This document shows positions 1-48,616 of a stretch of 48,616 nucleotides of DNA, piece by piece. Below the pieces are notes generated by a model. That model was not told the DNA's origin, did not search any database, and worked only from the letters and a program-made list of their open reading frames with translations. How positions within the stretch are numbered: position 1 is the stretch's first letter; every line of letters begins with the position of its first letter. Made by a program: the position numbers and the translations under genes. Source of the DNA: Vermamoeba vermiformis (taxonomy: Eukaryota); the NCBI GenBank assembly GCA_045837725.1, contig JBEWZL010000048.1, forward strand, positions 248,001-296,616, written 5' to 3'.

Positions 1-3000
1 GGACTACGAGGGCGAGGAAGAAGGCGAGCCTGAGGATGACAAACCGCTCTCTAAGAGTGGCAACAAAATGCTGGACAAGTTTCACGACATGTCCGTCAAA
101 GAGCGACGGAGAATGGTAAGCCACTATTGTACCATTGGTCTATCGATCGTAACACGTGCACCAGCAAAAACAAGAGTCGTGGAAGCAGAAGAACAAGCAC
201 AAGTACGCGTTCTTGGAGCAGATCATGGACGAGAACAAGAACCCCAAGGGCAGTCCCAACTATGACCCGCGCACGCTGTACATCCCCGCACAGGCCTATG
301 CCAACATGACGCCCTTCGAGAAGCAGTACTGGGACATCAAGCGCAATCACTTCGACACGGTGATCTTCTTCAAGAAGGGCATGTTCTACGAACTGTTCGA
401 GACTGACGCCGAGATTGGTCACCGCGAGCTCGATCTCAAGATGACTGATCGCGTCAACATGCGCATGGTCGGACTGCCTGCAAAGCACTTCACGCATTGG
501 GCTGCAAAGTTGATTGCCCTCGGCTACAAAGTGGCTAAAGTCGAGCAGTTAGAGACACCACTCGCGATGGCTAAGCGTCAAGGTGTCAAAGGAGCACGTG
601 ACGTGAAAGATGTCGTGTTGAAGCGCGAACTGACACTCATCATGACACCTGCCACGATAGTCGATGAGAGTCTGCTCTCCACTCCTCAGGCGACGTACTT
701 GCTCGCGCTCAAGGTCAGTAATTGACACCTGTCACGCGCGATTAACATGTTGACACCTGTCAGGAGGACATTGAGCGCATTCACTACGGCATTTGTCTCG
801 TGGACACGGCCACTGGTGAGTTCAAATTGGGGCACTTCGAGGTGAGTGTTTGACACTTGGCATTGACACGTGTCACTCACGCCATGTGTTAGGATGACAA
901 AGCACGCACGCAGTTCCAGACAATGTTGTTTCAAACTCGTCCGCGCGAAGTGGTGTTCGAGAAGGGTGCGCTGAGTGCTGTGACCATCAAACTGTTGCGC
1001 CAACAGCTCAGTCACGTGATCTTCACGCCACTCAATGCCAAGCAGTGTTGGGATGCACAGACCACACTGGACAAGTTGACATTTGAGTCGTACTTCTACC
1101 AGGGCACTGTCACTGACTACGACAAGGGTATGCGATTGCCGTTCATGAATAGATCTAATTGCCTTATTTAGTAAAAGAGAATTGGCCGACAGTGCTCACA
1201 CAGTTCAAAGACAACACGCACGTGATTACCGCACTTGGCACGTGCATCGCTTATTTGAATGAGGCACGTGACCTATTATAAGCGCATATTCAATGCTAAC
1301 CTATTTTTAGCTCAAAATCGATCAACAGCTCGTGTCGCTGAAGAATTTCGGTGAATATAATGTGCTGGGCGAGGCGGAACATTTAATTCTAGACGGCAAG
1401 AGCTTGTTCAATTTGGAGATTGTCGGTACGTATCACCCGCGCGTTATTTCCTAAAAAGGTAATTGATCTGTCGCAGAGAACAATCACGACTTGACAGCTG
1501 AAGGCACACTGCTGCACGTGATCGATGATTGCCGCACCGCTTTTGGTAAGACGTCGCCATCACCGATACACGATTAATGTCCAAATTAGGCAAGCGCTTG
1601 TTGAAGCAGTGGCTGTGTCATCCACTCAAAGACATCAACGCCATCAACGATCGCTTGAATGCTGTCGCGGATCTGATCGCAGCGGATGATCTCGCTGGTA
1701 TGTGGCACATAACGGTGCTGGCATTGAGCTCACCTTCCTAATTTAGAAAATATGCGGAAAAATTTGAAGAAGTTGCCCGATCTCCAGCGCACAATCTCGC
1801 GCATTCACGCAGGTCACGTGACACTGGCTGAGTTTGTGACAGTGCTGGACGCATTTGAGCACATTCACGTACGTACTTGCCTAATTAGGAAAGACGAGTG
1901 CTGATCTAATTTTAGAACTTCATGACGGAGATTCAAAGTCACGTTGAAGAATTCAGTTCTGTCACGCTGAAGCATATTACCAAATTAGGAGAAGGCATGC
2001 CTAATTTTGTCGATGAATTACAGCGTATTTGCAGCTCTTTCGACAGAACAAGTGCAATGACTAGCGGGCGCATCAATCCCAAATCAGGATTTGCCCCCGA
2101 ATACGACACAGCTGTCAGTCACGTGACTGCATTCGAACAGCAGTTGACGGCACATCTCAAGTGAGTGGCGGAACAACTCGTGACGGAATAACTAACTGAC
2201 ATCTACTAGGGCCCAACAAGCACACTTCAAGTCGACCAAAGTGACGTTCAAAGATATCGGCAAAGACTTGTACGTCGAGACAGTACTTTGAGCCCGCGCA
2301 GTACTCATGCAGCTATTTTTAGGTACCTTATTGAAGTGCCCTCTGAATTGTTGCAAAAGATTCCCAAGCCCAATGGCTACATCTTGCGCGGCCAGACTTC
2401 TGTGAGTGACACTTTGACACCTGTCATCTACTGCTCTCCACTCATTCTGTTTCACAGAAATTACATCGATTCTACACCGACACCATCACGGAAATATTGC
2501 CTAAATTGGCAGAAGCGAAAGAAGAGTTGGCAGGTACGTCATTTCCTAATTAGTCAATTCGTAGGACTCACGCCACTCTATAATTAGCGTCAGAAGCGGG
2601 TCTGTTGCAGACATATCTGCACGCATTCGACGCACACTACGCGCACTGGTCACGTGTCTTGGACTGTCTCGCGGAACTCGACTGTTTGCTGTCGCTGGCC
2701 AGCTGTTCGAGCAAGAGTACGTATTGCCTAATCAGGAAAGCACCACTGACCTGCACACAGACAACACGTGTCGCCCACAGTTCATCGATCCCGATACTGT
2801 CGCTGGTCCTATTTTGGACATTGAAAATCTCCGTCATCCGTGCTTGGTAGAGCGGTAAGTGCCTGCTTTCCATATTTAGTAATGCTGACACGTGCCAGCA
2901 TGCCCGACACATTCATCCCGAACTCCATCAAACTCGGCAATGGTGAGCCCTTGGTGGTGCTGTTGACGGGGCCGAATATGGGCGGCAAGTCCACCGTGCT

Positions 3001-3773
3001 GCGCCAGACCTCGATTGCGGTGATTATGGCGCAGATTGGCTGCTACGTGTTTGCAGACAAGTGCGTGCTGACCCCTGTGGACCGCATCTTCACGCGCATT
3101 GGTGCACAGGACCACATCTTTGAAGGCCAGAGCACCTTCATGGTCGAGTTGATTGAAGCAGGTCTCGTGCTGCATCAAGCCACGCAACACTCGCTGGTCA
3201 TATTGGACGAGCTCGGTCGCGGCACTTCGACCTTCGACGGCTATTCACTGGCCTATGCCGTGCTGCAGTACATCAGTGCGATGATTGGCTGTCGCACGCT
3301 GTTCTCCACGCACTATCACATGCTGACCGATGAGTTCAAAGACAACGCTGCTGTAGCGCTGCATCACATGAAGTGCATCACTGACCCCGTGCAGTACGTG
3401 CAATGTAATTGGTAGTGGTAGTGGACTAACATTGGACCTAGGAACAAGATTACGTTCTTGTATCAAATGGATCGCGGCGTGTGTCCGAAGAGCTACGGAA
3501 TGAATGTCGCACACATGGCCAACTTACCTTTGCAGGTGATTCAAGCCGCGGAAATTAAAGCAAAGACATTTGAAGAGGCGTCGCAGCTGGGACACTACAA
3601 GTAAGCCAGGTCATATTACAGCTGCGTGTACTGACTTTGCTAGGAATTACACGCGTATGAAGGCGCAATCTATTCGTCTGACAGCGTCGCTTCAAACGCT
3701 GTACGAGATCTTGAGCAGCGATGACGAGACTAAACTAAAGCGACTGTGGCAAGACTTGAATGAGCGGAAATAA
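1..3773 (+). CDS. MSH6: DNA mismatch repair protein MSH6 (MutS homolog), 5' end outside window, ~16 short introns
   Basis: Spliced exons give the mismatch-binding domain ([38 protein letters not shown]), ATPase P-loop [21 protein letters not shown], Walker [21 protein letters not shown] and [10 protein letters not shown]. Introns e.g. 116-164, 714-763, 842-892, 1264-1310 (GC-AG), 2402-2457, 3601-3643. Stop TAA 3771-3773. Confidence 0.95.
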
Positions 3774-3820
3774 AACATGTACGATACATTAATGTAACAC
3801 TTTATTTACAAGTTGCGCAG

Positions 3821-6800
3821 CTAAGGCTTGGGTGGAGGTCGCTTGGGGGGTGTCGATGAATTTTTCGGCGGATTGAAGGGTGGAATGTAAAACGAGGGCG
3901 AGCTTTTAGCACTGACTTTAGGGGGTGCCTTGGGCGCAGTAGGCAACATTTTGAATGGTCGCAGAGGCTTGGGCGAGTCACCGCCTGCATGGGGAGGACT
4001 GACGGCAGTCTGATCGGGCGACAGATCTTGCGACACTTTGCGACTGACAATCACCACTCCTCGTCCACGGAATGTCGGTGAGGGCGAGTGACTCGCAGCA
4101 TCGCTCTCAGGAGAGGAAGATGGCTTCATTGGTGTGCTGTTCGTGCGCGGTACACTAGGGGAGACCAACACGCGCTTGGGGACCGCAGGGCTCTTGGCTG
4201 GCGGCGAGTTGTTGGGCGAGGGCAGATTGTTCACGAGCACGGCGTTGGCTGAACTAGCCCGCACACGCGCATCACCGATTGTGATAGCTCTGCGAGTCAC
4301 ACCGCCAGAGGTTGGAGTGGTGGGCTGTTCAATAGAGGGTGGTCTGTTGGTAGACGAGGGCTCGGTGAGACTCGACACATTCGCGGAGTTCGGTGCGGTG
4401 GGGGTGGAGCGAACAAGAGGCGTGGAGCGGGGACTGGGCTCTGGTGAGCGGACTCGCGGTGAAATGATGGGGCGTGGTGACGAGCGCGGTGAAGCGACAG
4501 GACTGTCTTTGTCAATGTAGTTCTGAATCACATTCTCGTTCATGTTGCGCGGTGACTTGGTCTTGGTGTCTTCAGTTTGCTTCTCCACAGTACTGTCTGC
4601 TCCATTGCCATTGGCTATGTTGATGTTGGTGGCATGGTTGATAACATTGTTGTTATTGGTCGACACGCTGTCAGAACGTCTGACACTAGTCCATGAACTG
4701 GATGGCGTGGAGTTGGGCGGCGAGTCCACTTTGAATGTGCCGGACAGGCGCCTGTCTTCCCAACTGCTGCTCAGTCCCAGTGTGTCCACTCGCTGAGGGA
4801 GCTGTTGTTTCACGACTATCTTCTCGATGTTGTTATTGTTCGGTGGGGTTTCTTTCTTGGGCGTGAGCGGACTAGTCGATGGAGTGCTTGGCTTGCTGTT
4901 CGGCTTGACATTGGTGTTGTTCTCAAACTCTTCTTCCTCCGTAATGGACTCGAAGCGCATCGTGATGAAGCAGCGAGACGGTGTTGGTTGAAAGTTAATG
5001 CTGCGGAACATACTGTTAGTGTCATAGTACTACAAGAGGGGCACTTACTTCTTTTTGCCTCTGAGTATCATCACGCACTGGTCGAATGAAGGTCGTCGTG
5101 CTGGATCATTGTCCCAACAAGCTCTGTGTAGTGTGAGTAATGGGGTGCACTGAATATATCGAGTACTTACTGTATCAACGAGGTATAATAGGCCGGTGCA
5201 TCACTCGGAATGACAGGTCTTTCACCTTTGCAGATCTTGTCCTCGAGTTCTGACATGAATTTCACCTCGTGGAAGAAGTCCTGGCCCGTGCTCATCTCCC
5301 ACAAGATCACACCGAATGCGTACACGTCCACTTTCTCAGAGTAAGACTTGGCCTCTAAGATTTCAGGGGCCAGCCATACGGGATTGTCAACGACTTTGCC
5401 GTGCAAACTTGAGCTCCACACGAGACCACGTGACAGACCAAAATCAGCAATCTTCGCCACGGGATATTTTCTACTCGACTCTCGTTTGAGCAGAATGTTG
5501 GGGGACTTCAAGTCGCGGTGAATGATGGGCGGGGTCGTTGAGTGCAAGAACTTCATGCCGGTAGCAATATCGAGTGCCAGGGATTCAATCTCGTCCCAGG
5601 CCATTGTGGCGCGATGCTTGTGCACATAGTCATATAAATTGCCTGCGTCCATGTACTCTAATAGCATTGCTAAGGGCTTCGTGCAGACACCTTTCAGCTG
5701 CACCAAGTTCTCGGACTTAATACCGCTGTGCAAAAAAAGAGTCAGTAATGCATCACTGGTGACAGAGTGCCTCGTACCTCATCAGCCACACTTCGCGACG
5801 GAATTCAGTGAACACTTGATTGAACGACTCTTCTTTGTCTTTGGTGCCGAATTCTTCGACGATCAGTTGTTTCACAGCCAACTGCTGCCCGTGCCAAGTG
5901 CCGCGGTACACAACTGCATAGCCACCGCGTCCGAGCTCCTCTTCGCACTGCACAATGAGTTAGTACTAAGATCTGTTAGACTAGTGCCTGCTTACTTTAA
6001 CGTCTCTCCAATCAACTTTTGTCGCCGCGAAGCCAAATGAACTCGAGCCCAATGTCAGGTCAGGCGCGAGAGTGTCAATGCGCACTTGTTCTGTGCCGCA
6101 CGACACGAACATTTCACCGCGACTGACGAGATTTTGCAGATCTGAGTGACGAAGTTAGTTTTGTTTCGTTGTGGCTGTCATTGGCACTTACGTTCAAATG
6201 AAAAGTTATTCACAGGACGGCGTTCATTGATGCAGTGATTGCAAGGGATGGTGATAGTGACCTTCACCGACGACAACCAGTCGCGGATCAGCTGTTCAAT
6301 GTCGTCGATGATGGGTCCCAAGTGACTGCTGCCACTGGGTCCTCGGAGTTTGGCTTGAATGGTGTACTTGACGGGATCAAATGTCAAGAACAGACCCGCT
6401 TGATCTTTGTACAACACAATGCCGTGGGCCCAAAACACTTTCGCTTGCCAATGCCCGTGCAGCAGTCTCACCATCAACTTCGGGAAGAATCCGTTGGGCA
6501 AGAACGCGAACTCGTAATTGCGTCCTAACTGCACCGCCGAGTCTTCAATTTCAGGCCAATATTTGTCAATCTCTGCACGTGACGGCGGTGTCTCGGGCAA
6601 CAGTGCTGGGACCATGCTGAACCCTTCATTGGCGAAGATAGTTCGTTGCACCGCCAAGTGCAGATTCTTCTTGCCAGGGTTCTTGAGTAAATCAGGGGTG
6701 ATTTCAATGTTGCTGATGGCCGAGCCTTTCAATCGGTGCAACAGTTCAAATCGCTCGAGGACAGCAATCAAATAAGGATGAATCTCCGAGGGATAGCCCG

Positions 6801-9437
6801 CTTTAGTCCACAAGTTGCCAAGGTTCTGAATTAATATTAGCACTAGTGCGCATTTAACTATTGACAGTACTTACATCGTGCTGCAAAATGCCAGCGCGGA
6901 CCATGTTCGGTTTGAGTGTGAAAATTGTTTTGAAGACGCCAATCAGCCACTGCGTGTCTAAGATGACGGTGTCTTTCAGTCCTGAACTTTCTTCGTCGAA
7001 GTAAATCAATGTCCCCAAATTGTGCAAGAACTTAGTCGCGTTGCTGATTTCATCGTCGGTGATTAAGTCCGCACTGGCTGCAACTTTTTTCCAATCTGCA
7101 AATGACATGGTAGGGACTGTGGACATGGCGCCAATAGCCTTAGCACTCTCTTCCAAACTCAAATAACTCACAGGACGTGTCTCTTCAATGCCCAATGTGG
7201 CCTTGTACTTCTTGTCCAAGCACACCTGTTTGATGGCCTTAATGACTTCTTTCACTGACGCCTTCCATTTGTCCTTGGCATCGGGGAATTGAGAGCTGAT
7301 GAGCAGGTGTTGAATTCGTTTGAAGCGTGATATGCGCTGTCGAATAGTGTCCAGAGCAGCGGCGTGATCTTTCTTCGGCACGAGATCTCCCTTCGAACAG
7401 ACGACAATGATCGGGGCATCAGGGGCGCGGACTTCAATGGACTGCAGCCAGTAATCGAGTCGCGCAATTTGTTGCATGCGCTCTTGATCGTTCTTGCTGA
7501 TAATTTGTGGCAGTGAACAGCACACAATGAACAATGACCGCGAGTTCAAGAAGATGCTGTGCGTGGCGTAATAGACCTCTTGGCCTGCAAAGTCCCACAC
7601 TTGAAAGGTGATGGCTTGCTCGTCAGGTGTGGCCGAGGGTATTTTCTCATCGGTGACCGTCACTTTTGCTTTGATTTCAATTTTAGAAATGTCAATGCCG
7701 TCCGTGCCGATATTCTTTCCTAATGTAGGCATTGATGCTCCAGTAGCTTGTCGTCGACCACAAGTCAATTCTAACGCTTTGACTGTAAAAAGTGTTAGCA
7801 AATGGAGGACTAGGAACACAATTATTATGACATACCCAGTGTTGACTTGCCCACACCTCCGTCACCGACAATCATCAGTTTGGAGCGATTGACTACGCGC
7901 GAACCTTTGTAAATCTTTTCCAAAAATTCCAACACATTTTCTTTCGCAGTCAGTTTGAGCATTGACTGCGGCACTTTCTCTAAGTTCATGTTGCCACCGA
8001 CTTTGAAGTGCTTCAAGTGACCCATTGGCGGATAGACCATCGACAGTGGTATGCGCAGCAATCTGTTGTTCTCCGCTTCAAAATCTGTCAACTCGCGCAA
8101 CAGGCCCATTGTCTCGGGCAACTCTTGCAGTAAATTGTTGTTGATCGTGAATACATTCAACGACACCAATCGTCCGATCTCAGGTGGTAGTGCGGATATT
8201 TTGTTGTCGTTCAGTGAAAGGAACACGAGCTTGGTCAATTCACCAATCTTTGGGGTGACTTTTTCACACTGGCAATGCTCTAGCATCAACCGAGTGAGTG
8301 AAGTCAGTGCACCAATCTCATCGGGCACACAAGGCAACAGTCGTTTGAGTGTTGTGCCGCGGTCATTCACCGTCTCAAAGCCCATCAATCGTGCGTGCAC
8401 AATCTCCAATTCTTGCAAATTCTTCAGTGCTGTTATTTCCTGAGGTAACGTGAGCTCGTAGAGTGAATCACGATTATCAGCGGGTGTCAATATAATACGA
8501 AGTTCAGTGAGTGATTGCAGCATAGAGATGTCTGCGTGCAAGTTGTTGAATGCCCTTGCAAAGACAGTTAGCACTGGTAACGCCTTCATTTGCGAGTACT
8601 TACTTGCAACTAAGCAGTGAAAGCTTAGTTAACTTTGACAAACGCCTTATTTCTTTCGGAAGGTCGTGTACGAGCTGCTTGTTGTTGAATCCAACGAGTG
8701 TCATCTCTTCAACATCGGTAAGTTGTAAAAGAATCCTATTTAAAACCTTTTCTTCCCATCTCTGAGGTATTTCAACAATTTTAGTATTTCCTTCGATCGC
8801 CTAAACACCCAGTTAGTTGAGATCGAAGTAATAAAAGTATTACCTGTCGAATTTTATAATTAATTGCAACAGCGTTTCTGACCCTATCTATCGTTTCTTT
8901 AATTTTTTTGTCCTCGGAATAATCACCTCCAATTAAGGAATTGACAAAACCCAAGTTGTAATTCTCATTGTCGCGGCTCTTGTCAATAATATTTGAATTT
9001 TCTTGACCAATATCACATTCAATGAGTCCATAATTTGTTTTTTCGATAGCTTCGGCAAATTTGAGAAACTGGCCCCCTGTGGCTCCCAAGGTGGTTGCTT
9101 TTAATTTTTTGAGTACCTGGTTCTGCCCAAGACAACTCGCCAATTCCTTCAGAACCGTATCTCCGGCTCTGCACGAGCTAATATCAAATTCTGTAAGTGT
9201 ATTCGAGTGCCGTAGGTATTTGCTAATGTACAATCCAAGATCGTAAGTGAACGCCAAAAATTCTTCTCGTTGCCTCCTATCCAACTTGTCGTTTTTGCTC
9301 TCGCTAATTCCATAAATATCTCGTAATATTTTTTCAGACACATTGAAGTAGGTTAAGTTCTTTTGGCCAAACTCATCGACCCAGGGATGAGAAGCAGGCC
9401 GTGAAAAATCCTGCACTTTGTCTGTTAAGTCTGCCAT
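3821..9437 (-). CDS. Roco-family protein kinase (LRR-ROC-COR-TKL kinase) with long Ser/Pro-rich C-tail
   Basis: RI-type then typical LRRs (LSLNDNKISALPPEIGRL); ROC GTPase motifs IVGDGGVGKSTL, TDGIDI, WDFAGQEVYYATH; COR region (FLHNLGTLIYF, LPNGFFPKLMVRLL); kinase LGRGGYAVVY, AVKQL, HRDLKSPNILL, DFG, WLAPE. About 8 GT-AG introns. Start is ATG 9437, or 9581 with an extra 39-nt intron. Confidence 0.93.
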
Positions 9438-9993
9438 ACTAAGGCTGTTCAAGGATTCATATCTGCCTTGTATTGCACTCTGTTCGGTTGGGAAGTGAAG
9501 TTAGCGGAGGTGCGGTACAAATTTTGCTTCGCATGAAATTTCCTTCCGATTTCTTTGGTTGTGTCGTGTCCTCCACTCCATTAGCGCTAAAAGGGAGTAG
9601 TCTATCTGTGACACACGCTCATTAATGAAGTTTCCGTCCAAGCTCGGGTACTAGTCAGAAATTTTTGCTGCGTACCATTTGTCTGCACCAGCTATTTTAA
9701 ACACAACAAATTACTTTTTTTTGAAATTCTTTTTCATTTTTTCTTTATTACTACAAACACTTGTTCATATTTGATCCTCTTGCGAGGAGATGACAGTAAC
9801 CCGTGGAGAGCTCAGCGATGATCCACTAGAACATTAATGGGAGGACATGATGAGATTCAGATACTACTGATAAGATTCAATGACGGTAAACACACTCTGA
9901 TCCGTCCCGAAAAAATAATTTAAATATTTCAATTATTTTCAAAATAATTATTTTTTATTTACAACGCGTCTAATTACAATTATTTAACCTTCA

Positions 9994-12671
9994 TCACTTT
10001 GGTAAACACGAAGAATGTACATAAAAAAACATGTAACCTGTTTTTGCTCGTTCTGAACCAAGAGCGTATGACTCCTGAATCTAATGTAATTTGTAAATAA
10101 ACATGGCTGAACCTTCTCTATAAAAGTACATACCTGTCTAACCACTGCATCATTAAAGCAACGCCAAGTGCCCGTTTGATCGAGAATGTCAGCAACGTAG
10201 TGTCCTTCACTCATTTTGGATCCGCCGTGATGCACGACACACACGAGCCGATAGATCTCATCGCGAAGGACGGATGTGCTAGCTTTGCTCGGTTTTTTCT
10301 TGTCTTCATCGTCACTGTCTTCTAGTGCCTCAGGGTCGTGGGCAGTGTCAGTGACTTGCAGATCAAAGCCCTCGAGTTCTTCCTCCGTTGCTGACGCTGT
10401 GTCTTCCTCCCAGCGATTGTTTTCACTCGTGCCCCACTGTTCGCGTTCATCTTCACTCATGTCGTCCTCGCCACGCTCCATTTTCAATCGCTTTTCTTCT
10501 TCCAAACTTATTCTAATTGCCTCTTGTAGTTCGAGATCTTCTTTGCTCGTTTCTTTTTTGCTTTCTTCAAGGACCTTCCTTAATTCCTCGTCTTGTGAGT
10601 CTGGCGTGAACTGAAATACTTTGAACTTGTCTGACTCCTCTTTCTTCGCGTCACTCACTGCCTTGGCAGGTTCCGAAGAGAGCGGCAAAATGATTGTCTG
10701 ACGCTTGGCGGGTCTCTCACACTCACTCGGAGTCAATGTAGATGCGAGTCTCTTCTTTTCTTTTTGCTCTTCAGCTAGTTTTTCCTCTTTTAAAGTTGCC
10801 TCTAAACGCTTCGTACTCCGCTTGATATTTTCTTCGACTAACTTTGTGTCGAAGGAAATTGGTTCTTTGGTGTCGCTTGTGCAATATTGCTCTGTCAAGA
10901 ATTGTTAGCGGCGCTACATTAAATGCTAGCGTCGAAGCACTTACTCAAATTTAAGACTTTCTTAATCGGAACTGGCGTGTGCAACTTCTCATAGGACTGA
11001 GTTTCGTAGTTTTGTTTGAATCGCTTCAAGTGCAGGGCGAGCACTCGAGGCAAACGATGAAATCTGTGTTGAATTACAGCTCTACCGTGACCACATTTCT
11101 CACACTTCTTGTCAATGTCTTCATCTTCAAAGAACATGTCAAACAAGTGCTGAATGTTTGGATGATCTCCCACTTCTTGCATGAACCTGGAGGATCTTTC
11201 GTCATCCCACTCTTGGTGCCTGCTGAGTTTCAGCGCCAAAAAATCATCACGTGGAATAATGTCGACTGATAGATTGTTGTACAACTCTTTGACTACGGAC
11301 TTATCGTGACAGCTGTCAAAGAAATTAGGCGACTACATATTAAAGGATTATGACCGACCTTAGACATTCGATTGTATGCTTAATAACCATGTTAAAGTTG
11401 CGCGATGAAGGACACAACATTGTCGCGCGGTCACCATAACGCAGTTTCTTCTTGCCTTGCTTCTTCCGTTTAATTCTTAGGTAGGGTAACAGATCGGCTT
11501 CTAATTGCTGCAAACAGCTCGTAAAAAATTCGTGTGCGTCTTGTTGTGCATAGCCAGCAAATCGGTCTCTGTGCTTGCCGATAGCGCGCTTCACTTTTGT
11601 CGGGTTGACGATTTTTTCGTCGGACTGAAGTGTCTTATCGATAATAGCTAACAACGAGCGATAAAAACTTGTGATTGGCAATTTTGCTTGCAATAATTCG
11701 TCATTGCCCAAATCTGTTGTGAACGGTGCAATGCCTCTGAAGGCTTGCAGAATAGCATTCATATAGCAATAATTGCCGTAGTTGGCAAGACTAAGCGAGT
11801 ATTAGTGAGTTATTATCAAATAATTAATGAACATACCCGCCATGAACGGTCGTTTGCGGAGATTTTGAGCTGGGCCAGAAATTTTGCAATGAAGTTTGCT
11901 TCGGTGAGTAGCTAGCAGACTTAGTATTTAAATGGGGGAATTTAGAGCCAGTGAATTTAGTAGGACTGCTAGTGTCCTTGCTTGCACTCGTCTTAGCTAT
12001 TTGAAGGCGCGGTCCAAACTGAGGACCAAAAATTGCTTGTTTAACTGCGATTTTTTCCATGTATCTAGAACTATTTGTCCCAGAATTCTTCCCGTAGGTT
12101 CTAGAGGGTCCTAAGTTCGGTTTCTTTGGGTGGTCGGCTGTCAAAATTAATAATTATGCGTTCTCCCAGTCGTCAAGTCGTACTTACGAATCTCTTCTTC
12201 GAGCAGTGGCTGATTGTCGATTTCCTCAAACAAAGACTTTTGGTTGCTCATTTCTTGTGCATTTGATTCTTGTTGGGAGATGACTTGCTTTAATTTCTGT
12301 GTGAACTTCTTGAAGTCCTCTGCGGATGCATAGTTTTTGACATGCTTAATTATAACAGTTGTTCCTCCAATTGACTTTATCTTTATTCTGTCGTCGGTTG
12401 ATTGAGCCACGTTGAAAGTGTCGAGCTACGAGAATATTAAAAATTGTGCCAAAAAAGTAATTTATTAATAATTACCAGATGCGAATCATAAGTCGCATTA
12501 GACTGATTTCTACCTCTAATCACGAGTTGGTCTTCATCATCATCTACTGAAAATTAATTGCGCGTTCCAGATCGATTTCCCTGATCTACCTTTCTCCAAG
12601 CAAACATCTACGCTGGCAATATCGCGGTTATCAATTGTCACATCGCAAGCTATCCTATGGACTTGGCTCAT
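9994..12671 (-). CDS. Ubiquitin-specific protease, USP37/USP26/USP29-like, with UIM insertions
   Basis: Cys box GLANYGNYCYMNAILQ (across intron ~11791-11836), QQDAHEFF, LPRVLALHLKRF, His box VVHHGGSKMSEGHYVAD, WRCFND, terminal GYMFFY. Two UIM-like motifs (DEELRKVLEES, DLELQEAIRIS) inside the catalytic domain, as in USP37. Confidence 0.88.
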
Positions 12672-12746
12672 TGTGGTGCCAATGTTGGCTGTTCAAAAAA
12701 GTAATGAACAATTTTGCGCGCCCAAAGAAATTCCGCGAAGTGAAGT

Positions 12747-14358
12747 TTATTTTTGGAAAGCAAAGGAGTACAGTTGGAAGTCTCTACTGCCAGTAAATAC
12801 GGTACTTCGTTTGGGCGACTGGATACTATTCAACCTCTCATCCAACTGCCTTGCCTCAGTGTCTCGCTTGTACTTCGCAACCAGCGACCTAATCCAGATC
12901 CCGTTAATAACACCTCGTATCATTTTTCAATCAATGGATATTACCTGTACGCCTTGATAGTTTCAAGCTCCATTTCGTCCGGCTTTATGATTTGAGAATG
13001 CTTCTCGTACATGTCGAGCATTCGTCTGCCGCCACAATTAGCCAAAGATAAAAATAAGCAGCGGTATTACACACCTAAACAAACCTTCCGCAATGAAATA
13101 GTTCTTCGTGCTCATTTGCGCTCTCACGACTACAGCGTCAATGTAGCGGTACACAAGTGCATCACGATCAAAGTACTTGTCCGCGAGTTCAACGGACTTT
13201 CTTGTAAGCGAATCAGCTGCTTTGCCGTCATCCTTAGTTACTAGCATCAGATCAGCGAGGTTGCAGTACAGTTCTGAGAGTGCTAAATCACGTGTAACAC
13301 TCGACTTGGTCTCCAAAGCAGTGATTGCTCGTTGAAACAAATCGTGTGCTTGCGAGTAGTCTTTAGTATGGAAATAATATCGACCGCGGTGGCCGTCAAT
13401 TAACGCTGAGTAGGTAGTGAGTACCTATACATGATTATGATTATACGCGTGATTTACTTACAAGAGATCTCCTTCGAATTGTCTTTGACTAATTCAGCAG
13501 CGCGCTCGAATCGTTCCAGAGCCATTTGATCACGTGATTGATCGCTCAATACGTCGTTGATGCCAAGACGAGTCCACGCCAATGCCTTCAGCTCTGCATC
13601 ACCCTCTTGCACATCAATGACTTCTTGTAATACTCGCGCAGCTTGTTCATATCGCTCTGCTTGTTGGCAGTAGAGTGCCCAATCAAATGCTGCTTCGATC
13701 CAATGCGCCCTGTTGTTTTGTCTAATCACGTGTCAGACACAGTTTGCGACCGTTAATTAGATCACCTACTTATCCTTTGACGCAGATTTGTACAGTTTTT
13801 CGAGCACCTTGCCGAGTTTATTGTATTTGTTTTGCTTAAAATAAATTCTGTGCGTGTCAGGTTAGATTTAAAGTACGCGATTGTCAGATCACTCAGTGGT
13901 ACGTACTTAGCGCACAAACGACGAATGGATATTGTAGAGGGATTGGATTCGCCCATTACTGACTCGCACACTTCAAGACTACGCTCTAACGGTGATTCTG
14001 CTTGTAAATACTTTTCCTGAAGCGTTCCACGTGGTGAGAAAAAATCGAAGGCAAAGTGACATTACCTGTTGAATTAATGCTTTGGCTTGTTCCAAATCAG
14101 GCATAGTAAATTCAAATGAGTTGCGTGCTTGTGTTGTTGAAAATTTTCTCTACAGGGCTGAATTAATTCACGGTGCAATTCAATACCAATTTTAATAATT
14201 ATACGGACCTGGCAATCTGGATTTTGATAGGCGAGTGTTTTTCCTGTAGACTTGGATTTTTTGCTTAATTTTAGTTGAGTCAGGGACGCAGTCGGAGCGG
14301 AGGCGGCTGCTCGAAAGCCATCCACGCGCTGGATTAATACTCGAAACCGTGGTAACAT
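12747..14358 (-). CDS. TPR-like helical repeat protein, possible mitochondrial presequence
   Basis: Spliceable exons with TPR-like helices (ERYEQAARVLQEVI, ALERFERAAEL, AHDLFQRAITAL); Arg/Ser/Ala-rich N-terminus MLPRFRVLIQRV; last exon ends FAFQK-TAA at 12747. Confidence 0.65.
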
Positions 14359-14496
14359 TGTGAATAGACTAGTCCCTCGTGGTCCAGAGACGGACTTTTT
14401 AGTTGATAATAGGCTTGCCCTGATAAAGTTTCAAAAGCGCGGCAGAACCTCTTTTCCGACGCTGCTTTCTGATCAACAAACACAGCGAATGAGCGA

Positions 14497-17400
14497 ATGA
14501 ATGGAACGATTGATACGAGTCAAAAACCTCTTATGAACAGGAGACAAGTCAAAGCGCGACGATCCTCACCACAACAAGCGCGCATGAACGTTCGAAACAG
14601 ATTGCAAGAGGCGATCGGTAACATCTAGCCCCACTAAAATCACTGCAAAATTAATTAATTATAATTTATTAATATAGGCAATTGGGTAAACGCCCTTGCA
14701 TCGTCCTCAGATGTCCAAAAAACATTAGAACAATTTTTATTATTTCGGAATCTTGTTGCCGAAGGTAAAAATATTACTTCTTATTGTTTTTCATCTAATT
14801 CCTGGTCCTACAATTTATTCATAATATATGTATATTAGCAAGTAGTGCAGCACATTTTAGTAACTCCCTCTCTGAGAGCCATCTCAGATTCACACAAATT
14901 TTTTTAACTGCATTTTGCTGAGAGTAAATTACGACATTAGTTTGAAACTATTTTTACTAAGATAGGATTCATTTAAAAATAATTTTAGCGTTATTTAAGG
15001 TTACATTTTCTCACACCACTTTTTATTTGACAGCTGAACTCGCAGCTCCAGTACTAGTTGAGCTTAAATATGGCGACACAATTTTAGAAAAAATTAAGAG
15101 TGACCACAAAGAAGAGCAAATAACCTATTTGTATGCCCTGAGTGACCTCGTCGATGTGGACAGATCTGGTAATACTTGACGGTTCAAGAAATTGAGATGC
15201 ATCATAATTGACCCGTCCTATTTGCAGGTCTACTCGGCAAAAACTTTTGCGAGCTGGGCATGATCGATGAAGTGCTCAAAATACTGCGCAGTATACCTTC
15301 TAACTACGACTTTGAAACACAACTCAAGACCTCGTGCATTTGTGCTTTATCGTCCCTTTACGTGCACGCTATTGGTACGAGATTGCATTAGTGCAGCATA
15401 CACATAGGGCTGCCTATTAACTGACTTGTTTTCACAGAATACGCTAACCAACAGTTGGATCAAAAAGACTTTGACATGATCAACAAAGTGTTGCAAATGA
15501 AATCAATGATGCACGTACACGCACGATGTTTGATATTCTTGAACAACATTTACGTATCTTGCGGCATTGAATTCCACGAGATTATTGCCAAACAAATGAT
15601 CTCGTCCATAATGACGCTGTTGATGTACAACGTGACCAATCACATCAAGTTAAAAAAGCAGCACTCCGCATTGTTCAAAAGGTAGGAGCACCTGACTGCT
15701 ATTCGTAGAGCCTGTTAACCAACATACTATTTAGCATTGGTGGCCAAGCCGCGGAAGTGGATCCAATGTTCGATGACAACTTGTACCCCGATCTGATTGA
15801 GAGTGCGTGCATTTTATTAGGCAACATCACCACCTCGCGTAAGTAGCCGGCAAGGCAATCAATTAGCACCGCTTCAGCAACTAACTTTCATTAGCTGAAC
15901 ACTGCGAGTTGGCAGAGAAGTACAGTTTGATTGACACGATCACTTTGTTGTTCCATAACAAAGACACTACTGTTGAGGCCTTGACCGAGATTGTCAAATG
16001 TTTCGGCAATATGGCCGTGTTGCAGGAAAACAGACAAAAGATTTACGAGAGCAACATTATGCCTATTGCAATCCGACTTATCAAAATGAAAGTGGATGAC
16101 GAATTGAAAGCCAATTTAACCCTTTTGTTCGCGAACATGTCCGGTTATGGTACGTGTTTTTGCTTTGAAGTCGTGTTCTAACATCGTCCGTACAGAAATG
16201 TGCAATCAACTGCTGATAAGCGGCGAAGTGATCAAACCAATGGCTGATTTATTAGACCCCGAGCACGAACACGCTCATCGCTATGCCATTCTTGCCCTGG
16301 CCAATCTGAGTGTGGACATCAATGCCATTCCCATGATGATGCAAGTGCCCGAGTTCCTGAGCCGCATCATCGACATGTGCTACTCGCCTGACAACTTCTT
16401 GCAGCGACAAGCCACGCGCGTGATTTATGCTATTTCGAGCTACCCTACTGGCGCGTTTTGGAATGATTTGACTAAAGCAGGAGTACCCGAGGCACTCAAG
16501 TACGTGATCAGTGTCGGTGGCAAGGACATTGATGACCTCCCTGCTGACAACAAGTTCACGTCTTCACTGCGTGACAAACCGCACGATGCAAACAAGCCTA
16601 GCGCACCACATCTCGCCACACAAGCCTTGTCGTTGTTGCAAGGCACGGCACTGCACTCTGCTCACTTCCAGGCCTCGAAGATGACGCACGCCATCAGTCA
16701 AGTGCAAAACAAGATCTTCACTGCACTCAACATAGACGATGATGTCGCTGCTGCTGGCAAAGACCCTGACCCAAAGAAAGCGCTTGAAGAGAAAGACAAG
16801 GGCAACGAGTTCTTCCGCAAGAAAAAATACAAGGACAGCATCATTTGGTACGTTGAGTCACCTAATTAATATCAAGGTACTAAGCAATTATTCAGCTACA
16901 CAAAGGCTATTGAATACGACCCAGCCAACCACACCAACTACAGCAACCGTTCTGCCGCCTATTGTAACCTCGAGCAGTATGAATTGGCATTGAAAGACGC
17001 AGAGAAGTGTGTGCAATTGGCACCGAACTGGGTGAAGGGCCACTTCAGAAAGGGCAAGGCACTGATTGGTCTGAAACAGTACACCGAAGCGATTGCTGCC
17101 TTGAAACAAGTAATGGTTCTGAATCGACTAGTCAGTCATATGCTAATCAACTACTAGGGCTTGAAATTAGAGCAGAACAAAGAGCTACAAGAAGCGTTGA
17201 AGCAAGCTACGTCCTTGTATGAGTTGAATAGCTAGACCTTAATGTGTATATTGACTCAGTATTTGAAGGGTGCAAGAGAATGGTGACTCACCCCTGCCAT
17301 TCAAATTTCAAAGTAAGTACCTCTCAGTCAAATAGCAGCTTTGATATTAATGCTCGAAACTCAGAATTGAATGCGGTACAAGTGATGGAATATCTTCGTC

Positions 17401-18572
17401 AACCAAATATGTTGAAGCACTCAGCCCATTTGTTGACGCAGCTGTTCACTCTGTTCAAGAAGTACTATTCAAATGATATTGACGCTCGTTCTCGTCGTGA
17501 ACTGATTGGTGCTGGTACGTACTATGGCACGAGTATGTTGAATATGAGTAGCGCTAACTTGTCTTAAGAAGGAGATGCAGATGACATTGGCATGCAACTG
17601 CACACGTGGAGCACGAGCACAGATCTGCAAGCACTGATGGAGGTACCGGGCATTGACGATTTGTTGTTCAAGACAGATCTGGTCGCTGAGCACATCAAGC
17701 GTCCCTTTGACGTAAGTACAATACACACTTTCATCACTGCACTCGTACTAAGCGCAGTCTGATCTACAGCAAACTCAAGACGATGTGGACATCTTTGAGA
17801 TTGATTTCTTTGAAGACATGAGCTGCTATCAATTTGCCTTCTTTGTCACAACAATCTTGGCACGTCTCGTGTTGCAAGGTCACTCCAAGTACGGTCTTCC
17901 TGCTTTGAAGAGATTGATTGCTCTCGACTCGGACAAAGCTGTAAGCTGCTAAATCTAATAATTTAATGAAAGCATTGCTAACCTGACCTGCAGGTGCGTG
18001 ACTCAGTGGGCAGTCCATTGACTCAGTCAACACTCCAAGTGTCAGGTGTTGGTGGCTGGGGATTGCCACGCATGCCCTCATTGCGCCAATTGTTCATTCA
18101 GTGCGGTGGCCTCAAGTGCATTGCTCTCGACAGCAACGACGACATTGTGTTCAAGACCTCGTGCGTCGAGTTCGTAATGAGTCTCGATCTCAATGAATGG
18201 AAGCAACGCACTCTGATTGACGTTGAAAGTGTGTTCGAACACTTCGTGGTACCGAGCTTGGAGTCCGACGACAAAGAGTTGCAGAACAAGGCCGTGACTG
18301 TGTTTGGCATGTTGTGTTGTGTGCCCATCTTCCGCGAGAACTTGGAGTCGTTTGGTGCCAAGTTCGAAGAGAGCAGTGCCTTCGTGAAATTTGTCACTGA
18401 AGAGTTCAAATCTCATCCCAATCTCAGTGCTATTGTCCCTGGTGAAGGCATCGAACACCTCGACTTGGACTCGTTCTATCGCGAGTTGGGCGAGACTACT
18501 GCGCGCAAGTGGCTCAATTTGCCTCCTGAAGAGAAGATCTCGCGGTACTTCACTTCCGAACACGACGAATGA
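14497..18572 (+). CDS. Armadillo-repeat plus TPR protein (ARM-TPR-helical C-domain)
   Basis: ARM-like segments (SACILLGNIT, CFGNMAV, YAILALANLS) then a co-chaperone-type TPR triplet (KDKGNEFFRKKKYKDSI, YSNRSAAYCNLEQYELALKDAEKC, KGHFRKGKALIGLKQY). Many GT-AG introns; start inferred. Confidence 0.75.
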
Positions 18573-18838
18573 AACTAAATATCTATTGAACGTATTATTG
18601 AACTAACATCACTGCAATTGTACCCAAATACAAATACTAAGTAAATCACACTCAATTACACATACTTTATCGTAAAGTCGTATGTTCTATTAGACTATTG
18701 GTTTAAAGAACACTTCTGAACATAAGGCAATGAGACAGTAGGTATGGGGAACAATTGCGTTTAATTGAGACTATGAACAATTGCTATGCACAAATATTAC
18801 ATGAAAGAATTGAGTTGCAGCACTAGCGACTCCTCCAA

Positions 18839-20335
18839 CTAATTGTTATTGTTACGAGGGATCACAGGTGTTGTAGGAGCCTTGATCGGGTTCATAATTC
18901 TCATCACATGCACTGGCGGTGTGCTCTGGCCTGCAGGACCTGCACCAGGACCTGCTCCGTTGGCAGCATAGTCGCGCGGTGTAGTGCCCATGCCAGCAGC
19001 GGCAACGGCGTCGGGACTCTCCATGTCACCATTGGGCTCGTTCTTCTTAGCAGCGAGCTCAACGGAGCGAGAATCTGCACGACGACGACGAGCACGACGG
19101 ATCAAGAAGAAAGCAACGATGGCGCCGGCGATGAGAGCAGCACCGACGAGACCAACGACGAGACCAACAATGAGGGGGATGTTGGGCGAGACAACGGCAA
19201 TTTGAACCGTGTCGAGAGGGGCAACCTTGTTGGAGGCAGCACGAGGTTGATCAATGGCGTAGACGAAGAGACCTTGGACTTCGCAGTTAGAATCAGTCAT
19301 GACGGCAGCAGCGGATTCAGAACCAGATCCAGCAAGCTCGATCAAGACTTGATCGGTGATCTCAGGAGCAAAGTTGATGCCCATTCTGGCATATCTGTTG
19401 CTAGCATAGACAGCAGACATTTCTATAATTGCAATTAGATCGTGCCTTTTAATTGGTATTTTGAGCGCTACTTACGTCCGTAGAGGAATTGAGTGAAGGA
19501 CTTGGTGCCATCTGTGGCGACGATGGCTTGGAAGGTGTTCAACTTGTCAACACGAGAGGGGAAGGTGCCGACGCGATACCAAGTAACAATGGTCATGGAG
19601 GTAGCCTCCCAGTTTTGCATATCTGTGAATAGAAATCTTGTTCAGGAAATTTGTTCGTTTTCTGGGAGTGTCAAGAAAACTTACCAGATTCGCTTGAAAA
19701 TGCTTCACGAATGATCTTAGAAGCACGCTTGAGAGAGTCAGCATCTTGAGTCTCACGGAAGTAGATAGCATTGCCGTCGCTGATGTCACCGCTGGCATCC
19801 AAGTCGAGCCAGTAGGGAGCAACAAATTTCTGTACACAGATCGCGATTAAAACTCTGTTGTGTGTCTACTATTTTCCAATTTTAGAATATTTAACATACC
19901 TGGTTAGGAACAGGGAAGGCAGAAGGAGCGGGCGAGTCAAAAGGCACATCTTCGATTTCGTTGGCTGAATCTCCGAAAGAAAGGAGACCATTGACGCCAA
20001 CGTAGATAGTGTCGTACTTGCGGTTGTTGTAGATTACAGGAACGGTAAGAGAAACGCTTTCTTTACCGTCGTCGACGGCATCTAAGCGAGCGTCGCCGTT
20101 GGTGTCACCGTAGGGATAGAACAGCTTGAGCGGCAGTCCTCGAGAATATTGGCAGGTACCAGTGTCCGAGCAATATTCTTCTGATCCACATTCGTTGTCT
20201 CCTGAGCAAGCAAATGCGCTGAAAATCACCGATTAGTATCGCGATCGTGCAATCAGATGTGGTCCAATTAACTTACCTTGATAACAAGCAGAAAGCAGCA
20301 AATACGACCAATAAGATCGTGTTACGTTTGTACAT
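18839..20335 (-). CDS. Type I membrane protein with extracellular NIDO domain
   Basis: Signal peptide MYKRNTILLVVFAAFCLL; small Cys module; NIDO-type motifs FYPYG, DDG, IYVGVNGLLSF, FVAPYWLDLD, IVTW, NTFQAIVATDG; TM helix LIVGLVVGLVGAALIAGAIVAFFLI followed by RRARRRR. Confidence 0.82.
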
Positions 20336-21518
20336 GTTGAGGTGGAGTATCGGAGTTATTTCGACGTGGATGTAGAGAGACGTGTTTTACAGAGAGAACT
20401 TGGCACAATATCAAGTCCTATTCTAACACGCTACGGTTATACTCTGAAGAGTTGTGTGCGCACAGTGCAAATGAAATGGTTTGAATAAAATTTACTGCCA
20501 CTCGAGTCCGATTTTATAGTTTTTCACGCGGAGGTTGGACCACTCAAAAATTTTCAATTTGACGCGGAATTGGTGGAAAACTGCTAAGGTTTTGCCTTAT
20601 TTGGACCGATCACGTGTCAATTTATCAACTTTATTGAGTTTCAGACCAGATCAATGTGATTCAACGTTCAGAAAGTACTGAAATAATTAATGATCGTTTT
20701 TCACCTTTTCAAGAAGAGCGGATGTAGCACTTCTGTAGACATCTTATCATTATGATTCATGAATGCTATGGAAATATGGATAGTATTCACTATTATGCAT
20801 GACCACTGATCATCTCAAAGCTCGAAGCAGATGGGCAACGTCAAATCTAACGCCGATGTCTGAGGACGTTACTGGCTGCGTATGAGCTTCGGGAAAGATA
20901 CACGTATGTTAATTTATAACCGCCACGTTTATACTTAATTAGTAAAATAAAGATTTGCTCGCCAAATCTTTTCAAGCAGTACAGGCCTAATTTGTACCGA
21001 GGATCCCGCGCTCCAAATCTTTTTGTAAATTATGTAAGGATTAAGAAGATAGCGCGTATCAAATAATTTTTATTCGGAGATATTCCAATTTGAATACCAC
21101 GTTACGCAAAAGTTACTCACAAAAATTGGCTAGAAAAGTAGAGAAATCTATTAAAAATTACAACGACGCGCCATGCTCAATTAAGGATAAGCAAATTAAT
21201 CCGTTTAATATATATCGATATTATGATAATTTAGAGGATCGTTTCGCAAAGTGCACTTACCAGTTTCATTAATGCTTTCAGGTCACATCCTTCAAAAGTC
21301 CTGTGTCTTCATTGTCCTTGCGTGCTTCGAATGCTATGGTAACTGCTATGACGGTCAGCCATTCTACAGCAGGGGTGCTATTGCTGTCTTACAATTGGGA
21401 ATGGAAATTTTAATGAGAGAAAGAGCTGCGGATCTACGCAACACACCTGAGCCATGATTTTAGCTTAAAATACACTATTATATACAGTTGAATATACTAG
21501 CTTGAACTTACACTACGG

Positions 21519-24127
21519 ATGTGGAAGCAAGTGCGACAACAAGAAAAGGCTATTATGGGCCTCATGGCTGATGCTAAAAAGCGTGCCGAACGCAAGGCAC
21601 AAATATTAGCAGCACAGGTATGAGATTAGAACGGCTATACTTATTTACATAAGCTAGATCTGCGACGATCTTTTGTTTTCAATTTGAAAATTCCTACAAT
21701 ATTGCGAGCACTATTTTAAAGCTAAATCTTAGATACACGGCATTGGTGACATATTATCGAGTCCTTAAAATATTTTTCTAACGTGTTCATTGATTTATCT
21801 GTGCAGACGGTGGATCCACTCTTAGTTCTACGTGCACAAGGCAAATCAATGACGTGCGTCGCGGACAGTAATCAACACGAGTCATTGGAGAGCAGAGCTA
21901 ACCTGTAGGACCCTAAATAATGGATATTTAAATATTCGTTAGATCCCGTCCTTTCAATTTGCTAAACACTCCTTTTAGAATGCCTTGGAACGACGATCAT
22001 CAGTGTTTAATTGATAGGCACGTTATCAGCACATTCGATTCTGCATATTAATGTCTATACAGGTTCGATGGTCGAGCTTTGTTGGATGCTACGGATGTAG
22101 CTCCTAGAGGCAATTTTAAGCTCGAAGAAAACAGAGATTTAGAACAGAATTTGAATTTTGAGCGATTCAGAGACATTATCGAGAACAAACGAGAGTTGGG
22201 TGCGTGAATACTGCTCATTTAAGGCCTTAAACACCTCTCTAATTATGTTGCCAGTGAGTGACAGCGAGGCATTGCAGCGAGTTGGACATGAGATCGAAGA
22301 ATTAGACTTCAAGTTGTACAACAAGACTGCACCTACTCACCGCGAGCTCGAGAAGCAAAGGTCAAAGTAAGTCCTTGGAGCTGTTCCATCATCGCAGCAA
22401 TAATATTAATTTGGCTTGTCAGACCGAAGCCTCAGCCCGCTTATCAACCAGGCACGGGTGAGTTCTCGAAGATGGGATTCAGGTACGAGGATGAGGACGC
22501 AGAGGACGAGGACGTGAAGAAGCCTGTGCCACGTGATCAGCGACCCAAGCGTGAAGAACGTGAAGAGGAGCCTGAACAACACGACACTAGTGCGAGTAAC
22601 AACAATAACAAAGACAATGAACAGAGCAAGCCTGAGCTCGTCAAAGAAGTGTCGCGTGACAAAGAGCGTGAAGTGAACAGCACGAGCAGACTGTACGGCA
22701 TTGAAGATTATGCACGCATGCTGCGACTAGACAACAATTGGCAGCGTGAACAGTTTGGCCTCAAGAACAAAGTAAGCAACAGTAACTGCCTTTACCAGCG
22801 GTGCTAATCCAATATTAGCGTGGTCGCAAGTTACGTGATCGAGTTCGCGACGCTGAGCCGAGCAGAAGTGAGAGCGACAGGAAAAGCACTCGCCCGCCCT
22901 GGAGGTATGGCTCATTGTGTGCCATTGACGGTACTAACAGATTCATCAGACGAGATGACGAGAGTCCTACTTACGATCGATACAAGCCTCTCTGGGCTGA
23001 CGATAAGTCTGAGAGTCGATCTAGATCCACGAGTCCAGCACGCGAAAACAAGATTGAGTTCATTGATGAGATTGAATTCGATGCTGAAACTGTACCATCG
23101 AGTGCAGGAATAGATATTGATGAGCCAATTGAGAGCGCACCTGCTGTCAAACCTTTGAAAAAGTAAGTCAAATACACTTACAAACCCGTCTAACACTTGG
23201 TGACAGATCTGACGACAAACCTGCGCAAAGCACAACACCCAACATTGCGCGCAAAGAGACCCCACAAGAGAAGCTAATGCGAAAGATGCGCCACGCACTC
23301 GACAAGACACGTACGACTATATGACGCAGGTCGTGTTGTTTGTTGCTAACACGGAACTTTAGGGCGAAAAGATGAAGAGGAAACACGGCGCAAAGAGGCA
23401 GAGCGTGAAGAAGAACGCAGACACAGAGAACAGCTCTTAGAACGGCAAGCACGCGAGTTAGAGGAATTGCAGCGAGCTAAAGAGGGAGAATTTGACGTGC
23501 ATCAGTGGAGCAGAATGAGTGAGTTGACGAGTACTGCGAGATACCCGTTTACTAACGATTTGTAGACAAGTCAAAATCAAGGAGCAGATCCAGGAGTAGA
23601 TCTCGAGGACGATCGCGTGAGTACTCTATGAGCAATCAGATTGTCAATTTGCTGACGCTTAACAGCATCTATGAAAAGAAAAAGCAAATCCAAGAGCAGA
23701 TCCAGATCTCGCTCACGAAGTCGATCACGACAGCGCAGTGACAGACGTCGCTCGAGGTCTCGATCACGCAGCCCATCAAGGCATAGAAGAAGATCACGAT
23801 CACGAAGCAGACGATCGAGATCACGAGAAAGGCGAAGGTCCAGATCTAGGTCGCGGGACAGAAGATCTCGCTCACGCAGTACGTACCTCTTGTTCCATGA
23901 ACACGTGACGTCACTAATACTTTATAGACCGCAAAAGAAAGTCACGCAGTCGTAGTGGCAGCAGAGAACGCAAGAGACAAAAACAATCCGAGCCCAGTGC
24001 AGCGAAGACTGAACCTGCGAAAAAAGTGTCAAAGCTCGACGAGCTGTTGAAACAAGCTGAAGAGAAGGCGAAGAAACTTGCTGAAGAAAACAAAGCAAAG
24101 AAAGCGCTTGCTAATCGAAGGAAGTAA
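21519..24127 (+). CDS. CLASRP: CLK4-associating serine/arginine-rich protein (SWAP N-terminal domain plus RS domain)
   Basis: Spliced N-terminus MWKQVRQQEKAIMGLMADAKKRAERK..DPL..NLMPWND..LIDRFDGRALLD matches the CLASRP pattern MWHEAR..KKRAERR..MPW..IDRFDVRAHLD; also LNFERFR, SPTYDRY and a long RS tract ~23570-23960. Confidence 0.88.
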
Positions 24128-24180
24128 AGGGAAAATTTTACTCTGAAAGTATCGTCAGATCCGTAATGGTTACATTTGCA

Positions 24181-26089
24181 CTAATGCTCGCACAAGTTGT
24201 AGTCCTCACTGTCTTCTGACTCTTCAAATTCAAGTGTCTTTTCAAATGCGTACGTGGTGCGTCTAACGTAGCGTTTGCGCTCATCCATGAGTTCGAGTCG
24301 ATACTCCTTGGCCTTGTCAAGTGTCATGCCAAAATCAACGTTTTTCAATATCTCTTGCATCAGTTCATTCGGCAAGTCTTCAAATCTCGTGCCTTGACGC
24401 TTGGCTACCTCCATTTTAATCCATTCTGATTGCTGAGGCGGCACGTTAGCTGTGGACAAGACAGGTGTGACTGGATCGACCAAAAAGAATACAAGAATCT
24501 TTCTGACACCAGGTTTGGTGGCATCGACCAATCGGAACGGCGCGACTTTGTGCTGGTACAAATTTGGAAATACGATGCATCGATCTTCCTTGGTGAGAAT
24601 GCTGCCGAGCTTCTGATTGCCTGGAGTACCTCGTTTGATATTATAGATGGTAGCTGCCATACTCTCCTTTTCATCCTTGTTATCCAAGAAGCCGAGATCG
24701 GGCATTTTGACAGCCTGTCTGAACTCCAAGCGTGACTCGCTGATATTCTCTGAGGTGTAGTAATAAATGCCAGTTGCCACGATACGTTCATTGACCATGC
24801 CTTCAACGTGCCACACTCCACCATCGTACTCCGGATTCTCAGGTGTCAACACGATGTTCGCCAATTTGACGATTACTTGCAACTCGCGGCCGTTCAAGTT
24901 GACCACAGAGGGCGGTGCGTTAATGTCTTTGTACACGGGAACACTCTCCAGCTCATAGTCCTCAGTCTCGTCATTCCAATGATAATCCTCGGGATTGAAT
25001 CTGAGTGCTCGTGGGTGCACGACATCGGTCAGCACTTTGTTGAACATGGGCACGAACTCCTCGAAGATTGATGCGAGTGACTTGTACAAGTCGGCGTGTG
25101 TTTCTGGGTGCAAATTGTTTATGTACGATGCAATGGTGACTCTGCCCTCTTCGTCGACATTGAACTCTGATGGCAACCACTGGAACTGGGTGGATTTGCC
25201 TGGGTGGTGATTAGGCTCCCTAGGCAACATTAGCATAACGCCTATCCGTAATAATACAATGCGACGTACTCAGGAATGGCCGACACATTTCCAGCCCCGA
25301 TGAATTGACCCCACGGCAGTTGTTTGCGTGTCACTTTTGTCACACCACTCACGTAACAATGCAGCGACGGATGCACGAGATCGAGCACTTGGTCGTCAGA
25401 GTCCGGGTGCCAGTCTTTGTCTGCATCAGGAACATTCTCCAGCGCTGCGACTTGCTTGGCAAAAGTAGCTTTGAGATCCGCGGGGATCAAGTTGTCGGCT
25501 TGGTAAGCACCTTCAACTGTGGCCATTTCAATAGGACCATCAATGCAGAAGGCGTAATATTGTTCCAACTCCTTAAAAACGTAGTTAACCACCGCCTCGT
25601 CAGCACCTGTGGATCCAGCGGTTAGCATTAGGATAATTACCGACTGAAATTGTTTAAATTTGTCGTGACCAGTACGTTTCCATAATATTTAACTTCGATC
25701 ATAGATAATTTACCTTGATCCAAGGCTTCTGATTTCCATTTTCTTCGAATATGATCGTCAAAAAATTTAGAAAGCCAATTAGGCTTCTCACGAATAGTCT
25801 GACTAATTTTCATTATCTCCAATTCATCCTTAGAGAATGGCTCAGCTCCATTAGTCGTCTCCTCATCCTCTCCAGTCGGGATCACGTCAAAGACGGTTGG
25901 CAATGGTTTGTTTAATGGGTACACCGGGATCTTGGGGTCGACTTTCCTCTTCGGGGGTTGCTTTTTGGCGTTAGTGTTGCTTTGAGACGTGGCTAGATCC
26001 GATGAGTCGTCGTTTTCTGCCATTTTGGCCTTCTTTTCTTTAGGCCCTTCCTCGTCTTTGTCTTCTTCTCTCTTTCTCTTTGGCGGCAT
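24181..26089 (-). CDS. DUF4246 family protein (predicted 2OG-Fe(II) oxygenase-like)
   Basis: Motifs DWHPDSDDQVLDLVHPS, FQWLPSEF, SYINNLHP, LQVIVKLANIVLTPE, WHVEG, FPNLYQHKV, RKILVFFLVDP, terminal YNLCEH; two introns; NLS-like start MPPKRKR. Confidence 0.85.
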
Positions 26090-26375
26090 GATGTGATAGG
26101 AATAGGACTGGTTTTGTGGTCCTGTTCAACGGCGAAGTGAGTGAAACAACAAACTCAATTTTATCTGAGCGCAAAGAGAAATTGAAATCTCTTTTCATAT
26201 ACTAACTCGACCCAATAACAACGCACGTACACGATGAACGCGCGAAAATGCCTTTGTTGTCCAAATTCGTGAGATTTCCGGCTAGGACAAAATGCGCAAC
26301 CTGAACTGACGCCAATTTCAGTTTACTTCTGACCTTCAGTAAGCACAACACATTAATATTTGTTGTTGTGGTAGC

Positions 26376-27994
26376 ATGGGACCGACTTACAGGTCACCGT
26401 GGCTACTTTTTGCTGTGATCCTTTTGTCAATGACAATTGCGACCAGTCAAGCCAAACAAATGAACTGTTTTTTGAATATATATTATGACTGCGAGGGAGT
26501 AGGTATGCAAATACTCGGATCGCGCGACGAAGATTACGTAAATTGGAAAAATACGAAAATTAGAATTAAAATTCATATTTTTATTTCGTGCACGTCATTA
26601 AATAAACTTTATATAGAGGAAATAGGAATATACAATGCTATCCACTTTCAGCTATTTGCAAAGAATGGATCCACTCTCAATATCACTTTGTCGACTGACT
26701 GTCTCCGAGAGAGCTCTCCTAACTGCACAACAGCAGTATTTTTCATCACTAAAGACGAGCTCAAATTATTTGCCAATCACACGCTCGATTTAAATAGGCT
26801 GACGTTTCCTCTCATCTACAACGCCAGCACGATTGACGCTGTAGCGCCTTTAAGCGCGAATATGGACTATGTAGTCATATATAATATCAACAACAACACC
26901 CGCATTCGTGCAGATTACAAGCTGGCCTATTTTCCTCCGTTTGGGCGAGAAGGTATGTGTTACTTAATACGCACAATAATTGCCTCAGATTAATGGTTCC
27001 TAATTTAGTATGCTTTACCGCACTTGGCAGCAGTATAGGAGTCGTCATCATCGTATTATTAACGTTATGTCTGTGCTGTTTGGGGCCAAAGAAAGAAATT
27101 TTTGATGATGCAGTAAGCCCTGTTACACGCGTACTTTAAGACCCTACTTAACCTTATGCATATCATAGGACGGTATGAATATACCTGATTATCCATATAA
27201 GCGCCCTCACGCGATTGACTGCATGCGATGGTGTACAATACCGTGTTGGGAAGAGCAGATTAATGGCTTCAAATACTACTGGTTGCAAATGGATCAAGTG
27301 TTTTGGATCATTTATCCTGAACGCAACGAGACATTGAATTTAGTCCAAAGAATTATAGTCACTATTACATTCTTGTTCTTCCACTTGATGCTGCAGATAT
27401 TTTGGAATCAAATATTTATCAGCAGAGATTTCATTTACGAAATAGCCGATGACACGCCCAAGTACATTGCATTCTTAGTGCTGCGTATATTCTCTAGCGG
27501 TACTGTCATTTGGGTCCTGGCCAAAATCTACAGGTAACAACACTGTCTAACTTCGTGCTGTAGCGTAATTGACACGTGTCATTCATAGGCCTTTCATTCG
27601 ATTCGTCGCACAGCCTAAACCTATTTGGCACGATAGTCCTTCAAAGGCGAAACGAGTTTTCGGTCAGATATTCAAATTCACCGGGCTATTCGTGCTGATC
27701 GGTGTTGTGGTTTACACGACGATTGCGTTGTACTGGACCCTTCAGACCTACATCTGCAGCTACATTTGGTTCCAAATCGTTATCCCGTTCTTGGGCACTG
27801 TTATTGTCGACAATGTGATTATTGGCACACCTACACGGTACTGTGGATACGTAATGAAAAACACGTGCGGCAAGCGGGTCAATTTGGACGAACAGCGCCA
27901 TTTACTGCCCATCCGCGAGAAGCCAAAGCGCCGTGGCTGTTGCTCGTGTTGCTGCAGCCCTAAGGAGGAGCAGCACGCTTATAAATCCTTGTAA
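26376..27994 (+). CDS. Signal-peptide-bearing multi-pass membrane protein with Cys-rich tail
   Basis: Hydrophobic N-terminus, ectodomain with N-x-S/T sites, about 5 hydrophobic segments, C-terminal GCCSCCCS; introns incl. 26503-26616 and ~27534-27589. Confidence 0.7.
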
Positions 27995-28203
27995 ATAAAT
28001 AGATCTAACTGCGTGTAACTCTGCGGCATGACGTGACTCAAATTGACGTTATTTAAGGTTCTTTTATTGTGCAAAATTTACAAGTCAATAAGAACGATCG
28101 ACAATATGGTAATATACTAAGAAAATAGAAAAACAACACGGAATTACCCGCATAAATTACTAAGAGTCATACATAGAGCTCTGTACACGTCCTGCTAATG
28201 AAT

Positions 28204-29438
28204 TTAGAGGATGATGCACTTCTTCTTCTTGTTGGGCTTGAACAAGACAGCCTTGACTGCCTCATCGAAGACGTGCTTCAAATTGTCGCCAGTCTTGGCT
28301 GAGCATTCAATGTACTTCAAGGCCTTGATCTTGCGAGCAAGTTCCTCACCCTATGAATATGACAGTATTAAGCACTGCTCGGGAGTAACGTGCGCAAACA
28401 AAAGGCGTTGAAATTTTAAAATGAGAATCGTGGGCAGTATCTAACAATCTTGCCACGCCTATATAATGGTGAAGTAAGCAACGTACCTTAGCAGTAGTGA
28501 TGGGCTGTTGGTTGCTAGCTCTGAGCTTTTCAATGATAGTGGAGTCGTTTCTGCAATCGAGCTTAGTACCGATCAACAAGTGAGGAACATCAGGGCAGAA
28601 GTGCATCAATTCGGGGTACCACTATAAACGTAATCAAGTTAATATTGCAGATAAGGCACTGGTGTTGTTGAAGCAGAAAGTTGAAATTGAATCCCGCGGC
28701 GAATCGGATTCAAAAAAAGATTTTTGGTAATGCAAAGGAATGCGGGTATGATAATACGTACCTTAGCAGTAACGTTTTCGTATGAGACAGGGTTGACAAC
28801 AGAGAAGCAGATCAAGAACACGTTGGCATTAGCATAAGACAAAGGTCGCAATCTGTCGTACTCTTCTTGACCTATACTCATAATAATAATAAATACGCTG
28901 TTTGTATGGCTAATTGAGCAATTAAACGTACCGGCAGTATCCCACAAACCGAGTTCAATAGTTTGATCGCCAGCGTTCACATTCACGACGTAGTTGTCAC
29001 TAGTCAATCATAATTAATACTCTGATGCCTGTATAATAATTATATTATACTTACAAGACAGTAGGGACGTAATCGTGAGGGAACTCGTTCTTGGCGTAGG
29101 AGATCAACAAACAGGTTTTACCGACGGCACCGTCACCTATGTAATAACGTAAAATTAATAATTATGCGCACATAATTTATATAGTAGTATTAGAGTCATA
29201 AAGAGGTTTGTAATAATTAGTTTATAAAATAGGAAATAGAAATTATTGTGATCAATTTTATATGAACGTTTGAAAATAAGACAATCCAATTTATTACGGC
29301 CAATTTTATGTGTAATATTATTCCGTGCAGTAATTATATAATTTAAGCTGTAGCATAACGAGATTTTGTAGACTATTTTTAACGCACGATGCGTCGAATC
29401 TTACCGACGACAACCAACTTGATAGTTAAAGTGCTCAT
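28204..29438 (-). CDS. Rho-family small GTPase (Rac-like)
   Basis: Spliced: [57 protein letters not shown], polybasic tail plus CaaX KKKKCIIL; 5 introns. Confidence 0.96.
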
Positions 29439-29840
29439 GATTGTGTTACTTAAATCAAATAGTATACTCTTTGATTGAATTGAAACCAATGCGAAAACCA
29501 ATGATTTCAAATTTGCGTTAGGCGAACAGAAACCGAGCTGTTAAACTTGATAAAAATGGAAATATACGAGTAAGATTGCCCCAAGAACGTCATATGCATT
29601 ATTTCTGTTATGCGAACAGGATTCAGCTATTCCGATTCGTTGCACTCGCCCCAGTTCTTGCTACAACTCGTGGTCGTCCCACCTGACTTATGGTCTTGAT
29701 CCACGAAGGCCCGCTGGTCTTTTGCTCTATCTAGCATGTTGTCGCGGTTTGAGCAAGAAATTGCGAGTTCGTTGAGTTTACCAGTGTTCGTACTCGGGCA
29801 GATCTGCCATTTTTATTAGCCACACCACAGAACAAGCACA

Positions 29841-30405
29841 ATGTCGCGCCAAATCACTGGACGCACTTCTCAATATTTTTGGTCACGATTTGTGTCAAAG
29901 AGAAGCTATTCAACCAACACTGACCGCGTCAGTCAATTGGAAGCTGAATTAGAAAAGAGTCACTGGCATGCACCTGCTCCTGCAGTTCCTGCAATGGTAT
30001 ATTAATTTTTATAATACATTGCGAGTATAATGCACCAGTCTGCTGCGTTTTATAATAATTTATTAGATATTTAGCGCATCAAGCAAATAATAATTTTTAT
30101 TTCGATAGAAAAAAGTCGGCCGCGTGGTTATTCCTGTAATTGCCGTTCCTTATTTCGCTAGCTTGACTTACAGAGTTAAATTGGCCAAGGAAGGCAAAGG
30201 CGCTTCCCGTGTTGACTTCGAGGACTCTGTTTGGGGATCTAGCGTTCACAGGTATGCCTTATTAATTGTTTATTAATTACCATATTATAGCGTGTTTATT
30301 TTCATATTTATTTTGAATAATTATTAATTTGTTTCGTGCAGCTACTCTGGTGTTGCTACCCGAGCATTTTTGACTGCCCTCACTTACGCCATCATTTTCC
30401 TCTAA
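29841..30405 (+). CDS. Small (120 aa) putative mitochondrial membrane protein, absent from ORF track
   Basis: Exons 29841-29996, 30109-30251, 30342-30405 join in frame across AT-rich GT-AG introns; presequence-like MSRQITGRTSQYFWSRFVSKRSYS; two hydrophobic segments. Confidence 0.7.
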
Positions 30406-30949
30406 GTATTATATTAATATGCAACGAATATCTATATCATAATCTTACCAAACTGGTTGTGTCTTTGTTAATAAACTGATCGGTCATACCCGATCATCCA
30501 ACGAAAACCAGCGATACCAGCATAATTGAACTTATAATAATACGACGAAGAATGTATTGCGTTCAATGATTGCATGCGAAATATTGTAACCAACGAACGA
30601 GAACGGTTCAACCTGATCGGATCTGGCCAAGGAATAGTAATGAATTTAAGTATTGCGCCAGAGTATTAATGAGGCGTGTACACGTGAGTACCAAGTTAGC
30701 TGAGAGCAGCTCTGTGAGACTCAGACTCCAGATGCAGCCGGTGTTTTCATCAAGGTTTAAAAAACTGGCCAGCTACTTGTTTAAAATTCCGTGTGATCTA
30801 CTTTGGTGGTGCTCTGGTACTTAAATATAAGTGGCTACTGCACCACGTGTTGTTTTTACGAAATTTTTGTTGCGCGCCAAAATTGCGCTCCAAAATTTGA
30901 ATTAGATCAGTGTCTCTTGTGAATGGAGCGCTGCTAGTCCTGTATAATA

Positions 30950-33900
30950 ATGACCGATAAAGATTCGGAGAAGACAACCACGTTTCACAGGGCTGCCTTC
31001 ATTGGCAACGCCACTCTGTTGACTTCTTTTCTAGATGAGGGCGTAGATGTGAATGCAGCGATTGATCAAGTCACGCCCCTTCACTTGGCTGCTGGACAAG
31101 GTATTTTTATTACTAGAAATACATTTACAGCTCGATCCGAATTAAATAACGTGTAAACTGAAAATTATTGTCGAAAAAATCCAACTTAATCCAATTATTT
31201 TAGGCCACGAAGAGTGCGTGAAGCTCTTATTAAATCGTGGTGCAAATATTTCAGCGATGGATAAAGAAAATATGAGTGCGCTACACCGCGCAGTTAAAAA
31301 TAATCACCAATCGATTGTAGAATTGCTAGTTAAGCAACAAAATTACGAAGATATCCAAGAAAATAGAGAGGTAATATTTATGTCCTTAAAATACAACTGA
31401 TCTGACCTCGCTACAATTAGAAATCAAGAATGGATCTGACCAATTTGTTTGTACACAACGGTGCTACTTTATTTATTACTTTCAACAACGGAGTATATCA
31501 CGTCGAACATGCAGGCATCAACAAATCAATAAAAACAACGCGTGCTGATTTGTGCCATCGCAGCGGCAAATGGTACTACGAGGTGACCATTAAGACAGGT
31601 ACACTACAATATATAAGACTATTATAATGCAACAATATGTATTTAAGTTTCGTTCTAGGCCTTCCCTCGAAGATTGGATGGATGTCAATCGACTCTAATA
31701 TTGACGTACGTAGTATTAGACAGTTAAAGTAGTGCTCTAACATAACATTCACATAGAACCCACTCGGGCTTGGCGGTGATTCGTTTTCGTATGCTTATGA
31801 CGGACGACGCAAATACAAGTGGCATTCACGCCGCGCAGAGTCGTACGGCAAGAAATGGACTGTTGGTGATGTTGTGGGCTGTTACGCGGATCTGGATCAA
31901 GGCACTGTTTCTTTTTCACTGAATGGCGAGTCATTGGGAGAAGCATTCACAGGTGTTGACGGCACCAGAGGTCTGTTCCCTGCAGTCAGTTTGAGTGCGT
32001 GGGATCAAGTGTCACTTAACTTTGGCACGGAGACATTCAAGCACCACACAAACACGCAATTTCAGCCACTGATTAGCCCTGATATCAAATACAACTCTCC
32101 ATTGCACATTGCGGCTATACACGGTCGCGAAGAGTGCGGTGAGGTGTTGTTAGAGAACGGTGCGGATGTCAATGAACGCAACTGGGAGGGCTGCACTGCA
32201 CTGCACTTAGCAGCGAGCCACAAGCACCCCGAATTCATCGAGATGTTGCTGGATAAAGGTAAGCACAAGGTGCATACCAGCGAACTAAACAGGCTAACAA
32301 ATGGTGTAGGAGCTTCGACAGAGGAGCGGCAAGCAGCGAACTCACAGACAGCTCTGCACAAAGCAGCGTACTTTGGTGAAGCTGAATGTATTGAAGTGTT
32401 GCTCGATCACGGAGCTGTAATCGACAGTCAAGACAAGCAAGGACGCACACCAGTGTTCTACGCAGTGGTTGGTCAGCACATGGAGTGCTTGCAAGTGTTG
32501 ATTGACCGCGGTGCTAACAACTATCCCGAGGACCGTCATGCGCGTGGATTGTTGCACGTTGCAGCAGCACAGCTCGGCAATGAGTCTAGCGAGCTGATCT
32601 CATTCTTGTTGCAAATCGGACACGATGTCGATGCAGTTGACGAGGCAGGCAAAACAAGTTTGCACTGGGCAGTGATGTCTGGCAACGTTGAGGCTGCTCG
32701 CGAACTCATTTCTCGAGGAGCGAACGTGAACCACTCTGATAATCAACAATCAACTCCGCTGCACATGTGTGGCACTAGAAACAGTGTCGAATGCACTCAA
32801 CTGTTGCTAGATCACGTAAGTTACACACCACTGTGTCATGTGCCGACACTGACATCGCCATTAGGGAGCTGATACCGATTTGTCCTCTGCGTTACTCGCA
32901 GCAGCTTCTCTTAGCGCAGATAATGTCGTGTCATTGCTCCTTCAAGCTCCGAGCATTGACATTGACGGTCACAGTGACGCTCAGCCTACTGCTTTATTTG
33001 CAGCGGCATCGTCGGGAGATTTAGAAACAGCCAAGCTGTTGCTCGAGCATTGTAAGTATCAATCACATGTTTGATGCAATTTTAATTCATTCGTTAGTTG
33101 CCGATCCTAATGCACGATGTGCGAGTGCTTCAAATCGCATTTCATTGCACGGTGCTTGCGAGAGCGGCTTTGTACAGATGGTTAAGTTGTTGTTGGAACA
33201 CAAGGCCCTGCCTAATTTGGAAGATGACAATGCCGAGACATCGCTTCACTTGGCTGCCAAGAATGGCCATTTAGCTTGTTTGAATGAACTTTTGACGAGC
33301 GGTGGAGACGCCAACTTGAAGAACAACAACGGAGCAACACCGTAAGTACTTGAGTAATACTTTAATGTGCCTCTCTATTAATATTTTCAACTTAGCCTCG
33401 ATTATGCAGCTCTCTCGGGCCACACAGACATTGTGATGAGATTGATCGAAATTGGTGCAGAAATGAACTACAAGCAGCCACTCATGGCGTGGACACAGCC
33501 CACCATTCAAGGAGATATCCCGCCACCTCTAGTGTGGTCAACGATCACTGCTTTCCAAAACAAGTATTACCTTGTAGGAGGGTTAAGTGAGCACGCTAAA
33601 CCTGGTGAGATGCGCGTCTATTGTCTGGAATATGTGCCGTCACCTAAGGTCACAAGCGAGGACTCGTCAAAGGCTGTCAGTGACACGGCCAGTCAATCAA
33701 GTGAACCCGATTCAAAGGACACGTCCGTGGCTGTGTGGAAGAAGTTACAATGCACGGGCGATGTACCTGAGGGACGTTATCACCACAAAGCAATCTTGCA
33801 TCACCACGAACTGTACGTATTGGGTGGCTACACTCTTGACACCGTGCGTGGTCGTCTCGTGGGCTTCGATGTAATTCACGTGCTGGACTTGGTGACACTT

Positions 33901-36148
33901 CAATGGTCACAACGCAGTGCCTCGGGGTATATTCCACCAGCTTTGCGAGGATTCTCAGCCAACAAAATGCACAACAAGGCCTACATCTACGGTGGAAAGC
34001 ATCAAATGAGGCCCACCAAGAAGTTATTCGTGTTGGATCTGGACACGCTAGAATGGGCGCAAGTAGAAGCGTAAGTGTGGCTTGTTGAAGCGTCGATTAT
34101 TTCTTGCCTAACGTTCTGTCTAGTGTCTCAAAGGAAGGTGTCGAGCCCACTGAACGAGCCAATCATTGCGGCGTGTTCTTCGGCAAGCGATTGTTCTTGT
34201 TGGGCGGTATTGAACACGATGAAAAGTCGCCAGACAGTATGAGTAATGCTCCATATTAGATAGTTACACTTAACTAACATCAAGACAGTTATTGACGTGT
34301 TTGATCCCGAAACTATGACATGGCAGCAACCACCAGCTGTGATTGGCACTCCAGCCAATGTCGGCTTTGAATGGGCACTTGTCGTACGAAATTATCAAGT
34401 GCTCGTGTTTGGAGGATTCGAAGACACACCGTTCTGGGTATTTAACTACGATGAAGTGCACAACACAGTCACGTGGGTGAATCCTAAGGTCAGTGGCAGC
34501 ATCCCTCGATCACGTGTATCTCAATGCGGAGATATTGCCGACAACAAGCTTGCCATGTTTGGTGGCAGTTACAAGAACGAAGTGTTCGATGATTTGAACA
34601 TTTTGATCACCGAAGAAGAAAGTTTCCCGCTCGAATCAGATCTGCGCAAAGTTGTTGATTCAAAGGACTTTCACGATGTAGAGGTGAGTATATTGGAAAA
34701 CACAATATTGGCTGGTAACTAATCACTGCGGGTAGATCATCTTGGAGGACCGTAACGGAACCACTTCAAAGTTCTTCGCGCACAAGATCATTTTGGACAC
34801 TAGATCGAGTGTGTTCCGTGCGTTAATTGCAGAGCTCGAAGCAAAGCAGTATCCAGGTTCAAAAATTTTGCAGATCCGTTTGAATGATATCAGTCGTGGT
34901 GTGCTGGCACTCTTGCTCGAGTTTGTCTACACTGACAGCGTGCGCGCACCTCCTCAAATGGCTTTAGAGCTCGTGCACGTGACCAAAAAGTACCTGCCTG
35001 ACCGACATTTGCGACTAGTGCATCAGGTACGAAACTATTGTTCTAATTACAGTACTGCGAGAGACAGCGTCTAACACAAGAGCAGATCATTCGTGATGTC
35101 GGTCACACGGACAATCATCAAGCAGTGCTGCAAGAACAGGTGTACAGCGCATTCAACAATCCCAAGCACTCAGACATTACATTTATCTTGCCAGACAAGA
35201 GCAAGTTCTACGCGCACAAAGTCATCTTGGGCTCTCGTTGCGATCACTTCAGAGCACTGTTCAGCTCAGGATTCGACGAGAGCAAAGTGACGCAGATCGA
35301 CGTGACAAGTGTCAAACAAGAGATCTTCTTGAAGGTCATGCAATTCTTGTACAGCAATCACACTGAGATAACACACGAAGATGCCGTAGATTTGTTAATT
35401 GCTGCTGATTTGTATCGCATTCCTGACTTGATCGCCAACTGCGAGGAGTTGTTGATGGTACGTTCCAGACCAATCTTTCGTTTTGCGATGGACAATAATA
35501 TACTCTCTGTAGCGACACTTGGATGACGACAATGTGATTGGCATGTTCCAAGTCGCTGAGATGTACAACGCCGCACAATTGCAGTCGTGCACACTCGCGT
35601 ACATCATGCGCGACTACGAACGTATCAGCCAATCAGACGATTACAAGGCTTTGACCAAGTCTCAGCTTAACATCATCGAGAACAAGCGTTATGATCTCAC
35701 CTCTCGATCCTCGCACAGCAGTGGCAGTGAACATGAGGCTCATGAAAGTCATGCGGATCTGGGTCCTGACACGCACATGGACAACATGAATCCTTGGGCC
35801 TTAAATAATAACAACAATAATAACATGCCCAATAACAATAACAATAACAACAACAATAATAATAATAACAATAATAATCACGACGGAGACGATGGTGAAA
35901 AGAAGTTTTCATCAGACGGATCGGAAGGCTCGTCAACACTGACGCTGAATAACAATAACATTGAGAATAATAACAATAACAACAACAATACTAATGTAAA
36001 GAAAGCAAAGACAATTAAGCGCAAGACAGAGAAGCCAGAAGAGAATCAAGAGAGCTCATCGACTGCCATGACGTTGTTGGCCCTTACTACAGCTGTCATT
36101 ACTGCATCAATATTTTGGTTCGCGTACAAGAGGGTGCAGCGCGAGTAA
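30950..36148 (+). CDS. Ankyrin-SPRY-ankyrin-Kelch-BTB-BTB protein with poly-Asn region and C-terminal membrane anchor
   Basis: ANK (TPLHLAAGQG, TALHKAA, TSLHWAV); SPRY (GKWYYEV, SYAYDG, VVGCYADLDQGTVSFSLNGESLGEAF, LFPAVSL); Kelch (PEGRYHH, LYVLGG, AYIYGG, LAMFGG); two BTB (FFAHKIILDTRSSVFRAL; FYAHKVILGSRCDHFRALF); terminal TM LLALTTAVITASIFWFAY-KR. Confidence 0.85.
35803..35990 (+). repeat. Coding (AAT/AAC)n poly-asparagine microsatellites
   Basis: Runs such as aataacaataacaataacaacaacaataataataataacaataataat encoding N tracts. Confidence 0.9.
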
Positions 36149-36478
36149 CCTCAAGATTTCAATTTGTAATATAGTAAACGCCTTTTGTAAAGAAGCTGCA
36201 ACCAATTTGGCCCGCCAAAAATTTTCGTTTCGAAGTTTGAACAACAGCTGACAGTTATTATTATTAATTAAGCACGTTTAACAACACACTAGCATGGAAG
36301 TATATCTTCATTAAACTTAGCAAGCACTCGCTGAATTCGATAAATAACCATGCAACCTTTGATCCTGAATTCAGCTAGCTGCAGCCATGGCAATGAATTA
36401 ATGCGTCAATTTTATTAATAAGCTAGTAATATAACCAGCCTATGAGACTTGTAAGTCCAATCGCTTAATTTTGCGTTA

Positions 36479-37030
36479 CTGTAAACTGCCAAATAACTGG
36501 CAAAAAATCGGCAGCCTGCGATCAGCACGCGAACAAACAAAAAATTCAATTTAGCAATTTCAAATAATTATTATTTATACATACATATATATTCAAATAG
36601 TTTTGATGCTAGCCGACAAATTAAAGCAAAATTTGTTACCAAATCCGCATCGGGGATCCGCGTTTTCTCATTTGTACGCACAATGGTTGCGGTGGTTTTG
36701 CTACAGATAAATATATATAAAGATATATCCCACTTTAATTGCAAAATTGAGCAAAAGTTGCACAAAAATTGCGAAGATGCATCCGTTCGTCATCACAAGT
36801 TTTAGCACAGTCTCACACAAATTTACATGCGATATTCATGATTCTCTGTACTAAATAGATACATACATCAAATCATGTGGTCTTCATGCAAAACGATGCA
36901 GCTTCTGTGCAGAAAAATGCAGAGTAAGCACAACTTGCCGTTTTTGCTCCGCAAAATAATTTTTTGTCGCCAGCTGGAATCGAACCCTGGCGCAACTTGC
37001 ACTTTGTGCCACTTATTCGGCAGTTTACAG
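36479..37030. mobile_element. Non-autonomous DNA transposon (MITE), Tc1/mariner-pogo type, 552 bp
   Basis: 28-bp terminal inverted repeats: left CTGTAAACTGCCAAATAACTGGCAAAAA, right (reverse complement) CTGTAAACTGCCGAATAAGTGGCACAAA, 25/28 identical; TA on both flanks (36477-78, 37031-32); no transposase ORF. Confidence 0.75.
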
Positions 37031-37085
37031 TAATAATCTAATTTCAAATAATTCACTTGGAAAGTTGCTGAAATATTACATTTTA

Positions 37086-37745
37086 TTACACTTTACTGTT
37101 AATTAGCTGATCTAGCTTCGTTTCGTTTTGCTTTTTGCGATCCAATGCTAATTTTTGAACTTCTCGTTCTTTAATCACAACAGTTGCCATCATGCCACTC
37201 AACAGTGCCATTGTCGCCGCGAAAAAAGCAATAGCAGCTGAGAGGCTCACTTGGCGCGCAACCACTTGTTGAACTAAGAAAAACACGCAGTGATAGAACC
37301 GCACGAGCTTGTAGATCCAGAGCTTGGCCACTGTCCACGGATACCAGCGCATAAGGACGCGATAATTGCCTATGATACAGAAGATGATCGCACAGTACAT
37401 AATGGAGGCATGTATTGAAATTCCTGAGGAGTGATCGCGAGGCACGTTCGGATTCTCGATTAGCATAAAGATGAATGAGATGGCTGAGCCAATTCCACCG
37501 ACCAATATAACGTCTATTTTTACATAGTAGCGCCAGAAAGCTTTGCCAGCGATAAGGATCGAGCAGACGAGGAAGATCGCAATCCGGGGGTAAGTCGTGT
37601 AACAAAATACTTCGTAAGGCAACAATTTATCCTCCATATTCATAACTAACATCAAGCCTACTGTGGCAGTGAATAGCTCCACGATGATAATCAGCCACAA
37701 GGTCAGCCATTGCAGGGCTGGTCTGTTTTCAAGTGGCGTTGTCAT
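37086..37745 (-). CDS. Intronless ~6-TM membrane protein of unknown family (paralog A)
   Basis: Single ORF with about 6 hydrophobic segments, homologous to 37988-38650; start 37745 chosen by alignment (upstream in-frame ATGs at 37754, 37811). Confidence 0.8.
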   Translation of the reverse strand: MTTPLENRPALQWLTLWLIIIVELFTATVGLMLVMNMEDKLLPYEVFCYTTYPRIAIFLVCSILIAGKAFWRYYVKIDVILVGGIGSAISFIFMLIENPNVPRDHSSGISIHASIMYCAIIFCIIGNYRVLMRWYPWTVAKLWIYKLVRFYHCVFFLVQQVVARQVSLSAAIAFFAATMALLSGMMATVVIKEREVQKLALDRKKQNETKLDQLINSKV

Positions 37746-37987
37746 TTGTTGCATTGACGAGTGAAAGAGATGCGCTGAATATGAAGTGATATCAAATCTT
37801 GTAGCAATCATTATTATGACCGTCCCGTTTAAATTTCATGCTCATGTGAATCGGTCTCAGCTGACAGCTGTGTACAGCACATCAAGTCCCATTTTACGCT
37901 ATAAATTGCAACGAACCAATCAGTTATAACTTCGGATCATTATATTGACAGCAAGTTAATCTATCAAAAGATTTTAACCCATCCAGA

Positions 37988-38650
37988 ATGCAGATTCCAC
38001 TTCAAAGAGGCAAAGTCGCTTGGGTAGTCTACGCGCTGACAATTATCGTTGAACTCTACACTGCCATCAATCCTATCTTATTGGACTTTCTGCCTGAAGA
38101 ACTTGACTTCCAGATCTTCGCTTACACTACTTATCCGCGCTTAGTGATCCTGATCGCTTGCTCGGTCTTGGTGCACCGTCATAGATTTTGGCAACGATAC
38201 ATTAAAATCAATGCTCTCACTGCTGCTGGAGCTAGTTCAATCGTGGCATATCTGTTCTTGGTCAAAGGCCACAAAAACGAGTGGGATTCGCTCAATAGCG
38301 ATCAGATCCACGCCATGGTGGCATATGGCCTGATGATCTTCGTATTATTAGGACACTACCGAACCATGCTCAAATGGTTCCCTTGGACACGTGTCACATT
38401 TTACTGCTACAAGCTTGTGCGATTTTTTCACATTATCTTCTTCATCATTCAAGAGTCACTTGGCGAGACATTTGATAACATTGCCTTCGTTGCATTTTTC
38501 TCCGCAACACTTGAACTGTTGCACGAGATGATGTTCGAGGCTGATGAAACAGAGAAGGAAGTCAAAGAACACACGAGGCACATGAAACAATCGGTGCACA
38601 ACAAGGCACACGAACTAAGTACGGATGTATACCACGAAATGGGTCATTAA
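37988..38650 (+). CDS. Intronless ~6-TM membrane protein of unknown family (paralog B)
   Basis: 220-aa ORF sharing IIVEL.TA, YTTYPR, FW..Y.KI, IHA, G.YR...W.PW, YKLVRF.H with paralog A. Confidence 0.82.
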   Translation: MQIPLQRGKVAWVVYALTIIVELYTAINPILLDFLPEELDFQIFAYTTYPRLVILIACSVLVHRHRFWQRYIKINALTAAGASSIVAYLFLVKGHKNEWDSLNSDQIHAMVAYGLMIFVLLGHYRTMLKWFPWTRVTFYCYKLVRFFHIIFFIIQESLGETFDNIAFVAFFSATLELLHEMMFEADETEKEVKEHTRHMKQSVHNKAHELSTDVYHEMGH

Positions 38651-38710
38651 AATAAATTTTGTTGTAAATCTTTATGAAACTAGACCAGATCAATAATGTG
38701 ACACTAACTT

Positions 38711-40892
38711 CTACAGCATCAGAGCCAAGGCAAGCTGCGTCAAGATGCCAACACTTACAACAGCGGCACTAGCAACACGAGATCCAGGAGCAATGTAGCC
38801 AGGAGGTTTGGTTGGATCTGCTTCAATGGTCATCGTATTAAGGGCATCAGGTGCGCTGAACATGAGGGCTGAAGGGTTCATTGGATCAGGATCGAGCATG
38901 TTCATCGAGAGCTGGCCGTTGTTCATGGACACGAGATACACAGTGCCTGCCACACGGGCATTGACAGTGATTTGACCAGAGCCGGCACCAGGCAACACGG
39001 CCACTACTTCGCGGTCATTACCACGCTGAGCCCATGCTGTTACGAGCCACTTGGCTGCATTGGGCAGCTTGCGCGCGAGGACATAGACCTCAGGCGAGAT
39101 GTTTTCACCTTGTGGCTCACCAACAATGTCCAGGCAGTAGAGAGGAATTCTTTCCGTGTTAAATTTGAACGGGTGCAAGTAGCTGCCATTCACGAGGTCT
39201 CCATCGCGCAGGTACTCTTCCACGTGCGAGAAGAGTGCTTGTGCCCGCGACAGGTCCATGTACTGACGCAGCCACGGGTGCAGTGCCGTGCCCATTGGTT
39301 TGCCTCGCACTGCTTGGCCTTCGTAAGTGCCGTTGTAGATGAAGTAACCTGACGTGCCACCCAATCCACCAGCTGTGAACATGACTTTGAGGAAGCCAGT
39401 CCAGCGGTCTTGTTCTGCGATCAGTCCGCCTGCAAGTGAATGACCACCCACTGACATCCAGGCATAGAAGTTCTTACGGCCCAATCGAATATGACCACCC
39501 ACTTCATTCAACAACTTCCAAGTCATATCAGCGGGGCTGCCCAATGAATCAATGCCTCCCCAGCCTTGATTGTTGTCGTGGAAGTAGATCTGTGGCTGAG
39601 GAATCGTTGACACGCCAATGTTAATGAAGTCTTGGTAGTCTCGGCCCCACGCAGCCCAACCATTCCAACGACCTCTGTCTTGGCCGTACGAGTCACTGTA
39701 GAGTCCATAGAACGGCTGGTCATCGCGCCACTTGGTGTTTTTGGAAATCTCTTCGTAAATGATGTGTTCGTGCTCTGCGGCCCGTTGTGACACGAAGCGA
39801 GTCAAGGCGTCATTTCTGCTTTCGTTGACATAGTTCGGATCTTTCCAGCAATAAGGGTCTAATTGGCCTGGGTACCCAATAGCAGCTATTAACTCGGGGT
39901 CTTTCAAATATGAACAGCCTGTCCAGCCAATGACACCAATGCCGTATTCACCGCCACTCGTCACGAATGACAGTGGGTAGATCTTCGATAAATTGGCCAC
40001 GCACTCGCCGATTGGTTTGACGACTTCTCTGATCCAATCTTGTGGTGCCTAAATAAATCGAGTTATTATACTGTTCTATTAATAGCAATCAATTATTATA
40101 ATAATAAAGTCTTACCAAAGGACTCATATCAGGGTTATCGTTGGAACTGAGTCTGTTGCCGTCTGAATCATGCAACCATACTGACTCGGGTATAGTTTGG
40201 TTTCTTGCCGCAAAGTCTTCGAGCCATTGTCTGCCTGATCGTTGATAGCCTGGCAAAGCACCAGCAAATCCAGCGACAGTTTTGTAACGACCATTAGCGG
40301 CTAAAACAACAGTTAGAGCCTCTTCATTATGACCAGCGCCGTAGTATGGAGGTCCCTGAGCTCCGGAGATGTCCATGGAACAGTACGGAGGTACGACTTG
40401 AAGATCGATCCCAAAGCCCCATCGGTCAGCGAGTTCCAATAGCAGTGGTATGCCGTGAGATATCATGCCGGTCAATGGAGGTAAAGTATGACCCTCTTTG
40501 AAGACACCGGCGACAGCATTCTGAAGATAGTCCTTGGCAGTCGACTCATCCGATGGTCTCCATGGATTGGAGAGCAGATTGACAGTAGTTTGCAGCTCCT
40601 TTGTACTGTTGTTCGCTAAACCAAGGGTAAGAGTAAATTTATACTCGCCAGGCTCGATCATCGCCACCAAAGTTTCGTTCGCATTCGGATTGGCAATCGC
40701 CACAGCGCCTATTCCAGTGTCGACGATCCATTTAAATGACACAGGTGTATCTGAACCATCGTAGTAAAGCTTCACTTGATTTACAGGCAGTTGGATTGAA
40801 CCTGAGGAACCGGCAGCAATGTCGGCGGTGGATGTTGGTAAAAAGCACAGCACCAGCGCGCAGAAGAGCGCTAGTTGGATACAATTCGTCAT
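38711..40892 (-). CDS. Secreted, probably GPI-anchored protein: PKD/K319-like Ig domain plus large uncharacterised globular domain
   Basis: Signal peptide MTNCIQLALFCALVLCFLPTSTA; Ig-like IQLPVN..SFKW..PGEYKFTLT; one intron 40049-40115 joins the two ORFs in frame (MSPL/APQDW); hydrophobic C-terminus with no cytosolic tail. Confidence 0.78.
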
Positions 40893-41454
40893 CTAGCAGT
40901 TGATGGTACCAACGGTTAGCCTAAAGGTACAGTTAGAACTTGGTAACAGGGCACTTCAGGTCACGGTTTGTAATCCAGACTTACTCTGCTGTGTTACGGG
41001 GAATTATTTTTAATTAATAACATAAATTATCTGCATACTATTTATAAGGACGCCGCGGGGGTCGGGCAAATAACTTTATAAGGAAATAATAAAATTGAAT
41101 TTACGTGTAAATCGTATCTTTGTGGCACGTCATTATAATTGATTGATGCCAACTAGAAAGCAATTAAATCGTAATATCCAAATTAAATGACAAGTATTTG
41201 TGCCCTAATTTTGCATTGATTCAGATCACGTAATAAATTCTTTTTTTTTGGTACCAACGCATTAAAATCTCCGAATGTCAACTATACTAGCTTATTTTAG
41301 CATTGTTGATACTTTGGGCATTTTGCAAAGCTGTCATGTGTTACTGCGTACTCTAACAAAATATTTAAATGGTCAGATGTATTTTGAATCATGAACGAAC
41401 AACAACAAAACTGTACCAATTTAACGATAAAATCGGGTTATTGAACACCACGCC

Positions 41455-42519
41455 ATGGTAATGATAAGTATTGGCTACTACTGCGGTCTAACGGATACTT
41501 TAGGAAGTGCCAATTGAAATCTGGTTCAAAATTTTTGATTATCTGCTCCACGATTTATCAGAACAAAAATTACCAACGTCTCCATTTGCTAGAGTACGAG
41601 TGTGTTTGGTATTTTTGAAAGCAGTCTCAGCAGAATTAAATCGGATGTGCAAGACATTTATTAAAACAATTCCGAAATCAGGCTTAGAAAGGCGACCAGA
41701 CTTGATGGAGTATCTAGTCCTTAATGGATATTTCTCGTGCTTAATATATATGCACGAAATAGGAGCAAAATGGACCAACACGGTGATTGCAAGCGCATTG
41801 AGCAAAAACGACTTCAAAGTTGTCAAATACGTTATTGAAAACAATACTAGCAATCGATGGGACTACAAAACATGTTTGGACCTCTCAATGCAATACAATT
41901 GTCTCGAAGCGATCAAATACTTTCACGAGGCATCAGCGGACTGGATGGGCTTGACTTGCACAAAAATCGTTGAGAAAGGCAGTTTGGAATGCTTGCAATA
42001 TGCACGCGAAAGAGGATGTCCTTTCGACGAAGAGACATGCGAGGAATCAGTGCGTACTGGTCATTTAGACTGTTTGAAATACGTTCATGAAAACGATCTT
42101 GGAGCTACACGACAACTGACATTGCAGCTGTGAACGGAGACCTTGCGTGCCTTAAATATGCAATCGATAATGGATGCATTTGCTTATCGACAGTTTACCT
42201 GCACTGCGCGAAGAATGGCGACCTAGCCATGATGAAGTACCTTTACGAGAACACATCCGTCGCGTGGCATAGCGACACGTGTTACACCGCAGCACTGCAC
42301 AATCACATGCACTGTCTCAGATACGCGTATGACAACGACGCGCCATTCAACGAGCGCAATGTCGTCCATGCCTGCAAAACAACTGAATGTTTGCAGTTCG
42401 TGCACGATGCGGGCTATGGCTGGAATGACTATTGGTGCAACGCGCATGACGCGCAGTCAGTCATGTTCAGTCAATACGCGCACGAACAGGATTGGTGTAA
42501 ACTGTGTAGATTCAAATAA
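41455..42519 (+). pseudogene. F-box-like plus degenerate ankyrin-repeat gene (giant-virus/amoeba type), frameshifted at ~42095
   Basis: ATG, 46-nt intron 41458-41503, then EVPIEIWFKIFDYL; repeats GxLxCLxYxxExGC(P)W/F (GSLECLQYARERGCPFDE, GHLDCLKYVHEN, GDLACLKYAIDNGC); frame changes between HEN and WSYTT. Confidence 0.72.
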
Positions 42520-42585
42520 GGATAAAGTTTGTTAAGAAAGGACCATCATTTATAATGAGCTAAGTCTTTTGGTACAAAACAGAAC

Positions 42586-43491
42586 TTAATCGTCTTGATC
42601 CTCAATTCCGTTATCTTTCCATGGCTCAGCTTGTTGTTCTTCTTCCTCTGAAGATGACATTGAGGCTTCTTCGTCTTCTTCTTTTTTGGGCTTTTCTGCA
42701 CCGATACCCTCTAAAAAACAAAGCAGTTAGATCCACATCTTATCATTAGCAGCAGGGATAAAAGTTCGCGTTAATAATGGCTCACCTGACTGCCAGTACA
42801 TGCTCGCGTTATATTTAGTAACGGCTTTAGTGCCCTCTGATACAGCGTGCTTAGCGAGTTCGCCGGGCAGTAGCAATCGAACGGCAGTTTGAATTTCTCG
42901 CGAGGAAATCGTTTGCCTCATATTGTATCTGCCGCAATAGGTTACTACTATTCGCTTAAGTACTATTGAGGCAATAACTGTACCTTGCTAAGCGTCCAGC
43001 TTCCGTGGCGATCCGGTCAAACAGATCGTTCATAAAAGAGTTCATTATCGTCATAGCTTTTTGTGAAATGCCAAGGTTAGGATGCACTTGCTTCAGTACT
43101 TTATAGATATAAGTAGCGAAGTCAGAGTGCTTGGATGACTACGAATTAAATGTCAATGTCACATCCAAAGCAATTGAAAAGAACTTCAGGATTAAGCTTT
43201 AAATAATTATTGTATTCAAATATTTATCCACGAGCATTTAAATTAGGTGGTAACATATAACGCTTATTATTGCGATTTTTCTGGGTATTTTTGAATTACC
43301 TTTTTCTTTGCAATTGGGACAGGCGGCTCAACAGCAGCGTCACTGTTACTCGTAGTATTATTTACATTATTATTTTGAGCAGTTTCAGTCTTTCCGAGCT
43401 CTTGACGGCGGTTATTAAACTCTTCTTCCAAGATCAAGCCAGACTGGAGCAGCTCAGTGAGCTTGGCAAGGTCTGTTTGATTGTTCTCCAT
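42586..43491 (-). CDS. Atypical histone H2B (204 aa): N-terminal SHOCT-like domain, H2B fold, acidic C-terminal extension
   Basis: Exons 43491-43300, 43138-42984, 42928-42786, 42710-42586 splice in frame (615 nt). Core [82 protein letters not shown] is clearly H2B. Confidence 0.9.
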
Positions 43492-43729
43492 TTTCAATAC
43501 AAAACAAATAAATAAAATTACCGCTAAGGTGTTGGTCAGTTGCGAAAGTTCAAAAAATGACAGATATTTTCAGATCACGAGAAACACAACGAGACGGGAG
43601 GTGAATTCAAAAGCAAATAAATTCTTTATATCGATAGAATGAATTGAGTTAGATTATGGATAACATAGCAGTACATTAACGGCAATTAGCCAATAAAGCA
43701 GATCGTGTGCTGGGCATTTTTGGGGTGAA

Positions 43730-45159
43730 TTAATTATGATTGGCATTATTGAATGCAATCATATCGTACGGATAGTGCAAGGGTATGGCAGACACGTGGT
43801 CTAATTCAGCCACTTGCTCATTGGTCAGTTGAAACAGACCAGCTTGCAAGTTGTCTTCGAGCTGAGCTAACGTCTTAGCGCCAATAATTACTGATGAGAC
43901 TTGAGGTTTGTGCAATAACCATCGAAGAGCTACTTGCGGTACTGTTCTACCGGCTTGTTTGGCGATCTCTTCGACCTAAAAAAGAGCGATCGTTAAAGAA
44001 AATTCAATTTGAAGGAAATTATGATTACCTTCTTAATGACGCTCCAAGTATGATCTGTCGCTTGCACGTTAAAGAAAGGTAATTTTGAATTCGCAACCCA
44101 ACCCATACGAGAATTTGGATCGGCACTATCAGCGGCCAAATCCGTTGACGACGAGTATCGACCACTTAATAAGCCGCCTAAAAATGATAAATAAGTTCGG
44201 TTATAGATATTTCGCGGTATTACCTTTCAAAGGGCTCCAAGGCAGTATGCCAAGTCCTTCTCGTTTACACACCTCAAACGCATCTCCTTCAGAGTTTCGT
44301 TCGAACAATGAATATTGTTGCTGCAAGCTAATATACTCTAAAAAGATGTTATAATCGAAATTTCCATTTAATTTGTACGCACGTTCGAGGCCCATCTCTT
44401 TCGCCAAATCCAGCATTTTTTGAAGTTGCCAGCCACCGAGATTACTCGCACCAATGTAGCGGACTTTACCGCACCTAACGAGATCATTGAGCGTAGTCAA
44501 GGTCTCTTTGAGCGATGTTGAACTGTCCCAAATAGCCACGCAATGCAGATCCACGTACGAAGTTTGCAATCGTTCCAACGTCCTTTAAGCGATATTAATT
44601 ATCGAAATAAAATGTCGCTCAATACCCTTCCAATGCGGCTATAATATGCTTGCGAGAAGCTCCTTTGTCGTTAGGTCCAGGACCGAGTGGCAAGTAAGTT
44701 TTTGTGCCCAAGACAAAGTCCTCGCGCTTTTTCGTCGAAAGCCATTTACCGACTACATAGAGTATATTAGAGACGATATAATAGCTATTCGGTGATATTT
44801 ACCAATTTTTTCAGAGTCGAACGGACCGTAAAAGTCAGCCAGATCCAAGAAATTGCCGCCGAGCTCAGCGAATCGATCCATCATTTTAAAACTCGTTTCT
44901 AATATAGCAGCGACAATCAATCAATGCGTTGCATATTTAAGCTAATATTATAGAGCATACCTTCATCTGCGCTCGGTAACTTAAAGTTATTTGGTCCAAA
45001 AGTCATTGTGCCTTTAATTAATGGCAATCAGGATGGAAATTCGAGTATTACTCGGATCCTATTATTATTTGATGCCAATATCTTACCTAAGCACAATTCA
45101 GAGACCTTCAGGCCGCTGGATCCAAGATTGCGGTACTTCAATTTCGGTGTTTGTTGCAT
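43730..45159 (-). CDS. Aldo-keto reductase (aryl-alcohol dehydrogenase / Kv-beta-like branch)
   Basis: YRNLGSSGLKVSELCLGTMTFG, GGNFLDLADFYG, GASRKHI, GKVRYIGASN, QQQYSL, LPWSPL, VIIGAKTLAQLEDNL; about 7 short introns. Confidence 0.92.
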
Positions 45160-45839
45160 GACTGATCGTGCAAGCTATTATTAATATTATCACCATCAAT
45201 AGCAGCAACTATATATATCTTAGCCGTAATATCTTTGTTACGAAAGTTACTTTAAACAGCTCTTCCGTTCAGTGCACGATGTATTTCGCCTGAATTCTCC
45301 GTTTCTCCGAAGATTGGTCTCGCAATAATAATTCATTGTCATGTTAACAGGTCGTATAGAGGTACCTCTGTGTCATATTTGAAGTCGCACCAAGTACAAG
45401 GCCGAAGATCAGACGAAAATGCATCTTCTTCTAAAGCTCGCTGTCATTAATCGATTAAATAACAATACAATGCAAAGGATACTCTTATACCTATTTAAGG
45501 CTAATATGATGTATTAGAATTGATTGTAGGAAACAAGACGTTGAATTATTTAGGTCCTGAAAGAAATTTGTTTGTAAAATACCAAAAAATATCTGCCTAT
45601 TAACTGTGTTTTATAGCAATAATTACCACACAAAAACGTTGGTAAATTTGAATTGGATAGTTTTGTTACTATTTAAATTTCCGGCGGAAACAAATGTCCC
45701 AAGCTTACCCAATACTTCAACGATAAATAAAGGAATGTGAATTATTATAATAATATAAAGTATTTTGATGGTGTTGGCGATCTGGGGGTTGAAAGAAAAA
45801 TGGTTTTTGTTACCCTGGATAGAAGCTTTCTTTTCAGCC

Positions 45840-46587
45840 CGAACGGAGCACAACTAACTGCAATAATAATTTTATTGCGATCATGATAGATTCAAGGCAA
45901 TCAATGCAAATGGAATATTGATAGAGCCTAGTAATGATCCACATCCGCATTTTTAATTAAGTGAAGTGTTTATTAACTATACCTATATACGCCAGATCTA
46001 TCTACAACATAGCATCTCTCTACCAGGCTTTCCAGCCGCTTCAAGAATAATGCATAAACGTCATTTACGGAAGGCTTTGTGCGTAAATAACTGACGAGGT
46101 ATCTGTAATTCGAATTAGCTTCCCTTCGCGGAAGTTGTGGGTTTATTGGTAATTCTTCGCGTATCCAGCTCTCGATCCATTTGAACAGTGCAGCCTCGTC
46201 GACCGGAATGTTAATACCACTATACGCAGCTTTAATTAAATAGTTGTCGGTGCTTAGAGCCAAATTGTCATTATCAAAATCCCAGCTCTGGTTACAGTAG
46301 GGACACATTCTAGTCTTTGATTTTTCCCACCATTTTCTGACGCAATCTGCGTGGAATTTATGGGTGCACGGTGTTAGGCACCAATTATTGTCTCGAAAGG
46401 ATACAGAATCAAGACAAATGGGACAGGTGTTGTCGTCTGGGGTGAATTCCATTTTAAAATGACAGTGCTGCAAATTTATTTTAATTACCCGGATCAACGT
46501 ACTGAATTTTCTTGCATACTTCCTTACAACAACCGATAGTAAACGAACAGGAGCACAACTGCAGTAATAATTTTATATTGCTATCAT
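45840..46587 (+). repeat. Imperfect ~45-bp direct repeats (45840-45884, 46544-46587) flanking the RING gene
   Basis: cgaacggagcacaactaactgcaataataattttattgcgatcat versus cgaacaggagcacaactgcagtaataattttatattgctatcat. Confidence 0.7.
45973..46452 (-). CDS. Intronless RING-H2 finger protein (putative E3 ligase)
   Basis: CPICLD-x-CTHKFHADC-x-W-x-CPYC (C3H2C3); ATG at 46452. Confidence 0.8.
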   Translation of the reverse strand: MEFTPDDNTCPICLDSVSFRDNNWCLTPCTHKFHADCVRKWWEKSKTRMCPYCNQSWDFDNDNLALSTDNYLIKAAYSGINIPVDEAALFKWIESWIREELPINPQLPRREANSNYRYLVSYLRTKPSVNDVYALFLKRLESLVERCYVVDRSGVYRYS

Positions 46588-46613
46588 AGTGGCATATTAC
46601 TGACAGATGGCAA

Positions 46614-46996
46614 ATGAGTGGACGGTAAGACGAGATCTAGATCTAGATTAGATCATGGATCTTGACCATAGCGAAATTATTAATATTAATATTATTATTA
46701 TTGGCATTAGCTAAACCTAATTAATTTGTGAACATAGGACGCGGTCGAAATTAGCAAAGTCAAATAATAATAAAAATCAAAATAATAATGTGAGCAAGCC
46801 TGGCAAACCTAAACGCAAACAAGTGTACAAAAGCAATAATAATAACACCAATAATAATACCAATAATAATACCAATGTCGAGCCTATAAGCGTTGAAGAC
46901 GAACCGATTTGGGAGACCCATTCTGAAATCTTTGCACAAAATTATCGTCCTGTAGTGACCAGAGCGACAGTTCTGCGCATGTACCATTCAGCTAGG
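46614..46996 (+). pseudogene. 5' part of a basic, Asn-rich protein gene starting MSGRTRSK, apparently truncated
   Basis: Exon 46614-46624, intron 46625-46737 (GTAAGA..ATAG), exon 46738-46996 in frame; then donor GTACGT and branch CTAAC with no nearby acceptor. Confidence 0.5.
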
Positions 46997-48616
46997 GTAC
47001 GTACATATAATATAGTAGTTTAATTATTACTCTAACTGATCTGTCATATCCCTTTGATCCCTGCGCACGAAAAAAAATTAATTTCGGGCGAAGATATTGG
47101 TATTTCAATTAAATTGGGCATTTTTTTGCGCATTTATAAGCTATTTACACCTAGCTATAGGGAGGTTTTTGCTGAATTTCTTCGAGTAAAAAAAATAAAT
47201 AAATTATTACTCGATCTGGTCTTTAACGCGTCGCTCTGTCTTTTATCTTTGATAATATTGATGAAATAGCATACAATTAACTTTAGCAAGCTTATCACTT
47301 GCTGCCCTGTAGTTGCGGGCGATTCGCTGCCAAAAAAATAGTCTTTTCGCTGGCAAAACCGATTTATTATTCACTCCGCAATCACAGTACCATGAAGCAC
47401 GACCAAATCATCTACCAGAATAAGCTGGGGTGACACCAAATCACCTTGGCCGCGTCCACTGGAGATGCTGCGGCCACATTCATGGGAAATTATCGAACTG
47501 CAAGTTATATTTGGTTTGATAATCGGAAAAAAATTGTCTTATATATAGCCATGCATTGTCGATAAAATACTAGCTGAAGAGAAGCAAACAGGTATAAAAA
47601 TTTCAGATTCGAATTTTTTAATTTTTAAATATTTTCTGCACGAGCACTGTTACAAATCAATGCTTCTAAACTTACACTTACCTTTATAGATTGCAGTTAT
47701 TAAATTTAAATCATTAATGTGCAAATTCTAACGGCTATATTTTTAGGCGGCAAGTTTTTCGCGCACGATCTGAATACAACAGGTATCGATGCGGTAAAAC
47801 AATGCACTACGTAATTTTAAATGACTAATTCAATACGGAAACAGCAACGGTAAGTAATAATTTACGTACCATAGTTGCGGCGAATGCGTGCCAGCAAAAT
47901 TCAAGTTTTTACAGTTCCAAGGTGAATTTCATCGCCTATCTAACACTGTGTATTATATTTAGGATTGTTAAAACTATTGGACACTATTAATTATCAATAA
48001 ACAATGTTAAACAATCCGGCGTCTAAGGGTGAAACCTTAGCGCCGCTACAACGAGAAAGTTACGCGTTGATTCTCGACGATGTGGGTCAGAGTATGGTCT
48101 GGAGGTCGTGTTGCTTCGGTGACACCACTGGTTCGGAACAGCACTCTCACTGGCACTGAGTTGGATGGGCTAGAAAGTGACTTGTCACTTGCCGTAGCGG
48201 ACACTCTTTTGTTGTACGGTCTCCTTTATGGAGGGGTGTCATCTTGATGCCTGCGACCTTTATCTTGATGAATCGCATGGTTTTGGCCGTGTCAGTCACC
48301 TCAACGTGACTTCGACACTTGGATGGGTTAGGGCCCGGCCAAATTCCTCCCTATGAATACTTAGGCTTGCTCAACCAAGTCTTGTATTGCGATTTATCCC
48401 TTTTTAATGATAAAACAAAGAAATAAGCTTGGGGAAGTGGATCGGATCCGGGGCTGATCTGGATCCACGCAGGGGTGTGGCGCACTGTCAATGGACATCG
48501 CCCAACAAAATTGTACCATTTTTTGTACTACAGTCTCTTCTGGCGATTAACGGAAATCAAAGGTCCTGAATTTTTGTATAATTTTTATCTAAAAGCATTG
48601 GCCGGCCGAAGAGGGA

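Follow-up and report, generated by a model that had tools for sequence, protein, structure and literature searches.

An acidic histone H2B variant with an N-terminal SHOCT-type module in the amoeba Vermamoeba vermiformis

The stretch of Vermamoeba vermiformis DNA analyzed here (the window) is 48,616 nucleotides long and is numbered on the forward strand. A gene of four exons was identified on the minus strand at 43491..42586, in which a coding sequence of 615 nt gives a product of 204 amino acids. All three introns are of the GT..AG type, with lengths of 161, 55 and 75 nt. The features of the gene are as follows.

43300..43491, minus strand: exon 1, 64 codons ending in phase 0, start codon at 43489-43491; encodes a SHOCT-type module and a non-basic linker rich in Asn, Ser and Thr, with a final KKK
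43378..43491, minus strand: SHOCT-type two-helix module, residues 1-38; the match to Pfam SHOCT covers residues 8-32 (43396-43470)
43139..43299, minus strand: intron 1, 161 nt, GT..AG, separating the linker from the histone fold; spliced out in contigs of X5 and X10
42984..43138, minus strand: exon 2, remnant basic patch followed by alpha1, L1 and alpha2 of the H2B fold
42929..42983, minus strand: intron 2, 55 nt, GT..AG, interrupting the Arg codon that precedes YNMRQT; spliced out in contigs of X5 and X10
42786..42928, minus strand: exon 3, L2 (YNMRQT), alpha3, alphaC with AVTKY, and the start of the C-terminal extension
42711..42785, minus strand: intron 3, 75 nt, GT..AG, phase 1; spliced out in contigs of X5 and X10
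42586..42710, minus strand: exon 4, acidic Ser-rich tail with a Ser run, an acidic run, a PW motif and a ..QDD end; TAA at 42586-42588
42547..42585, minus strand: 3' untranslated region of at least 39 nt; record 3 of X5 starts at 42547 and covers exons 4, 3 and 2

The coordinates and sequence statements of the initial annotation were reproduced, namely the N-terminal block, the Asn-rich linker, the basic remnant, YNMRQT, AVTKY and the acidic tail. The remnant basic patch straddles intron 1, with KKK closing exon 1 and SSKH opening exon 2. The neighbors of the gene in the window are ordinary eukaryotic genes, and no second histone gene was found in the 48.6 kb. A search of the whole window against Rfam gave no match at the gathering score, the histone 3' stem-loop included.

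The three splice joints predicted from the DNA proved to be exactly those of intron-less contigs from X5 and X10, two runs presumed to be RNA. Record 1 of X10 (509 nt) joins exons 4, 3, 2 and 1 in a single molecule, and two spliced forms are present in X5. The joint between exons 1 and 2 (43300/43138) was found in a contig of X5 and, with one changed base, in X10. Exon 3 showed no differences between the window and the X10 contig; exon 4 in its X10 form carries swaps of E and D together with two extra codons, by which the frame and the acidity are maintained. Based on these joints, from runs presumed to be RNA, the locus is a spliced, transcribed gene. Raw RNA reads of X21 and X23 (species label the same as that of the DNA source; ~46-48% of each run) gave zero depth on exons 1 and 4. 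The reads that fell on the core were 90-95% alike and of the type of the Vermamoeba orthologue P0037 (I75L, T94S and a P0037-like tail in loose ends), so that this exact gene was not seen expressed in those two runs.

Six further genes were found to carry the entire architecture, which consists of a two-helix N-terminal module, a non-basic linker, an intact H2B fold and an acidic Ser-rich tail; this is more than chance would give. These are P0037, P0177, P0207, P0205, P0250 and L001/L002. The named hosts are Vermamoeba (P0037, 71% identical to the window protein), Pelomyxa (P0205) and Clastostelium (P0250), spanning Tubulinea and Evosea, and members also occur among metagenome genes. The family was reached only through exon 2; when exon 1 was the sole query of a word-indexed search against longer proteins, none of 72 candidates was scored. 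In metagenomes, a scan with the alignment of the 40-aa module confirmed none of 147 pattern matches, and one with the exon-1 alignment A5 confirmed four of 91. Two of the four, L001 and L002, are the same gene and belong to the family; in L003 and L004 only 20-30 N-terminal residues match, and there is no H2B. Databases already contain members under no label other than histone (Pelomyxa KAH3732859.1 and two EukProt transcripts). The gene is not a one-off, and the family extends across two amoebozoan phyla.

The exon structure is shared as well. Intron 1 has an identical position and phase in the L001/L002 gene, intron 2 of L001 lies at the identical codon position, and intron 3 of L001 has the same phase and lies within two codons (read by eye). 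All five exon-1 fragments from other organisms end at the same place and then continue into a read-through Val (GTN). A gene-model artefact or a decaying pseudogene, in which exon 1 or exon 4 would be foreign to the H2B core, could account for the zero depth of X21 and X23 on these exons and for the empty result of the initial database search, in which exon 1 was the only query. It is contradicted by the X10 contig joining all four exons, by the presence of all three joints in X5, and by the open frame and consensus splice sites. In addition, the same four-part protein is found as a Trinity transcript in both Vermamoeba and Clastostelium and as a gene model in Pelomyxa, and the differences of the X10 form preserve frame and acidity. 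We consider such an artefact extremely improbable, and hold it very likely that the gene exists as modelled, is conserved and has this four-part architecture. Conservation across two amoebozoan phyla, introns included, indicates that the family is under selection and probably old.

The histone fold was examined using Pfam, sequence comparison and structure prediction. Exon 2 alone matched the Pfam Histone family PF00125 with 44.9 bits (E 1.6e-11; cut-off 26.4), and the orthologue P0037 scored 68.3 bits. Identity to Balamuthia H2B by tblastn was 74% for exon 2 and 77% for exon 3. The model of P0037, standing in for the window protein, has helices at residues 66-79, 87-114, 122-132 and 135-156 (pLDDT 85-94), in the order typical of H2B, which is alpha1, a long alpha2, alpha3 and an extra alphaC. 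Its best Foldseek matches in the PDB were nucleosomal H2B chains with a target-normalized TM of ~0.8 and, in most rows, ~78-84% identity over ~87 columns; in the ESM Atlas only ordinary H2B clusters were returned (score 0.83). The ubiquitylation-site Lys of AVTKY, noted in the initial annotation as kept, is retained in the window protein and is invariant across the family alignment. At the L2 Lys position the six family proteins have M, M, K, H, L or S, and the basic patch ahead of alpha1 is reduced in the family. This relaxation of the L2 Lys and of the patch is a pattern equally expected of a protein which no longer wraps DNA.

The net charge of the protein is reversed with respect to ordinary H2B. 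The pI is 4.3-5.1 in all six full-length family members (4.94 in the window protein), compared to 9.65-10.5 in six canonical-type H2Bs. The N region of the window protein comprises 69 residues with a net charge of -2, and across the family this region has -2 to -14 versus +10 to +14 in the canonical-type proteins; because the Lys-rich basic N-tail is missing, the protein is classed as a variant H2B. The core is similar in both groups (+4 to +6 in the family, +6 to +7 in the canonical type). The C-terminal extension of the window protein has 48 residues and a net charge of -13, while those of the six canonical-type H2Bs have 4-19 residues; the family tails are Ser-rich, 39-48 residues long, carry -13 to -21 and, like the linker, are disordered. 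The tail motif of exon 4 is common to the window protein, P0037, P0177 and the L001 gene. The PW motif after the acidic run was found in four genes and is missing in three of the seven. The sequence, Pfam and the charges bear out the original description on three points: the H2B fold is intact, a SHOCT-like block stands where the Lys-rich tail would be, and the C-terminus is extended by an acidic stretch. Compared to canonical amoebozoan H2B (Balamuthia mandrillaris P0098 and Luapelamoeba hula P0055), among which the variants fall in the tree described below, the fold, core charge and AVTKY are the same; the differences lie in the acidic N region with its folded module, in a pI of 4.94 instead of ~10 and in the three introns of the variant gene.

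With such a composition the protein might be soluble and non-nucleosomal, its acidic tail folding onto the DNA surface of the H2A dimer, so that it would serve as a self-chaperoned storage form or decoy which withholds or delivers H2A. Histone chaperones bind H2A-H2B by means of acidic-plus-aromatic motifs, and the acidic run and PW motif of the tail may be of this kind. The acidity of the protein throughout (pI 4.94, tail net -13), the conserved aromatic residue that comes after the acidic run in four genes, and the relaxed L2 Lys and pre-alpha1 patch are all in keeping with this role. The fold is nonetheless near canonical (74-77% to Balamuthia H2B, exon 3 without differences between window and X10), the core charge is unchanged, and the AVTKY Lys, a residue used on nucleosomes, is family-invariant; this is more than a decoy needs and counts against one. 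The absence of the PW motif from three of the seven genes also speaks against it, and we regard a decoy as unlikely.

The N-terminal block was compared to the SHOCT domain, which has been described as a stretch of ~30 amino acids, free of indels in helices and loop, that forms two amphipathic helices and conserves a Glu as well as the Gly of the turn (Eberhardt et al. 2013, PMC3581485). The module agrees with this description in length, helices, Gly, Glu and absence of indels, and profile matches were obtained in both directions. An AF2 model of the module, based on 32 sequences, has helices at residues 2-17 and 22-38 (pLDDT 94-96 across residues 11-30), and the turn of the hairpin lies at G18. 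Six positions (K10, L11, G18, I20, E24 and R28) do not vary across the family, and the stretch from K10 to R28 is ungapped in the 32 sequences. Against Pfam PF09851 the window module scored 18.4 bits (E 0.0018) over profile positions 3-27 of 28, which is below the cut-off of 27. Eight of the 12 family sequences gave matches of 12.6-26.9 bits (E 3.8e-6 to 0.12) over nearly the whole profile of 28 positions; the remaining four gave none, and none of the 12 reaches 27 bits. The family matches are gap-free and span profile positions 2-27 of 28. In the opposite direction, a search of 1.84 billion proteins with the module profile gave 84 matches at E <= 1e-3, and 53 of the 81 that were scanned carry PF09851 at E <= 1e-3 (best 1.2e-51). 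Among the proteins retrieved were P0270 (38.7 bits) and P0289 (28.6 bits), which have SHOCT domains of the bacterial type at the C-terminus, above the Pfam cut-off. A close N-terminal module in Polysphondylium bears the UniRef name 'SHOCT domain-containing protein'.

The module differs from PF09851 in being below the cut-off, N-terminal and fused to a core histone. SHOCT domains are predominantly C-terminal; N-terminal cases (CorA, Tic20, kinase and PUB proteins) are on record in the defining paper (PMC3581485), which makes the C-terminal position typical and not strictly defining. The same paper lists SHOCT in 19 eukaryote species, including Naegleria, trypanosomes and Dictyostelium; its main text makes no use of the word 'histone' (PMC3581485).

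A convergent amphipathic helix-turn-helix, without homology to SHOCT, would also give family scores that all remain under the Pfam cut-off, with no match in four of 12 sequences. The motif is short and simple in composition, this part of the sequence is also matched by other short-helix families (GvpG in 38 of the 81 proteins, DMAP_binding in 10), and a search of PDB sequences with the module profile gave five matches, none of them meaningful (best E 0.39). Convergence does not readily explain a reciprocal search that was significant in 1.84 billion proteins and that retrieved the above-cut-off P0270 and P0289, nor gap-free matches over almost the entire profile, the invariance in the family of the Gly and Glu conserved in SHOCT, and the naming of the similar Polysphondylium N-module; it is judged improbable. 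Of the original assignment to SHOCT, the identity of the block was upheld by the reciprocal search (53 of 81) and a confident two-helix model, while the direct match of 18.4 bits fell short of Pfam's threshold. The block is a SHOCT-type module, sub-threshold for Pfam.

The initial annotation had further supposed that the variant could destabilize nucleosomes, cross-link them or act as an H2A decoy, all of them speculative roles. For cross-linking, the module would self-associate and bridge variant nucleosomes in trans, packing chromatin into a compact or gel-like state, as might happen in cysts. The module, an amphipathic two-helix hairpin with a long and flexible tether, would be suited to this, and oligomerization is one of the hypotheses offered for SHOCT in the defining paper (PMC3581485). 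The premise was not sustained by that paper's own experiment, in which one SHOCT domain was fused to Cd4d3+4 and size-exclusion chromatography of the fusion gave no support for oligomerization (PMC3581485), the domain used being a bacterial one and not the present module. By simple charge, two acidic tails per nucleosome would oppose compaction. Cross-linking through SHOCT oligomerization found no support here, and bridging in trans is accordingly rated a poor candidate.

The origin of the gene was investigated using a tree of the core (92 columns). All six family proteins fall among amoebozoan canonical H2Bs; four of them are grouped at a support of 80 and the other two are unresolved. A single-clade constraint on the family was not rejected (AU p = 0.852); it gave a tree better by 26.7 lnL units. 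A viral origin was dropped on the basis of the spliceosomal introns, the ordinary eukaryotic gene neighbors and the grouping with amoebozoan H2Bs. In a scan of viral contigs none of 140 pattern matches was confirmed, and no giant-virus copy was seen at this sensitivity.

Three non-histone proteins start with the module: P0232 of Polysphondylium violaceum, P0256 of Tieghemostelium lacteum and P0272 of Balamuthia mandrillaris. In these it begins at residue 1 or 5, with E values to the family profile of 3.5e-6, 5.6e-5 and 3.0e-4, respectively, in Asn-rich proteins of 524-582 residues which have no histone fold. The donor from which exon 1 came was probably a relative of these proteins. Since exon 1 corresponds exactly to the module and linker, and since many amoebozoan proteins other than histones start with this module, it is likely that H2B gained the module through exon shuffling.

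To our knowledge, no class of core-histone variants has been explored less than those of H2B, and in the literature searched no described H2B variant is known to us to have a recognizable folded domain or a reversed net charge. A parallel in design is macroH2A, in which a core histone is linked to a non-histone globular domain, the likeness being a tethered folded module outside the core particle. MacroH2A is an H2A and not an H2B, its domain is C- and not N-terminal and is a macro domain of ~200 residues instead of a hairpin of 35, it belongs to another lineage and it has no acidic tail; the comparison is an analogy and not a relationship. Also comparable are lineage-specific H2B variants such as H2B.V of trypanosomes and H2B.Z of Apicomplexa (named in PMC3380720) and the plant or mammalian germline variants (PMC8857922). 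Like the present gene, these are non-allelic H2B paralogues of single lineages, with conserved folds and divergent tails.

In the literature searched, no paper names both SHOCT and H2B, in agreement with the earlier remark that no described fusion of this kind was known. Among the matches listed for SHOCT and histone, most concerned OCT4/shOCT4 or were otherwise unrelated, and the papers found on H2B variants in Amoebozoa did not concern the present protein. For Dictyostelium H2Bv1, H2Bv2 and H2Bv3 no description of domain structure was found in the portions of the sources available, and Vermamoeba together with H2B gave giant-virus papers only, as judged by title and abstract. Neither 'SHOCT' nor 'H2B variant' occurs in the Grau-Bove preprint. 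No printed description of the architecture (SHOCT-type module, H2B and acidic tail) was found.

The reading that we favor starts from the gene model and its joints, the conserved architecture and introns, the SHOCT-type module and the reversal of charge (pI ~5 against ~10). The protein is a lineage-specific amoebozoan H2B variant and is most likely nucleosomal and replication-independent, presenting a docking module and an acidic surface; for this statement as a whole, mechanism included, our confidence is moderate. As the fold retains canonical charge and sequence, the variant is expected to pair with H2A and to enter nucleosomes as a replication-independent H2B. In line with a replication-independent variant, the gene itself is interrupted by three introns, and Rfam detects no histone stem-loop there. 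With the basic tail gone and the pre-alpha1 basic patch mostly lost, contacts of the tail with DNA and between nucleosomes would be removed; the acidic tail, as it emerges from alphaC, would place extra negative charge on the disc face. In combination these changes may result in a looser nucleosome, or in one which binds basic proteins. The SHOCT module, being net acidic and on a flexible tether, could act as a handle for protein docking and not as a DNA binder.

A broader reading is put forward more tentatively and is, in our estimate, possible without being probable. The family could represent an ancient 'acidic H2B' class that predates the split of Tubulinea and Evosea, in which a SHOCT of prokaryote type was placed on a core histone and which marks specialized amoeba chromatin (open, stage-specific or cyst). 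The module might then recruit a dedicated partner or bridge nucleosomes, and the tail might be a built-in chaperone-like element or one binding H1 or the H4 tail. If true, the family would provide the first known instance of a core histone acquiring a folded SHOCT domain, and it would offer a tractable eukaryotic context for a domain of unknown function.

The family constitutes a natural experiment on the roles of the basic H2B tail and of the nucleosome disc face, and a clear case of a core histone gaining a domain via a phase-0 exon. It also provides a defined eukaryotic setting for learning what SHOCT does, this domain being widespread and having no known function. Acidic H2Bs may escape both histone preparations and annotation habits, since their pI is ~5 and histones are assumed to be basic proteins.

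An H2B variant headed by a SHOCT-type module is clearly real, conserved and unusual, being a core histone with a gained folded domain and a reversed charge. In the window it is encoded by four exons, which when joined by coordinates gave a CDS of 615 nt and a product of 204 aa (the window protein).

43491-43300, minus strand, exon 1 (64 codons, ending in phase 0)
43138-42984, minus strand, exon 2
42928-42786, minus strand, exon 3
42710-42586, minus strand, exon 4

The three introns (161, 55 and 75 nt) each carry GT..AG, and exon 1 contains exactly the N-terminal two-helix module and the linker. The N-terminal block, the Asn-rich linker, the L2 loop YNMRQT, the AVTKY motif and the acidic C-terminal end (tail) described in the initial annotation were all found in the translated product, as was the reduced basic patch, in which three Lys close exon 1 and are followed by SSKH.

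Four of 24 sequencing runs (X5, X10, X21 and X23) were compared with the window. In contigs of X5 and X10, which are presumed to be RNA, positions 42711-42785 and 42929-42983 were skipped exactly; 43139-43299 was skipped exactly in X5, and X10 showed the same joint with one base changed. All three splice joints proposed initially were present in these presumed RNA contigs. A single X10 contig (record 1, 509 nt) comprised exons 4, 3 and 2 and part of exon 1, and a second spliced form in X5 differed over 128 nt by three additional linker bases and five further changes. Compared with the window sequence, the X10 form was identical in exon 3, with one synonymous change in exon 1 and a single change (S65P) in exon 2; its tail carried eight base changes and two extra codons, nearly all of them exchanging Glu and Asp or adding acidic residues. 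From the near-unchanged core and the acidity-keeping tail changes, the constraint on the fold lies in its sequence and that on the tail in its composition.

X21 and X23 consist of raw RNA reads and share the species label of the DNA source; in both, exons 1 and 4 of the window gene had zero depth. The 19 and 33 reads placed all fell on the core (within 42810-43166), mostly with 90-95% likeness; their differences were mostly synonymous, plus I75L and T94S, and they continued into a tail like that of P0037, a 199-aa protein from a Vermamoeba vermiformis transcript. Based on this core likeness and tail, these cultures appear to express a P0037-type SHOCT-H2B and not the window gene. The P0037-type gene may be a paralogue, or an orthologue from a divergent lineage that carries this species label.

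Exon 1 alone gave no match in a word-indexed protein search. Exon 2 identified P0037 (86% identity across the exon), which as a query gave P0177, P0207 and P0205, while P0250, from a Clastostelium recurvatum transcript, was reached through an exhaustive profile search. P0205 (Pelomyxa schiedti KAH3732859.1) is annotated in the database only as a core-histone superfamily protein. Vermamoeba belongs to Tubulinea (Echinamoebida), Clastostelium to Evosea (Eumycetozoa) and Pelomyxa to Evosea (Archamoebae). Identity of the window protein was 71% to P0037, 59% to P0177, 51% to P0207, 52% to P0205 and 45% to P0250, and 43% to a canonical Balamuthia H2B. All members have an N-terminal block, a non-basic linker that varies in length, an intact H2B fold and an acidic Ser-rich tail, with K10, L11, G18, I20, E24 and R28 invariant in the block.

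A seventh gene with the same four exons was found on metagenome contigs L001 and L002. Intron 1 of this gene, in phase 0, comes after the linker; intron 2 interrupts the Arg codon ahead of YN, as in the window; and intron 3, whose splice site was read by eye, is in phase 1 at most two codons from the position in the window. The tail has the Ser run, acidic run, PW and ..QDD end of the window gene. Five short metagenome "proteins" (P0216, P0217, P0218, P0220 and P0222) are exon-1 fragments with the same break point in 5/5, each reading through into a Val codon, as expected from a GT donor. The orthologous SHOCT-H2B gene of L001 is followed, about 240 nt downstream, by a tRNA-Phe (GAA) gene (2412-2484, minus strand). 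On metagenome contigs L003 (2501-2590) and L004 (2501-2560), a coding stretch of 20-30 residues is similar to the first module helix, and no H2B lies close by.

The module was compared with Pfam SHOCT (PF09851, cut-off 27 bits). Each match in the family covered nearly the full 28-position profile, and P0207, P0250, P0220 and P0225 gave no PF09851 match.

PF09851 scores of family proteins
P0217, 26.9 bits
P0216, 24.4 bits
P0177, 23.1 bits
P0218, 21.5 bits
window protein, 18.4 bits (E 0.0018)
P0222, 16.2 bits
P0037, 16.1 bits
P0205, 12.6 bits

Since all scores fall under the cut-off, the module is outside SHOCT by Pfam's own rule, which also accounts for the labelling of database members only as histones. 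A reverse search with a 40-position profile of five modules against 1.84 billion representatives gave 84 matches at E <= 1e-3, seven of them at E <= 1e-10. Among the 81 that were scanned with Pfam (all except the family members P0037, P0207 and P0205), 53 had PF09851 at E <= 1e-3 (best 1.2e-51); other families were SHOCT_2 (13), SHOCT-like DUF1707 (11) and GvpG (38). P0270, an M48 peptidase, and P0289 have bacterial-type C-terminal SHOCT domains above the cut-off (38.7 and 28.6 bits). DMAP_binding was matched in 10/81, so the N-terminus of that family may resemble SHOCT. Residues 1-40 of the window protein were modelled (32 sequences) as a helix at 2-17, a turn at G18 and a helix at 22-38, with pLDDT 94-96 across residues 11-30. 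This agrees with SHOCT as described in its defining paper (PMC3581485), a domain of about 30 aa and two amphipathic helices that is free of indels and conserves a Gly and a Glu. Based on the reverse search and this model, we call the module divergent SHOCT-type; the SHOCT block of the initial annotation is backed by both, with a score below Pfam's threshold.

The premise that SHOCT oligomerises was not upheld by a size-exclusion test reported in PMC3581485. Cross-linking of nucleosomes through SHOCT self-association, a possible role for the module, finds no support and appears improbable. The same paper lists 19 eukaryote species with SHOCT, including Dictyostelium, and the word 'histone' does not occur in its main text. 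Among the reverse-search matches are three proteins of 821-1074 aa (P0219, P0221 and P0233) in which the module profile matched at 8-9 separate places, the final one at the extreme C-terminus; they recall the Naegleria multi-SHOCT proteins reported in that paper (PMC3581485).

Long Asn-rich non-histone proteins of Polysphondylium, Tieghemostelium and Balamuthia also begin with the module, the UniRef name of the Polysphondylium protein being 'SHOCT domain-containing protein'. Including these three, eight proteins of 428-614 aa (P0232, P0256, P0263, P0265, P0246, P0272, P0278 and P0290), several of them Asn-rich, start with the same module. As exon 1 is exactly module plus linker with a phase-0 end, and the module occurs on non-histone proteins, exon shuffling within Amoebozoa would be the simplest origin.

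A tree was constructed from 81 H2B cores (92 columns, quick search, LG+G4), using proteins from the exon-2 and P0037 searches plus P0250 and P0298 in which each of two core motifs occurred exactly once, with identical cores entered once and the window protein added. All six full-length variants fell within a group of 22 that includes amoebozoan canonical H2Bs (support 79); four clustered (support 80), and the placement of P0177 and P0207 was unresolved. Constraining the six to group together improved the tree by 26.7 lnL units over the unconstrained quick search, and their monophyly was not rejected by the AU test (p = 0.852). The data are compatible with a single origin, and the shared introns and tails speak for it, short of proof given the few columns and long variant branches.

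Other H2Bs with acidic regions were also observed. P0056 (Endostelium zonatum, 162 aa, pI 4.7), an acidic amoebozoan H2B built differently, has a 72-aa N-terminal region of net -20 without the SHOCT module and a short, normal C-terminus. P0042 (Gocevia fonbrunei) and P0211 (metagenome) have C-terminal acidic extensions of 19 and 26 aa (net -7 and -9); the N-tail of P0042 is ordinary and basic, and the truncated P0211 retains only a 20-aa basic remnant. Acidic H2B C-tails may be a wider amoebozoan trait.

Exon 2 alone matched Pfam Histone at 44.9 bits, in line with the H2B assignment made initially. A model of P0037 (four sequences) showed the four H2B helices (pLDDT 85-94), a confident N-terminal hairpin (pLDDT 82-92) and a disordered linker (36-66) and tail (157-199); its best PDB matches were nucleosomal H2B chains, in most rows at ~78-84% identity over ~87 columns. 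Core net charge was +4 to +6 in the variants versus +6 to +7 in canonical-type H2Bs. Relaxation was seen at the L2 Lys position, occupied by M, M, K, H, L or S among the six variants, in the L1 loop and in the basic patch ahead of alpha1.

The computed pI of the six full-length members was 4.3-5.1, compared with 9.65-10.5 for six canonical-type H2Bs, and the net charge of the N-region was -2 to -14 versus +10 to +14. The tails (39-48 aa) have a net charge of -13 to -21 and one to four S/T-x-x-D/E sites each, the CK2 consensus. By manual count, the module (residues 1-36) contains eight acidic and four basic residues, which argues against a DNA-binding role.

Judging from sequence, the conserved fold, unchanged core charge and invariant AVTKY Lys suggest that the variant retains pairing with H2A and is incorporated into nucleosomes. 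The main rival, a soluble, self-shielded H2A-H2B form, is considered rather unlikely. In a nucleosome, loss of the basic tail and the presence of two acidic tails would weaken tail-DNA and fibre contacts, the two acidic tails would offer an acidic surface, and the tethered module would, in the simplest reading, serve to dock a partner. A replication-independent variant is indicated by the introns together with the lack of a histone 3' stem-loop (Rfam gave no match in the window). No publication on a SHOCT-H2B protein was found, and none pairs 'SHOCT' with 'H2B', in the literature covered, outside which lie subscription journals and supplements.

Multi-histone queries detected no other histone gene in the window, and therefore no divergent H2A partner there. 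BACK-domain, PKD-like and two ankyrin-repeat ORFs lie downstream of the H2B variant gene; its upstream neighbours are aldo/keto reductase and RING-finger ORFs.

35513-36148, plus strand, long-Asn-run ORF (BACK domain)
41504-42519, plus strand, two consecutive ankyrin-repeat ORFs converging on the 3' end of the H2B variant gene
43730-44584, minus strand, aldo/keto reductase, directly upstream on the same strand
46721-47023, plus strand, long-Asn-run ORF

The aldo/keto reductase is split across at least two ORFs and so probably contains introns. A distance of 67 nt separates the end of the second ankyrin-repeat ORF from the H2B stop codon, and an X5 contig spans 42330-42522 in this region. Asn runs of this kind are consistent with an amoebozoan genome whose GC is moderate (0.44).
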